Part shown: piece by piece, positions 1-64,000 of the stretch | Layout of the letters: every line of letters starts with the position of its first letter | Numbering within the stretch: the stretch's first letter is position 1 | Assembly: GCA_017654855.1 (NCBI GenBank) | Contig: CM030332.1 | Location: 558,001 to 622,000 of the forward strand | Origin: Podospora anserina | Lineage: Eukaryota | Length of the DNA: 64,000 nucleotides | Reading direction: 5' to 3' | Position numbers and translations under genes: made by a program | The notes under the pieces: generated by a model | Told to the model about the DNA's origin: nothing | Seen by the model: the letters and a program-made list of their open reading frames with translations, nothing else | The model's database searches: none

Positions 1-92
1 GATATCTACCTCCTCAAAGCTGAACATCATTCGCTGCCCCAAACGCCTTTCCATGGTTCGAGCTCTTAGGGGGGAAGGAGAAAAAGACGCCA

Positions 93-1637
93 TTAAAAGA
101 CGGTAACAGCACTCACAAACCCACTTCTCAACACCTCAAACACCAAGCCCGGGTACCCATACAGTGTTGTCGTAGAGTCCTCACCCCCATCAAACTTGTT
201 ACCCATACCGGCCCCGGGTTCTTCCCACCCGCCCAGCATCTCTATACTGCTGCCCGGCGAATCACCCCAGCCGCGGTTCAGGACCATACCCCTCTGCTTC
301 TGCTGGGCTTCGCTCTCCGAGGCATACATCGACTTCCACTCCTCCTTCAACTTCTTCTCCAGATCTGGAAAGTATGTCTCCGAGTTTGGCACTTTGTCAT
401 CGTGATCTCCCTTGGCAAGATAGGCAATCTCCCACCTACACCGACGGTGCCGGTTGAACGGATAGGAACCCGGCACGTTGCCGTGCAAGATCAGCTTTGT
501 TGCCACCTGTCGGTGAGGGTTTGTGGATCTGACAAGTGGTCCAGGTAGTGACTTGCCGCTTGACGAAGGGGGAGTCTCTGACGGCTCTGTGGGCGTTGAA
601 ACCAGGATATCAAACCCAAGGTAAAAGTAATTGTAGAAACACTCCCCTGCTACATTAACAGCTTCGTCCTCGACAACCTCCTCCTCCTCCTCGTTGGATT
701 GATAGCCGTCAGAGTGGTTCAGAGATGACTGGTCCGTATCCGTCATGTCGTCCTTGAGATCCTTGCCGTTTGGTCTCCCGGCTGCGTTGCTTGCTGTCCT
801 CAACTTATGGATGTACATGCGCTGGTCATTCTTGCGATATATAGCATCTGGGGGCCCCAGTTCGGCTACTAGTTCCTGAGGGGTAGTCTCACCGAAGAAT
901 ATCCAGAACGAGTTGTTGGTCCATTTCCGAAAGAGCTGTACTTTACCACCACCGTGGAGTTTCACAAGCGACACCTCATCGGGGCAGACATCTTTACCCT
1001 TGTTTAGAGGGGCGAAAGTCTTGATGCTGGGGAGCACTTCTGTCCACATTGTCTTGCGAGCCTGTGCCCACGAGTCACCACTGAAGATGGCCATGGATTG
1101 GGGCACCGCCGTGGATGACAGCAAAGAGACAACATCCTTATTTGGCGAATACTGGGTCTTTTTCATGGGAAAGACGAAACCCACGCCCGGGTACGAGAGG
1201 ATGTACAATCCAGCATTTCCAGGCTTCTTCACGAACTCTCCACCATAAGTAGGGCCCAAGAAGCGTTGGTAAATGTGTCGGAATGTTGGTTCGGGCGTGC
1301 TGTCGGCCGCGGGGAGATCGCTCGGTGGCCGGACAAGGTCTCGCTCTTTATCATTTGCTGGCTTGAAGAATATGTGGTTTTTCGTAAAGTCGATGACTTC
1401 GATTAATCGGAGTCGTTGTTCTGGCCCGTCAAATTGCAACCGGAGACCGTTGGCCGGCAAGCCAACGATGGTTTCCTTTGTAACTGGAATTTGTGAATCG
1501 TAGATCAAGTCGATCTTGGGGAAACGTTGTGGTTCGGCTTTGATTCGTGTCAATATGTCATGGAGTGAGGCCCCGAGGACAAGAAATCCAAGGGCCCGCC
1601 CGGGATACAACTGGGCAGAGAAGAGGGACGACGACAT
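93..1637 (-). CDS. UPF0183/PHAF1 (C16orf70-like) family protein
   Basis: Long ORF. First ATG at 1637 (MSSSLFSAQLYPGRALGFLVLG). Family-type motifs: LRLQFDGPEQRLRLIEV, FLGPTYGGE, TTPQELVAELGPP, FYNYFYLGFDIL, LILHGNVPGSYPFNRHRRCRW. Confidence 0.85.
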   Translation of the reverse strand: MSSSLFSAQLYPGRALGFLVLGASLHDILTRIKAEPQRFPKIDLIYDSQIPVTKETIVGLPANGLRLQFDGPEQRLRLIEVIDFTKNHIFFKPANDKERDLVRPPSDLPAADSTPEPTFRHIYQRFLGPTYGGEFVKKPGNAGLYILSYPGVGFVFPMKKTQYSPNKDVVSLLSSTAVPQSMAIFSGDSWAQARKTMWTEVLPSIKTFAPLNKGKDVCPDEVSLVKLHGGGKVQLFRKWTNNSFWIFFGETTPQELVAELGPPDAIYRKNDQRMYIHKLRTASNAAGRPNGKDLKDDMTDTDQSSLNHSDGYQSNEEEEEVVEDEAVNVAGECFYNYFYLGFDILVSTPTEPSETPPSSSGKSLPGPLVRSTNPHRQVATKLILHGNVPGSYPFNRHRRCRWEIAYLAKGDHDDKVPNSETYFPDLEKKLKEEWKSMYASESEAQQKQRGMVLNRGWGDSPGSSIEMLGGWEEPGAGMGNKFDGGEDSTTTLYGYPGLVFEVLRSGFVSAVTVF

Positions 1638-2400
1638 TGCGAATAGCTTTAGCAGCGGATTAACGCCAGAAGTATTGATGAATGATGCTGATGCAAAAAG
1701 CGGACGCCTAACCTCGTAGGGAAGACGAGGACTCGAGCGCCGTACTTGATGGAAAGAGTACTTCGTAACCAAGACAAGTTCCAAAAGATATGTCGATGCG
1801 ACGCAAGAGACAATTTAAGATAACTGGATCACTCGTGACAAAGGCACTGGAGTATTGTAAAACTTTGCTTGCAGCCACTGAGCAGCTGGCGGGATCACGA
1901 GGCAGTCGCGCTGGAGCTCAGTGCTCACATGGGACGGACGGTGTAGGGGACCGCTCCAGCGGTACGTCATCCCGGCAGACAGATAAGGATAGCGAACGAT
2001 AACGAGCGATAGAGGGGCAGGTGGGGTCCAATCCGCAGCTGTCACTCGGCGGAGAAGTAAGCCGAATTGGTTGCTGCAGCAATAGCTTCTTGGCCTGCAG
2101 AGTTGTTTACGATCGCGCCCTCCAACCCCGGTCCAGGTCCCCACTTCGGGACATGCCATTTTTGCAATGGCAGCAGCGACGTGGACGAGCCACAGACCAC
2201 ACCCTGTCCCGCAGCAAAGAGGCACCAAGGCTCATCACTGTTGAGACCCTGTCTTGGAGTTCTGGGTGGCTTTTAGTTTTTGTGGTTTTTTATGATATCC
2301 AGTCTTTCTTTTCCCGTCACACCAACACGCGACTAAACAAACACACGAGATCAAGCAGCACGATACCCGGCTCCTTCCCATGGAGCGCCGAAATACCTCG

Positions 2401-5400
2401 ATGGCGCCTCCACCCTCGAGGGCCGGAGGCGCTGCCAGTCGATCGAGCATACGGCCACCAGCAACTCGAGGAGGAGCTAGACCAGGCGTAACGCGACACG
2501 CGTCTTCAGCGATGTCGCGACTTCAACGACCATCCTCACCAACCGAGTCGCTGATGTCGGTAGCAACGACAGCCACGGCAGGCGCTAAGCGCAAAGAACG
2601 CGATTTCGACCCCGACGATGGAGAGGCTACCAACATCAACGTTGTCGTGCGGTGCCGAGGGCGCAATGAGCGGGAGGTCAAGGAAAATAGCGCTGTGGTC
2701 GTTGGAACGGAAGCGACAAGAGGGAAAATTGTTGAACTGTCAATGGGTCCAAACGCGGTCAGCAACAAGACATACAATTTCGATCATGTTTTCTCGCAGG
2801 CGGCCGATCAGGTTATGGTGTTTGAGGATGTGGTGAAGCCGATTTTGGACGAGGTAAGGAGTGTCAGTAACGCGCCGGAGATATCCGCTGACCATGATAC
2901 CACGATGCGCAGATGATGTCTGGCTATAACTGCACAATTTTTGCCTACGGGCAGACGGGCACCGGCAAGACGTACACGATGTCAGGCGACATGACGGAAA
3001 CGATGGGCATGCTGTCTGATAATGCAGGCATCATTCCCCGAGTACTTCAAGCCCTGTTCGCTAAGCTCGAGCTGGAGGAGAAGGACCATTGTGTGCGCTG
3101 CTCCTTCATCGAGCTGTACAACGAAGAACTACGGGATCTGCTCGGTACCGATGAGAGCACCAAGCTCAAGATTTACGACGATAACTCGAAGAAGGGCCAC
3201 TCGACCACGATGGTTCAGGGAATGGAGGAAAGGCATATCTTGAGTGCGACGGACGGTCTCAAATGGCTCCAGGAGGGTAGTTTGAAGCGCCAGGTGGCAG
3301 CCACAAAGTGCAACGATCTCAGCAGCAGAAGTCATACCGTGTTTACGATCACTCTATATGCCAAGCGTCAAACGGGCGAGAATGGAGACGATTACTTGAT
3401 GGCAGGCAAGCTGAATCTGGTCGATCTGGCTGGTAGCGAGAATATTCAACGATCCGGAGCAGAGAACAAGCGCGCTGCTGAGGCGGGACTTATCAACAAG
3501 AGTTTGCTTACCCTTGGGCGAGTAATCAACGCCCTGGTCGATCGAAGCCCTCATATCCCATACAGAGAGTCGAAGCTCACTCGTCTACTGCAAGACTCGC
3601 TAGGTGGACGGACAAAGACATGCATTATTGCCACAATATCGCCAGCAAAGGTCAACCTTGAAGAAACGATATCAACACTGGATTATGCGTTCAGAGCAAA
3701 GAATATCCGAAACAAACCACAGCTCAATGCGTTGATCAACAAAAAGACACTGTTGCGAGACTTTACCACCGAGATTGAACGGTTGAAAGGCGAGCTCATC
3801 GCCACCCGTCAACGAAACGGTGTCTATCTATCGAACGATGCGTACGAAGAATTGACAGTGCAGAACGAGTCTCGCAGAATCTTAACGGAGGAGCAAGCTG
3901 CCAAGATAGAGACTTTGGAAAACAACCTGCGCAACAAGGTGCAGGAGCTGTTTTCCCTGACATCGAGCTTCGTGGGACTGAAGAAGGACCACGAGGGAAC
4001 ACTGGGTCAATTGGACGATACCAAGGGCGTCCTGGAGCAGACCGAGATAGTGTTGGCGGCTACCAGGAAGGGACTGGCGGAGGAGACGCATATTCGAAAA
4101 GCACACCAGGCAACCGAACAGCGGTTGACAGCTGTTAGCAACGAGCTCCTCAACTATCTTGGGAGGACGGTTAATGACGTCGATGGCTTGCATGCAAAGA
4201 ACCAACGAAAGTCGGATCTTCATGATTTCAACCGGGAAACATGGGGCATAGCACAGGCTCATGTCACGGATATCACGGAGATGGTGGAAAGTCGCATCGC
4301 GCAGTTCCGAAAAGGGCAGGAGGATCACATTTCGAACATTTCCGGCCGTATGCAGGATTTTGTCCAGGAAGAGCTTGAAAAGCTGACAAGCACACAAAAC
4401 TTTCTTGACGAAAACCTGGCTTTGTTCACCGAATCCAAGCAACATCTGTTGGAAAGGAAACAGCAATCCAAGGAGGAGATGGATTCAGTACTCGAGGAGA
4501 TCAAGGTTGTGCGAGACAATGTGAAGCAAAGGGTTGGTGAAAGCCTCCAAGCCATTGCTGGTGCTGCGGAGAAGATTGCTGGAGATGTCCTTAGCGAGCT
4601 GAGCACCTTCCACAACCAACTCCACACGTCTTACAGCTCTCTTGGGAAGGAATTCAAGGGGATATTTGAAGAGCTTTTGGGGAATATCAGTGCTCAAAAG
4701 GCAGAGTCTGATAGGCTCAGACAAGAACTGGAGGCAGCAACGCAGACGATCGTTGAGTCTAACGAGTCCGTGTCGGACAGGATACAGGAGGTTTTGGAGG
4801 AGGAAAGGAAACAGGCGGCCATTGAAAGGCAACAGTTGTTGTCACAGATCACTAGGCTTATCAACTCGCAGGCTCAGCTGCAGGAGTCTCGGTTGGTTGA
4901 TAAGGCGTCTACTATCCAGGACAGCATCAAGGACACAAATAAGACGTTCAAGAGCAACGTTGCGGGTTACAGAGAGGGTATGAACGCATGGAACGCCAAG
5001 GATAGCCAGCTTCTGGAGGAGATTGCGCAGTCGAGAGATGTGCTCAAGACCAGGCTTAAGGATGACTGGACGGTATGTTATTTTCTGCAAGTTAATCAGG
5101 GACTGGCACTGACGTTTTCCAGGCTGCGAACAAGCACAGTACATCGATCCAGGAGACGACCAAATCTGTACATGCAGAGACCGTTCGTGTTGTCGACGAG
5201 CAGCTGGAAGATCTCGACGTTCAAATGCAAGATCTCGACGACTTTGTCACCCGCGCCAAGTCCTACAATGCCCAGCAGAGCGAGCACCTTTCCGAAGCCG
5301 TATCAAATCTTAACAACACTGTTGAGCAGTCCTTTGATAACATTTCCGGACATTGTAAGGCGACGTTCGGCAGAGTTGAGGATCTTGGTCAGCAGATGGA

Positions 5401-6064
5401 AGTCGATGTCCAGCGATTCCACAACGCCCTCGCGCCCCTCGACGAAGAGGTTATTCAGCCACTGTCGGAGCTCAGAGAGGACATCAGAGCCACCGAGTTC
5501 AAAGAGTACGAGCCGACGGGGACAACTCCCCCGAAGGTCCAGTACCAGTACCCAACCGAACTTCCTCAGACAGCCGACCACGCCGCCTTGTTGGCTGATA
5601 TGCGCGATGCTCCAACACCGAGCAGAGGCGCCCCCGTCAGCAGCGTTCTGCCCAACGTCAGCTTCACACCACCATCAGCTGTCAGAACGCCCTCCCGCCT
5701 GCCAGTTGGATTAGCTTCCCCGAGCCGTTTCTCGGAAAGCGCCAGCAAGATCCCTCCCGGTGGAAGTCTTCGAGAAGTCAACCCCAACGTGCCGTCCAGC
5801 GCTACGACCCCCAACAACACCAACGCTCAGGTTTTCGATTCGGCATCTAGTGTTTTGTCGCTTCCGACTGTTAAGGAGGACGGGGACGACGATGTGACGA
5901 TTACCAAGCTCAAGGCACCCGCAGCTACTGGTCCGCCAAGGACGAGGTCGTCGAGGCTGGCGAGGAAGCCGATGGGCGGGGTGGGACAGGGACCGGAAAA
6001 CATTCCGCCTCCTGCGGCTGCGATGAGGAGTTCGACTAGGAGGAAGAGTCCGCGGTTGAGGTGA
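2401..6064 (+). CDS. bimC: Kinesin-5 (BimC/Kip1/Eg5 family) spindle motor; exons 2401-2853, 2913-5072, 5123-6064
   Basis: P-loop GQTGTGKT, SSRSH, DLAGSE and HIPYRESKLTRLL motifs, a coiled-coil stalk, and the C-terminal BimC box PTGTTPPK. GT-AG introns 2854-2912 and 5073-5122 join the frames. Confidence 0.95.
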
Positions 6065-6224
6065 TTTGGGTTAACCATTCGTTCTTCGTTTTCTTTTGTG
6101 GTATTGGTTTTGATTGTATGGAGTTGGGAGGAATTGTGAGTTGGTGGGTGAATAGGTATATAGTGGCTATTACTGAGGGTCTTCGGTGGTGAAAAGGGGC
6201 AGGGTGGGAGGAAAAGTAGGACAA

Positions 6225-6235
6225 GTTGTTGTTAA

Positions 6236-6293
<58 letters not shown>

Positions 6294-6300
6294 GGTTGTT
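6225..6300. repeat. (GTT)n microsatellite between convergent 3' ends
   Basis: About 25 GTT units with two small interruptions. Confidence 0.95.
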
Positions 6301-6513
6301 GGCTACTACTCATTATGGGTTAGGATTGTATATGGTTTTTTTGCTGCTGTTTTTTTCCTTCACTCGAAGGCAAAGCAACTGATACCCCCTTTTTGTCGAG
6401 TTAAATATGGATTGTTACACGTCGGTGTGGATGGTCGGGTTCGTTCATATGAAAGTGAAAGAAGTTTTGTATATTTTCTATCAAACTCTCATCCTTGTGC
6501 AAATTTGGTCTGA

Positions 6514-7314
6514 TCAGTTTTGCTCCTTTTCCAACGCGGCAAACTGTCTTTCCACCTCTTCGGCAAAATCTCCCAAGGTCTCAAACGTCCACTCGAAGGC
6601 TACCTTGCCCTTGCGGGACAGCTCCTCCAGGTTGCCGCCCGTGCCGTAGTTCTTGGGATCAGTCCCCCCTCTCGCGATAAACACGCTCCTCAACCCGACC
6701 TCCTTGGCAGGCACATGATCAGCCGTCAGACTCCTCGCCACATGGAGCAGTTCCCCTTTGGCCTTATCCACCCCCAGCTCCTCCCTGGCGTGTTTGAACA
6801 GGTACTCAAAGTTATGCAGGGAGGGTTTGTAACTCCCGATTTTTTGCGCGGTGTACACCGCATCAAATCTCACCTTGCCCTTCAGGGAATTGCTGATCGT
6901 TGATGCGATGTTGTCGTCGTTGACGTTGGAGAGGACGATGAGCTTGTAGTGCTTGGCGAGAATTTGCAGCGCTTGGATGGTGTCGGGGAAGGGAGACCAG
7001 CGGCCGGGTCCGGAGCCTGCGTTGAGGGCGTCGGACTCGTCAAAGGGGACGTTGACCTCGCGGGCTAGGAGGCGGAAGCATTCGGAGAGGGTGAGGTTGT
7101 AGGGGAGGGTGGGCTGGGTTTTCCAGAGGTGGACTTGGTGGTGGTCGAAGCGTTGGACTGCGGAGAGGGGGGTTGCGTTGAGGGGGTGGGAAGGGGGGAG
7201 TTGGGAGGTTATGGGGGTGAGGTCGGTGGTGAGGCCGGTTTCCCAGTCTATGAGGGTGCCGTAGCAGTCGAAGGAGAGGGCTTTGAAGGTTGTGAGGGGG
7301 GGTGGTGGTGACAT
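6514..7314 (-). CDS. HAD-superfamily hydrolase (haloacid dehalogenase type II-like)
   Basis: Motif I FDCYGTLIDWE, motif II LSNV, YKP, and LHVARSLTADHVPA; intronless 266 aa. Confidence 0.9.
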   Translation of the reverse strand: MSPPPPLTTFKALSFDCYGTLIDWETGLTTDLTPITSQLPPSHPLNATPLSAVQRFDHHQVHLWKTQPTLPYNLTLSECFRLLAREVNVPFDESDALNAGSGPGRWSPFPDTIQALQILAKHYKLIVLSNVNDDNIASTISNSLKGKVRFDAVYTAQKIGSYKPSLHNFEYLFKHAREELGVDKAKGELLHVARSLTADHVPAKEVGLRSVFIARGGTDPKNYGTGGNLEELSRKGKVAFEWTFETLGDFAEEVERQFAALEKEQN

Positions 7315-7944
7315 TGTGGGTGAGTGAGGGGATAGTGAGAGTGAGACGCTGAGTTGGAGGGGTGATGACGGAGACTTTGAACTTTGAGGCAGAGGAAGCA
7401 GATAGAGGTTTATATGAAAATGCCAATGGGCATCATGTTGATGATATCATGTGTTACCTTATTGCCGGTCAAGAGGATCTCGCCTACAATGTACACCCGC
7501 ACTATCACCGTCCATGTCCAGGCACTTGACCTGATTTGGGCCGGCGAGCAACAGTCTTGCAGTTTGCATCATTAGCTTTCCCTTTCACTGGCCGGCCGAC
7601 TCACACCTGCCTTCCTGTTCCGGCTGCAACGCTCCCAATAATTGTGGGCTCGACCTCTCCTACATGTCTTCTGAACCCCTTCCTTCGATAACCACCACGG
7701 TGTTAAAACGGACATACAACGCCACACGGATATAAGCGCACGCCGTTTTCCAACAAGGCGCGCCCAGAACAATGCATTTCCACATATCTGTTCAACAACT
7801 TAGTTTCCTCGATGGCGAGCATCATGAAAGGCGCATGTTCTCCCGTGGAGGAAGTGCAAAAAATGGAAGGACCCCTCACTCGCTCCTTCCAATTATCATC
7901 AGTATTAAGTGCTATCACGACATCACAACTCCAACAAATCATAC

Positions 7945-8056
7945 GGTGAGATGGCCGAGCGGTCTAAGGCGCCACGTTAAGGTCTTCCTTAATCAACATC
8001 TTCTAGCAAAGATTCCGTGGTCCGAAAGGGCGTGGGTTCGAATCCCACTCTCATCA
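7945..8056 (+). tRNA. tRNA-Leu(AAG) with 32-nt intron (7983-8014)
   Basis: Acceptor stem GGTGAGA/TCTCATC, D arm GCCGAGCGGTCTAAGGC, anticodon stem CCACG/CGTGG with TT-AAG-G, long variable arm TCCGAAAGGG, T arm GTGGGTTCGAATCCCAC, downstream T-runs. Confidence 0.95.
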
Positions 8057-8364
8057 TACTCTTTTGCTACATTCTCCAGTGCCTCTTTTTTTGCATTCTC
8101 CACTTATGTGCTCTTGCAAACCTGATTCATGGCTGGGATGTGTGTGGTGATGGTGCATCTTTTTGTCTTGATTTAAGAGCTTGCCGGGGCTTGATATGAC
8201 AAGTATGGATATATGAGAGATCAGACCAACTCGACGAGGCACCAAATCAATGAGAACATGCGAGACTTATACATTGTGTGTCGTTGCTTCTAAATGCTTT
8301 GAGGGGAATCATTTTGTAAACCTTTCTAACCCCGAGTTCAGCCCTGAACGCCGTATATGCTTTT

Positions 8365-9654
8365 TCATAGTTCATCAAACATGCTTGAGAGAAACGCCCC
8401 AGCGGCACCCAAGCCACCTACTGCGAGAGCAGGCTGATCCCATCGTTGTACCAAGGCTCCGAATCGGGGCAAGGTCTGCCAATACCAGACAGCGCCCATT
8501 GTGAGAGCTGTTATCCCAAGTCCTGCGAAGACAAGTCTGTCCCGACTAGGCCCCTGTTTGACGCCTTTGTATTCCAGCACTTGTTTCCTCCTCTTTTCAG
8601 CCCACCACCTTCTCCACACCTCTCCGATCCATGGCACTTCATACATAACTCCATGCCCAAGTCTCTGGTAAAGCTTGAGCCCTAAACCATGTGCCTCCGT
8701 CCCCTCGTCGACCCAAGGCAAACTCTCCCATCCTCTTGGCCCAGGACCAAAAGTCTCCCTCCCACAGTCTTCCACAAACTCAACCAGCCCCGTATACTTT
8801 TGCCTTGTCACCTCCGCCAACCACCTCCTCGGCACCCCCTCATCAACAATCATCAAACTAACCCACCCCAACACAGCACACCTCGCCCCCATCGTCAACT
8901 TGGCCCACTCAACCTCCCCAATAACATCCAGCACATCCTTGGCCAACCCCTCCAACTTAATTCTCCTCTTCTCCTCCGGCGTCATAACCTCCCCAACCGT
9001 ACTCGGCCCCCTCGTCAAACTAGCCGGGATGGATATCCACCCCGCCCTCCTCGCAGCAGCAGCTTCTTGTTCTTCCTTTTCCGTCTCGACGTCCGTGTCA
9101 AGCGATGACATGCCTAGGTGTTCCGCCCGGGCAGACATTGTCTGTCGGAGCTGGGCTGGTTCTGTCCATGGCAGCGGCATAGGCAGGATCTTGCTGTAGG
9201 CTGGGCGGGTGCTCGCTGCCCAGTTGGCGGAGGAGACGTAGAGGTAGAGGGCTATGAGGGGGGTTGCGTTGGCGGATAGGAATGTAGTGTAGGCTTTGCT
9301 GTCGGCTTGGATGGTGGGTGTTGGGGGTGGGAAGGTGGCATCGTGGAAGGAGGGTGGGGGGTGGGTTTGGAGGTGGCGGAGGATGGAGGTGTAGCCTGAT
9401 ATCCAAGTTCGGGTGGATGGGTCGTGGAGGGCGGGGAGGTGGTCTGTTTGTTTGTGTGAGTTAGTTATAGCTTCTAGAAAAGAGGGAATGGCAGGGCCAA
9501 ACATACGGGTTGGTACAGCTGAGGGGCTGGATTGTATGAGTTGGTAATCGGCTTTACTTGTGGTCTGAGCGAGATAAGCGATGGCGGCGATACACTCTGC
9601 ATCGATGGACGGCAGCCCGAAGGCAGGGCCCCAGACGTAAAGCTGGAGGGCCAT
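8365..9654 (-). CDS. SAM37: Mitochondrial SAM complex subunit Sam37/metaxin-like; in-frame intron 9444-9506
   Basis: N-terminal LYVWGPAFGLPSIDAECIAAIAY metaxin motif and C-terminal TM segment. A 63-nt GTATGT..CTAAC..CAG intron is read through in the ORF track. Confidence 0.85.
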   Translation of the reverse strand: MALQLYVWGPAFGLPSIDAECIAAIAYLAQTTSKADYQLIQSSPSAVPTRMFGPAIPSFLEAITNSHKQTDHLPALHDPSTRTWISGYTSILRHLQTHPPPSFHDATFPPPTPTIQADSKAYTTFLSANATPLIALYLYVSSANWAASTRPAYSKILPMPLPWTEPAQLRQTMSARAEHLGMSSLDTDVETEKEEQEAAAARRAGWISIPASLTRGPSTVGEVMTPEEKRRIKLEGLAKDVLDVIGEVEWAKLTMGARCAVLGWVSLMIVDEGVPRRWLAEVTRQKYTGLVEFVEDCGRETFGPGPRGWESLPWVDEGTEAHGLGLKLYQRLGHGVMYEVPWIGEVWRRWWAEKRRKQVLEYKGVKQGPSRDRLVFAGLGITALTMGAVWYWQTLPRFGALVQRWDQPALAVGGLGAAGAFLSSMFDEL

Positions 9655-12600
9655 GATACTGATTTTTCAGAATAACGCACCCACCAGTCGTAAATAATTT
9701 ACGTCGCGCACCTCAATGACCAACAGCTTGGAGCGTGTTGAGAGAATGCACGTCCTCACGTGGCGATAAGAGCTTACCCCTCCATTCAGGGTCCTGATAA
9801 ACTGGACATTTTCCAGAAAACACCAGGGCTTTGGTTTCGGAAATCGTAAATTCAGAGTGTGGGGAAGATTTCGTTCCCGCTCCTGCCGCTGCGCCCAAAC
9901 GACTCCACCAGCACCGCCCGGGAGAGATCATCGGCACCAGATGCATTGTCAGCAGCATGAACCCCAATTTCACTCGTTTCAGCATCCCACACTTCCTCTC
10001 CGATCTCGTTCCTGTCACTTCTTCTTCCTGTCAACTTGAAGCGATGCGCGTGATCAACCTCAAACCAGACTACCTAGAGCTCCGTAAAACAAATACCTCA
10101 AAGGCTCTGGTCGGCAGAAACCGAGTTTCATGTGCCCGAGATCGCATCAATCACAGCTGCCAAAAACCTGTCAATGACGTATCTCCCTTCTTGTCAACCA
10201 CTTCAACCCCTGGGATCTAGCCTCTTTTTCCCTTCTTCTTGGCCACTTTTGTTGCGCCTCGGCAACCACCACCACCACCACTGAGCACTGATCACCGCCG
10301 AGCCCAAAAGTTCCGACAGACAAGAACGCAACCAAACTTCGCTCCTCCAAAGAAAGAAGCGCCCCTTTCCCAAAAGGGGCAAAAATGGGACAGTTCCATT
10401 TTCGACAATGTCGCTTTCCATTTTCGTTCAGCTTCAACCATGCCAAGACAAGACTCAATCTCGTGAGCACAAACCACCCCCAGGAAAATGGTCAGTCTTG
10501 GGGAGTCTTGGAGGGTCTTGGACCAGCACTTGGTATCATCGTCTGCTCGTAAAAGTCGCCAGTCTCAGTCAGGAGGACGACATATCAACCCCGAACTCCG
10601 TTCCCGTTCGCGGGCCATGTTTCCGCCCGAATCTATCCGCTACCCGAGATCAGCTGCTCCATTCACAAGTGCTTCCTCTTGAACCCTCAACCACTGATGA
10701 TCCTACGGGGCATCAAATAGATGGTTGGGCTTGGCTCCTCCCCCTTCGGCTTCGGATGCGGGGGGTTGGTGGTTGGGCGGAGGATGCTACTGCACGAAAT
10801 AATTTAACAAACATGCAGGTCATGGTCTTGAAGGCCTCAACATCGAGCCACTTTTGGGGGTGGAAGAGTCAAGTATAGTAGTACGATGTGTGGGATGATG
10901 TCGTCGTGGCCTCCCCTTGGGGATCACATTCAGAAGGTAGGAAATATACCTGATCAAGACAACCCGAGCCGACCTGGAAATTGCTGCAGAGGCACACACA
11001 GCCTCCCTCTTTGGTGGTGATGGTGGTTGGCTGAGTCGTCTCATCTTGAGAAGCAGCGAAAGCAACGCTGGTGACAGTGACAACAAATGCCGCCCGATCG
11101 ACCGATATGCCCGCCGTCCGATGGCCGATCTCGTCTGCCTGATGAAAACCGTATCCACGTGGGTGAGCTGTTGTTGAAAGAGGAAAAGTGAGAAGAGCCC
11201 CTCTTTGACATGTGCTTGCGATGATGGGGTCCCCATTTCATGAATATGATATCGCGCGCTGGCGATATCTCCTAGCCTCTCTCCCTTGGTCCAACCGTCT
11301 CACTAATACGATAACTAGTATCCGCCCTCAAGAAGAAAAGCTCCTCTTTGATATCATGTCATTCAAGCCCTTTCAATCCCGTGCAAAAGTCCCGGAGCTA
11401 TTGGCAATGCCATTGAGGTCCAAAACACAGATCAAGGGCCGTTTAAACTTGATCACCCCTACTGTCCTGATGATACCCTACCCCTTCCACTTGTACGAAA
11501 ACAGCCCGACCTTGCGAGATCGCGTTCGTCGTCCAAGCGCGAAGTACCGGCGGCTTTTGTGGGTTGGGTATCATGCTCTCTCTTTTCGTTTTCCGTACTT
11601 GCTTTTGCGCCCTTGGCTCGTAACATTTTGTCGCGAGCGAGTCGTGTGTGTTTGGGGGAAGGGATATGTACATGAACAATACCCCCTCGCGGTACCATAC
11701 ATACAGTTGAGTTAACTCCAGGCACGCGAACCTGAAGTTTTTTTTTGGCTAGGTAGGTAGGTTCCACCTTGACAAAAAACAGAAACATGTCCCAAAAAGA
11801 ATAAAGTGTTGTTGCATGTGATCAATTTTTAATTATTATTTTTTTTTTTTGGGGGGATGTGTTTGCCGCCAAATGCGCGCCATAATAAGTTGAGAATGAT
11901 GCAAGCCGATGTTGCAGTGACAGAGGGGGAGGGGGGACCACAAGAATCATACATGACTCCACTGTGTATTGAGAGGCAGAGAGAGAGAGACTTCAATTCG
12001 ACAAGTTCTCAAACTGGATAAACTCAGTGAAGTCGGAAGGGGAAGGGGAAGGGGGTCGGTGGTGGATTGAACGACGAACCAAGACGTAGCAATTACCACT
12101 CTTCAACTGAGACCCCCACGCAATGTTCAGGGCGCCAAGTTGCAGAGAACCAAGATGAGGTTTTGATTGAGAAATGCATTGAATGCCCCGTGGGCCGATG
12201 AATATCGGGGGTGGATCATGGTGTTGAAACTCTCTTCTTGCGGATTTCCGCTTTCTGTTCTTCTTGCATGTGTCTGTGGATGAGGTGGGTGGGCGGGTGG
12301 TGGTGGTGGTTTTCTTGCGCTTCGGTCCGTGTGATCTATGGAGTCTCAAAAGGTTAGCGCCAAATTGTCAAATAAAACCCGCGGCAGAATTACGATGAGA
12401 TAATAAAAACAAGTTGTACCATGTTGGCGATTCATGAAGAACGGAGACACATTGGGCACAAATGCATGATATAGGATCTGTTGTTCAAAATATTGGGGGT
12501 TGGTAAATGGATAGTTTCTTGCATTGTTTGTGTCGCTCTCATTCATGAACATGAGAATAGCGAAACCAGAAAACTAAAGCTCCTCCCAAAAAAAAAACAG

Positions 12601-13520
12601 CTCGATGCAAATCCCATCATCGTAAATTCCTCTCTCCTTCTCATTCCCTTTCCTCCAATTCCATTGTGGGGTATCGGCGACCAATTGATAAAAACTCATG
12701 TGCGCCGTTTCCCAAAATGCTCCCTTGATTCATAGTGACGGTGGTGGTACAGTGGTGTGTAGAAAAATCCTTCTAATAATCCCCAAAGTTTGTTGTGCGA
12801 TAAAAATTCATTCGTAACATTGGAAATCTTGCATGTCGTGTCGCGGTAGTGTGGCAGTAGGAAAAAAACGAAAACCCGTTGATTAAAGTCGATACTGTGG
12901 TGGTTGGTGGTATTACAATGTGATGATAAATTGTTGAAATCCGTCCCGGAGTGGTGGTCCGTCAGATGCCGAAAAGCCGAAGATAATTAGAATAAAGCGA
13001 AAGTGTGAAAGTTGGAAGAGGTGTGGATGTCTCCCAATGAGCCGGCTCTCGGGGGGAAGGATGGCAAGACAGTTCCTGTCGTGGTGTGCAACTGAACTGA
13101 AGGTGGTGGTGGTGGTGGTGGTGGTGCCAGAAAAAGGTCGGCAATGGTACACAGCATGCTGGAGTGTTGACGTAGCTGGGAGAAAAATGCTGGTAGGCCA
13201 ATCAGGGCGAGAGCCTTTGGGTTGAGACGGTTGAAATGGCTATGTCGAGAATGGCTGTGGTGCATCATGCACGAAGCATGATGGCGTGCAGCTCACAGGC
13301 GTGGAATTCGTTGTTGTCGGAAACCAATGCGGAGACAGGAAAGCTGGCTCCGTTTTTGCAGCCTCGCATGCCCTTGATATGATTGCGTTCGGCCTGTCGA
13401 AATCTTCAAAGCGGATGTCGACCAGGCCTATAGACCCATGGTGAAAGCGGTAACAATGTGCTGTAAACCGTTGATATTCGAGTGGTGGTTGGTAGTTGTA
13501 GTTGATCGACTATCAACCCT

Positions 13521-13637
13521 TTAGCCCCTCTTGGGGAGAGGAGGCAGAGGGCGACTCGGGGGAGGGCCGGGGCAGGGGGGAAGCTGAGATGGTCTCTGAG
13601 AATCCATGGTGTAGGTCTGTTCGTTGTGGGCGGCCAT
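13521..13637 (-). CDS. Candidate 38-aa proline-rich microprotein MAAHNEQTYTMDSQRPSQLPPCPGPPPSRPLPPLPKRG
   Basis: ATG in a strong fungal context (CATACA-ATG-GCC) after a CA-rich 5'UTR-like tract; contains RPLPPLP. A second in-frame ATG (ACC-ATG-G) at 13607. Confidence 0.55.
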   Translation of the reverse strand: MAAHNEQTYTMDSQRPSQLPPCPGPPPSRPLPPLPKRG

Positions 13638-16600
13638 TGTATGGTGTTGAGGGGTTGTTGAGTGGGTGAGTGAGGTGGTGGTTGCTGGTGGTGGGAGTGG
13701 CTGGTAGATATGTCGTTGACAAGAGAGCTTGTGATGCTTCAATATTCTGATAATGAACTGATCAGATTGTGTTGGCTGATGATGGTTCGAGATGGTGGGC
13801 TTGGTTGGGGGGTGGGAGGAGGGCAGAGGCTCCCTTATGTAGCAAGCCGCGAACTGATAATCTCAAGATTGCTCGCAAGCCAGGATGCGCAAGAACAGCT
13901 TCACGGACAGGGCTGTGGGCAGTGAGTCCCGGTCATCCCCTGGCATGCTGGGCAGATGAGTAACGAGTACCCTGTTCGGGTCCGGAGGTACCTGGGAGGC
14001 CCTCAAACGCCCACGTAATTTGGCTGTGTCGGGATTCATGAGTCAAGTCTCTCAGGCCACGAGGGAGGTACTGCGACCGGAAAAGCAGCACAAAGTTGCG
14101 GTGACGCAGCCACGGCTTGGCAGTAACTCAAGGTTGCCAGGTTCTCGATGACCACCACGAAATAATGAAACACAGCATCACGCCCAGGGACTCCCTGTCG
14201 TTAATACAGCAACCCCTGCTCCGAGAAAAGCCACGGCTGCTGTACGTACCTTTCACTCCTTTTCGTTGCGCCATAACGTGAAATACCGAAATACGGGCTG
14301 CGTAATGCTGCGAAAATAACGCTGAAAGTCAGAGAAGCGGTCGATGGCAGCCGACCGACGCATGACGGCCGCTCCATGGATACCCACCCGGCCGCTCCTC
14401 CGGCGACTGTGTCGTCAATCCGGCATTCAACATCAGACTCCGAAGCTGTCAACCGGCGGTTGGGCATCGTTGCGCTGTTCTTGGGCTTGGTGTCCCCGCT
14501 CCATAGTCCGCCCCCTCACCACCACCTCTCCTACACGGCTGGTAGTATCGTACGTGCTATTACAATCATACATCCTCTGTGTGAGTCCCAGAAAATAGAT
14601 GTTGACGCTGCATTCGGCAGGAAAGCCGAGCCGCAGGACACGTTTTTCAGCGCGCAAACGGAAGCGTCCGCAGCACAGCGCATATCGCAGCGCATTGCCC
14701 AGCTCGAGACGCATCTCTGCCATGTCCGAAAAGGGCGGCACACAGCGAGCTGAGAAAGGGCGAAAGATCTGAAATTGAGGAATTGCAAATTTGGCACAGT
14801 ACAGCGCAGGCTGGACCAACTCCAGCAACTCCGGTCGAAGCCTCGTCTTGTCCCCCTTTGCTCGATGCTCCACAGCCAATTTCACCGTGATTACCAAGAA
14901 TCCTCGAACGGCATTTGTTGGGAATTCTGCATTTGTGCGAGCAAAATTGCCCACGCCAGGGCTTCTTCTTCAGGGGGGGCGGGGCCCATGTCAGCGCATC
15001 TTTCAGGGGCCGTACGCCCTGAAGGAGATTCGACTTTGCCGTCACCGTCACCCTTCCACGTCACTGTCACTGTAGACCTGGCTCAGGGGCTGGGCACCGA
15101 AACTACAAACGCAGCAAATGGAAAAATGACGGTGTACGGAGCAAATTAGAAGACGCAAACGCAGCCTAGAGGCGGTGACAGCTATCAAAGCAATGCCCAG
15201 CCTTTACTCCAAAGTACTTTGTATGCCCGAGGAAATTGACTTTAGGCCTACAATGTTTGAGAGAACGGAATTCCATCGGCGCAAAGAGCAAGTTCTGTTT
15301 CAGAAACAACCGTCTCTTCGATCTTTTAGTTGTCCGTCATTCCGCCAGGGGAAAGTTGAAGCAGCCGATGCAGGTCCAGGTCAGCTGGCCACCACACTGC
15401 AACCCATCCTTTTCGAAGAATCTTCTCATCGCCCTCGCCATCACGGACCGATCCCTGCCGCTCTCGTATCCTCCAAATCGGTGTCGCAAGACTGATGACC
15501 ACACCATCGCACGTTTCTGGGCGCCTTTGCGGGTGCCGTTCATTGCGCTCGTGGTATACCAAGCTTCCGAGAGATGACAAGTCATTACGGAACCACACAA
15601 TTCGCCATGATCACGGCCGAATGATTACCTGAATCCGTTGTGCGTCGTGAGCCCTCATGGTGCGTCGTTTCGTTTTCTGATCAGTGATATGGAAGTCTGG
15701 GGAAAATCCACTCGACAACAGCCGACCAGCCGAAGCATACCGAAATTGTATGGATCTGATGACAGGCGGCACTTCAGCGCACAAGCCCTTGCTCCGATCT
15801 TCCACCCACCGGGCTGAGAGAGGTTGAAAGAGAAGTGGATTTTGGGGTTTTCTTTTCTTTTTCCTGCCCCTCCGGTGAGGCCGATGAGGGGTCCCCAGCT
15901 GCGGTTGGCAGCACAACAACAACTTTCTGCGTGTCATCATCTGGAGATATTCCACTTTCAGCCTTTGGTCCGTTTGGTTCGTCCCAGAAGAATGGTGCTC
16001 TCGAAGCGTAGCATCCAGCCTCGTCAGCATTCAGCTCCTTACAGCACGGCTCACCCTACCAGTACGGAACCACCGTAATTACAAGACCAGTACCGTGGAG
16101 GAGCGGAACGGGAGAAAACGTCGGCTGTCCGCTCCGACGGTGGGCTCAACCTTCACACCCTCTTTTGTTTCTGACCTGGACGACATTCGTGAAGGTGGTG
16201 TGGTGGCGGTCACCCAAAGTAGGCCACCATTTGGCGGCCTGCCTCTTCTTATCCAGGAACAGGAACAGGTGCCCATCGCGAGAGCTCGATTGGCCCGGGT
16301 GACATGAAGCCCCACGTTTTATCCAACAACAACATTGTCCCGACGCAAGGCTATCATTTCCACGTCTTATAACCCCGCACTTACATCCTTACGACATGCA
16401 CACACTCACACCTCACATTTGAAAACTAAAACAGGGTTGGATTCATATGACTGAACTGATGACACCGCATTTCCATCTATATGTCGGTGTACGAGCCAGA
16501 CTGTCGCCAGGCGCGGGGCACACGATTAGGCATTGGCTGTCAACCTAGCCATATCTTTCCCGTTTGGGCAACCCGATTCAACCCAACCCCGCCTTTTGGT

Positions 16601-18471
16601 TTTTATGAGGCATTCACCAAGTGTCTATTACTGGGGGGGCATACCGGACACACGATAAGGCCGGTATACTACAAGGTACAGTGACTCACATTCACACAGG
16701 GCACTTGGACGCGTTGTCAACTGGGCAACTTTCAACCAGGGCCCGAAGAGCCGGGATGTGTAATCGGTACGGAGTAAGCAAGGAAATTCGGAGGATTCAA
16801 TGACAACCTCGATTTCATGGTACAGAGTAAATAACAGAAAGAAAATTCTGACGAGAATATGCGGCGGCCGCGGCACAGGGAAATCCACAATAAACAGAAA
16901 ACTAAAACATAGCGTGACCTCCGGCATTGAGGAAGATTGTTTGTTTCAATATGCAACCCGCCGAAACCACCGACTTCCATTACACATACGGATAACGTGG
17001 TCTCAGTCTCAGTTTCCCGACACGAAGGGTACACTCACTTAGACACCTCATGCAACTGCAATGTAATGCAATGCAGCAACGGGCCCGAGAAGAGTGCTTG
17101 GTGTTTCGTGGCCTGCGAGATTGTCCGCTTTTGGAATTTCTATATGACAGACTTTGCTCTGGTTCAATATGGCATTGATGGACGACTGTCGGCTGCAAGA
17201 GCGGCGGTATGAGCACGGCGAAGAAAACAGAAATATCACAACCCATCACGGCTTGGGCTGGGAATTGCCTCAACAGCCGCCCAGTGTCGCCTGCGCTTTG
17301 ACAGTCAAGACTCAAGCGAGCGCTTATTTGAAGCATAGCTGTGCTACTATGACATGGAACGGAGCAACAACTGAAAGACGACAGTAGCATTAACCGCGAG
17401 CCGCCGTCTTTCTCAGGTTGCGCGGCTAATTTGATCTTCCATGTGTCTGTTCTCACCTCGCCTCTTTTGTGCATACATGACATAGGACTGCAGCGCGCAT
17501 CTCTCCGTATTTTTGGGACGGCGTAGCATCGTCAATAATTTGGGCGGAAGCTGAAGGCGGCGCAGCACTGCCGGGAAGCATTCTTTCCAGCACTTTTCCA
17601 GCCACCAGCATCTGTCAGTCGTGATCTTTTTGGGGGAACACAAAGAATCAGGAGGGAACCGACAAGTCGACTTGGGCAACAAAACATGATCGGGCTTGGG
17701 AGCAACGTCAAAGGCCGCACGATAAGCGAGGAAGGAATTAGCCGATGCACTGTTCTTATTTCGTACATATTTCTCGATAGCCTTGCGCACTAAATAGCAA
17801 CAAACATGTTATCATGTGTCAGCATCATGAAGACTGATACAGGACGATATTCAGCACCACGCAAACTTTTTGATATTGGGCAGCTCTCGGTATCCAATGA
17901 CACGCGAGTCCGAGATTCGGATCGCGGCCGCTCGGTAGATTGTTTCAATCAATTGTCGACACACCATCAACCCCCAAAGTGTCTGTTTGCTTTTTGCCCG
18001 CAAAACGTTGGGGGCTCTTTTTGATGCAAGTAATTATCATGGCGAGCTGATATGCTGTATCACTCTCACTCAGCAGCAGGCATTATCTACAGTGCTGGAT
18101 GGCAACCCTTATAATGTACCTCGGCACCTACTCTTATCTCGGGTCCTCCATCTTCGTGTTCGTCTGCGCGTTGTTGATGATCATCACCGACTGCTCCCCA
18201 AAGCTCTCGAGATGGAGGGTATAATACGGGCTGAAATTCATCCCATCCAGGAACAACTCACCTTAGTGCTCACCTTCCCTTCGGCTTTCGGTGTAAGTCA
18301 GGCGGCGCAGTTCAGGTACCGTCGGGCGTCATCTCACCAACCACACACACCATATGAGAATTATCCTTCTCACCCACCCATCATCAGTCCCATCCACCTA
18401 CATCCCCGCTCCCTCAGCTAGCTAGCTTCAGTTTTTGTGATGCCCGAGATCAACGTCAGCAACAAGGAAGC

Positions 18472-18500
18472 CACAACAACAACAACAACAACAACAACAA
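18472..18500. repeat. (ACA)n microsatellite
   Basis: About 9 ACA units. Confidence 0.85.
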
Positions 18501-21500
18501 GCAGCACTTTCCCAATACGGACATGGTTTCGTGAGAACGTCTGTGCATTTCCACCGTGGAAAACTGGAGACCGGAGACCGAGCCCGAAAACGCCGCCGCC
18601 GAGTGACCCGGCAGCTTGGTACGGAAGGATGCTCCAACGTTCGTAAGACCGAAACCCCACATTCTTACAAACCCTCCCTTGCTTACACCATCATCATAAT
18701 TCATCACCACCCATAAACATCTTGTTTCATTTTTGGCCGGCTTTCCACAGCACCATCGCCGCAAACAAGAGTTTTTTGCATTTGCATTGCTACCATAGGC
18801 AGGAAAACATGATCATGCGTCGCAGGGCGAGCACGTGTAACATCCCGTGGACAAATCTGTGTAACCTTGTAATCCTCTTGCCCCTCATCTGTATCGGTTT
18901 GTTGATTGCCCCTCCCAAAAACACCAACAATCTCTCCGATGACGAATTCATCCCAAGAGAGGGAGAAAACTGATATCTTTCTTTTTTTACTGTCTCGCCG
19001 ATCCGGCTGAGTCGGGCGTTGTCAATCCTACGGTATTATTGCGTCTTGCAACCAACCACAACTTTGGGACCTGTCTTTGCCTGCATCAATTTCCGCCGAT
19101 TGGTGTCAGAGAATCCATCATCTGACCCCTCCTTCCACTCGCACAGAGTTCCATGCATCCACAAACTCTTCGAAAGAAAAACCCGGGAAGTTGGGCACGA
19201 ACGGTTTCGGCAAAAGGCGATCTTCTTTTGCCTGCAAGCAAGCGGTGAAGAAGTGGATTGGTTCAAGTCTTGTGCTTTGTGATGCTGCAGAGTGTGATGA
19301 TGGTGAAACTGGTGATTGCAATTTGCCTCAACGGCGGTGACAGTCGCAGAACTGCCTCATCAGCGAGGAGAAGGGCCCGAATTGAAATCTGGCTTCTCAT
19401 ACATACAGGCTTGTATGGTGGGGTGGGAAAGTTACATTCCAGCGATACATTACCTTCCGAACACCAAGAGTTTCCCAGCCTCGTAATTTTGATACAAGCT
19501 GAAAAAAGAATACACGGCCAAAACCGGGCTAGCCATCCCTTGTCATTTCACAAACATGGTGAAATTACCAATAACCAAATGAACAAAACCCACCCAAACG
19601 TGGAAACCTTCTAGAACATCTTCCGAACAGTGCTGTCAGGAATTGTGGGGGCGGCTTTCAATTTCCTTTTTCTCCCTCCAACCCAACCGCCTCCACTTGC
19701 CTCCACTGTGGGCATCACATGCAAAGATGCCAACCACCACACAAACGGCGGCATTCCTTGAATATTTTTTTCCTTTGACATGAGCCTTTTTCTTGTTGGT
19801 GTTGATATTTTTTTCCTCTTAAGCGCCGGAGGATGCGTTTGTTTGATTCTTCACCGCTTGTCTGTGTCATATCGACATCGCAGCAGCCGCTTCACGTCTT
19901 GGAGATTCCAGGCAGGCAGGCATGGTGGTCCCTGTCTCATTTTTGACGTCGTTTTTGGTTGTTCCTCTCTTTCTCTCTATCTTCGGATGCCGGCTACGGG
20001 ATTATCTTTTCTCTTTATTACGAGGGATCTTTGAAATACAGCCACCAGCCACTTTGCCTTGATTTGTGTTGATTGACCTGACCTTGTTGGGAAGAAAAGG
20101 TGGTCTGATTCACAACGTTTATGCTACACTAGCTTGTTGACGTTCTCTCTAGCCTTGTTTTTTATCACTGATAATGGGATATGCCGGAGGATTTGTAGCG
20201 CTTGGTGTGCATACACGGAGAGATGATGACGTTGCCCGAGGCCCTCTCAAACAACCCTAGACAACAGTTTTTCTTTCTGGGGTAATTTACATGGGGATTG
20301 GAGATGAGAGAGAAGCAACGCGGGATGTGGGTTCGGAGCAGCGGAGGGGTCTGCTCCGATGAAGTTGGTTTGATATCAACCAGCCTCTAATGCCGAGATG
20401 TCCGCCGGCATTTGTGTGTGATTGTCGTCGTTTTCGTGTTCCCTCGGGAAAGTTGGCAAAAAAACAGGGCTTTCACTCGAAAAAGATAACAAAAATCTGA
20501 CAGGTTTCTTTTTTCTTCTCTCCACGCACGGATGATTTACCAGACACTCAAATGTGCGGCTGGCTGCCGGGTGGGGTGGTATGTAGGTGGTGCCCAACAA
20601 CCAACAGACAAGGAACAACGGGTGCGTCGCCCGTGGAAAGCTGTAAGCCCTACCACACCTGCGAGGGCAGAAAAAAAGAGGCGTTCAATCCCTTCCCGGA
20701 GCTTATTTTTGTTTGGGGGATGAACCAAGCTGTCGGTCCTTCTCTTGCAGCTCTCATCACATTCGTCAGCCCATCGAAGCCCAAAATTGTAGAGGTGCAT
20801 ATTGGTAATGATAGTTTGGAGCCTTGCGTTCCTTCGAGGGAGTTTTCTGGGATTGATCATGACTGGCCAGGAAGAAAAGAACCAACCCGCATGGAAAGGA
20901 ATCGAAAAGAACAGTGCAGTAGCCGATTTTCTTTCTGGGCGCCATCACGTTCTTTTTTTGCGAGGCCCTTACCGTTGCAGTCTTACATATTACAAACTGA
21001 TGATTTCCGTGGGCTCGGGGGGGGGCTTTGACATCACCAACAACCCCGAACGGCTCTTGCTGCTTATCTGCCTTCCATGTCATACTGCGTATGTGGAAGC
21101 CTGGTTGTAACAAGGAAAGTTGGGATGAGGATGATACACCATGTATCGGCAGGCGAGTCGGGACGAAACAGCGAAAGGAAGCTTCCGGGTTTCTTGGGGT
21201 TGACTCGTTTATGTGTGCCCATGAATCACCACTTTGCGGTTTGTCATCATGTTCGTCTCAAGTTCTTGTCTTTTTGTCTTGTGTTGATGGAGTCTTCTCT
21301 CATCTGGAAATCCCGAGGAGGGCTGATCCATGTGTGGAGTCTCCAACCCCAGCTTTCAACAACACAAGTCCCCCCCCCAACCGAACGTTGCAGTTTCGCT
21401 CGTAAAAATAAAACACACAAGAACCCTCTCTGTTTCTTCTTCCGTATCACAAGGTTTCCCGGCAGTACGGTTACAGTTGTTGGGTCACACTTGTCTCTCA

Positions 21501-24500
21501 GTCCCCAAGACATAATTAGACCCTTCTCCATTCTCTGGAATGACCGAAAAGAATACACCGCTGTTCAGCCTGGCCGGCATACCGATGTTATCGACGGAGA
21601 TCGCGGCAGTCGTTTGAGGAAAGAACATCTGTATCAAAAAAAAAAAAAAAAAAAGAGCTCGGCCCGTCAACCGTTGCGCGCCTATTGCGCTGGTCAGGTG
21701 GTCCTTGCTTTGCGGCAAAAGTCGCAGACACCGGAAATGACAGCGTGGGGTTTTCCTTGTTGACCGCCGCAGACTTTCACTCTCACGAGGGCACAAAATG
21801 GGTGGGTTCATGCAAGAAGGTCCAAGAGAGCAAAATAATGAAAAAAAAGTTATGTCAAGGACACTTCGTTGCTTCGTTCGTCCTTCTCCGAGCCGAAGCT
21901 CGGTACCACCGCTCTGTCACGACCCCGTCGATCTTGTTCAGTAGTTCAGCTGGGAATGGGTTGTTGGGCATGTGGGATGCCATCGCGAATTCCGCGCACA
22001 GCGCGTACAATTTAATCATCCCACTCCCGCGCCGGTCCTTCGGCCCCAACAGTTCGGGGCAAGGTCAAGGCGCCGGGGACTCTCGTCATATCGATCGGCG
22101 TCAGCGAACTCCCGTTCCCGAAAAAAAAGAAAAAGAAAAAACCGGCTCCCTCGCTCTTCCACCAATCACAGCAACAAACCCTCTCATTACTCCCAGGTCC
22201 TGAAACCTTGACTTGTTCAAACTATCGCCAAATCCAGTTAAGCCCCAATATCATCATCAGCTCTCTTGTCTTTTCCCCTCCCCAGCTTTTGAAATAAGCG
22301 CGCCACCGGTTATTTTGTTCCTTTTTTAATGCTCGCTATCTCTTTTTCCTTTTTTTTATTGTGCGGAACCCCAGTTGATGCGCCCCACGGCTTGGGTGAG
22401 CGCTCCAACCTCAAAGAAGAAAAGCCCCAGGTCAGAGCGCCTGAAAACAACCCCTGCCACCCACGTGGTGGAAATGGTGCTGGCGTAACCCCAAAGCCCC
22501 TGGCGATCGCCTGCTGCAGGAGGCTCCTTTTGGAATGGCTTCATCAATTTGCCTTTTTGTCTGCTGCCTGCAGGTTGTTGCGCGCGCGCGCACAAGCCAC
22601 CTGTCGACATCCCCTGAAAGACAACACACTGCAAAAGACAAGAAGGGTCTGGAACATCTTGTTCAACAGAAAAAAGTTATTCAGATCACAATCTCCTCCT
22701 GCATGCTGCATGTCTTCTATTTGCCCGTCGAGTATGCCCGGCACGCCGATAGAGGTATGTACATATTCCATAGTGCCGAGAAACATTTCCCTATCTCCTC
22801 TGCCAAATCTTCTAATACATCCCCCCGGTATCATGAAATCGCGATAAGTACAATACGACTCCTCTAATCACAAAGCCCGTGGCTGAGCCAGCAAGCTCGA
22901 ATGAATGAGGTAAGCAACCATCTAGACCTTGCCCTGTCCGCAAGAAAGGGGAGACAACGAAAACACAACCCTCCAAGTGACATGGTCGCCGTAGCCGTCA
23001 ACTAGGGAAAGCCACACAACCCGAACTCGCGGTCTCTCTTTTCCCCCCTACCTACTAGTGATCCTATTTTGGGTTGACCACCCCATGTCGTTGCAAATGG
23101 GTTAGGGAGGTTGCATTCATGCGGCCCACCTTCACCAGAAAGCAGCAGTTCTTGAGCTCATCAAGACTAGCCCAAAATCATGCGACGGTGCACAGACGGT
23201 GGACTTTCGTCTTGTCGAGGTTTCCTATTCCCGAAATCGTCCATCATTCCCAAATTTCATCACTTTTTGGCATCCTGGGGGTTCGTCTTGTGTCCGATAC
23301 TCCTCGGGAACCTCGTATCTGCCGCTCGTGAGCGACGATGACCGAGACAGACCAGAGAAGAGAAGGAGTGACGGCAGCAGCAACCGAATACGCTTCGGTA
23401 ATTCTACCGAGATGTTTGAGATGGATGGGAGCGAATGTCCATCATGTCCATCATGTCCCGTCTCAGTCGTCGTGGGGGCACAATGAGACGGAGCGAGTGT
23501 TTCTTGTATTGAATCATGCCGATGGAAATGATATTGTATTCATGTGTATTGTGTCTGTAACCCCCCAAAGAGTCAAAAACCGGTGATGATCCACGGACGG
23601 GTCGGATTCATTAGTACAAAACTATTCCTGGAGCGCGCGATTGCAGCGCGGGAACAAATAGTATAGTATAGCAATGATGATATAACCACCATAACCAGCT
23701 CATGCTGCTATGCGGCGTGGAATTTGCGCTGGTAAAACAAGCGGTTGGCTAGCGGAAGAACTTTCAAGTGTTTGTTTGCTCTCAACTTCAAACATCTCAG
23801 AGATCACCACTTCCATCCTTCCGTTCCTGGCTAAAGGTTGCAACCAATTCACCCCTCCCTCGCCCCGCCATCCTCGGCCTGGAGAACGTCCTCCGGCCCT
23901 GTGCACGCAGCCGCACCCCGCGGCCGCCTTGCATGGCCTGATAACAAGACCAAGCTGTACGCCAAAACCTGATTATTCGCGGGGGCGGAGACGATGGCAC
24001 CGGCCTTCTGTTCACGAGGCGCAGTTCGGGAGAATTCGCGGACGGAATTCATCCGTACGATCTCGATTACTGAGCTCATGAGGCCATCTCCAAGTGCCAA
24101 CCCACTTGGCGGCTTTGTATGCCCCGCAGATACGGATACAGACAAGGCTTTGATGATGATCGATTGTTTCGGTTTTCAGCCTTCCGGGTATCGTTCATGA
24201 TGGTTGTCGTCATGTACCGTCCTTCACCTGCGGCGTAGAGTAGTGATTGCCAGCGATGTTCAAGTCACACACAGTCGGCGTCTCACAGGTGGGTGTGATA
24301 GATTGTGATAAGAACTGGGGGCCAGAACACCAAGACTGGGGCCCCGAGATGCCGTACTGATAGACGATGCTTGGGTCAGAAACACCTTCCCTATCATTTG
24401 ACGCCAACAAAAAGAGGCGTCCAGGTGCATGTTTCTCAGTGTCTGCCCGCTGGCTGTAAACGCTTGACTGGGGCAACTGCCGACGTCCACAGTTTCAACT

Positions 24501-24970
24501 GGTGTTGCTGCAGTTCGGCCATTCTGTTGTGATTGGCGTCTGCAAGCGATATGTAGGTTTGGCCTCTTTTTCGTCGGACCAGGAGGGTAAAAGCCGCAAT
24601 CCATGCTGTTCAAGCCCAAAAGCCACCAGACATGGCGGCATGAAGATCTCAAGGTTCCTGAAAATTCGTATTCGTTGGTCTTTTGAGCCTCGTGCATATG
24701 CTCCCCAAGCGGCAGTCCGAAACTGATATTGCGGGGTGTCCCGGATGATCATGTTTGAGGGCGGGTTGAGTTGACGAAAGTTGAGACGTTCCTGGGGCTC
24801 TTTCTGACGACATCAAGCAGTTGCCAATCGAACCACTCACATGAGGCTATTCCCTGCTGCTGTTGTGATATGTTAGTATAGATACCCCGCCCTGATGTTG
24901 TGTCGAGTGGCCGGTCGCTCAACATGCGGCCGGCCCGATAGAGAAGCATCGCAATGCTATGGTGGCCATA

Positions 24971-26056
24971 TCACGACGCCTCCTCATCCCCCGCACCAGC
25001 CTCATCGGGAAGTTGCGTAGAAGATATCCAGTTCTCCATCATAGCCTGACCTCGAGGTCGGCCGGCAGCTTGGGACCTGCCGCTCGTCGACATTGCTAAA
25101 CCTCCGCCCTTTCCGATGCCCTCCCGTCTTTTGACGACGAGGCACAGCACCCGGCCATAGATGGCGAAACCCTCGTATGAGATATCCATGCCCAACTTCT
25201 TCTTGTCGTCAGGTCCATCCATGTCTCGAGCGGCCGCCTTCTCCCGACGGCGCTTTGATGGGGGCGGCCTTCCAGCTGCTGTGTCACTGTCATCGTCGTC
25301 GTCTCCGTCACCAACGAACAGCTGATCATCTGATGAATCTGTATCAATCGTCTCAACAACGTCAGGATCAATCTCGGAGGGGTTCGACACGCCCTCATTC
25401 TCCCCGCTGGTTTGCCTGCGCCTCTTTGCTCTCCGATTGGTACTGGCCGAGTTTGTTGTTGTTTCATCTATCTCGGGGATGTCGTCCAGGTTGATGGCAT
25501 TCTGATCATCATCCTCCTCGTGGATCAGTGGCACATCATCATCCCCATCGGTTGCCTCCTGGAGCACCTCATCCCCGTCAACATCAATGGGGGCGTCATG
25601 AACCCCGCCTGTCAGTTTTGAAGAGTTGGACGTGAGTTTAGTCTGCACTTTGTCACGAAAGTGCTTCCTCTTGTGCAACAGTGAGTGCCTCGTGTCGGTT
25701 TCCATCAGGAAGATCGACACCTCAAAGTCATCTGCTCTCAGTGGTCAGCATGAGCTGTCCGATTTCCACACACTTGGCAGGGCCCGAGAACCTGGGGTAA
25801 CGATATGCTTCTTCTTACCTTGGACCACGACATCCTTGATGGTTCGTTTCTTGCTCTTTTTCTTCATGCGATCTCGCTCTTGCTCCTCGCGCAGTTTCGG
25901 CAAGACCAACGGCCGTACACTCTCAATAACTTTGGGAAGAATAGGGTCCCGTGGGTTCAGGAGCCATGACTGTGTCAGTGCGGGGTTGTCCAGGTATATG
26001 CGGCACTCGAGAACCGAATATTTGGTAATTCTCAAGTATCGTCGTATGGGTGTCAT
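24971..26056 (-). CDS. Conserved fungal hypothetical protein; intron 25732-25818
   Basis: MTPIRRYLRITKYSVLECRIYLDNP exon joins DDFEVSIFL in frame through a GTAAG..GCTGAC..CAG intron. Acidic low-complexity middle and a C-terminal DKKKLGMDISYEGFAIYGRVLCLVVKRR block. Confidence 0.8.
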
Positions 26057-26396
26057 GGTTACCCATGAACCATCAGTTTCTTATGATGTTGAAGTTGAAG
26101 TTGAAGTCGGTAAACAATCAGATGAGTCGTAGGTAGCAATAACATGTCATGGAAGGGCGGTAAGTTCGTTCAGGTGGGGCTGCTTTTTCAGCCTTGCAGG
26201 GAAGGCGCCATCGGGCTGTGATGACGTGACGTCGTTTGCAATGGTCTGTGTCGACAAAGAATGAGCCAGAGAACTTCCACTTGACAATATATGCAACGAC
26301 GATTTTGATTCTTGGTTATGTCGGTGTATCGCTCGCTTCTAATCTAAATACCATGGACTCATTAGATCCATATGTTGTATGCCTCCTTGATAGCAA

Positions 26397-27819
26397 TCAT
26401 ATTTGCCTGATCTCCTTACCCGCCATCTCGGGCCTTTCCAGTTCCCATTCATCTCTCAACACCGCAAACATGAGGTCGCAAACTAACAGGCTCTGTCCCA
26501 GTCCCCACACAAGAGTAATGGCGTAGAAAAAGTTGGCATTGCCGCTGCCGGCGTAGATCCAAAGATAATAGAATGCCGGCCCAAGGAAAGAGGCATACAT
26601 GATGACTGCCGCAATAACGAAGCTGTAGCGCATAAGTGGGAAGACGTGCCGGTATAATGGCACCATGGCCAAGAAGAGTGACGTGTCGCTGATGCTAGGA
26701 TAAGGCTTGAAGATGGCGAATATTCCAAGAAGGAGGGTCAACACCACCAAGGGTTGCCGCCGGATCCGGACGGAAAGACCGCCGACGTAACAAGAGAGGT
26801 GAAGCCAGAAGACTGCCAGGAAGAAGGACCGGAAGGAGTCGAACATTTCGATAAAGAAGTACCACCACAGGCCGACATTGGGTGTCAGGTCTGACAGAGT
26901 CAACTGCACACCGTATGTGGATGGCAGGAATTCCCATGAGCCTGTGATAAGATACGACATGCCGAACAACAGTCCCAGCACACCGAACACAACCGGAACG
27001 TGTGATGCGGCAAAAGAGACGACTGATTTGTTGGCTCGTTCGGGGCGTTGTCTGTCGAAGCAAAGTAGAACAAGCGGCGGAAGTAATAATAACGGGTACA
27101 TCGACAGATAGCTCGCAAAGGACAGCGCAACCATGGCGCTGAAGGGTGCGCCGGACACGGCCTTGGCGATGGCATGGAGAATCGCGCAAGTGGTGAATAC
27201 GCTTGTGGACCTTCCGAGACATGTTGCCACGGTGAAGGGGTTGAAAAGGAAGCTACGTTCTGTCAGCATCTTCACGATCTCCTGCGCCCATATTCAGGGG
27301 TAAAAAGAGGTGCCTTACATAGCTGCAATGATGAATCCGTTCCATCTCCTTTCGCGACGCGGGGATGTAAATAGGGCAGATGAACCTGCCTCGCCCGAGT
27401 CCGCAATTTTCCATAGTGCGCTGGCACTCAACAAGTCGATCGCGATGTAGAGGAGGTAGGTAAATATCGGGTAGCTCAATGCATTCGGGAGTAGGGAGAA
27501 CAGCGGAAGGAAAAGGGGCGCTTGGTGGTAGACACCACCATCGTATGGCGACACATTGTGGTTATAGAGAAAGAGGCCTTCTTGCACTTGAAGCTGGTTA
27601 GCATCCCGTCAAGAAAATCGACAAGAAAATCGGAGGCGCAATGTGACGCGACACCCTAAACTTACGGCGCTTGAAGCTGGTGACTGGGGTTGAGATCTCG
27701 ACGCGGCCGGTCAACAGATCCGGGAGATCAGGAAGAAGAGTAAAAATGGCAAGCCGCAGAACGGCGGCGCCAGCATAGAGTGCCGCCGTTCTTCCCACCG
27801 TTACCTTGCCGCCATCCAT
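26397..27819 (-). CDS. GAB1: GPI transamidase subunit PIG-U/Gab1; exons 27819-27666, 27586-27319, 27252-26397
   Basis: RVEISTPVTSFKRLQEG, SPYDGGVYHQAPL, DLTPNVGLWWYFFIEMF and GSGNANFFYAITL motifs; multi-TM. Confidence 0.93.
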
Positions 27820-28198
27820 ATCTCAATGCGCCATCTCTTGAACACGCAAAACCGAAGATGAAGTCAGCGACAGAAGTCCCACCGTGGCCGAAATTTGGAC
27901 GCCAAATTCGAGACTCCTGGGAGTCGTGCCAGCGAATCACTTGGGCCGCTGCATGCCTGGCGCGGCTCATGCAGGGAAGTCCTTGGTGGGGTCGCCGAGA
28001 TGTCGATTCCCTTCTCTGATTGAGCGGCGCAACCATATCTCTTATCGCGTCCCGGCGGTGGGAGATGGCACAAAAAAAGTTTAGGAAGTGAATGGGAAAA
28101 AAAACACTGGAAAAGTTCACCTCCGCGGCCTGCAACCACTGCAAAGTTCTGGCCTACGCTGTGATTATTCGCTGACGAGGTCCCCCGATCAACACACA

Positions 28199-30196
28199 AT
28201 GGCCAAAATTAAGAAGAAGGGCCAGTCCGGCCAGGCGAAGAACTACATCACCCGCACACAGGCTGTCAAGAAGCTCCAGATCAGCTTGCCCGACTTCCGC
28301 AAGCTTTGCATTTGGAAGGGAATCTATCCAAGAGAGCCCAGGAGTCGCAAGAAGGTGTCCAAGTCGGCCACCGCCTCCACCACCTTCTACTACACCAAGG
28401 ATATCCAGTACCTCCAGCACGAGCCGCTCCTTCAGAAATTCCGCGAGCAAAAGGTTCTCGAGAAGAAGATCTCCCGCGCTCTCGGTCGTGGCGATGTTAG
28501 CGATGCTGCCCGTCTCGAGCGCAATGCTGGGCGTCCCGATCAGACCGGCAAGCCGCGCTACACCCTCCACCATGTCATCCGTGAGCGCTACCCGACCTTC
28601 ATCGATGCCATCCGCGACCTCGACGACTGCCTGTCCATGCTCTTCCTCTTCGCCAACCTCCCCTCCACCACTTCAGTTCCCGCCAAGATGATCGCCCGGT
28701 GCGAGCGCCTTTGCCACGAGTTCCAGCACTACCTCATCACCTCTCACAGCCTGCGCAAGTCCTTCTTGTCTATCAAGGGCATCTACTACCAGGCCAACAT
28801 TCAGGGCGAGGACGTCTTGTGGTTGGTCCCATACAAGTTCAACCAAAGGGTTGTTGGAGATATCGATTTCCGCATCATGGGTACCTTTGTCGAGTTTTAC
28901 ATGACCCTTCTCGGCTTCGTCAACTACAGACTGTACTCCTCGATCGGTCTCAAGTACCCACCCAAGTTTGATCAGACCAAGGATGACAAGGGTGCTGAGC
29001 TTGCCGCGCTCACGTTGGAGGGTGTCAACCTTGCGACAAACGAGGAGACTACCAAAGCGATTACCAATGGCGAGGGCCACGGTCCCGACCCCAAGGTTCA
29101 GGCTGAGGTTGACAAGCTGGTCAAGAAGTTGAGGACTGAATCTGCTGCGGACAAGGCTGATGAGGAGATGGCCGATGGCGAGGAGGAGGAGGAAGAGAAG
29201 GCCACCGACGCCATCGACAAGTTCGAGCCTGCTGCTCCCGGCGGTGACGTTCTGCCACAGCCAACATACAGTGGCAACAATCCCTCCAAGCTCTTCGCCA
29301 ACTGCACCCTCTTCCTCTCGCGTGAAACCCCCCGTCAGTCTCTCGAGTTCATCCTTCGCGCGTTCGGCTGCAAGAGGATAGGTTGGGACCCAATCCTTGG
29401 TGAGGGCTCCTTTACAACCGACGAGTCCGACCCTTCCATCACACACCAGATCGTCGACAGACCAATCGTCCAGGCCGCTACCACCGAGCAGGGAGATGGC
29501 GAGGATAACCAGACCGCACAGAAGCTCGGACCCAACCAAAGATATCCCGGAAGAATTTACGTGCAACCGCAGTGGGTGTGGGACTGCATCAACGACGAAG
29601 AACTCAAGAGCCCAGAGCTTTATGCCCCTGGTGCCAGCCTGCCACCACATCTCAGCCCCTTCGTTAAGCCTACGCAAGGTCAATACGACCCTACCGTTCC
29701 TCTCGAGGAGCAGGAGACCGAGGGCGAGGCTCTCGACGCTGCGATCGAGGATGCCAAGGATGAGGTTGAGAGTGATGAGGAGAACTCCGAGGCTGATAAC
29801 GACATGGACGTCGCCGACGACAACGATAATGATGAAGAGGAGGACTCTGATGCCGAAGAGGACGAGGAGGTGGAAGACGAGGAAGATGAAGATGAGGACG
29901 AGGAGGAGGTCCTGCAGAGACAACGTGAGCTCGAGGCTGAAATCTCAGGCAAGGCTGTCAAGAGCAAGCAAGTAGACCCCAAGCTCAAGGCCAAGCTGGA
30001 GAAGAAGAAGGCGCTCGAAAGGAAAAAGAAGGAGGAGGCCGAGGATCTGGAGCGCGCCAAGGGTATGCTGAGCAAGAAGAAGCGCAAGCTGTTCGAGCAG
30101 ATGCAGTACACCAACAAGAAGAAGAGCACAGAGGACATGAAGCTGCGCTCCAAGAGGAGAAAGCTGGAAAAAGAAAAGGCTGCTGGCAAGGCGTAA
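28199..30196 (+). CDS. NOP7: Pescadillo homolog (ribosome biogenesis, BRCT domain)
   Basis: [45 protein letters not shown]-type [23 protein letters not shown] at 28199 in CACA-ATG-G context. Confidence 0.96.
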
Positions 30197-30768
30197 TCAT
30201 TTTGTTTGTTAGGCGCTTCTTGGTTTTTATCAGATACCACTGTTCTCTCAATGCGGTTTTGATCACTTGAGATGATGGGATATGTTGTTAAATGACTTTG
30301 TGCTTTAATAAGACTCTTCCACCTGCACCCAGGCAATGTTAGTCTACCTTTGGTGGACACTTGGCCGTTCTCTTGCACCTGGAACTCGAAAAAAACACTA
30401 GTAGTTTGAAGCGAAATGTAACTTATGACAGATTTGAGTACAGTGAGTGTTGGTATTTAGATGACACTCATATCAGATGTCTTGTCATCTACCTTCATTG
30501 ACCTGCAAACATCTTCAAGTCTCCGGAGACCCCAAAGACATCTAAAATGTTTAGCCTTAAACAGCGTAACAATACACTCAACGCTCTAATATATTCCTCC
30601 ATGTAACCCCCTTCCCAATCATTTTTTGGAACGATCCCAAGTTCTTCGTCCGTTAAGCCAGCTCTCCAACACTTTCATGACTGACTGAGCAAAAAGACGC
30701 AACTACCTATCAGGCTTATGTACATAGACCCACCTGTCACCAAAAATAGAGTCAAAATGGAGACAAAA

Positions 30769-30887
30769 ACATACAACACCAGGGATTCCCCAGTGGTCAC
30801 CCACCTGAGTACTGATCTGGCGATTAGCTGTTTATCTAGGGGAGAGCGGACGGGATCCCGAGCTTTCAGCTATCTATGGTCGTATGT
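30769..30887 (-). rRNA. Dispersed 5S rRNA gene
   Basis: 119 nt, ACATACGACCATA...CCCGTCCGCTC...GGTGGGTGACCAC..GAATCCC..TGTTGTATGT, followed by a T-run terminator; complementary ends. Confidence 0.95.
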
Positions 30888-31239
30888 GCTTTGCTGTGGC
30901 GAAAACAGCGTTCATAATGAGGTTTGATAAGAGAGGTGGCTTTACAGGGTTAGGGTTGGACGGCGTAAGTGATACTTTGGTAGGGCGACCTCTTTCAAAC
31001 TGCAAATTCAAGTCAAACTGAACCACAAACATTCGATTTTCATCAACGCTCTGGGCAACCTTGAAGAAGTTGCACCGAATATGCTAATATTTGAGCTTCT
31101 TTCTCATATGAACTGAGATTTGGCTTTCAGTTTTCTTCAGCCTGGAGTTTACGTCTTTTTTTGCATGAGTGGCGCTCACTCACCAACCAGCCATCTCACC
31201 TCTCATTCACTCACTCACACCCGCACCACTCACATCAAA

Positions 31240-33192
31240 ATGGACTTTTCCTCCTCCCAAATCCCACCCTCCTACCAACCTACTCTCAAAAGACCCGCCT
31301 CACAAATCTCATCCTACGACCACGACCTCCCAGAAACCCTACCCGCCACCCACAACACCCTCACACCAGCTGAACCCCCCCAAGAGGAGGAATGGCGCGA
31401 CCTCTCCACCTCCTCCATCGCCTCCCTCTTCTCGGACGAGCTTAACGAGCGCAGACCAAACAGGTGGAAGGGCAACCCATCCACCTGGCGCACCTGGACC
31501 AACAACGAGAGAAAGACCTGGGAGTCGATTGAGAATGTGAGGAAGGGGGATCTAAGCGCGCATTTGTATAACGCTTTTGCTTTGAAGAAGGGTGTGAGGA
31601 AAGGGCCCGAGGAAACTTTCTCCTGTGTTGGAGAGGGGAAAGATAACCGGGGGTGGAATGTAGGGAGGGGGTGGACTGCTTGGCCTTTGGGGGTGGAAGA
31701 GGTTCCTGGGGATGGGTTGTTGGATTTGGAAGCTGAGGATGGGAATCAGGAGTTTACTTTCAGGAGGAAGGAGGAGGAGGGTGATAGGTGGCCGGGGAGG
31801 AATTTGGAGGAGGTGGTTTCGGCTACTGTGTTGAGGTTGGCGAAGGAGAGGTTTTATAGGAGGGTGAAGGAGTGGGAAGGCAAGGGGAAGGGGAATGGGG
31901 AAGATGAGGAGGAGGGCCAGGAGAAGGGGGATGTGATGCAGTCGATCGAACAGGGTGGTGATGATGAGGGTGGGGTAGGGGATGAGGAAGATGAAGTGTC
32001 GGGCATGGAAACAGGCTACGATACTGCTGCCGGGGAGACAGATGCAACCGGGGCGGGTTCTACAAAAGGAGGAAGGAAACGAAGGATGTCATCAATAGCA
32101 AAAGCCGAGCAGACATTCACGCCAGTCATGTCGGCGGATGATGAGCGAAACTATGCGTTAGTGCGGCCTGCAGCCAGGAGGATCATGGAGCAGTTGGATA
32201 AGACGCTTACGGTAATGCACTATGCAAGAGCTGCTGCTGTAAGTGGTATGTATGGAGGTGATAGTGATGAGGACGAAGACTCCGAGGATGACGAAGACGG
32301 AGAGTCTCGCAAGAATATGATGGACGTTGATGGGAAGCCAGCACTGAGCAAGCCACGAGGTCGATCAAGAGGAAGAAGTCGCTCCAGAGCAGGCAGTTCG
32401 CCGAGGAAATTGAGGTTCAGGTCAAGTTCAAGATCAAGTTCGAGCGATTCTTCCGGCAGCAACGTGTCGACCAAGATCTCACGAATCGGGTTGCTAAACT
32501 GGCGGGATGTTCTTGGTGCAGCTGCTCTCGCTGGCTTCTCACCAGAGGTTATTGCCAGGGCAACACAGCGCTGCTCTAATATTTTCAATGAAGAGATGGT
32601 GATGCATACCCTTCCCGAGCAAGCCGTTACCTCGGGCAAACCGGCCATTCAGACCGTACGATACCGACCAAATCTCACTGAACCTCAGAGTGCTCTATCG
32701 GAGGACAACGACTCCGAAGACAATAAGCAACTCCTCGCTCACCACCTGATGATTAACCGCCAGTCTACTGTTGCTCTCACTGCAGAGCCTGCCGATACTC
32801 CAGCACCAACGAAAAGAGCAAGCACACCGGCTGCCCGATCCCGAACAAGTAAGTCAGCTACACCTGGCGGTGGTGCTGGAGGGGCTCATCTTTGTCCATT
32901 CAACGATTGCCCTCGCGCTGTGGAAGGCTTTAACAGAAATACGAATCTCCAGAGGCACATCAAGCTTGTACACAAAGTCGAAGCCTCGGCAGCAGTGCGC
33001 ACTACAGAGGAGGAGGATAGCGAAGACCAGTTGGTAGGAGGTGTTCACACTGACGGGTTTTTGCAGCCTATTAAGATGAGGAAGGGTTGGAGAGGTGATG
33101 ATGCTGGCAACCGCCAAAAGCGTGGAGCGAAACCTCGTTCAGGCGGTCGGGATACTGGAGATGAAGGTGAAGATGATCGGGTTTCTCGGTAG
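31240..33192 (+). CDS. RRN9: Rrn9-like RNA polymerase I upstream activation factor subunit with C-terminal C2H2 zinc finger
   Basis: DLSAHLYNAFALK and WTAWPL..VP motifs typical of the Rrn9 domain; WRDVLGAAALAGF; CPFNDC..HIKLVH finger. Confidence 0.7.
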   Translation: MDFSSSQIPPSYQPTLKRPASQISSYDHDLPETLPATHNTLTPAEPPQEEEWRDLSTSSIASLFSDELNERRPNRWKGNPSTWRTWTNNERKTWESIENVRKGDLSAHLYNAFALKKGVRKGPEETFSCVGEGKDNRGWNVGRGWTAWPLGVEEVPGDGLLDLEAEDGNQEFTFRRKEEEGDRWPGRNLEEVVSATVLRLAKERFYRRVKEWEGKGKGNGEDEEEGQEKGDVMQSIEQGGDDEGGVGDEEDEVSGMETGYDTAAGETDATGAGSTKGGRKRRMSSIAKAEQTFTPVMSADDERNYALVRPAARRIMEQLDKTLTVMHYARAAAVSGMYGGDSDEDEDSEDDEDGESRKNMMDVDGKPALSKPRGRSRGRSRSRAGSSPRKLRFRSSSRSSSSDSSGSNVSTKISRIGLLNWRDVLGAAALAGFSPEVIARATQRCSNIFNEEMVMHTLPEQAVTSGKPAIQTVRYRPNLTEPQSALSEDNDSEDNKQLLAHHLMINRQSTVALTAEPADTPAPTKRASTPAARSRTSKSATPGGGAGGAHLCPFNDCPRAVEGFNRNTNLQRHIKLVHKVEASAAVRTTEEEDSEDQLVGGVHTDGFLQPIKMRKGWRGDDAGNRQKRGAKPRSGGRDTGDEGEDDRVSR

Positions 33193-33770
33193 TGATCTGC
33201 ATAATTTACGGACAGGGCGGTATGTGCATATACGGCACTTCGCTTTCGGTTTTGCTCCCACGCTCCTCCTACCGTTTGACTGGGGATAAAGCTGAGCTGT
33301 CCAGTGTCAGCTTGGAATCGATAGCAAGAATCGGGCGATGCCATTGCAGAGCTGAACCAATCAGTTGGAATCCCAATTGACATTGACGTGGGTCTAGATC
33401 CGGCGCTATCAGAATTCGTTGTCTTCAGACTAAGACAGCGGCCCCCTGCTGTGATACCTATTCGGGAACAGGCCATTGGCTGTGGAAGTTGCGATATGGG
33501 ATGCGGCTGGCTGAGAGATGCAAACCCCATGGAAGTCCGTTGGGAGTAATAAAAGTCTAGAACTTGAGATCTAAAATGACCCTTTTCCTTCGTCTTTATG
33601 TGCTTTGGACAGCCGCGTCATCAGGTCAGCACGGAAGTGACCATGCTGGTTGTTGGTTTGCCCATCCGAACTTCTGTCGGCAAGAGCACTCGATTGAGTG
33701 ACTTCTGAACTTTGACTAAAATTTGCCTTTGGCTTCCTGTCACTCTTTTATCTGCATTGTGTTTTTCACC

Positions 33771-34993
33771 ATGGCGTCGTTATTATCCAGGCCGGGCGGT
33801 AGCCCAAGAGCGGAGCTGATGCTCCTCGTGATGGTGGCCTGTATGCTTCTGGTGACCTATTCGTCCTTGCAATCAGCACGATCAGAGGTTTGTTCATTGG
33901 CGATTTCCTTAAGCGTCATTCTTTTCTTTAACTCCCGTGCCAGGTCACTGATAGGATCCCACTGAAGGAGGAATCGGTTCTCGAATCATTGACGAAAGTC
34001 GACGTGCAACAACATGTGGCCGTAACGACAAGCTCTAGCAGTATTGTTAGCACCACAACCACTGTCGCTACGACATCCAACACTTCTTTACCAAACACCC
34101 CTTTACCAGAAGCGACACCAATTCAACTCGACCAAGAACCCCCGCTTGACTTCGACTCAAGTCTGGATGTCGCGCCCGAGAATGCTCTGGATAAGACCGA
34201 CAGTCCACCAACAGACTTTGATGGCCTAGAGGAAGACTTTTCCATCCCACCAGCCGATCCAGCAACCCCAAACAAAGTTTTCAAAGCAGTCCTCATCGAA
34301 TCTTCACTCACCTCACCCGCTCTGGTTCCCGTCCTCATGCACTTCTCCTCCGTCCTTCCCACCCACTGGTCCTTGGTGATCTTCACCTCCCCAAACAACT
34401 TTACCGTTCCCCAATCGCCAGCCTTCCGCAACCTCTTGTCCTCCAGACGACTAGACATTCGCTTCCTGCCCAAGAATGTCACCTTTACCAATAGCGTCTC
34501 GGTCTCCAGGTTTCTCGCGTCTTCCAACGGCTGGTTGTGGAACGAGCTGGCTGATGCCGAGCGAGTCTTGTTCTTCCAGCTCGACAGCATCATCTGCGCC
34601 AACTCGATCGCCACCATTGACGACTTTGTGAAGTGGGATTATGTAGGGGCGCCGATTAATAGCACGTATGGTGAAGGGTACAATGGGGGGTTGTCAATCA
34701 GAAACCCGAGGTTGTTTTTGGAGGTGGTGAGGGCAGGGAATTACACCAGGGGGTTTGAGGATCAGTGGTTTTATAAGAAGTTGAAGGAGAGGAGGGCACA
34801 GGGGGATTATAGGGTTAGGTTGCCGGGGGTGGAGGAGGCGAAGAGGTTTGCGGTTGAGACGCTTTGGGGGGATAGGCCGCTGGGGTATCACCAGCCGCAG
34901 AGGTGGTGGAAGGGGAAGGCTGGGGAGAGGATGGGGGAGATTGAGGAGTGGTGTCCTGAGGTTGGGATGCTGATTGGGAGGAGGGCGAAGTAA
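33771..34993 (+). CDS. Type II membrane protein, DUF5672-like (putative glycosyltransferase-related); intron 33888-33943
   Basis: N-terminal TM segment, S/T-rich stem, then LFFQLDSIIC, WDYVGAP, NGGLSIRN, EDQWF, FAVET and PLGYH motifs. Confidence 0.75.
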
Positions 34994-35429
34994 AGTTCTT
35001 GAGAAGGGATTTTCTTTGGTGCAGATAGATAAAAGCATGGAGGGATACGCAAGACAGCTTCTGGGGGGAAGAGCATATCATTCATTTTGTTTTGAGGCTG
35101 ATGCTGATGGTTGGCACACAACGCATGGGTGGCTTGGTGGTTGGGGATGACGGTTAGGCACTTGCCTTGTAATAAAGATAATGGAATAGAAGAACAAGTT
35201 GGTCAAAAACCCAACTACGAAAATTGACCCTCAATCTGTCGTTGTGATGGTGTGCTCACGTTGCATTTGAGCCGCAATTTTCTATCATATGTAAGGGAGC
35301 CAAGCTGACAGTTAGGAAGCTTTCGGCCGATTTATACCGACATCGCCGACCCGCTCTCGAAAAATCTCCAAACCACCACTTTTTCCCCGACCAGGCCGCC
35401 ATGACGTGACGTTGCGACGGAGGGGAACA

Positions 35430-38400
35430 ATGTCCAAATCCTGGCAGTCCACGCTACGGCTGCCCAAGTCAAGTTTCCCGTAAGGATCTTCTGTTTGCCC
35501 ACCGTTTCCCCCCCAAAATCAATTTGCTCAGTTTTTCGTCTTGCCATTCAGAAACCGGCCGCGACTCCACGAACGGAAGCAGTACATCCTGCGATGCACC
35601 GATGATTTTTACGAGTGGCAGGCGGCCAATCGCCCTGCCGACAACGAGTTCCTCCTTCACGACGGGCCCCCATACGCCAATGGCGAGCTTCACGCTGGCC
35701 ACGCGCTGAACAAGATCCTCAAGGACATGATTAACCGGGTCAAGGTCCAGCAAGGTGCGCTTGACGCTGCTTGGGAATACCCCGCCGTGCGACACGTTAC
35801 TGACCGGTTGTGGGTGGGGTGTAAACTACAGGTCGCCGCGTCAAGTACGTACCAGGATGGGACTGCCATGGTCTCCCGATCGAGATGAAGGTTGTCGAGG
35901 CTGCCGAGGGCGGTAAGAAGATGTCGCCGGGGGGTATCCGAAAAGCTGCCCGCAAACTCGCCTCCTCGACGGTCAAGGCCCAGATGAACAGCTTCAAGTC
36001 GTATGCCGTTATGGCCGACTGGGAAAATAGGTGGACGACGATGGACACCGAGTTTGAGATCAGGCAGCTGCGGTTGTTCCAGAAGATGGCTCAGAGGGGG
36101 CTCATCTACCGGAAACATAAACCTGTGTATTGGTCGCCGTCGTCGGCTACTGCGCTGGCTGAGGCTGAGCTGGAGTACAATGAGGCCCATGTGTCAAAGT
36201 CGGCGTGGGTTAGATTACCCATTGTCAGTGGGTGGCAGGAGGTGATTTCTGGGCTGGAGGGGGTGGATAAGGATGCAAAGCTCTATGCGGTGATCTGGAC
36301 GACGACACCCTGGACGCTTCCTGCAAATCAGGCGATCGCGGTGCGCGACGATATGACTTACTCTATCGTCAGGTTTGCCGATTACGAGGGGCTTCACCTT
36401 GTGAGCATACCAGAGGGAAGCGCAGGTGGAGATCTCCCCGAGATATCCGAAGTGCTGGGCAAGGTCCAGGGCTCTGAGCTGACGAGGCTGAGGTATCTCA
36501 ACCCTCTCCTGGATGATTTGACTGCTCTGGAAGGCCGTCCTATCATCCATGCCCCCTTCGTGAGAGGCGATTCAGGAACGGGTATGGTGCACTGTGCCCC
36601 AGGTCATGGTTTTGACGATTACCTGGCCTGCGAAGCTCTGGGAATCCCAGCAGTTTCACACGTGGACAATGAGGGTCGCTTCACTGATAAGGCTTACCCC
36701 AGGAACCCTGATTTACTTGGGGGAATTCCCGTCCTGGAAGGCGGTAGTGACGCCGTGTTGGACTTGCTTGGCAACGAAAATGGGTACATTCTCAAGGTCA
36801 AATATTACAAGCACAAGTACCCATATGACTGGCGGACGAAGAAGCCCATCATCATCCGCGCCACAGCTCAGTGGTTTGCCGATGTGGGGAGCATCAAGGA
36901 GCAAGCCCTGGCTGCGCTTGAGGAGGTGCGTTTTGTGCCCGAGACTGGAAAGAACAGACTGGAGGCTTTTGTCAAGGGCCGGAGCGAATGGTGTATTTCG
37001 CGTCAACGATCCTGGGGTGTGCCCATCCCGGCTCTGTATGATGCGAATGGCAATGCGGTCGTGACTGATGAGAGCATTGACCACATCATCTCTGTGATCA
37101 GGGAAAGGAAAATTGATGCCTGGTGGTTTGATGATGCCCATGACCCTGCGTGGTTACCGGAGTCACTGCGCGATCGGGCGGCTGAGTTCCGCCGTGGTCA
37201 AGACACCATGGACGTCTGGTTTGACAGTGGTAGCAGCTGGACCCAGACGGACAAGCAAGCTGATGTGTACCTCGAGGGTAGTGATCAACATCGCGGGTGG
37301 TTCCAGTCGTCTCTTCTGACCCGGGTTGCTGCCATGGTCGCTCAGGACGCTCCAGGAGGGTCATCAACTACCAATACTCTTGGTCTTTCACCTTTCAAAA
37401 CACTCATCACTCACGGATTTACACTGGATAAGGACGGCAAGAAGATGTCCAAGTCTCTCGGGAACATCATCTCTGCCAATGAGGTTATGGACGGCTCGCT
37501 TCTTTTTGAGCCACCCCAGGCTGGTCAGCCACAAGGCAGAAAGAACCGCGAACCAGAAGCGCTGGGCCCGGATGCTCTGCGCCTTTGGATTGCAAGCAGT
37601 GACTACACAGGCGATATCATTCTAGGCAAGCCAGTTCTCCGGACTGTCCATCAAGTCCTGCTCAAGTACCGCACCATCATCAAGATGTTCACCGGAAGCA
37701 TGCAGCCTGATGCCCGCACAGCCCCCTTAACAGTGGCCGATCACATTGCGTTGATCCAGCTCAAGGACGTCATGCAAGAAGTCGGCAAGTACTACGACAA
37801 CTACGAGTTCAACAAGGCGCAAGCGGCCCTCAGCCGCTGGGTTGTCAATGACGTGTCGGCTTTCTACCTGGAGACACTCAAGGACAGACTATACTGCGGT
37901 GACTCTGGCGGCGTTTTGGAGCCCATCTTCAACGGCCTGTTGAGAATGCTGGCGCCCGTCACGCCCGTGCTTGTCGAAGAGGCATGGGAGTACCGCCCTC
38001 AGTGGATGAAGGATGATGCTTCTCTTGTTCACCCTCTCAAGCAGCTTTATGACGCCCCGCTTATTGAACCTGTTAGACTTAGTTACGATGAGAAGACCAT
38101 CCGGGAGAGCATCCCTGCTATTATGGCTGCGCATGGCGCCATCAAGGCTGCTTCGGAGCGGGCGAGATTGGACAAGGTGCTCGGCTCGTCGCTGGGGTGC
38201 TCGGTTGTGTTGGTGTCTCATGCTGAGGGTGGGTTGGCTGTTTTGGAACGGTTCAAGGATGAGCTGGATGCCATGTTTGTGGTTTCGGCGGTGGATATTG
38301 TTCAGTCTAACGGAGGCGAGACGCCCAAGGAGGTTGAAGGGGCGGAATGGAAGTATAGTGAGGTGTTTGAGGTCGGTGGGAAGGCTCATACGGCGTATGT

Positions 38401-38527
38401 TCTGCCTCCGAAGCAGCATAAATGTCCCCGGTGCTGGAGGTATGTTGCGCCGGTGGAGGATGCGCTTTGCGGGAGGTGTGGGGAGGTTGTTGAGGCGTGG
38501 GCTGGTGAGGCTGCCAAAGAGGTGTAA
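35430..38527 (+). CDS. ISM1: Mitochondrial (bacterial-type) isoleucyl-tRNA synthetase; introns 35480-35551 and 35755-35831
   Basis: [15 protein letters not shown] (HIGH motif), [19 protein letters not shown] editing motif, [27 protein letters not shown]-terminal CPRC..CGRC zinc finger. Confidence 0.95.
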
Positions 38528-38850
38528 ATAGATGAAATACCCTTTCTCTTGAAGAGCCACAGGAATTGCAAGATATGTACAATACATCACTTGACCGCAC
38601 AACCCTGACTTTGTGAACGGGGAGCTCGAGCTTAGACCCCAGACTCGAGCTGCCGCCGGCAAATCGTCCCCATCGATAAGACCCTTGGCAGCCAATTGTG
38701 GGGCACAACTTTTTCTTATCGAACCTTTCTTCGATGCAGTTTCTCGAAAATTGTTTGCAGGCATTCACTTTTCAACAGCTTCGCGCGCGCAGACATTCCC
38801 AAGTGTTGCGACAGTACCACGTCGCCAATTGATTTAATTTACAGACAGTC

Positions 38851-41142
38851 ATGGATATCCTCAAAATCCTCTCCCGAGGCACAAAGCCAAACCCGAAAAA
38901 CCAAACCGCAAAGGGTTCAGCCGCCGCAGTCGCAGCCACAGCAAAGCTCCCCTCCGCCGGCGCGGTCCCCCACCCGCAGCTCTTCAACGACCCGGTGTCT
39001 TCCTCCTCGAGGGGGAAGAAGAGGAAGAGGAAGAATAAGAGTGGTGATAAAGATGCTGAAGATGACGGGCCGGGAAACGACGACGAGGACGACCTAAGCG
39101 ACGTCGACTTTTTCGCGCCGCCCAAGCCCAGGACTGAGGCTGTTCAGCAACACAATGAAGAGGATGGAGAAGACCAAAAGAAAAAGAAGAACAAAAAGCG
39201 CAAGGTCAAGACGCTGGACGAGGACGAATGCAAGCAGATTTTGAGGTCGCACAGGTTAAAATTTACGTTGCTGTCCGAGTCGGTTGGTGGTGTTGCTGAG
39301 TTGGAGGCGCGGGCGGTAGAGGGGAAGAAGGAGAAGAAGAAAAAGTCGAAGGAGGGGGGGGAGGAAGAGGGCAAGGAAAAGGGGCCCAAGAAGGGAAAAC
39401 TTGCGCAACTCTGGCCCCAGCCTTTGACTGCGTTTGGGCAGCTGAAGTATGATTATGGGATCAATCAGACTTTGGCAGATAATATTACACGACAGGGGTT
39501 TAAAGTCCCCACGGAAGTGCAGATGGGCGCGCTGCCGCTTTTGTTGCAGTCGGGGACGGCGCTGGGGGATAAGGAGATGGAAAAGGGGGTGGACTTTCTG
39601 GCTGTTGCGCCGACGGGGAGCGGGAAGACGATTACGTTTTTGATTCCGGCTATTGAGGGGGTTTTGAAGGCTAGGGGGGAGGTGAATGAGGGGGAAGAGG
39701 TCAAGAATGAGCTGAGGGCGATTGTGGTTGCGCCTACGAGGGAGTTGGCGAGTCAGATTGTGAATGAGGGGAGGAAGTTGGCTATTGGGACGGGGGTGAG
39801 GGTTGTGTTGATGAAGAGGGGGTTGAGATTGCAGGCAGAGGGTAGAGCGGAGAAGGCTGAGGAGGATAGTGACTCTGAGGATGAAGAGGAGAAGCCAGAG
39901 GAGGCAGAGCAAGACCAGGACGAGGATGAGGAAGACAAGGAAGACAGTGACGAGGAGGATGGCGACGACAAGAAAAAAGATCGGAAAGAAAAACCTCTGG
40001 CGAGAGTCGATATCCTCGTTACCACCCCGAAAATCCTCCTCAACTTTCTGTCTGACGACGGCAAGCTCACCAACTCCAAGAGAACCCTCCCCACAGTCCG
40101 AAGCCTCATCCTCGACGAAGCCGACGTCCTCCTCGACCCCATCTTCCGCAAGCAAACCATGGCCATCTGGAAGTCTTGCGTTCACCCCGACGTAGCCCTG
40201 ACCTGCTGGTCAGCAACAATGGCCTCTAACATCGAAGCCCTCGTGACAAAACACCTCTCCAAACGCGCCAAACACTTCAACATCTCCCGCCCTCTCATTC
40301 GTCTGGTAGTCGGCCTCAAAGACACCGCCGTTCCCAACGTAACCCACAAGCTGATTTACACCGCCACCGAGCAAGGCAAGCTCCTGGCACTCCGACAACT
40401 CCTCCACCCAGCCTCCTCTTCCGACTCCGGCCCCCCATTGCGCCCCCCATTCATAGTGTTTACCCAAACCATTGACCGCGCCAAGGCCCTGCATAAAGAA
40501 CTGCAATTCGACATCCCCCTCGAAGCGGGCGGGCAGGCCCGAATCGCAGTTCTTCACTCCTCGCTGAGTGACCAGATCCGCTCCAAAATCATGACAAAGT
40601 TCCGGACGGGTGAAGTCTGGGTTTTGATCACGACCGACGTCCTCGCCCGGGGCGTGGATTTTGCAGGTGTGAACGGTGTAGTCAACTATGACGTCCCTAC
40701 TTCAGCGGCGGGGTATGTTCACCGTGCCGGGCGGACTGGTCGTGCTGGGAGGGAGGGTGGTGTAGCTGTTACTTTTTACACAAAGGAGGATATCCCGTTT
40801 GTGAAGTCGGTGGCGAACGTCATTGCTGCGAGTGAAAAGCAGGCTGGTAAGGCGGGCAGTGGGGAGGAGTCGGTCAAGAAGTGGCTTTTGGATGCGCTGC
40901 CCAAGGTTGCGAAGGAGGATAAGAGGAAGTTGAAGGTGAGGGGTGTCGAGGCGAGGAGGGCTGGAGGAAAAGAGGCGAGTATTACTACGCAGAGCAGCTG
41001 GGAGAGGAGGAAGGAGAATAATAAACGGCAGGCGATTGAGGCGAGTAAGAAGAGGAAGAGGATGGCGTTGCAGGTGGAGAAGCAAGGTGGTGGAAAGAAG
41101 AAGGATGATGATAGGGAGGAATGGGGTGGGTTGGATGATTAG
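38851..41142 (+). CDS. ROK1: DEAD-box RNA helicase Rok1/DDX52
   Basis: MDILKILSRG N-terminus, APTGSGKT, PTRELA, DEAD, SAT, ARGVDF, HRAGRTGRAG. Confidence 0.92.
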   Translation: MDILKILSRGTKPNPKNQTAKGSAAAVAATAKLPSAGAVPHPQLFNDPVSSSSRGKKRKRKNKSGDKDAEDDGPGNDDEDDLSDVDFFAPPKPRTEAVQQHNEEDGEDQKKKKNKKRKVKTLDEDECKQILRSHRLKFTLLSESVGGVAELEARAVEGKKEKKKKSKEGGEEEGKEKGPKKGKLAQLWPQPLTAFGQLKYDYGINQTLADNITRQGFKVPTEVQMGALPLLLQSGTALGDKEMEKGVDFLAVAPTGSGKTITFLIPAIEGVLKARGEVNEGEEVKNELRAIVVAPTRELASQIVNEGRKLAIGTGVRVVLMKRGLRLQAEGRAEKAEEDSDSEDEEEKPEEAEQDQDEDEEDKEDSDEEDGDDKKKDRKEKPLARVDILVTTPKILLNFLSDDGKLTNSKRTLPTVRSLILDEADVLLDPIFRKQTMAIWKSCVHPDVALTCWSATMASNIEALVTKHLSKRAKHFNISRPLIRLVVGLKDTAVPNVTHKLIYTATEQGKLLALRQLLHPASSSDSGPPLRPPFIVFTQTIDRAKALHKELQFDIPLEAGGQARIAVLHSSLSDQIRSKIMTKFRTGEVWVLITTDVLARGVDFAGVNGVVNYDVPTSAAGYVHRAGRTGRAGREGGVAVTFYTKEDIPFVKSVANVIAASEKQAGKAGSGEESVKKWLLDALPKVAKEDKRKLKVRGVEARRAGGKEASITTQSSWERRKENNKRQAIEASKKRKRMALQVEKQGGGKKKDDDREEWGGLDD

Positions 41143-41279
41143 TTCGTTGTTGTTACCGGAAGTAAATACCCTTTTGTTGTAGAATTATCAAAACGGACGC
41201 GCTGGTTGTAGAGAATTAATCTGTGTACTGTTCAAAGCCTATCCATATCTACACCCCAAAACTACCCCTTATTCAACTG

Positions 41280-42818
41280 CTACCCCCTCTTCCCAGGATA
41301 ATACCCCTCCGGCAAAAACAACCACGTCTCCGGCCTAAAAATCACCTCAAAACCAACCCCCCCATATGTGCCCACCGCACAACTCAAATCATGATACCCC
41401 TCCAACCCCGTCATGGGCAAATCAGTCGAGTCACCCTCCTCGTGCAAATTCCACCTCCCAGCCTGCAGCCCGTTCCTCGTAAAGAAAATCTCCGTCTCCA
41501 TCCTCCCTGCCACCGCGGTAAAAGTAATACCGATACCATACCTCTCCCCGACTCTAAACGGTCCCGTAAAGTCCTTGCCTCCCCACCGGTCATTGATGAA
41601 CTTGTGGCCGTCATCACCGTGAACAGCCAACGACCCGCGGTGCCAGCCAGGCTGCCGGAAGGATGGGTAAGGGAGGGCGGTGAACCCCAGACTGAGACAA
41701 ATCTCGTGGGGGTTGGCGGCCGAAGTGATGGCGACTTCGTAGTAGATTGTCTTCTCTGGGGTGGGGGAGGTGAAGGGAGAGTGGGTTTTTACTGTGTAGA
41801 GGGGGGGATAGCCGATAATGCTGGGTTTGGTGTTAGCACTGATTAAAAGAGTTGAGTGATGATAACGGAAAAACAAAACATACCAAGAATCAGTGGCGTT
41901 CCTGTCTGTCTGACCGGCCCAAATGCCGTGCTCTTTGAACTGGAGGGTTCCCTTGAACACATCGGGGACCATCAGACGGGGGTTGTGGTTGTTTTGAGCC
42001 TCCAGGGAGTGGTGGTCGAGGTCAATGGGCGGGGAAAGGGGGTGCTGACGGCACCATGCTTCGCCTGCTTCGGCTTCGGCCTCGGTGGCGTTGGTTGCGT
42101 GGGAGGAGTCATACGCCGCGAAGAAAGCAGGAGGGGGTGGAAAGAGAGAGGTGTCCGGGACGACTGACTCCCAGTCGTGCTTGGTCTCCTGGGGTTTAGA
42201 TGCTGCGGGAATGGGAGGAGCGCTGGGAGGGGGAATGGAGGCGTAGTCATTACGCGGGAGAGGAGGACCAGGAGGGGGGGCGTAGTCGTTGCTAGCTCCG
42301 TGAGACGGTGGAGGCCCGGGAGGAGGAGCAAAGTCGTCACCAGCTCCGTGGGAATGGGGCGGCGGTGGTCCCAGGGGAGGTGCGTAGTCATTCCCGGTTC
42401 CGTGAGAAGGGGGTGGTCCGGGAGGAGGCGCATAGCTCTCTACAGCCGGCCGGGTATGAGAAGGAGGCGGCCCCGGAGGAGGGGCATAGTCGTTGGCTGG
42501 TAACTCAGCTGGTGCATTAGGGTTGTGGACTGAGTCAGGAAGCTCAACGGGCATGGTGTGAGGTGTAGCTTGTGTCTGGCTGTACAGATTATTGGAATTC
42601 CAGGATGCTGGAGGTTGAACAGCAGAGAGGGGGCTAGGAGGCGGCGGCTGGTTATATTGCTGCTGATGCTGATGCTGCTGGGGCTGTGCCTGGTGTGATG
42701 ACGAAGCGCTTGCTTTTGGCTCAGGTGCATACGTTGGCTGCTGAGGCGCCTGCCCTGGAGCTGGTCGTGGGGGGAGATCATCCCCATCATAGAGGTTCTT
42801 TTTGCTGCCGAAACACAT
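41280..42818 (-). CDS. SPRY-domain protein (Ssh4-like) with YAPPPGPPP repeats; in-frame intron 41821-41883
   Basis: IYYEV, LGFTALPYPSFRQPGWHRGSLAVHGDDGHKF, IFFTRNG SPRY motifs; 63-nt GTATGT..GCTAAC..CAG intron. Confidence 0.85.
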   Translation of the reverse strand: MCFGSKKNLYDGDDLPPRPAPGQAPQQPTYAPEPKASASSSHQAQPQQHQHQQQYNQPPPPSPLSAVQPPASWNSNNLYSQTQATPHTMPVELPDSVHNPNAPAELPANDYAPPPGPPPSHTRPAVESYAPPPGPPPSHGTGNDYAPPLGPPPPHSHGAGDDFAPPPGPPPSHGASNDYAPPPGPPLPRNDYASIPPPSAPPIPAASKPQETKHDWESVVPDTSLFPPPPAFFAAYDSSHATNATEAEAEAGEAWCRQHPLSPPIDLDHHSLEAQNNHNPRLMVPDVFKGTLQFKEHGIWAGQTDRNATDSWYVLFFRYHHSTLLISANTKPSIIGYPPLYTVKTHSPFTSPTPEKTIYYEVAITSAANPHEICLSLGFTALPYPSFRQPGWHRGSLAVHGDDGHKFINDRWGGKDFTGPFRVGERYGIGITFTAVAGRMETEIFFTRNGLQAGRWNLHEEGDSTDLPMTGLEGYHDLSCAVGTYGGVGFEVIFRPETWLFLPEGYYPGKRG

Positions 42819-43629
42819 TTTGGCTGGTTTCAGATTCTGTTTTGTTTCCTTTTGGTGAGATGTTGTAAGCGCACACGTTTTAAAGCGACTGGATGTTGGA
42901 TGGTTGCCCAGTCACGAAGCACCTCAGCCAACGGGTGATAGACAAAGGTCAGTGAATGCCTTGCCTTTCAAATTCCAAACCCTATAGCAACAGAACGACC
43001 GGCTTTAATGTCCTTCTTGCGGCATCAGATGATGAGTGATGGATTAGGACACGGAGGGACCAACTGACACGCGCTGGATAGAGAACCTTTTGGGGTGCGC
43101 AGCCACTGCCAAGATGGCGCTAGCCACCTGCGTAACGAGGCTTGATAACAGCACAAGAACCCTCCAATTCCCCGAGGCAGTCGCTATCTGCCCCACATTG
43201 CACCACCTGGATGATGACGTTGCTGCCAGATCTGACGGACTTACAATCTGTGGCGTTTAGCTACAGACCGTTTGAGTGGGGGACTGTACCCAGTCAATAT
43301 TTGGAAACTGGCGAGGCCAGTCCAATCTTGCTCGAAGTCTCCTGGTGACGTGGAAAGTAAGTTTGGCTTGGCGTTCCTGGCGCACTTTCGGAGCCGATGT
43401 CCGATGACTACCGGACCGGTATAGGCCTTCCGTCGGCCCGATCGGATTGTGGATCTCGGCGAAGAGTTGACGATGAATAAGGGCAAGTATGTACGCCTGG
43501 GAAACACAGCTTTATATGATGTGGCTTAGACCGAACGCATCGTGTAAGGATAAGGTCCCGGTATTGCCCTTGATATCTTCAATGCTTGATATGTTATCAC
43601 AGATAGTGAAAATCAAGTTGAGAACTTCT

Positions 43630-43895
43630 GAGGACAAATGAAAATGGCTAAAACTGCGTTTATTAACATCAAGTTATCTTCAAAGTATCACACAAATCAA
43701 ACAAGTCAAATTTAAAGGCCTATTTGACATAATAAAAAAATTTAACGGTATATTTGAAATGATTTAAATTGAATTAAGTAGCCTAAATACTATTAAATCA
43801 TATCACTAATTACTACCCAATAACTATATCTACTACTGACATATACCTGTTCAAATAGGTTCCTGTAGGGTCTATTTTACAGTAGCTTACTGCTG
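43630..43895. repeat. AT-rich, TpA-enriched relic consistent with RIP-degraded repeat DNA
   Basis: Abrupt drop in GC with abundant TA dinucleotides, directly adjacent to the LTR. Confidence 0.6.
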
Positions 43896-44301
43896 TGTCA
43901 CGGTTTTGGAAGACAGTGGGGCTACGGAGGACCAATCAGGACTGGACCGGGCGATCGAGCGGGGCTCACGGTCTAGATGGGCAAACGGACCAATAAGATG
44001 GGGACCGGGGACCGCGGCGGGGCTCACGGTCCACGGTCCAGTATCGGCCAATCAGGAGTGGACCGAGGACCGTCTGTAAGTCAACGGTCCACGGTCCCAA
44101 GGTCTATATATACGGAGGAACTGGCTGGTGTAGATAGACAGTTGCGCAGTATGCAATTCAAGTCACAATCGTTGGTATCCAGACTGTTGTGATTGAGACA
44201 AGCCATTTGTTGTACACTGTTTAGCTGTACCGAACCAGGATTGTTCAGAAGCGCCTTCTACTAGTATCCCTTTCAGAGGTTCTGGATAGGGGTTCGTCAC
44301 A
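43896..44301 (+). mobile_element. Solo LTR of an LTR retrotransposon (~406 bp)
   Basis: TGTCACG...CGTCACA imperfect inverted termini (TG..CA), internal repeats GCGGGGCTCACGGTC x2 and CCAATCAGGA x2, TATATATA box near 44105; no gag/pol nearby. Confidence 0.85.
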
Positions 44302-45757
44302 CGTTGTTAAAGAATTACTTGGCAACAAGGCGAGTGGTGGAGGAGGTCGTTCGGGCGTAGGCCGCCACACGCATCGCCCCCTTGTTGAACGGAGTCGAGC
44401 GAGTGTGAAGAGTCAGATGAATCAAGCCTATCCGGATCTTTCTGTTGGAAATCATCATATCCGTAGGCGTGTGGGCGCTGTATGTCATGATCTCGGGGCA
44501 AAGACCTTCCAGCTCCAAGGTCTTGTCAAACCAGCCAGGTGTGTCCCACTGCGGTGCAATTGACTCTAGTTGTATATCCTCTTCGTCCTCCTTGATGGAC
44601 ACGAGCTATTAACCAGGTGATGTTGCTCTTTTCCGCCCCCGAGTACCATCAGCATTGCTTCCGCTTCTCAATGCCAAAGAAAGATGAACGCTGGTATTCG
44701 AGATGGACATCGAGGTGGCCTGCACGATCAAGCCCTGTAGAGCACTGTACTAGTTCCCTAGATTTAACTCGGGGAACGTGAGGCCTGACTTGCCACAGCG
44801 ATGAAGCTTGTTGTTGACCTGCTCGCTGTAGTAATTGTCAGGAAGTAGGCTAGCCCCTGCTCCAGCTCCCGCATAGACCTGCGCGAAGACCGCGGCCATG
44901 CGATCGGTATGAGCAGTGATGCGCAAGAAGATGTAGTTGATGTTCAATTTGACCAGTCTGTGGATCAGCCAGTTGTACGTAAGGCCGTGATGCTCACTAC
45001 CTGGCTCCATTCAGCTATCACGCAATAATTCATTCAAGTCTCGACCCTGCGGTGGTGCATCGGCGATGTGAATGAGGCACCGGGTTTGTTGCTGCCAGGG
45101 ACTTTTGGTGGCCCTCTGTACGGCGCCAAGAACATCTTCGGGATAGTCGTCTCCTCTAGTTGCGGTCAAGGTGTTAAGAAAGACCAAGACTCCCTCAACG
45201 GAAGTTGTAAAGTCTTGAAACTGGATATGGGGTTTGTCCCGGTGATCTTTGTACCCAACCACAGCAATACGTAAGGTGGTTTCGTCAACGAATAATCTTT
45301 TGACCCCAGCTACGGTACTCTTGATTTGTTGTTTGACGGCGTCGAGATATGCTTTCAGAGGATGCGTGGTATCGACGAGAAATAGCAGGTCGGTTCAGCA
45401 GACTGCCTTGAAGATCCCCTTCGTGTTGCGTGGTGGTAATGCAGCGTTTGCTCTGTCCACCGCTTCCAGGAACTGACGTATCCGAACCGTAGAGCTGACG
45501 GCAGATGCTGTTGAAAAGGTACTGCGAGGGCCGACTCTGGAGGCAGAGCCCTCCACAGACGACCCAACGCTAACAAAGCTCATCTGCGAAGGTGTTGATA
45601 TCACAGATTCCGAGGGAGTTAAAATTCCAGATTGAGTAGGAGTCGACCTGTCAGATTGCAAAGATAGTGTACTTCTCGTAGGCACAGAACGCAAAAAAGC
45701 ATTGACGATGGCAGTTATTTCAGCGCGCGAGGCTCTGGAGCGAGAGATGGACTCCAT
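44302..45757 (-). pseudogene. vWA-domain + alpha-kinase (eEF2K-like) pseudogene, truncated at the LTR
   Basis: A single frame gives DLLFLVDTT, IAVVGYKDH, GDDYPEDVLGA, LIHIADAPPQG (vWA) and PFNKGAMRVAAYAR..LVAK (alpha-kinase N-lobe). In-frame stops at 45395, 45011, 44750, 44609, 44606 and 44315. Confidence 0.8.
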
Positions 45758-46673
45758 GATTGCTAGAGACTACTGTACGGTTGCCGGAGAGAACGTCTGA
45801 GAAGGGGAGCATCGCCTTGCCTATATATGTGTATTAGCGGGCAAAAATTTCGAGTGAGATAAGCACTTTGTGTTTAACTGCTGTCATCTCCTTTGATAGG
45901 TGATTAGGAAATCTTTAAACGCCACTTTAAAAGGGAATGTTGTGGAGTCGGTTGGATGGTGAAAGAACCGGTCGAACTTTGGGGTCTATTTACACGTAAT
46001 AGCCATTACCCATTACCCACCACTACCATCACACAGGTGTGTACTTCTCACTGTGGAATGGTGGAGCGGTGCCTAATACGGCTGAGACAGACCATGTGAG
46101 AGATGTGGTAACAGCCTCCGGTGGGTGGCCGTTTGCTCCGGTCGAGCCCCAGGTTACGAGAGGAATGAGTGAACAAAAAGACTTAGTGTGCTGACACCTC
46201 CCAATCATAACCTCCAATTACGAAGTTTAAAGGGCAGATGGTGGAGGTGAAAGATCCCAACCGAGCCAAAATTCCTCAACAGTTCCGTAGGTACTCTTAG
46301 CTCATGGTATTCTGCAGCCGGGCCAAAAAGACACATCTCGGATGGTGGGATTCAAATGGGATAGTAAGTCATACGCAATAGGTAGTCGTCGGTGATCAGA
46401 CTCGCAGAGCAACACTCAAAATCCACCCGATGCTTGAGGCGAATGAAAGACTCAGATTGCCTTACTATCAACCTAGCTGGGCAACAGCTGGCCCAGAATC
46501 CAGCCACACCATCGCACATGCCATCTGAAAACCGGAACAGCAAACCCAATCATCCCCAAATACCTGACGCCGAAAAGCCTCGACCCATTTTACAAAGTTC
46601 AATGGCATCAAAACGCCCCCAGACGCCCTTGACTCCCCCCACCAACCCTTCGATGATAACTCCTCAAGCCTAT

Positions 46674-49339
46674 CTACGTCCCCCACGCACTCGTATCCTC
46701 TGCATTCGGATAAAAAAACGCCACCACGCTGATGATAACGTAAGTCGCCAGCAGCAGAGCCCCCTCAAGGTAATTACTCCTCCCATCCAAGACCAAAAAG
46801 TTAGTGATAAACGCCGAGACAAACAAGCAAACGGTCTCAAAGAGCGTAAAATACAACGTCATGGGTTTGTCCATGATCCAGCCGATAATCACAATCAGCG
46901 GCGTGATGAAGAGGGCGATCTGAATCGAGCTGCCCACGGCCACGCCGATGGCCAAGTCCATCTTGTTCTTCATGGCAACGGTGATAGCAGTGACGTGCTC
47001 GGCTGCGTTGCCAACGATGGGCAGAATGATGAGACCAATGAAGATTTCGCCGATGCTGCTGGTCTTGACAAGACCGTTGATTGAGTCGACCATGAACTCG
47101 GCACAAACAGCTACAAGAGCGGTCGATACGAGCAGCAAGATGACTGCGCTCCGACGGGAGAGCTCTTCAACATTTTCCTCGGCATCAGCCACAGCGCCGT
47201 TCGGGACGGCGGCCAGAGGAATCTGAGAGGGCATCATCGCGCCGGGAGGGCGGCCGAACTGGTTTAGGCGGTCGGGCAGCGAGTTCGTACGACGAATTCC
47301 ATAACGAACACGAGGCACTGGACCAGAGGGTACGGCCGGCATCGAGAAATCAGTGGGACTGGTAAATACTGTGGGCGCAAGGCTGCGAGCGACAGGTCGC
47401 AGTGTCCCACGAAGTCCCTGGAACGGACTGCTTCGGGTCTGAACGACTTCACTCATGCCCTCAACATTCGGGGTCAATTGTGACATGGCGAAATCGACTC
47501 TCCGAGGCTCGCCAGGTGAGAGGGGAGCCTTAATCCCAACAGCTGCTTCCTCGTCAATGGGTTGGTCCATGAATTCTTGGGAGCCGTTTCTCCGTGACTT
47601 GCGGTGCTTGTGATGTTTGCGATGCTTCTTGTGTCTCCGGTAACGATCACGCTTCCTGTGACGAGGTGGCTTTTCATCTTCAATGGCATCCTCGTGCGCC
47701 TCAAAGACCCCGGTTCCAGGCTTGGAAATACGGTTCCTTGCGGTCTCTTCAGAAGGCTGTCCCTCGCTCGTAGTACCGAAAGAGGGACTTCTAGTAGGGG
47801 TTCGCGTGCGAGTAGTGCTGTGGCCTTCACTCGTGTCGACTGAAATGATGCTGGACTTGCGATGGCGCTTGATAGCTCGTCTCATTCTCTTGCCAACAGT
47901 TTCTCGTGATGAATCAGAGTCGGAAGAATCTGAGTCACTCGACGAGCTGCTCTCTGAACTTGACGAGTCCAGCCAGTTGGCGACCGGTCCAGGTGTTGCC
48001 TCCTCATCAATGATGTGCTGTGGTGTCGACTCGTACATGTATGAATGTGACAGAAGCTGAAAGAGGAGATATATGATATACACCAACAGAAGAATCTACG
48101 ATGATTAGTCTCGATCGCGACCAAATCCCGAACGGCTCTACTTACCACACTAGTACCACGGCTGATCTTGAGAGATTGGGCATCTGCTAGGTTCGAGTCG
48201 TTAAACGAAGCATGGAATGCAGTCTGTACACAATCAGTATGTGTCCACAAACCTCTCTGGCAATTCCACACTTACTGGCAACACCAAGCTGATCACACTC
48301 AAACTCAATAGACAAGCACTCATCTGGGTGACGGTGCTGTTGTAGATCTGTTCCCGGAACCGAAGACCGCCAAGGAAGAACGACATGCCCAGAATCAGTA
48401 ACAAGTTGGCCAAGATAGACCCAAGAAGAGAGGCCTGAACGATACGGAATTCATCCTGTTTTTGGTTAGAAATGTACTAAACCGGCTGCACGGTAACACG
48501 TACCTTGACCAAAGCAATGCTGTTCAACGATGAAGGTGGTTAGCAATAACGTGAACACAGATTGAGGCAAAGTTCGGGAGGTTGGTGCCGCCAGGCTTGC
48601 ATCACTAAACAGGGGTTAAGGTACATACATGCTGTGCATCGTGTTAGTGAACCGTTTGATAACTAGCTGACAGGCACGCCAAGACATGTATGACTTACAA
48701 GATGATCAGCTCTACCGCATTACCAAAAGTAATGTTCAGCAATGCGCCAAGGGAGTCGCCGAGCTTGCGCGCTACGGCTTCGGTAGCAAAGCTCAAGAGA
48801 CCAGCAAGAGGTATGATGGCGACGGCATTCATGCCAAAAATGATGCCCGGAGAAATGCCCGGGACTTGCTCGACGGCGATGCCGATGGGGACAAAAACCA
48901 GCAAAAGGTTCAGTTTGGAATGGAACAACACAAATTTGATAGTGCGCAGTATCCTACTGGGGATGCTGTCCTTGATTCCAGTTTCCCGCTGTGGTTGAGA
49001 GTCTTCGTGTGGGTGTTTCCCATCACCCGCTTCGCCTAGGACAGGCCCCGGCTTCTCGGGCTGCAATGATGTACCGGGCATGGGCGTGCCGCAACAACCA
49101 TCTTCTGTCGTGTCGGCACCACCAGGGACCGGCGGCGTTGGCATGGTGCCGCCGGGGCTGGCAGACATGGCTGATGCTCCATGCTGGCTGTTGGACTGTG
49201 TGGGCTCCAGGGTGGATGGATTACTGATGGGAATCTGGTTTGAATTGATCTGTTTGGAAGGGTGATTCGCGGGTTTGCTTCTTATCCACGAGTTAGTTCT
49301 ATCCGTGTGCTGAGATTTATCAGAGGTGGGTTCCTTCAT
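46674..49339 (-). CDS. Ca2+/H+ exchanger (CAX/Vcx1 family); exons ?-48699, 48631-48629, 48519-48504, 48455-48276, 48223-48146, 48095-46674; start codon uncertain
   Basis: alpha-1 repeat GALLNITFGNAVELI, IVQASLLGSILANLLL, alpha-2 repeat LPIVGNAAEH, AVGSSIQIAL, DGRSNYLEG; five GT-AG introns with branch sites. Confidence 0.9.
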
Positions 49340-50328
49340 CGAGGAAGGTGGGTGTTGATGAAGAATGATACGAAGTACCGAGGTATCTTTTAAGTTCGAC
49401 GGATCGATTAGGAAGATGGAAGTGGCAGGGAAATGGCTGTGAGCCTTGATGGGGAAACGTGTTGAAGTACGCAAGTAATAGCAGAAAGGAGAGAGTGGCA
49501 TGTGGCGGGCCACGTCCTGCAAAAACGTTGGAGGGGGGACAATGGGGGTCCAGTTGGGATGGCCCTGCCAAAAGCACGGGTGATCGGCAAGCCTGCCACT
49601 CCCGCTTTGGCCTTAGCTCAAGCTCCCCAGAAAAACAAGCTTCAGGCCCACCCTCCTACGTCATCTCGCTCTTTATTTTGTAGCGACCTCTAGAACCTCG
49701 TACCTCTCGAGAGAATGTCTCATTGTAAACAGCAATCTACGAGGAAACAAAGGCCCTGGGAACCCGCCTAGTGGATTTCAACACTTCAAAATATGCAAAA
49801 ATGAACAAAAAAACAAAGTCGATAAAATCAGCCCGAAGCATCACAAGGTGGGTTTCCTGTACGCCAGTCATCTGAACACACGCAATACGTATACAAGCGG
49901 CAACACCAATGTTGGCAGGGCAGCTGACAGAGTGCAGTTGAGAGAGTGGGAAGGTAGCTAACAGTAATGAGACGACACACGTCAATGCAACTTGTCTATG
50001 TGATGCTTTCTGCAAAACAAATAAGTTTATAAACTAAATCTGTGTACAAAAATAAAGCCACTTCGGCAGTTGGAGCGGCGCCAAGAAGGCCAAGCAGGAA
50101 CCAGAAAGCTTGACCGCACCGCTCTCGACCTCCGAAATCTTCTGAGGCCAGCAACATCTCGATGAGATGAGGTGCTGAGCGTCAACCTCCCGCCATGACA
50201 TAAGCTAGCGAAACATGGGGTGATGTCATTCTCACTCCCATCTTATTCAGAGCGTGAACTCGGAATTGCGCTCTGTATTTCTGAATAAACAACATCTACA
50301 ACCACGTGGCTTCTTTCTCTGCTTTTGC

Positions 50329-51400
50329 TTATTCATTTGGCCTGGCCACCTCCCATCTTTGACGAATTTCACCAGCTTCGCAAATGTCCACTCGGCGGCG
50401 ACCATAAAACCGAAACGAGCCAACTAGGTTCTTCCATTTGCTATCCATTGGCGACCAGAAATCCCCAAGCTGGTACCATCTGGTTATCTTGACGGTGCAG
50501 CTCTCGCTGAGAATAGATCCTTCTGATGACTGTATGGGGTCGGAATCATCCGCATATGTGATCTCCACCTGGAAATCAGTGAAGCAGATGGGACACGATG
50601 TGGTATTGCGATCAGCACCTGAAAATGGCGGGAATGGGATAATCCAGACGCTTTCCAATAACGGTCGATCGGGTCGAGTACTCGCATATGAGATGGCACG
50701 GACGAATATCATATCTGCTCTCCATCACACGCATGAAAAGCCTCATTTCTCTTTCGTTCCCATACTTCGTCGATTGCGTGAAAATGCTTGTACCCTTTAC
50801 GTAAAGCTCATCGTTGATGATCTTTGCTTCCCAGGCCTGGGTTTCTTCGATCCTGTGTGGTCTGTGCAGCACTCCCGACACATTGGCTACCTCGAGGTTC
50901 AAGACCTTCACATCCGGCACATGCGACTTGCCATAGAAGTGACGATTCATAACGAGCCGATTCAAGTTGGAATTCAGATTATATCCAACCAGAGACCATA
51001 AACCAAAGGTCGTCAAAGAAACCTGACCGAACGGTGACATATATCTGATATCAGGCCGGTTGGAAATTGGGCAATAGTAAGGAGTCTTCCAGTCATACCC
51101 CCATCGGTGGGGCCTCATGCAGACAAAGCACAGCTAGAGGGGAGGACAATCTTGTTCAATCCGTCCTAGAAGCGTAATTCTAGCTTCGCCGGTCAAAAGC
51201 TCTGCGGGTGACTGTAGGAGGTAACTGCAATAAAAATACTGGCAGGTCAAGACGAATGAGACGACGGATTCAGGAGGGAGATTCTCTAGAATCATGTAGA
51301 TGAGTTCTGCGGGTAGTTCAAAACCGGGCGGAGACACCAGGGTTTGCCCTCTCCATAGGCGTGACGGAAGAAGTCGTCGAAAGGAAGTGGCCGGGGCCAT
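50329..51400 (-). pseudogene. F-box-like gene with a premature stop and a frameshift
   Basis: ELPAELIYMILENLPPESVVSFVLTC F-box. TAG at 51134-51136 continues in frame as LCFVCMRPH. A frame change near 50620-50700 is needed to reach SCPICFTD..ITRWYQLG. Confidence 0.65.
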
Positions 51401-52174
51401 GATGAATCCAAGCTACCACTGCAGGTGGGTGAAGAGAATGTCCAGAGAGTGAATGTGGTGCAAAAAACTGTTCATAGGGGCCAAGGCGTTATCAGTGCAA
51501 ATAGGATGGCCCTAAAGAAGCCACAAAGCCCTTGTTTCTATCAAAGTTTCACTGAGCAAATGCTTATTTCGAGATCACGCGGAGTGCTGCCAGCTGCCAT
51601 CTCCTCGAGGGCGAAATTCCCAAGCTGACGATGCAGGTATGCACAAGTTGGTGGTGATAGCCCCAAGAACGATGCCTCATCCAACAAGACGAAAGATTGC
51701 GGTCTAATCTATTCTAGATATTGTTTTCTGCCGTAACCTAATAAGAATGAGCATCTAACCTTTTCCTGGGCCTTCAAGTACCACTTCGATATGTTCCAAC
51801 ATAAGCTATACACATCTCAGATTTTAAGGCACGTGCCAAAAGATATTAAAGACACCTTTAGCATTCTTGTTAATACCTCATCGAAACCGATAGAGACCCA
51901 TCTAGAGATTTCATGGACGCATCTCCAAATATCTGTTTGCGGTTTGTTCTCTAGAAACGGCCATGATCTGTCATGGCAATAGACACGGACGACCTGAGAA
52001 TCCAGATTCTACGCCAGAACACCTTGACTTCACTTCGGTGTCCCGATCTCTAGCATGCACATAAATGAATCGTCGTAAGTATATATGCTTAACCATAGGT
52101 AGAGAAGATTTCTTGTACACGCTCTAAAATGTGGTATCCATCCCCTCTCCATCCATCTACCCACATAACCCCCT

Positions 52175-53944
52175 CTACTCCCCCTTCTTCTCCCTTTCCT
52201 CCCCCGTAACCCCCCCAACAGCAGAATTACTCCCCCCCACCACCACATTCCTCAAATTCCCAAAGCTCAACACCTCACTAATCCTCCCCGTCCCCGCCAT
52301 CAACATGACCAACCTCTCCACTCCACACCCCCAACCCCCTGTCGGCGGCAGCCCGCTCGCCAGCGCATAGCAAAAACTCTCATCCACCTCCACCTTCTGC
52401 CCCTCCTCCACATCCTTCTGCCTGATCTGCTCCGCAAACTTCTCCCTCTGGGCAAACGGATCGTTCTCCTCCTCGTACATGTTCGCCAGCTCCTTCCCCT
52501 TGACAAACAGCTCTGTCCTTGCCGAGACGTGCTGGTTCGTCTTGGGGCAGAGGAAGGATTTGGAAAGGGGGGACATGACGACGGGGTGGTGGGTGATGAA
52601 CAAGGGGGTGGTGAGGGACAGGGGTTCAATGTACCGCTCGGCCAGCTTGTCGAGGAGTTTGGGGAGGGGGAAGTGGTCTTGGCCCTCAAAAGGGGGGACC
52701 GAGTTTGAGTTGAGAAGCGACAAAAGGTCCGAGTGGGCGGAGGGGGTGGTCAAGTCGGGGAAGGTGAACCCCAACTTGTCTTGGAGGGTGGGGATGAATT
52801 CTGCTTGTTGAAAGGGTTGTTGGTAGATGGACAGATCGGAGATTTCGGGGAGTGAGGACAAGGTGCCGTTGGAGATGAGCTTAGCGCAGTGCTCGGCAAC
52901 GCCGCGGATGAGATCTTGGGTGATGGTGATGAGGTCCTGGAGGTTTGCGTAGGCGTGGTAGAACTCGCAGATGGTGAACTCTGGGTTGTGGGTTTGGTCG
53001 ATGCCCTCGTTGCGGAACGCCGGGCCGAGCTCAAACACGCGGTCTACACCTCCGACGACGAGACGCTTGAGCCACAGCTCAGGGGCAATGCGGAGAGTGA
53101 CATCCTTGCTCACTGCTTCAGCATGCATGGTGAATGGCCTGGCCACGGCACCGCCAGCATTGCCAGAGAGGATGGGAGTCTGAAACTCAAGGAAGTTGCG
53201 CTCATGAAAGAAGTCTCGGAGATAGCGAGTGATGTAGGACCGCAGACGAAGGGTATCTACGGTTCGACGGTTGGCCAGCATGTCAATATGACGATGCAGG
53301 GTATCTTCAACCTTCTCCGGCCGGGGCACCAAGCTCGGCGTCAAAACTTCAGGAAGCTGGGTGGCTTGGATGGAGAGCTCGCCTGTCTTGGTTCGCGTGG
53401 CCTTGCCCGTGACAGCTATTCAATGGCAACACAACAGGCGTCAGCATGCATGGCCACGCTTTCTACCCAAGATGGATATACACAGTTCACGAAGATGGGA
53501 CGCACAAATGATATCACCCCTGTTCAGCAACCGGGCTAAATTCTTCAAACCAGAACCAGTCGTACCATCGACCAGCTTCCCCAGGTTACATAGTCCTTGA
53601 ACATTCTCAAACTCGCTCCTCACATCAATAAAGACGAGCTTCGACCCGGCACGACGGACAGACTCGACCCGTCCTCGCAAGGTGACCTCCTCTTCCGCCA
53701 CAACGCCCTGCTGAATGTCCTGATACTTGGCCCGGAAGTCGGGGACGCGCATAATCTCACCACCATCATTTCGGATACGGGGATACTTGAGGACACCAGC
53801 CTGCTCCAGTTCCTGCTGCCGAGCAAGGTGGAAGGAGCAACGCTGCGACAGCTGAGCGCGGCGGAGGTGCGGGAACGCCACCGCGTGAGGGACTGGTACC
53901 CGGGCGTACGGCCGCAGGAACTGGAGACTCGGTGATGGTCTCAT
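52175..53944 (-). CDS. MSK1: Mitochondrial lysyl-tRNA synthetase (class II); intron 53416-53505
   Basis: Arg-rich presequence, OB-fold GRVESVRRAGSKLVFID, GGAVARPF, LRIAPELWLKRL, FRNEGID..HNPEFT, GLPPTGGWGCGVERL. Confidence 0.94.
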
Positions 53945-54552
53945 CGCATCATTTCTATTGAGTGTCTGTCAGCTGTTGTCCTGACAAGAAAATCCAGACA
54001 GAAGACAGGTAACAGTGGAAGAATGTCAGAAAATTGGCATTTGTGATCAACCACGCCGAAGCGTGTCAGTCGCAACGGTTCTAAGGTTTATGCAGGTTCA
54101 TCATATTGCTATAAAATCCAAGGGGCAGAAAAAATCCATACTTACAATTTACCTGTTTCACACCAACAAACCGGGAACTCTGCTTGTTCCCAACGACGCT
54201 GATGTTGTTGTCCAAAAGCAAAAGGAAAAGACCGCTTCCTCAAAAATATTTTTTGGAGCTCCCATGATTTTAACACATGCCGCACCCCTCCACCAGAGCT
54301 GAGCTCTAACCAATCACCTCTCTCTCTGATAGGAACCCTCCACGCTTATCTAAAGAACCAACTCTTGGCATGACGAAGTGTTGGAACCCGCAAGCCAGCC
54401 AGCAGCCGCATCGGTTTTTTTGTTTGCCAGAAACCAACATCCATGCAAGCCTCTTGAACCCTCCTCTTTTGACATTCCCATATCGCGATACCATCAACCG
54501 ACCCCTTCTCCTTCTTAACCCCATAACAACCAACCCCCAAATACCACCCAAA

Positions 54553-54888
54553 ATGTTCGGATTCGGCCAACCCAAGCTCTCCTCCGAGGAGAAGATCGCC
54601 GCCGTCGAGAACGAGATCAAGGTCATGACCGAGATGCAGACCCGGTATTTACCAGCCCCCCCTAGTATTTCCCCATCCCCCCCTTTTACTGACCATGTTT
54701 CTGCATATAGCATGGCCAAGATCTGCTCCCAAAAGTGCCTCGACTCTACATACCGGGAAGGCGAGCTCTCCAAGGGCGAGGCCTCGTGCCTCGACCGGTG
54801 CAGCGCCAAGTTCTTCGAGGCGCACACCACCATCTCGGAGCAACTCCAAAAGGAGCAGGCCGCCAAGGGTGGCATGATGGGGCGGTAA
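54553..54888 (+). CDS. TIM10: Small Tim chaperone Tim10; in-frame intron 54645-54710
   Basis: Twin CX3C motifs CSQKC and CLDRC, YREGELSKGE, EKIAAVENE. Confidence 0.93.
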   Translation: MFGFGQPKLSSEEKIAAVENEIKVMTEMQTRYLPAPPSISPSPPFTDHVSAYSMAKICSQKCLDSTYREGELSKGEASCLDRCSAKFFEAHTTISEQLQKEQAAKGGMMGR

Positions 54889-55348
54889 ATAGTAGGAGAA
54901 GGAAAAGGGAGCTTGTAAGAGTAGGAGGTCGTCGACAGCATAAAAATATTTGGCGAGGGGGATTAGAGCTTATGGGAATGGGATACCACTTATGAATGCC
55001 GTTTCAATGAGGAGAGCAGGATTTTCGTAAACGTGGGAGTGTACATTATGACCGAATGGATGGATTACTAGGGGTTGGTTGGGTCCGGCGTGTCCAGATT
55101 ATAGAGGGGTTCTTGCGCTGTTGCTTTTCAATAATGACATCGCTTCTCTGTCTGTTTGGTTTCCGTTAAGGTTTCCTCTGATGAATTTCAATGGATGCTA
55201 GGTATGCTATCGAGGGTTCAAACCTCTCCCCATAAACGCCGTTTCAGTGGCTCAATGCTGTGCTCCCAAACTCCTGGCTGCCTGTCCAAACAAGACATTT
55301 ATACAAGTCATCCCAAAATTCAACACTCCCCAAATACCCTTGTCCCCA

Positions 55349-58133
55349 TCACCTGGACCTTGCTCTAGTGATATTCGGCCCCGAACCAATACCCGTCAGC
55401 GTTCGAACAAGACAATGCGCCCAACTCTCCGTTTCTAATGCAGCCTTGAGCTCTTCCGCCCTGCGCTCAAGATCCTCGACCTGCGCTTCAAACTGCGCCA
55501 CCCCATCCTCAACCTCATTCACCTTCCCGACCAGCGCGCTAATCTCATATTCGAGCTTGGCAACCAAGACCTCAACGTCCTTGACGGCTTCGGTCAGGCG
55601 TCCCCTCTCTTCTGCCACCAGCTCCCCACTGCTATGCCTTATTCGTGCGTAGGCCTCGCTGACGGCATGATAGAGAGCTTGAAGCTCCGCCTGCTGAGCG
55701 CCATACGTTGTATTCAAAATGTCAACCCCTGACAGTTTTCCTGTAACCCAATTGGCGAGGTCTTTCTGTATTTCTTGAAGCCGGTGGTATAAGGTGTAAG
55801 CCAGCTCCGCTTGAGACTGCAAAAATGCCGTCGTTGCTGGGTCCACGCCAGCGTCCGGTGGGGGCAGATCGGCCAGGCTGATGATCTCGTGCCAGCCAAG
55901 AACAGCCTCTTCAGCTTCGCTAAAAGACAAACGGCGGGGATAACGGGCGTCATTTAGTGGTCGTTGTAGAGCCTCAATGGTTGTGAAGCTGTGTCTTCGC
56001 TGAAGGAATGATAAAGGCAGATCTGAGCTCCCTTGAGCACCGAGAAATTGCTGGGGCTGAGCGTCCAAATCACCTGCCTCTGAAGCCGCGGCCGAAAATG
56101 TATTCTCTAGTACATCTTTGCGTATCTCGGCTAGCGCTTCTTTTTCCTCTGCTGCTCTGAGCAGTTCTTGGGATGATGTCGACTCAGCCCTGACACCTGT
56201 AGGATGCGTCTCACTCCCTTCTGCACTGCCGTTCAAACCAGATGGCCCTGTTTCGCCAAAATCTCGTTCCTTTGGAGCCCCGTTCGCATACTCCTCCGGT
56301 TTGACCTTCCAGCTGAATGCTTTGCCAACTGCAACCGGGCTCGTCACCGCGGCAGACGAGTGAGCTAACGTCGCTATACTGGGGCTGGAATATCCACTGA
56401 TGGCCGTGTCCGGGCTTTCGTCCTTGGAGGGCCTGCTGGCGTGGCCCCTCAAACCACCTCCAACAGCATCTCTGATTCGACCCAAACCTGATCGAGCATC
56501 GCTCACTTTTCCAGCAACACCCTTGAAAATTCCCTTTCGTAGAGCATCCCTGTCGCCGGGATTGTGACTTTCGGCTGTGATGGGGGCTGAGTTTGTAACA
56601 GGAGGTGGTGCGTATATGGCGGGGGAATCTTCCCTCTTCTTGGCCTCTAGCTCATCCTCCACTGGTGCAGACTGAGTTCTTCTGCTTCCAGACTGAGGTA
56701 CAATAGTTTCCTCTCGTAATTCTTTGCCAAATGCAGAGCCCGGAGCAGTCTCTTGCTGTGTTCTCCTTGGCTTTCCATGCCAAAGCCATTTTGGTCTTTC
56801 ACCGTAGGCCAAGTTGATGAATTTTCCCAAGTCGACCGTCTCGATATCACCAATATTGGCTTTATCTTTGCCTCCCACCATGCCAATGACAAGCTCGCCG
56901 CGTTTGCCACCAATTTCAGCGACCGTAGATTTGACCGCCCTGTGAACACCCCAACCACCATCTCCCGCGGCTGCCTTGGCTGTGGCACTGTGCAGCTTGA
57001 GCAACGTCTGGCGGTCTAGACGTCTTGTCCTCTCTATCTTGACAGATTTTTGAAAGGTCCCAATGCCCTTTTTGGTGCTTTCAAGGTCAAAAACATCCTT
57101 GGCCACTGGTGCGCCAGAGTAACTGAGCCGATTCCTCGCTCCCATCAGTGTGCCGAGCATCGCTGCCACTGTTGTAGGACCCAAAATGCCGTCTGTCGGT
57201 TCGGTATTGAAGTACTCGGAGCCAATCTCGGTCCACCAATTGTTGATTGCGGTCTCCGTCACGTCACAGAGTAGCCCATCCACGTATTCCGCATCCAGCA
57301 TGCCAAAGATGTGAAGTGCCATCTGGCACATCCTAACCAGCTCCAGAACGGCCTGAGCAAAAGGTATCTTCTCGTTCGTTTTGTATAGTTGCAGAAATTT
57401 GGCCTGCGTAGCGGGTGTTGGATCTGTGAGGGTGAGTCCTGATCTCCCTGAGCACCCTAGCCGCTTGAGATTCTCGTTCACAATGAACACTTGGCGATGC
57501 TTCTGAATGTCTCCGTCGGGCACCGCAATCACAGTAAGGGCGGAAGGAAAGCTACTGAGGTTGGTGACCATGAGCTCTCCAATGTCTGTTTCCTTTGGCC
57601 GGGCATGGTAGTGTTGGATAGCGCTAAAGTATAAGCGTAATCTCGGCGACCAATCCTTCTCTTCTCCTGGTATCTCCAGAACCCCCACGACGACCGAGTG
57701 CTTTGGATCAGCTGTGTAGGTCGCAATGACGAGGGCGGGCGATTGGCGCGAGCAAGCCCATTGTTCGACGAGGTATAGTTCGTAACCAGGGAGGACATAT
57801 TTGCGCGTAATAACTGTCACTGTTGGATCGCCTTCGAGAAATCTACAGGCGCAAGCAGAAGCAACACATCAGCAAGCAAGATCGTTAACAAGTGGTGGTT
57901 TGTGGAGCTCACTTGAAAGCTATAGGGTCCGGAAGCACGACTCGTCGGCGATTTGATGCAGGTGGAAGCGCAAGGGCAGCCTCCACTTTGGCGGCTGCGG
58001 CACCGTCTGGTGTCTCTGGCACCGCGGGCCTGGCATTCTTGTTTGAAGCTGTTCTCGCCAGCGTGATATCTTCTTCGCGATGTGCCCTGCCGTCGAGTGA
58101 GGCGGCAGGAGGAAAGGGTATTCGGATAGACAT
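55349..58133 (-). CDS. Stb2/Stb6-like Sin3-binding protein; intron 57844-57912
   Basis: VVLPDPIAFKFLE, GYELYLVEQWACSR, LMVTNLSSFPSALTVI, NENLKRLGCSGRS, DGLLCD.T, DGILGPTTVAA; C-terminal coiled coil. Confidence 0.85.
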
Positions 58134-58702
58134 GGCGTGATACGGCGGTACGGCCGTTTTAAGATCAGGACCTAGGCGGTTTGTCACAGCTGGCACAACC
58201 GCCAATATCCATGTCAAACATGGAACCAGCACAAGCTACAAGAGCTCCATCGTGGGGCCGCCTGGGGCGGTGAGGCGTTCCTCCACCCCGGAGTTTGGTG
58301 GAGAGCTTCGGTATCCGTATGCAAGCAGCCGATCGTTTGGTGAGAATGGGGCTGGCGTTTTGGTGTCGTTCAGTCAGGATAGGGGCGAAGTGGAATCGAT
58401 TGCGTGTTGAGGGACTTGCAATGCTTCGAGCGAGACCTCCTGGCTGTAGAGTTGGTGATACCTTCTCTTCTCCGTCGTTGGCATGTGATATCCGTAGAAA
58501 CGAGGCAACCAAACTTGCAGCTGAGACCAGCTGAGACCTTGCTGCTTGCAGTGTTCCAGCTTTTGAATGCTGTTCCCGAGAGGCCATGAAGGGAAGTTCC
58601 AGGTTGCCAAACACACCCCACCACGCCCACCAACTGCACTCCCCTGCCTCGCTGTGGACAAAATAACTGGCACTGCAAAAGCACTGAACCGCCTGTGCCT
58701 CA

Positions 58703-58787
58703 AAGGATATTTGATAGGTCTTAAGAATTGTTAATAGGCCTTAAAATCTAGTTTATAGACCTTAAGAAATAGCTAAAAGGACTATTT
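58703..58787. repeat. Degenerate ~21-bp tandem array (consensus ~AGGCCTTNRAGRATAGTTAAT)
   Basis: Units aggtcttaagaattgttaat, aggccttaaaatctagtttat, agaccttaagaaatagctaaa, then aggactatt. Confidence 0.6.
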
Positions 58788-59263
58788 TGTATTTTAAAAG
58801 GTGTAAATGGATAGTCATTGTGCATATTGCTGACTTGCAGTGCCAGTTATATTGTCCACATAATGCCTGCCACTTCAGGTAGTTCCTGGCCACCACATAG
58901 CGCTCGGACCAGCACCGCCAGCGGGGTGGACGTCACCTGGGCGGGCAGCCCAATCCACAGCTCACGCCACTGCAGCTGCATAGAGCGGGAAGGCGTTCAA
59001 TGATTACAGATATTACGATTGATCTGGGTTATTTTATCCCGAACATCCACCGCCAGAAAGTCAACGATACACATTTCAACCGCCTCTAGTACACCTTACA
59101 GTGCCTCAATCCTTTATCAATTTGAACAAGGGTCATAGTCTCCAGGTGACGCCGTATCGCTAACCGGACTTGCGCTCTCGTCATTCCCACGCGAATCAAG
59201 CAGTCAGGCTTGCAATTGTAGTTGACAGAACCAGACACAAGCCATTCGCGGCGGCGGACGACC

Positions 59264-60630
59264 ATGGCGTCTGAGAAGCCCAAGCTGGAGGCGCTCGAAG
59301 AAGAATATGCAAAGATCAACAAACTCCCTAGACTCACGAAAGCGGTGGAGCATGTCGACAAGATCATCGAGTTGCTCAGTGCTGCTCGTGAGCAGGTAGC
59401 TTCAGGTAAGCCGAGGTTCACGCTGGCAATGAGATACGGACGAGGTAGGTATATATGCTCAGGTACTGAACAAGCACACCTCTAGCTCCCGAATCCCATA
59501 CAGCCATCACCATCACAAAACTTCAGAATCCCGTGAAGAGCGCATTCGAGGCAGTAAACGATGGGCTTAAAGGGGCAGCTGCCGCCAATAAGAAGATGGG
59601 AAAGGCTCTGGATAAGTCCTTTCCTCTGAAGCCTCTCCCAACAGACCACGATGCCATGGCAGACCACGTGTCTCTGATAAACAGGGCAATCGCCATGCAC
59701 TTGCTTAGAGAAGGCCAGTTTAAAGTGGCGTCGACATTCATCGATGAGGTTCAGTCAACGACGAAGCGAGAGAATCCGGAATATTTAGACGAGCGTATGG
59801 ACGACGGCAACTACGACGAAGCTGCGTCGACAACGTCGAGCGAGGCCTACGACCTTTCATCCCTCCACTCACAAGAGCTTCAAGAGAGCTTTGCAGGGAT
59901 GTACTACATTTTACAAGAGCTAAAAGCTAGGAACCTGATGCCTGCTATTACGTGGGCGAGGAAAAACTCGGTCGAGCTGGAGGCACGAGGGAGCAATCTT
60001 GAGTTTGAACTAAGCAGGCTGCAGTTTGTTTGGCTGTTCAAAGGACCTTCCGTCAACGGACTACCCGATGACGAGAACAATGGCCAGCGGGGTGCTCTCC
60101 AGTATGCTCGGTCAAACTTTGGCCGTTTCCAAGCACGCCATCTCAACGAGATCAACCAGCTGGCATGCTCCATGGCATTTGCGCCCAACATCGCCGAGTC
60201 CCCGTACAGACAACTGTTTGCGATTGATACTGCCTTCAGTGATGTTGCTTCCTCATTTACCCGCGAGTTCTGCAGTCTGTTGGGCCTCTCGGCCGAGTCG
60301 CCACTCTACCTAGCCGCCACCGCAGGCGCGTTGGCTCTCCCACAGCTGATGAAGTACACGCAAAAGACTCTCGCCAAGGGTACAGAATGGACAACCTCCA
60401 ACGAGATGGCCTTTGAGACACCGCTTCCCGAGAGTATGCTCTACCACAGTATTTTTGTCTGTCCAGTCTCGAAGGAACAAACGACAGACGCCAACCCACC
60501 CATGATGATACCCTGCGGACACGTTTTGGCCAAGGAGACGCTTCAGAAGCTGTGTAAGGGGGCCAGGTTCAAGTGTCCATACTGTCCGTCGGAAGGTATA
60601 CTGAAGGACGCGCGGCAAATCATTCTCTAG
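59264..60630 (+). CDS. RMD5: GID/CTLH complex RING subunit Rmd5; intron 59406-59485
   Basis: LisH INRAIAMHLLREGQF, CTLH (SNLEFELSRLQF), CRA (FTREFCSLLGLSAESPL), degenerate RING YHSIFVCPVSKEQ..PCGHVL..FKCPYCP. Confidence 0.93.
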
Positions 60631-60786
60631 GGCGATGGTGTAGTCAGGACAGCGATGATTGTTTTCATAGCGACAATGAATGTTTTTACAAAAACAAGTT
60701 CATGTTAATGTTTGTCGACAGTAGCACCCTCACCACAAAACAAATGGTAGACGAAAGTAGCTTAACCCATATTGTACTAAGAAACA

Positions 60787-60860
60787 TGCCTTGAAGGATA
60801 ATCATCAGGCCTTCGAGGATAGTTAATAGGCCTTTGAAGATATTCAAAAGGCCTATTGAT
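60787..60860. repeat. Second degenerate 21-bp tandem array, same consensus and orientation as at 58.7 kb
   Basis: Units tgccttgaaggataatcatc, aggccttcgaggatagttaat, aggcctttgaagatattcaaa, then aggcctatt. Confidence 0.6.
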
Positions 60861-60976
60861 TTACGTTTGAGGCACGGTTTATAGTATAATATCGGTTAAC
60901 TTACTTCTATGCCGATTATTTGTAGTAGTTGAAAAAAGTGTCTACAAGTCATTGTCAACCTGGAAAGAATTTATTG

Positions 60977-61130
60977 AAAAAAGCAAAAGAGTTGGGATCT
61001 GCCTCCGGTCTCGAACCCAGGCGTTGTGACCTTAATCTCTGTTAGGTGGGTATGGCTGCAGTTGGTATTTCAGGCATCCCCTCATACCACTGGGCCATTC
61101 CACCCCTCCCCAGGCGTCCCCAGGTGGAAA
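60977..61130 (-). ncRNA. Candidate RNA polymerase III transcript (type-2 promoter, not a canonical tRNA)
   Basis: TATAAA at 61154-61149, A box TGGCCCAGTGG at 61097-61087, B box GGTTCGAGACC at 61017-61007, terminator TTTTGCTTTTTT at 60988-60977. Confidence 0.55.
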
Positions 61131-61417
61131 CTCTTCTCGAACTCGACCTTTATAACCCTCGGAGAGAAGAGCGAGCTAGGGAGGAGCAAAGGGCAGGAGG
61201 GTTAGGGAAGGAGATGCGGGAAGGGGCGAGAGGAAGGGGCGAGATGGAAGAAGCAAGAGGGAAGGAGCAAAAGAGCAGGGAAGGCACGAGGGAGCAGAGT
61301 AACTTAATTCCTGATGCCAGACCCAGCAATTCCCATCTATCATGTCTCATAACTAAATATAGAACAAATCCCATCTCTAACCATGAACAAGAAATCAAAA
61401 CCGTGTATGACCTGGCC

Positions 61418-63238
61418 CTAATATGTATGCTTAGAAACAACCCACAACGCCCTCAACAGCGCCACCGCACCGCCCTGCGTCTCGACCGTCCTCCCCCGTC
61501 CACGGGTATTCGGATCATTGTTCCACAGCTCCTTCGACGGACCTGACGTCCGGTGCTCTCTCTTCTTCATGTCCTCCTTGCCCATCTGCATATAAACCGC
61601 CTTTTGCCTCTCCATTGACACACCAGCAACAGCAGGTAGCCCCTCCTTCTCAGCCTCAACCGGCAACGTGATATTGGGGTTCGTCATCATCCAAACCTCA
61701 TTGTGGGGTACCCCACGATTCCGATAATCATCCTCCCCGTGGTCCGGCGGTAGGACGTGAAGTTTCTCAAAATCATCCCAGCTCATCTTCAGCCCCTGCT
61801 CCCATGGAAATAGCCCAATCGTCCACCACATCCCGAATTTCCCATGCTCGTCTCGTGTGCCTAGAGCAGCAACAGCATTATGTCTCAACCAGGGCACATA
61901 CTTCTTGCACTCGGCAAAGTGCTTCGTCCTGATCCGTGCAAGGCCCTGTTGACTCATCCTAGACCCAGCACTAGGCATGATCTTGTCGAGAGAATTTGGC
62001 GAGCAAAATGTGGTAAAGTGATGCATCCAGATACCCTTGAAAGTCTGGGCGTCTTGCGAGCAAGTTCCAAAAACATCACAGGCTTCCTCCAGCACACCCG
62101 CTCGACCAAGACCCTTCCAGCTTGGAAGCAAGTTGGCGTGATAATCATCCAGATTAGCCACAGGTCTGGCCCTCTCTAGATCCCAACCTGTAGCCCGAAT
62201 CACGTCCTTGATGACCTTGTGTCCAGAATTGAGGTACTCCTCACTGCCAGTAGCAACAAACAACCCCAACTGACCCGACAAAATCACACCCTGGTTGTAC
62301 GTATACACCATCTCGTCCCTCTCGTCACACTCGGTATTGTTGCTCCCCTCGCTGTACCCCGAAATGTGGAAACCATCCGCATACAAGCCCTGGTGGTTAA
62401 TCATCCCAGACGACTCCAACCACTCATACCCCAGCTGCGCTGTCCTGAAAAACATGGGATCATGCGGAGGCCAGTCTCTCTTGCCCAAGTCCCTCTTATC
62501 AAGCCCAGGTCTCACCATCATCTCCTCCCACGGACTTGTATTCTCATCCCCCGGGAAATGGAGATACATTCCAATACTCGCCGCAATCCAAAGCTCGTTG
62601 GTGATGGCATTCTTGTACGGACTCAACCTCGGATTCCACAGCATCCCTCCCCCGCACAGCTTCTGATCCCACCCTTTGCTCGAAAGCTCCCAGAATATCC
62701 TCGCCCTGTGGGCAAACGCCGGCGTCCATCTCTCCCCATGCCACCTCCCGTCTCCCAGCTCGTCAATGAACTGTATCGTTTCCAACCAGCCCAGCACAAC
62801 CCAGAGCATGTCGTCGAACGCCTCCCCGCGCAGGGAGAAGACGTCCTGCCCAAAATAAAAGGCAATCAGCTCGCCAAAATACCGGCCGATAAAGTTGGCC
62901 AGGGCGGGGATGACGATATTAGGCTGGGATCTGGCCAGCTCAAAGTCCTCGGTTATGGTCCGCAGAGCTCCCGCGATGTGGGTGCCCATCACGGCTCTAG
63001 TCCAGTCGATGGCGTCGGGCCAGGTGCCAATCCAGTTTTCGAAGTAATGGTTTTGCATGACGTTTATAGAGGCGCAGAGGTCAGCAAAGAGCTGGGTGTC
63101 AGGTCGGCCTGCCCCTTGTGTCGTCACTTGGGGGGACGTGGAGGAGAGGTTGATGAGGGGGTCAGGTTGGAGTTTGACGGTGGCTGCTGCGTTGGCAGCC
63201 GACGCCAGGGCGACGACTGCTGTTTGGAGAAGCCTCAT
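61418..63238 (-). CDS. Glycoside hydrolase family 76 (alpha-1,6-mannanase-like), secreted
   Basis: Signal peptide MRLLQTAVVALASAANA, catalytic FDDMLW, CGGGMLW, YKNAITNEL, YTYNQGVIL, DAQTFKGI. Confidence 0.9.
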   Translation of the reverse strand: MRLLQTAVVALASAANAAATVKLQPDPLINLSSTSPQVTTQGAGRPDTQLFADLCASINVMQNHYFENWIGTWPDAIDWTRAVMGTHIAGALRTITEDFELARSQPNIVIPALANFIGRYFGELIAFYFGQDVFSLRGEAFDDMLWVVLGWLETIQFIDELGDGRWHGERWTPAFAHRARIFWELSSKGWDQKLCGGGMLWNPRLSPYKNAITNELWIAASIGMYLHFPGDENTSPWEEMMVRPGLDKRDLGKRDWPPHDPMFFRTAQLGYEWLESSGMINHQGLYADGFHISGYSEGSNNTECDERDEMVYTYNQGVILSGQLGLFVATGSEEYLNSGHKVIKDVIRATGWDLERARPVANLDDYHANLLPSWKGLGRAGVLEEACDVFGTCSQDAQTFKGIWMHHFTTFCSPNSLDKIMPSAGSRMSQQGLARIRTKHFAECKKYVPWLRHNAVAALGTRDEHGKFGMWWTIGLFPWEQGLKMSWDDFEKLHVLPPDHGEDDYRNRGVPHNEVWMMTNPNITLPVEAEKEGLPAVAGVSMERQKAVYMQMGKEDMKKREHRTSGPSKELWNNDPNTRGRGRTVETQGGAVALLRALWVVSKHTY

Positions 63239-64000
63239 GCCCGGCTTTGGTGTGTGATGTGTTGCTAGAACATGTGATTATGTGACCTCCACCGGTGGGT
63301 GTGAAAAGATGGCAATGTGTGTGACTCTGGAAGTAAAAATGAATGTCTCGTTCCCAGCCAGAGCCTCAAGCCTTCCAAGTATAACCACCACCACCGCAGC
63401 TAAGTTTCAGCCTCTCAACGCCAGTGGAGCTGAACGTTGAGAAGTAAATACCCAGGGACCCAAGGTGTAGGTAGAGCGCATCGAAATCGAAGAAAAAAAC
63501 AATGTCCGTCAACGAAACTGTTCTTTTACCGGCTCTGTCCTGCAATCTGCATCATTTCCACCATCTATATCCCACTCCCACCATTCCAGGACCCAATCGT
63601 TTTCAACAACCCAAACCAGAAAACCAAATTGTGGGAGCTCCCGTCCGTCCCGTGAAGTCTAGTTTTTCGTCCAAAGTTGAATTGAATGTGTGTCAGGCAC
63701 CTCGATGGATCCCCAAATGAAAGATCCCGCCTTGTTGATGCTCGGTTTGATCTCGTTTCCCAAGCCACAATGACCCCCAGATCCAAGTTGGCAAGATCTA
63801 GGCAATCGAGAACAATGGAGAAAGACGAACAATAATGAAAGAAAGATGAGAGCAGAAAAGTTTGATCACGAGTCCGAAACGAACGGGACACACACACACA
63901 CACACGACACCACCACACCCCAACAGCCAAGTTCAATGACACTTGCCAAGATGGAAGGAAGGCCTCAGGAAGGTACCCAAGACACGGAATGTTGCACAGA

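What the first reader, a model, noticed from the sequence alone, without database searches (positions are those of the whole stretch)
13521..13637. 38-aa microprotein ending in a canonical SH3 ligand (RPLPPLP), isolated in a gene desert
Seen: ORF MAAHNEQTYTMDSQRPSQLPPCPGPPPSRPLPPLPKRG. Its ATG context (CATACA-ATG-GCC) and CA-rich leader resemble real genes here such as NOP7 (CACA-ATG-GCC), and a second in-frame ATG also has good context. Established: RPLPPLP is the optimal class I SH3-binding consensus (RxLPPxP). Inference: a translated micropeptide that could compete for or scaffold SH3 proteins in polarity, endocytosis or signalling. It is too short for standard annotation, and it may explain why so much non-coding DNA surrounds it.
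Basis: partly seen in the sequence, partly recalled or inferred. Interest (0 to 1): 0.7.

Follow-up and report, generated by a model that had tools for sequence, protein, structure and literature searches.

The report
Deeply conserved proline-rich microprotein gene
The short ORF is a real, unannotated gene for a 28-residue proline-rich peptide that has stayed almost unchanged across distantly related filamentous fungi and carries a textbook SH3-binding motif, though its binding partner has not been identified.

Summary
The ORF at 13521-13637 (-) exists exactly as described. Its length alone means nothing: 1057 of 2000 shuffles of this C-rich strand give an ORF as long. Conservation decides the case. 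An exhaustive protein search found 36 cluster representatives and a DNA scan found 73 metagenome loci. All share M-xx-QRPS(Q/H)LPPCPGPPPSRPLPPLPK followed by a stop. The conserved Met is the window's SECOND ATG (13607), so the core is 28 codons. Third codon positions are near saturation while the amino acids hold: entropy is 0.13/0.02/1.38 bits, and pN/pS is 0.05 on the six codons my pattern left free. Start, Kozak context, AUG-free leader, stop, TATA box and initiator-like element are all conserved. Contigs of three intron-skipping runs cover the ORF in an unspliced ~1.3-kb block. No downstream main ORF is conserved. Members span at least six Sordariomycete orders and Leotiomycete-like fungi, and the gene usually lies upstream of the Tom37/Sam37 gene. 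No held paper contains the peptide string. The coding gene is essentially shown. SH3 binding remains inference. The "gene desert" is transcribed.

The parts
13521..13607 (-). Conserved smORF: 28 codons (MDSQRPSQLPPCPGPPPSRPLPPLPKRG) plus TAA stop at 13521-13523. The class I SH3-type core RPLPPLP begins at 13553.
   Evidence: 36 protein representatives and 73 DNA loci; 15 invariant columns; pN/pS 0.05; no stop in 55 of 55 distinct sequences in this frame only
13608..13637 (-). Lineage-specific N-terminal extension (MAAHNEQTYT) from the first ATG, the first AUG of the inferred mRNA
   Evidence: good context (catacaATGG); not conserved; the nearest in-frame ATG is 12 nt before the core Arg codon in 59 of 73 loci
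13638..13799 (-). 5' leader of about 160 nt, CA-rich and free of ATG
   Evidence: contig ends at 13784, 13795 and 13799; the first ATG is at position 163 from 13799; no ATG in the 160 nt upstream in 58 of 74, one in 16
13774..13785 (-). Conserved initiator-like element CCATCATCAGCC, at the place where the RNA contigs end
   Evidence: block at -178..-167 from the conserved ATG, 17 sequences aligned, 16 with letters here
13833..13841 (-). TATA-like box TACATAAGG, about 35-55 nt upstream of the contig ends
   Evidence: 26 of 41 loci hold TACATAAGG; median -285 from the ATG; -234 in the window; TACATAAGG, CATATAAGG or TATATAAGA in 17 aligned
13905..13920 (-). Conserved promoter element containing CAGCCCTGTC
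   Evidence: block -313..-298
14091..14115 (-). Conserved upstream element GCTGCGTCACCGCAACTT (TGCGTCACC in 17 of 17 aligned)
14160..14178 (-). Conserved upstream element containing GTTTCATT
12495..13520 (-). Downstream part of the transcript of about 1 kb (inferred 3'UTR), with no conserved ORF. It carries collinear islands conserved as nucleotides at 13263-13304 (GAGCTGCACGCCATC), 13032-13061 (GAGAGCCGGCTC), 12906-12922 (UGUA-containing), 12868-12891 (TTTAATCAACGG) and 12809-12848.
   Evidence: contigs 12495/12502-13092 and 13136-13784/13799, no joints
13102..13126 (.). (GGT)8 / (ACC)8 repeat. The read-laying tool skips 13093-13135, which splits the contigs here in the DNA run as well.
8365..9666 (-). 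Tom37/Sam37 (metaxin-like) gene with a 63-nt intron at 9444-9506. It is the conserved same-strand downstream neighbour of the smORF.
   Evidence: (15 of 17 loci with at least 3 kb downstream)

Best explanation
This is an unannotated, independently transcribed microprotein gene. A TATA-driven promoter (TATA at 13833-13841, initiator-like element at 13774-13785) gives an unspliced mRNA of about 1.3 kb on the minus strand, from about 13799 to about 12495. Its first AUGs (13637 and, in frame, 13607) open a 38- or 28-codon ORF. The conserved product is the 26-28-residue peptide M-xx-QRPSQLPPCPGPPPSRPLPPLPK(RG). The rest of the RNA is a long 3'UTR with short conserved RNA elements. Shown: selection on the peptide, conserved translation and promoter signals, coverage by transcript-derived contigs, and the absence of a conserved downstream ORF. 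Inferred: the strand, translation itself, and the mode of action. I propose that the peptide, half proline and too short to fold, acts in trans as a free polyproline-II ligand that occupies proline-recognition domains. An SH3 domain bound through the pseudo-palindromic R-PLPPLP-K core is the first candidate, and the equally invariant N-terminal half (RPSQLPPCPGPPP) would add a second contact or specificity. My odds: real coding gene about 0.95; trans-acting ligand of a proline-recognition domain about 0.5; SH3 specifically about 0.4.
For: Coding: 36 representatives in an exhaustive phmmer search share the core, while their long N-terminal parts are unrelated read-through, and 15 columns are invariant among 37 sequences. 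73 of 73 DNA loci found with a pattern that fixed only invariant residues have an in-frame ATG 12-36 nt upstream and a stop 0 or 2 codons after the Lys; neither was in the pattern. Among 55 distinct cores the entropy is 0.13/0.02/1.38 bits at codon positions 1/2/3, with Arg CGN/AGR, Leu CTN/TTR and Ser AGY/TCT switches. On the six codons left free by the pattern pS is 0.75, pN is 0.039 and pN/pS is 0.053; core third positions are 46% identical against 28-33% in the ungapped flanks. Only this frame is open in 55 of 55, and the wobble-aligned antisense frame has stops in 17 of 55. Translation signals: -4 is C in 74 of 74 and -3 is a purine in 74 of 74; the leader lacks ATG in 58 of 74, against 2.17 ATG per 160 nt downstream. 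Promoter: collinear conserved blocks including the TATA box and an initiator-like element. Transcript: X1, X3 and X11 skip the Tom37 intron (CT..AC) and two GT..AG introns that X18 does not skip, so they are RNA-derived. All three cover 13136-13784/13799 without a joint, and X3 and X11 cover 12495/12502-13092. Contig word depth is 146/596/2911 against 77/44/56 for the Tom37 contig, while X18 is flat at 38-44; the tool warns that depth is a poor measure of expression. No main ORF: blastn shows nothing conserved downstream of the stop between the window and the loci, and downstream ORFs are inconsistent and junk-like. Ligand: RPLPPLP is the core of VSL12, a phage-display ligand of the c-Src SH3 domain with low-micromolar affinity (PMC4140816, passages). 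Yeast Pbs2 binds the Sho1 SH3 domain through KPLPPLP (PMC12505296 and PMC4904012, passages). Three of four representatives with a Pro-to-Ala change have it at the x position of +xPhiPxPhiP (RPLPALP).
Against: No strand-specific data: the contigs carry no strand, so the minus strand is inferred from the conserved TATA, initiator, leader and Kozak geometry. No run is on record as RNA; their RNA nature rests on my reading of the intron joints. No ribosome or peptide evidence. No binding partner was examined. All 22 core residues are constrained, more than an SH3 ligand of 7-10 residues needs, so SH3 binding cannot be the whole story. One representative (P0011) has RPLAPLP, which breaks the first Pro of the PxxP core. 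The 3' islands conserved as nucleotides show that the RNA carries information beyond the ORF. Both searches select for similarity, so diverged members would be missed and the apparent invariance is somewhat inflated.
Confidence: 0.5

Rival explanations
1. A cis-acting nascent peptide. The polyproline run (PPCPGPPP, LPPLP) would stall the ribosome in a way that depends on eIF5A or polyamines, and the stall would control the fate of its own RNA or downstream initiation, as conserved-peptide uORFs do.
For: Peptide-level conservation over about 22-26 residues up to the stop is what arrest peptides show. The ORF contains a PPP triplet and three PP pairs; that such runs need eIF5A is recalled knowledge. 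The ORF is 5'-proximal in a long RNA. The stop is TAA (39) or TAG (35), never TGA, in 74.
Against: No conserved downstream ORF to regulate. The spacing between the invariant core and the stop is not fixed (0 or 2 codons) and the last residues vary: RG, RC, SG, RN, KS or none. In known termination-arrest peptides the C-terminal residues are the critical ones (recalled). No stalling data.
Confidence: 0.15
2. A trans-acting peptide whose key feature is the invariant Cys in PPCPG rather than the SH3-type motif. It could be a lipidated membrane anchor, a redox or metal or haem (Cys-Pro) site, or a disulphide-linked dimer.
For: Cys22 and its neighbours P20, P21, P23, G24 and P25-27 are invariant in 37 of 37, with TGC 53 and TGT 2 of 55. 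This half matches no canonical SH3 class by my reading.
Against: The C-terminal half is just as invariant and matches a strong class I core. The Cys is internal, so there is no C-terminal CaaX. No family or structure match supports a metal or haem site.
Confidence: 0.15
3. The RNA is the main actor: a regulatory RNA whose transcription or 3' elements act on the neighbouring Tom37/Sam37 gene or elsewhere. The smORF would be a second, additional function (a bifunctional RNA).
For: Collinear 3' islands conserved as nucleotides without wobble, for example GCTGCACGCCA in 17 of 17 aligned. Same-strand synteny with Tom37/Sam37 in 15 of 17 informative loci across two classes. Contig depth relative to Tom37 differs between the three runs.
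Against: It cannot replace the coding reading, because selection is demonstrably on the amino acids. Conserved 3'UTR elements are ordinary in mRNAs. In the window another transcript lies between the unit and Tom37. Close gene pairs often stay together without functional linkage (general knowledge).
Confidence: 0.1
4. An exon of a larger spliced gene: either the C-terminal exon, as the 100-284-aa database models suggest, or the first exon with the stop spliced out.
For: Most database representatives are 100-284 aa with the motif at the C-terminus, and seven (P0003, P0012, P0015, P0021, P0031, P0033, P0036) run on past it.
Against: The N-terminal parts are unrelated to each other and look like leader read-through. 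The start, Kozak context, AUG-free leader and TATA box are conserved just upstream. The stop is present in 74 of 74. The contigs cover the region collinearly with no joint.
Confidence: 0.03
5. A chance ORF in a C-rich promoter or leader, proline-rich only because CCN codes for Pro.
For: 53% of shuffles give an ORF as long; all three frames are open here; the strand is 37-45% C.
Against: Conservation of the amino acids with saturated synonymous sites over 55 distinct sequences and at least two fungal classes.
Confidence: 0.01

Closest known systems
Pbs2 proline-rich motif (KPLPPLP, residues 93-99) bound by the Sho1 SH3 domain in S. cerevisiae (PMC12505296 and PMC4904012, passages; structure 2VKN as cited there)
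   Same: A seven-residue class I core that differs only by Lys to Arg. In Pbs2 the neighbouring residues also contribute to binding, which parallels the longer constrained stretch here.
   Different: In yeast the motif is a short linear motif inside a 668-residue kinase (length recalled). Here it is most of a free 26-28-residue peptide. According to PMC4987456 (passage), Pbs2-type kinases of filamentous fungi lack this motif. Binding to Sho1 was not tested here.
VSL12 (VSLARRPLPPLP), a phage-display class I ligand of Src-family SH3 domains (PMC4140816, passages)
   Same: An identical RPLPPLP core, which forms a PPII helix with the Arg contacting an acidic residue of the SH3 domain.
   Different: VSL12 is a synthetic peptide selected on an animal kinase domain. 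It says the motif is a competent ligand, not which fungal domain binds it.
Conserved-peptide uORFs and arrest peptides such as the fungal arginine attenuator peptide (recalled, not looked up here)
   Same: A short 5'-proximal ORF of about 24-28 codons whose amino-acid sequence, not its nucleotides, is conserved across fungi.
   Different: No conserved main ORF follows, and the distance from the core to the stop is not fixed.
Lipopeptide pheromone precursor genes of filamentous ascomycetes (mfa-1 / ppg2 type; recalled, not looked up here)
   Same: The architecture: a tiny ORF near the 5' end of an abundant transcript with a long 3' part.
   Different: No C-terminal CaaX box, an internal Cys, and no sequence similarity.
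Novel transcriptionally active regions (nTARs) of Podospora anserina (PMC9801653, abstract and passages)
   Same: An unannotated unit of about 1 kb in the same species complex. The paper reports 1732 such units with a mean size of 1043 bp.
   Different: The paper screened only the 332 units above 1.5 kb for coding potential, and the passages I saw report no conserved small peptide. Its locus lists are in supplements that were closed, so I cannot say whether this unit is listed.

Membership tests
Class I SH3 ligand (+xPhiPxPhiP; strict form RxLPPxP) | Sequence matches the consensus | tested here: met
   RPLPPLP is the only RxLPPxP match in six frames of the window. R29, P30, L31 and P35 are invariant and P32, P33 and L34 are at least 90% conserved in 37 sequences.
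Class I SH3 ligand (+xPhiPxPhiP; strict form RxLPPxP) | Variation is tolerated at x positions but not at the + / Phi / P positions | tested here: inconclusive
   RPLPALP (x position) occurs in P0030, P0033 and P0036. But P0011 has RPLAPLP (a core Pro changed) and P0031 has RPLPPTP (a Phi position changed).
Class I SH3 ligand (+xPhiPxPhiP; strict form RxLPPxP) | Physical binding to an SH3 domain | not testable with these tools
Conserved-peptide uORF / ribosome arrest peptide | Conservation at the amino-acid level, not the nucleotide level | tested here: met
   pN/pS 0.053 with pS 0.75; entropy 0.13/0.02/1.38 bits
Conserved-peptide uORF / ribosome arrest peptide | A downstream main ORF on the same mRNA | tested here: not met
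   Nothing downstream of the stop is conserved between the window and the loci. Across 61 loci the downstream ORFs are inconsistent, and the window has no match.
Conserved-peptide uORF / ribosome arrest peptide | Fixed register between the critical residues and the stall or stop site | tested here: not met
   Of 56 distinct ORFs, the stop follows the Lys directly in 22 and after two variable residues in 34.
Long non-coding RNA | No ORF under selection for its protein sequence | tested here: not met
CaaX lipopeptide pheromone precursor | C-terminal Cys-aliphatic-aliphatic-X box | tested here: not met
   The peptide ends in ...PLPPLPKRG or ...PLPPLPK, and the only Cys is internal.
Any curated protein or RNA family | A match to a Pfam or Rfam model or to a solved structure | tested here: not met
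   Pfam: 0 families at E up to 10 for 3 members. Rfam: best E-values 0.43 and 0.84, both below gathering score. PDB: best E 0.9. ESM Atlas: no usable hit.

The most novel reading that the evidence does not exclude
Filamentous ascomycetes keep a dedicated, abundantly transcribed gene whose only product is a free, near-invariant polyproline ligand. This 26-28-residue peptide would carry the Sho1-type SH3 ligand (RPLPPLP, against yeast Pbs2 KPLPPLP) that their own Pbs2 kinases are reported to have lost. It would act as a dosage-controlled competitor or adaptor that tunes SH3-dependent signalling or actin and endocytic assemblies. A long 3'UTR with conserved RNA elements would control when and where it is made. 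The gene would predate the split of Sordariomycetes and Leotiomycetes.
Probability: 0.3. Interest if true: 0.9.

Novelty: new variant of a known kind. Interest (0 to 1): 0.8.

Why it matters
Microproteins are systematically missed in fungal annotation. Here is one with unusually strong comparative support: a peptide core essentially identical between fungi whose neighbouring Tom37/Sam37 protein has diverged to 30-35% identity. It has its own conserved promoter and is covered by transcript contigs in a genetically tractable model, the Podospora anserina complex. It gives a concrete, testable candidate for a free SH3-type ligand in fungi. It also touches an open point in fungal signalling: what the conserved Sho1 SH3 domain binds in filamentous species whose Pbs2 lacks the yeast motif (PMC4987456, passage). 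Finally, it shows that database 'hypothetical proteins' of 100-284 aa at this locus are leader read-through around a 28-codon gene.

Tried and rejected
- **Chance ORF:** considered first and rejected.
- **Sequencing runs:** no RNA holder is listed on record for the stretch. The 'RNA?' label is the tool's guess; I treat X1, X3 and X11 as RNA-derived only because of their intron joints. Parts of 8000-20000 without contig cover are not used as evidence.
- **First protein search:** I resent it with four more in-frame codons.
- **Metagenome scan:** The search for related loci matched 568 stretches but its tblastn step confirmed none. The long degenerate pattern then found 73 loci.
- **Family and structure searches:** Rfam, Pfam, ESM Atlas and PDB sequences found nothing.
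- **Poly(A) tails:** looked for on contig ends to settle the strand; only L033 ends in an A-run, uninformative.
- **Downstream main ORF:** none consistent.
- **Stem-loop in the GCTGCACGCCA island:** judged by eye on the alignment. Only a 4-bp UGCA/UGCA pairing is shared, so no structure is claimed.
- **Antisense ORF as the source of the periodicity:** rejected.
- **Literature:** the peptide strings are in no held paper. Searches on micropeptide/smORF/fungi/SH3 terms and a loose Podospora search gave nothing relevant.
- **Jobs not run:** no structure or complex job was sent. A half-proline 28-mer would not fold, no fungal SH3 sequence was available, and an SH3-PxxP pair would pass by likeness to solved structures anyway.

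Full report
**Observation.** Both in-frame ATGs have strong context: catacaATGG at 13637 and tacaccATGG at 13607. RPLPPLP is the only RxLPPxP match in the six-frame translation of the window, while the loose SH3 patterns occur 101 and 112 times. Taken alone, the ORF is not remarkable. The strand is 37% C and the ORF 45% C. All three minus frames are open for 82-113 codons here. 1057 of 2000 shuffles give an ATG ORF at least as long. I did not check the comparison with NOP7.

**Transcription.** Of 24 runs listed for 13200-14000, 17 guessed to be RNA (11 studies) hold 71-88% of its sampled words and 6 DNA-like runs hold all of them. None is on record as RNA. I laid X1, X3 and X11 (three studies) and the DNA-like X18 on 8000-20000.
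- The first three skip a 63-nt CT..AC intron in the Tom37-like gene. X1 and X3 also skip a GT..AG intron at 11187/11319, and X1 and X11 skip one at 14549/14621. X18 skips none, so I read the three as RNA-derived.
- All three cover 13136-13784/13795/13799, which contains the ORF, without any joint. X3 and X11 cover 12495/12502-13092.
- The gap at 13093-13135 is the (GGT)8 repeat. The tool skips it, and the DNA contigs are cut there as well.
- Contig word depth of this block is 146, 596 and 2911, against 77, 44 and 56 for the Tom37 contig, while X18 is flat at 38-44. The tool warns that this depth is a poor measure of expression.
- X1 and X11 end within 15 nt of each other with no loose end; X3 ends at 13795 with a loose end.
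- Contigs give no strand.
- Other blocks (9864-11823, 14261-15326, 15213-16868) show that the 'desert' is transcribed.
- Rfam finds nothing in 11800-14400.

**Conservation of the peptide.** The word-index search needs at least 40 aa, so I sent the ORF with four more in-frame codons. It found three proteins from Fusarium oxysporum, F. venenatum and Biscogniauxia mediterranea. An exhaustive phmmer search of 1.84 billion representatives gave 36 with E up to 0.001; the best was 3e-10.
- All contain a Met, 2-3 variable residues, then QRPS(Q/H)LPPCPGPPPSRPLPPLPK, and most end there or two residues later.
- Their N-terminal parts, up to about 250 residues, are unrelated to one another and look like read-through of stop-poor leaders.
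- In an alignment of 37 sequences, 15 columns are invariant and 6 more are at least 90% conserved.
- The conserved Met corresponds to the window's second ATG, so the core is 28 codons (13521-13607).
- Named members are all 'hypothetical', apart from one Fusarium oxysporum entry (P0017) labelled 'putative AC9 transposase'. They come from Seiridium, Colletotrichum (annotated at 37 aa), Daldinia, Sporothrix, Grosmannia, Sodiomyces, Diaporthe, Dactylonectria and Fusarium.
- Pfam, the ESM Atlas and PDB sequences give nothing.

**Peptide or nucleotides?** No fungal genome collection was on hand. The automated metagenome scan confirmed none of its 568 pattern matches. A single long degenerate pattern that fixed only the invariant residues and left all third positions free found 73 loci.
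- *Start and stop.* In 73 of 73 loci an in-frame ATG lies 12 nt (59 loci), 15-18 nt (12) or 36 nt (2) before the core Arg codon. A stop follows the Lys directly or after two codons. Neither was part of the pattern.
- *Codon positions.* The 74 sequences give 55 distinct 66-nt cores. Entropy is 0.13, 0.02 and 1.38 bits at codon positions 1, 2 and 3. Arg alternates between CGN and AGR, Leu between CTN and TTR, and Ser between AGY and TCT.
- *Selection.* The six codons the pattern left wholly free keep their amino acid in 53-55 of 55 sequences. On them pS is 0.75, pN is 0.039 and pN/pS is 0.053. Core third positions are 46% identical between pairs, against 28-33% for the ungapped flanks and 97% for first and second positions.
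- *Frame control.* Only the sense frame is open in 55 of 55. The antisense frame whose wobble coincides has stops in 17 of 55.
- *Caveat.* Both searches select for similarity, so invariance is somewhat overstated, but the free codons and the start and stop signals are not affected.

**Translation and promoter signals.**
- Position -4 is C in 74 of 74 and -3 is a purine in 74 of 74, A in 68.
- The 160 nt upstream hold no ATG in 58 of 74 and one in 16, against 2.17 per 160 nt downstream.
- In 17 aligned sequences the upstream region keeps, in order: GTTTCATT (about -560; block 14160-14178), GCTGCGTCACCGCAACTT (about -500; 14091-14115; TGCGTCACC in 17 of 17), CAGCCCTGTC (about -305; block 13905-13920), a TATA box (TACATAAGG, CATATAAGG or TATATAAGA; window 13833-13841) and CCATCATCAGACC (about -175; 13774-13785).
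- The last element sits where the RNA contigs end. This is my basis for the minus strand and a start near 13785-13800, and it is inference.
- Of 29 metagenome contigs under 2 kb, 14 begin 130-330 nt upstream of the ATG and run 0.8-1.5 kb past the stop (my count). That is the same geometry as the window.

**What follows the ORF.**
- Between the window and the loci, blastn finds the ORF, the promoter blocks and nothing downstream of the stop (84 HSPs).
- In 61 loci with at least 800 nt downstream, the longest same-strand ATG ORF has a median of 111 aa, against 77 aa on the other strand. These ORFs are inconsistent in place, junk-like in composition and unlike each other, and the window shares none.
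- Within the window's subgroup there are collinear short islands conserved as nucleotides without wobble: GAGCTGCACGCCATC (window 13263-13304; GCTGCACGCCA in 17 of 17), GAGAGCCGGCTC (13032-13061), a UGUA-containing element (12906-12922), TTTAATCAACGG (12868-12891) and one at 12809-12848.
- I read the downstream part as a long 3'UTR with RNA-level elements. What those elements do is unknown.

**Taxonomic reach and synteny.**
- The window's Tom37/Sam37-like protein is 93% identical to that of Podospora comata, with the intron read through, and 79-83% to Triangularia. The window is therefore from the P. anserina complex, Sordariales.
- The same gene lies downstream on the same strand in 15 of 17 loci with at least 3 kb downstream and in 18 of 21 with at least 2.5 kb.
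- Its best named matches place loci with Sordariales, Xylariales, Coniochaeta and Diaporthales-like fungi.
- All six testable loci of the '...PK-stop' subgroup fall nearest to Diplocarpon (Helotiales, Leotiomycetes). A second gene of L027 is closest to Cadophora (Helotiales) at 62%.
- Tom37 falls to 30-35% identity between Podospora and Trichoderma or Colletotrichum while the peptide core is unchanged.
- The gene pair therefore predates the Sordariomycetes-Leotiomycetes split. That this is roughly 300 million years ago is recalled, not computed.

**How it most likely works.**
- *Shown:* a gene selected for its peptide, with conserved expression signals.
- *Inferred:* it is translated from the first AUGs of a minus-strand mRNA. 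In this lineage that gives 38- and/or 28-residue forms.
- *Ligand reading:* the product is half proline and too short to fold, so I expect an extended PPII peptide acting in trans on proline-recognition domains. RPLPPLP is the core of VSL12, a low-micromolar c-Src SH3 ligand (PMC4140816, passages). It differs by one conservative change from KPLPPLP, through which yeast Pbs2 binds the Sho1 SH3 domain (PMC12505296 and PMC4904012, passages).
- *Orientation:* flanked by Arg and Lys, the core could bind in either orientation (my reading).
- *Sho1 lead:* one paper states that Pbs2-type kinases of filamentous fungi lack that motif (PMC4987456, passage), while Botrytis Sho1 keeps its SH3 domain (PMC6397835, passage). 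That makes Sho1 a specific candidate, but it is a lead, not a result.
- *Against a pure SH3-ligand picture:* the N-terminal half with its invariant Cys is just as constrained, and one member breaks the PxxP core.

**Rivals.**
- A cis-acting arrest peptide fits the peptide-level conservation. It lacks a main ORF to regulate, and the distance from the core to the stop is not fixed.
- An RNA-level function may exist in addition, given the 3' islands and the synteny, but it cannot replace the coding reading.
- The exon-of-a-larger-gene and chance-ORF readings are disfavoured or refuted.

**Novelty.**
- The peptide strings occur in none of about 8.4 million held papers and preprints, and term searches found nothing relevant.
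- The P. anserina re-annotation reports 1732 unannotated transcribed regions but screened only those above 1.5 kb for coding potential (PMC9801653, abstract and passages).
- Its supplements, which may list this unit, were closed.
- I rate it a new variant of a known kind: a conserved microprotein that consists almost wholly of a linear-motif ligand.

Noticed in passing
window 9864-11823 (+): A transcribed unit in the supposed desert, with a 131-nt GT..AG intron (11188-11318) seen in X1 and X3. Its ORF pieces (10285-10878, 11209-11715) have no Pfam match and no relative in the 73 loci.
   Followed up: partly
window 14261-15326 (+) and 15213-16868: A transcript divergent from the smORF promoter, with a 71-nt GT..AG intron (14550-14620) in X1 and X11, and a further contig block at 15213-16868. 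Neither has a Pfam match in the ORFs tested nor a protein-level relative in the loci.
   Followed up: partly
window 17592-17664: A 71-nt CT..AC joint (a minus-strand intron) in one low-depth X11 contig, which points to another unannotated spliced transcript.
   Followed up: no
window 16927: One base of the window is left out in X1, X11 and the DNA-like X18. This is either a strain difference or an assembly error in the window.
   Followed up: no
P0033, P0036 (Fusarium oxysporum): F. oxysporum appears to have a second copy, with ...PPPNRPLPALPKRA... and no stop at the usual place, beside the canonical copy (P0001, P0005). It may be a diverging paralogue.
   Followed up: no
all 74 smORFs (window and L001-L073): The stop codon is TAA in 39 and TAG in 35, never TGA.
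   Followed up: no
core codons, 55 distinct sequences: Proline codon choice depends on position. The PPP triplet uses mostly CCG and CCA, while other Pro positions use mostly CCT or CCC. This may avoid long C runs or reflect shared ancestry.
   Followed up: no
database proteins P0004-P0032: Public gene models of 100-284 aa at this locus in many fungi are leader read-through ending in the 28-codon gene. One (P0017) is labelled 'putative AC9 transposase'.
   Followed up: partly
L005, L012, L023, L029, L031, L040, L046, L049, L066, L068: These loci, mostly of the Leotiomycete-like '...PK-stop' subgroup, carry the 3' motif TGCATATTC at about +324 to +418. Four of them (L012, L023, L040, L066) also have GTTTCATCA at about +776 to +827. 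These differ from the window subgroup's islands.
   Followed up: no

Follow-up and report, generated by a model that had tools for sequence, protein, structure and literature searches.

The DNA analysed here, called the window throughout, is a stretch of 64,000 nucleotides (nt) in which an RMD5-like gene with CTLH and RING domains on the plus strand converges with a GH76 gene on the minus strand. Contigs from four sequencing runs, which are RNA by guess only and whose contigs are strandless, place the ends of the RMD5-like mRNA at positions 60948 and 60951 (run X17 shows a loose A8) and the end of the GH76 mRNA at 61285 in both X15 and X18, the latter with a loose T10. The poly(A) sites at ~60951 and ~61285 leave a space of 333 nt between the two convergent mRNAs, and the candidate unit sits in this space on the minus strand. 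The RMD5-like poly(A) site is located 26 nt before the T-run of the unit, and the GH76 poly(A) site is located 130 nt upstream of its TATAAA. A CT-rich tract (61160-61300, minus strand) carrying imperfect direct repeats of 12-19 nt (families D1, D2 and D4) separates the GH76 poly(A) site from TATAAA.

A sequence-only reading of the window had described the unit as an orphan Pol III transcription unit with A and B boxes and a terminator. A check of the sequence found all the motifs listed in that reading in place on the minus strand (Table 1). The internal A box, the B box and the T-run follow one another in the order of a type-2 Pol III unit, with 69 nt between the A box and the B box. The distance from TATAAA to the A box is 57 nt, rather long for a gene of tRNA type, and no such TATA is present at the true tRNA-Leu gene of the window. 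Judged from the position of TATAAA, Pol III would start near 61125.

Table 1. Features of the candidate unit, its neighbours and the reference genes in the window
Feature	Position	Strand	Basis and remarks
tRNA-Leu(AAG) gene, functional-looking, 32-nt intron; reference paralogue	7945..8056	+	RF00005, 46.3 bits; ARAGORN i(39,32)
Dispersed 5S rRNA gene	30768-30887	-	Rfam, 91.9 bits
RMD5-like gene (CTLH + RING)	59533..60951	+	Pfam; ORF to 60630; convergent with the unit
T-run terminator TTTTGCTTTTTT	60988-60977	-	18 nt past the B box; within the 11-mer ACTCTTTTGCT
Segment collinear with the tRNA-Leu(AAG) gene	60982..61104	-	Position 1 at 61104, through the intron-equivalent, to the trailer ACTCTTTTGCT
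B box GGTTCGAGACC	61017-61007	-	Matches GGTTCGANNCC
ACGCCTGGG, two copies	61117-61109 and 61025-61017	-	Direct-repeat family D7
Isolated ACAGAGA	61042-61036	-	Sequence
Imperfect 62-nt hairpin (predicted)	61105-61044	-	-31 kcal/mol, z -3.21; matched by 1/200 shuffles
A box TGGCCCAGTGG	61097-61087	-	Fits TRGCNNAGYGG; aligns with the tRNA-Leu A box
TATAAA	61154-61149	-	Sequence; 50 nt upstream of tRNA-like position 1
CCCTAACCCT, telomere-repeat-like	61207-61198	-	Upstream of the candidate unit
GH76 gene	61285..63238	-	Pfam; ORF from 61418; upstream of the unit, same strand

Pattern counts showed that the A...B arrangement is beyond chance, although each box singly is unremarkable. The B box pattern GGTTCGANNCC has two matches in the window against 0.52 expected, one in the candidate and the other in the true tRNA, and the A box pattern TRGCNNAGTGG has one match, the candidate itself, against 0.92 expected. 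The composite of an A box, 20-90 nt and a B box occurs twice in the 64 kb, in the true tRNA-Leu gene and in the candidate. Over 1000 dinucleotide shuffles of the window the composite was matched once in total and never with T4 after it, whereas a composite with relaxed consensus was matched 26 times. The right order of the type-2 signals (A box, B box, T-run and TATAAA), as claimed from the sequence, is thus non-random. A constellation of motifs that came together by chance in an intergenic spacer, without tRNA ancestry, would draw on the expectation of ~0.5-0.9 occurrences of each box per window, on the many windows covered by scanning by eye and on the relaxed matches in the shuffles. However, the rarity of the strict composite opposes such an origin, as do the alignments described below.

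The candidate is almost certainly not a working tRNA. ARAGORN in its default (bacterial) mode called no tRNA at the candidate; this mode also misses the true tRNA-Leu(AAG) of the window. With introns allowed, the candidate was absent both at the default threshold, where only the tRNA-Leu was found, and among the 17 calls at 90%. At lower thresholds the candidate appeared only in nonsense models, with an 818-nt intron at 80% and as one among 506 calls at 60%. At the gathering score (29 bits for RF00005) Rfam gave no match at the candidate, and the only matches at this level in the whole window are the 5S rRNA gene and the tRNA. At E<=10 the region 60850-61350 had no match over 4227 families, U6, SRP and RNase P/MRP included. 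The earlier statements that no cloverleaf forms and that no hallmark of a known Pol III RNA is present therefore stand, the former by ARAGORN with and without introns and by Rfam, the latter by the Rfam search at E<=10. Inspection by eye showed a single Watson-Crick pair between acceptor positions 1-7 (GGTGGAA) and 66-72 (GGCAGAT), and the acceptor, anticodon and T stems of the candidate no longer pair.

Alignment of the candidate with the tRNA-Leu(AAG) gene, which is 53 kb away in the same window, showed similarity from position 1 to the trailer. The local alignment extends over 124 nt with a score of 41; 10000 real segments of 176 nt taken from the window scored 35 at most. The global score is 37, compared with 7.7+-5.9 for shuffles in which the A box, the B box and T4 were kept fixed, and two of 2000 such shuffles reached it. 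For the A-to-B segment alone, the observed score was reached by 11 of 2000 shuffles and by 169 of 20000 real window segments. The layouts of the two genes are also close. The starts of the boxes are 80 nt apart in the candidate and 83 nt apart in the tRNA-Leu gene, and the distances from position 1 to ACTCTTTTGCT are 112 and 113 nt, respectively. The 11-nt 3' trailer ACTCTTTTGCT is identical, the 3' end of the tRNA-Leu intron CTAGCAAAGATT aligns with CTAACAGAGATT of the candidate, and the D-arm region is also within the similarity. The resemblance thus extends beyond the promoter boxes, as judged both by shuffles with fixed boxes and by real segments, and an origin of the candidate from a tRNA-Leu gene is very probable. 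By the alignment scores the unit would be no orphan but a full-length, collinear and strongly diverged copy of an intron-bearing tRNA-Leu(AAG) gene. Its long A-B spacing would be long because the class II parent had a 32-nt intron and a long variable arm; with the spacing inherited, a novel RNA body is therefore not needed. The comparison set consists of one tRNA gene, and a different class II tRNA may be the actual parent. The similarity that holds with the boxes fixed (2/2000) and against real sequence (0/10000) also bears against a chance constellation, which we consider highly improbable.

The decamer CTCTTTTGCT occurs exactly three times in the window, in the tRNA-Leu trailer (8059-8068, plus strand), in the terminator of the relic (60982-60991, minus strand) and at 61266-61275 (minus strand). 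The third copy, which falls within the CT-rich tract shortly after the GH76 poly(A) site, is probably due to coincidence in low-complexity sequence and shows no further resemblance to a tRNA. A second relic at 61266-61275 was considered and rejected, as its local score of 20 was equalled by 794 of 3000 random segments. A further explanation raised earlier, a copy of a tRNA-derived SINE, would account for the tRNA-like head, the A and B boxes and the T-run, and a direct repeat with 14 of 16 positions identical (60982-60997 and 61266-61281) brackets 284 nt around the unit. As a target-site duplication this repeat was rejected: its downstream copy is the terminator, and its upstream copy is in the low-complexity CT-rich tract. 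The similarity takes in an entire tRNA gene, its intron and trailer included, and no SINE body or tail comes after the tRNA trailer, where the unit ends. Only one copy is present in the 64-kb window, and a scan of metagenome contigs for an A box, 51-81 nt and a B box gave no match. With nothing else in its favour, a SINE origin is extremely unlikely.

Decay within the candidate is uneven. Outside the boxes, 55 of 94 aligned positions are identical between the candidate and the tRNA-Leu gene, with 7 additional gap columns, whereas in the boxes and T4 the identity is 22 of 26. All 18 consensus-specified box positions fit in the candidate. Under neutral decay at a per-site identity of ~0.59, this would occur roughly once in 10^4 by an arithmetic estimate, which is affected by ascertainment in that the site was chosen for its perfect boxes. 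The uneven decay points to maintenance of the promoter rather than of the RNA. The parent is possibly closer to the candidate than the gene compared here, in which case the divergence could be smaller and the argument for selection on the boxes weaker. A dead relic, that is, a tRNA-Leu pseudogene whose boxes survived by luck, without binding, transcription or function, shares the whole of the tRNA-Leu homology evidence with a maintained promoter, and the selection of the site by eye for perfect boxes also speaks for it. However, the intact 18 box positions, T-run and TATAAA next to stems that have all decayed are improbable under uniform neutral decay, and yeast consensus B boxes are described as binding TFIIIC outside genes too, at ETC sites (PMC5356446). 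Such a dead relic is unlikely in our estimation.

Two contigs overlap the unit. In X15, the RMD5-like gene and the whole unit are joined in one unbroken contig that reaches 61182. In X16, a 160-nt contig with adapter letters on both sides covers 61053-61194 at a depth of 7.4; it spans TATAAA and ends in the 3' arm of the predicted hairpin (Table 1). Possible sources of the X16 contig are a discrete short RNA, a single fragment duplicated by PCR and carry-over of DNA. Both contigs reach upstream of TATAAA, so that neither represents the Pol III RNA predicted here; read-through is one possible source of them and a different low-level transcript is another. None of the four presumed-RNA runs gave a contig with the predicted ends (~61125 to ~60980); libraries of this type would probably miss a short RNA that lacks a poly(A) tail. 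The lack of a fitting contig and the presence of one that crosses the unit are both in line with a dead relic. Positions 61195-61284 are without coverage in all four runs and positions 60949-61052 in X16, gaps that prove nothing. The X15 contig suggests that transcription can cross the unit, against a tight roadblock, with the reservation that a contig over two units does not equal one transcript.

A search of metagenomes with the RMD5-like protein gave eight loci at 55-70% identity, which are too distant to judge conservation or covariation. A B box was present at none of these eight loci, which also fits a dead relic; the one A box match is within the coding match of locus L005. Rfam gave no match on loci L001-L005. 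No GH76 gene was found downstream of the RMD5 relatives, and tblastx of the downstream DNA against the window showed no similarity. The divergent upstream gene of 823 aa is kept in L001-L004, metagenome contigs of fungal relatives with an RMD5 identity of 64-66%. The conserved gene order in these four loci stops directly after RMD5, which corresponds to the place of the relic in the window.

Folding of the predicted 154-nt RNA gave a whole-unit structure no better than those of shuffles (z -1.07). The idea that the unit encodes an unannotated structured ncRNA accordingly gains no support from the fold of the whole transcript. Of the pairings pointed out in the sequence-only reading, TTCCACC/GGTGGAA and TGGTAT/ATACCA recur in the predicted folds, whereas GGGATGCCT and AGGCAGATCCC, which are complementary save for a 2-nt bulge, form just five pairs and only in the centroid. 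A 3' 'acceptor-like' pairing in the region 60990-61082 (z +0.48) is unsupported and was discarded. The X15 and X16 contigs share a G>A difference at 61124 (plus strand), the predicted Pol III start, which is probably a strain polymorphism and would change a G-C to a G-U pair within the 5' TTCCACC/GGTGGAA pairing.

The strands of the imperfect hairpin bring together the former acceptor/D-arm region and the intron-equivalent region, with the A box in the 5' arm. The hairpin was picked post hoc; when the comparison allows for the choice of the best 64-nt window within the unit, 11 of 300 shuffles and 2 of 300 real segments of matched GC content fold as stably. The best fold of the tRNA-Leu region reaches only -17.1 kcal/mol in comparison with -31 kcal/mol for the hairpin. 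The predicted hairpin is a derived feature of modest significance. It raises the alternative of an exapted tRNA-derived Pol III gene, in which the hairpin in the transcript would be processed into a milRNA-like small RNA or would act as a structured ncRNA. The stability of the hairpin relative to shuffles, real segments and the tRNA-Leu fold favours this alternative. In N. crassa, the major milRNAs are described as Pol III transcripts whose loci end in T clusters, and milR-4 as derived from a tRNA-containing transcript (PMC3547838). The candidate resembles the milR-1 to milR-4 loci described there in being a short Pol III-type unit with a T cluster at its end and a hairpin, and it shares the link to a tRNA with milR-4 (PMC3547838). 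However, the choice of the hairpin after looking and the unremarkable fold of the whole unit weaken the case, as does the absence from the window of all 18 published qPCR primers for N. crassa milR-1 to milR-9, a result that is informative only if the host is N. crassa. Exaptation of this kind is quite unlikely. A related proposal, in which a tRNA-Leu gene is caught in the course of conversion, with its promoter and terminator kept and its body remodelled into the hairpin to give a milRNA-like RNA or a structured regulator, is distinctly unlikely.

Sequence comparisons also revealed a shared element upstream of the relic and of the dispersed 5S rRNA gene. The 10-mer CCCTAACCCT has two copies in the window compared with 0.12 expected, and one of 100 shuffles has two; CCCTAA is depleted in the window (9 compared with 22.4 expected). 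The copy at 30946-30955 (minus strand) is at -68..-59 of the 5S gene and on the 5S strand, and the copy at 61198-61207 (minus strand) is 94-103 nt upstream of relic position 1 and on the strand of the relic. The element may be an upstream site for a Myb/Tbf1-type factor. Together, CCCTAACCCT and TATAAA lend slight support, with n=2, to a Pol III-type upstream region of the relic. Counted from its first base, the 5S gene carries a TATA-like TTATGAA at -30..-24, and Neurospora 5S genes reportedly require a TATA box near -29, a finding attributed to Tyler in 1987. A search of the literature on upstream elements of Neurospora 5S genes and on TFIIIC in filamentous fungi found nothing pertinent among the entries listed.

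Comparison with known loci places the candidate among relics of tRNA genes. ETC sites are essentially B-box-only and are not known to recruit Pol III. The candidate is like them in having a consensus B box outside a functional gene and between Pol II genes, but it also has an A box, TATAAA and a terminator; an extra-TFIIIC-like site is nevertheless close to the preferred reading. In common with ordinary tRNA pseudogenes, it shows recognisable descent from a tRNA gene and has lost the cloverleaf. Unlike in them, its promoter and terminator are perfect while the body is ~41% diverged. In S. cerevisiae, the ZOD1 locus, a tRNA-Ile relic, and the tDNA-Arg-derived YGR033C locus are described as having kept the A and B boxes and lost the tRNA (PMC5356446, PMC4228148), as in the candidate. 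In the accounts of ZOD1, TFIIIC, TFIIIB and Pol III are bound, transcription is weak, and the B box limits the adjacent Pol II transcript (PMC5356446, PMC4228148), which becomes longer upon mutation of the B box (PMC4228148). Genuine tDNAs are likewise described as roadblocks, and the 3' end of PCL5, which lies beside a convergent tDNA, is extended once Pol III assembly is compromised (PMC4228148). The candidate differs from ZOD1 in that its probable parent is of the intron-bearing tRNA-Leu type, in that it belongs to a different fungus and has gained the predicted 62-nt hairpin, and in that it is known here from its sequence.

On balance, the candidate is probably an old relic of a tRNA-Leu(AAG)-type gene in which the Pol III promoter and terminator are intact and the cloverleaf is lost. 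The chance that such a relic is still bound by TFIIIC and Pol III, or weakly transcribed, in the manner of ZOD1, is about even. According to this preferred reading, an intron-bearing gene of the tRNA-Leu(AAG) type would have been copied, and the copy would have mutated heavily and lost the tRNA fold. TFIIIC would still bind the boxes of the relic and set TFIIIB at or near TATAAA, and Pol III would then make, probably weakly, an RNA of ~145 nt (~61125 to ~60980). This RNA would have no tRNA function and is likely to be short-lived. If the cell benefits, it would do so through the Pol III complex bound in the 333-nt gap, which would serve as a boundary or roadblock between the convergent mRNAs. 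Such a role has been described for yeast tDNAs, for ETC sites and for ZOD1.

The apparent mystery RNA gene would thus be explained as the relic of a tRNA-Leu gene, a feature of an ordinary kind. If TFIIIC and Pol III still bind the relic, it would be the equivalent, in a filamentous fungus, of yeast ZOD1 and a handy single locus at which to study, outside yeast, whether Pol III complexes keep convergent Pol II genes apart. Should the hairpin be processed, the locus would show the birth of Pol III-driven milRNA genes from tRNA genes, and if a tRNA-Leu gene has indeed been caught converting, it would document a route from tRNA genes to fungal Pol III small-RNA genes.
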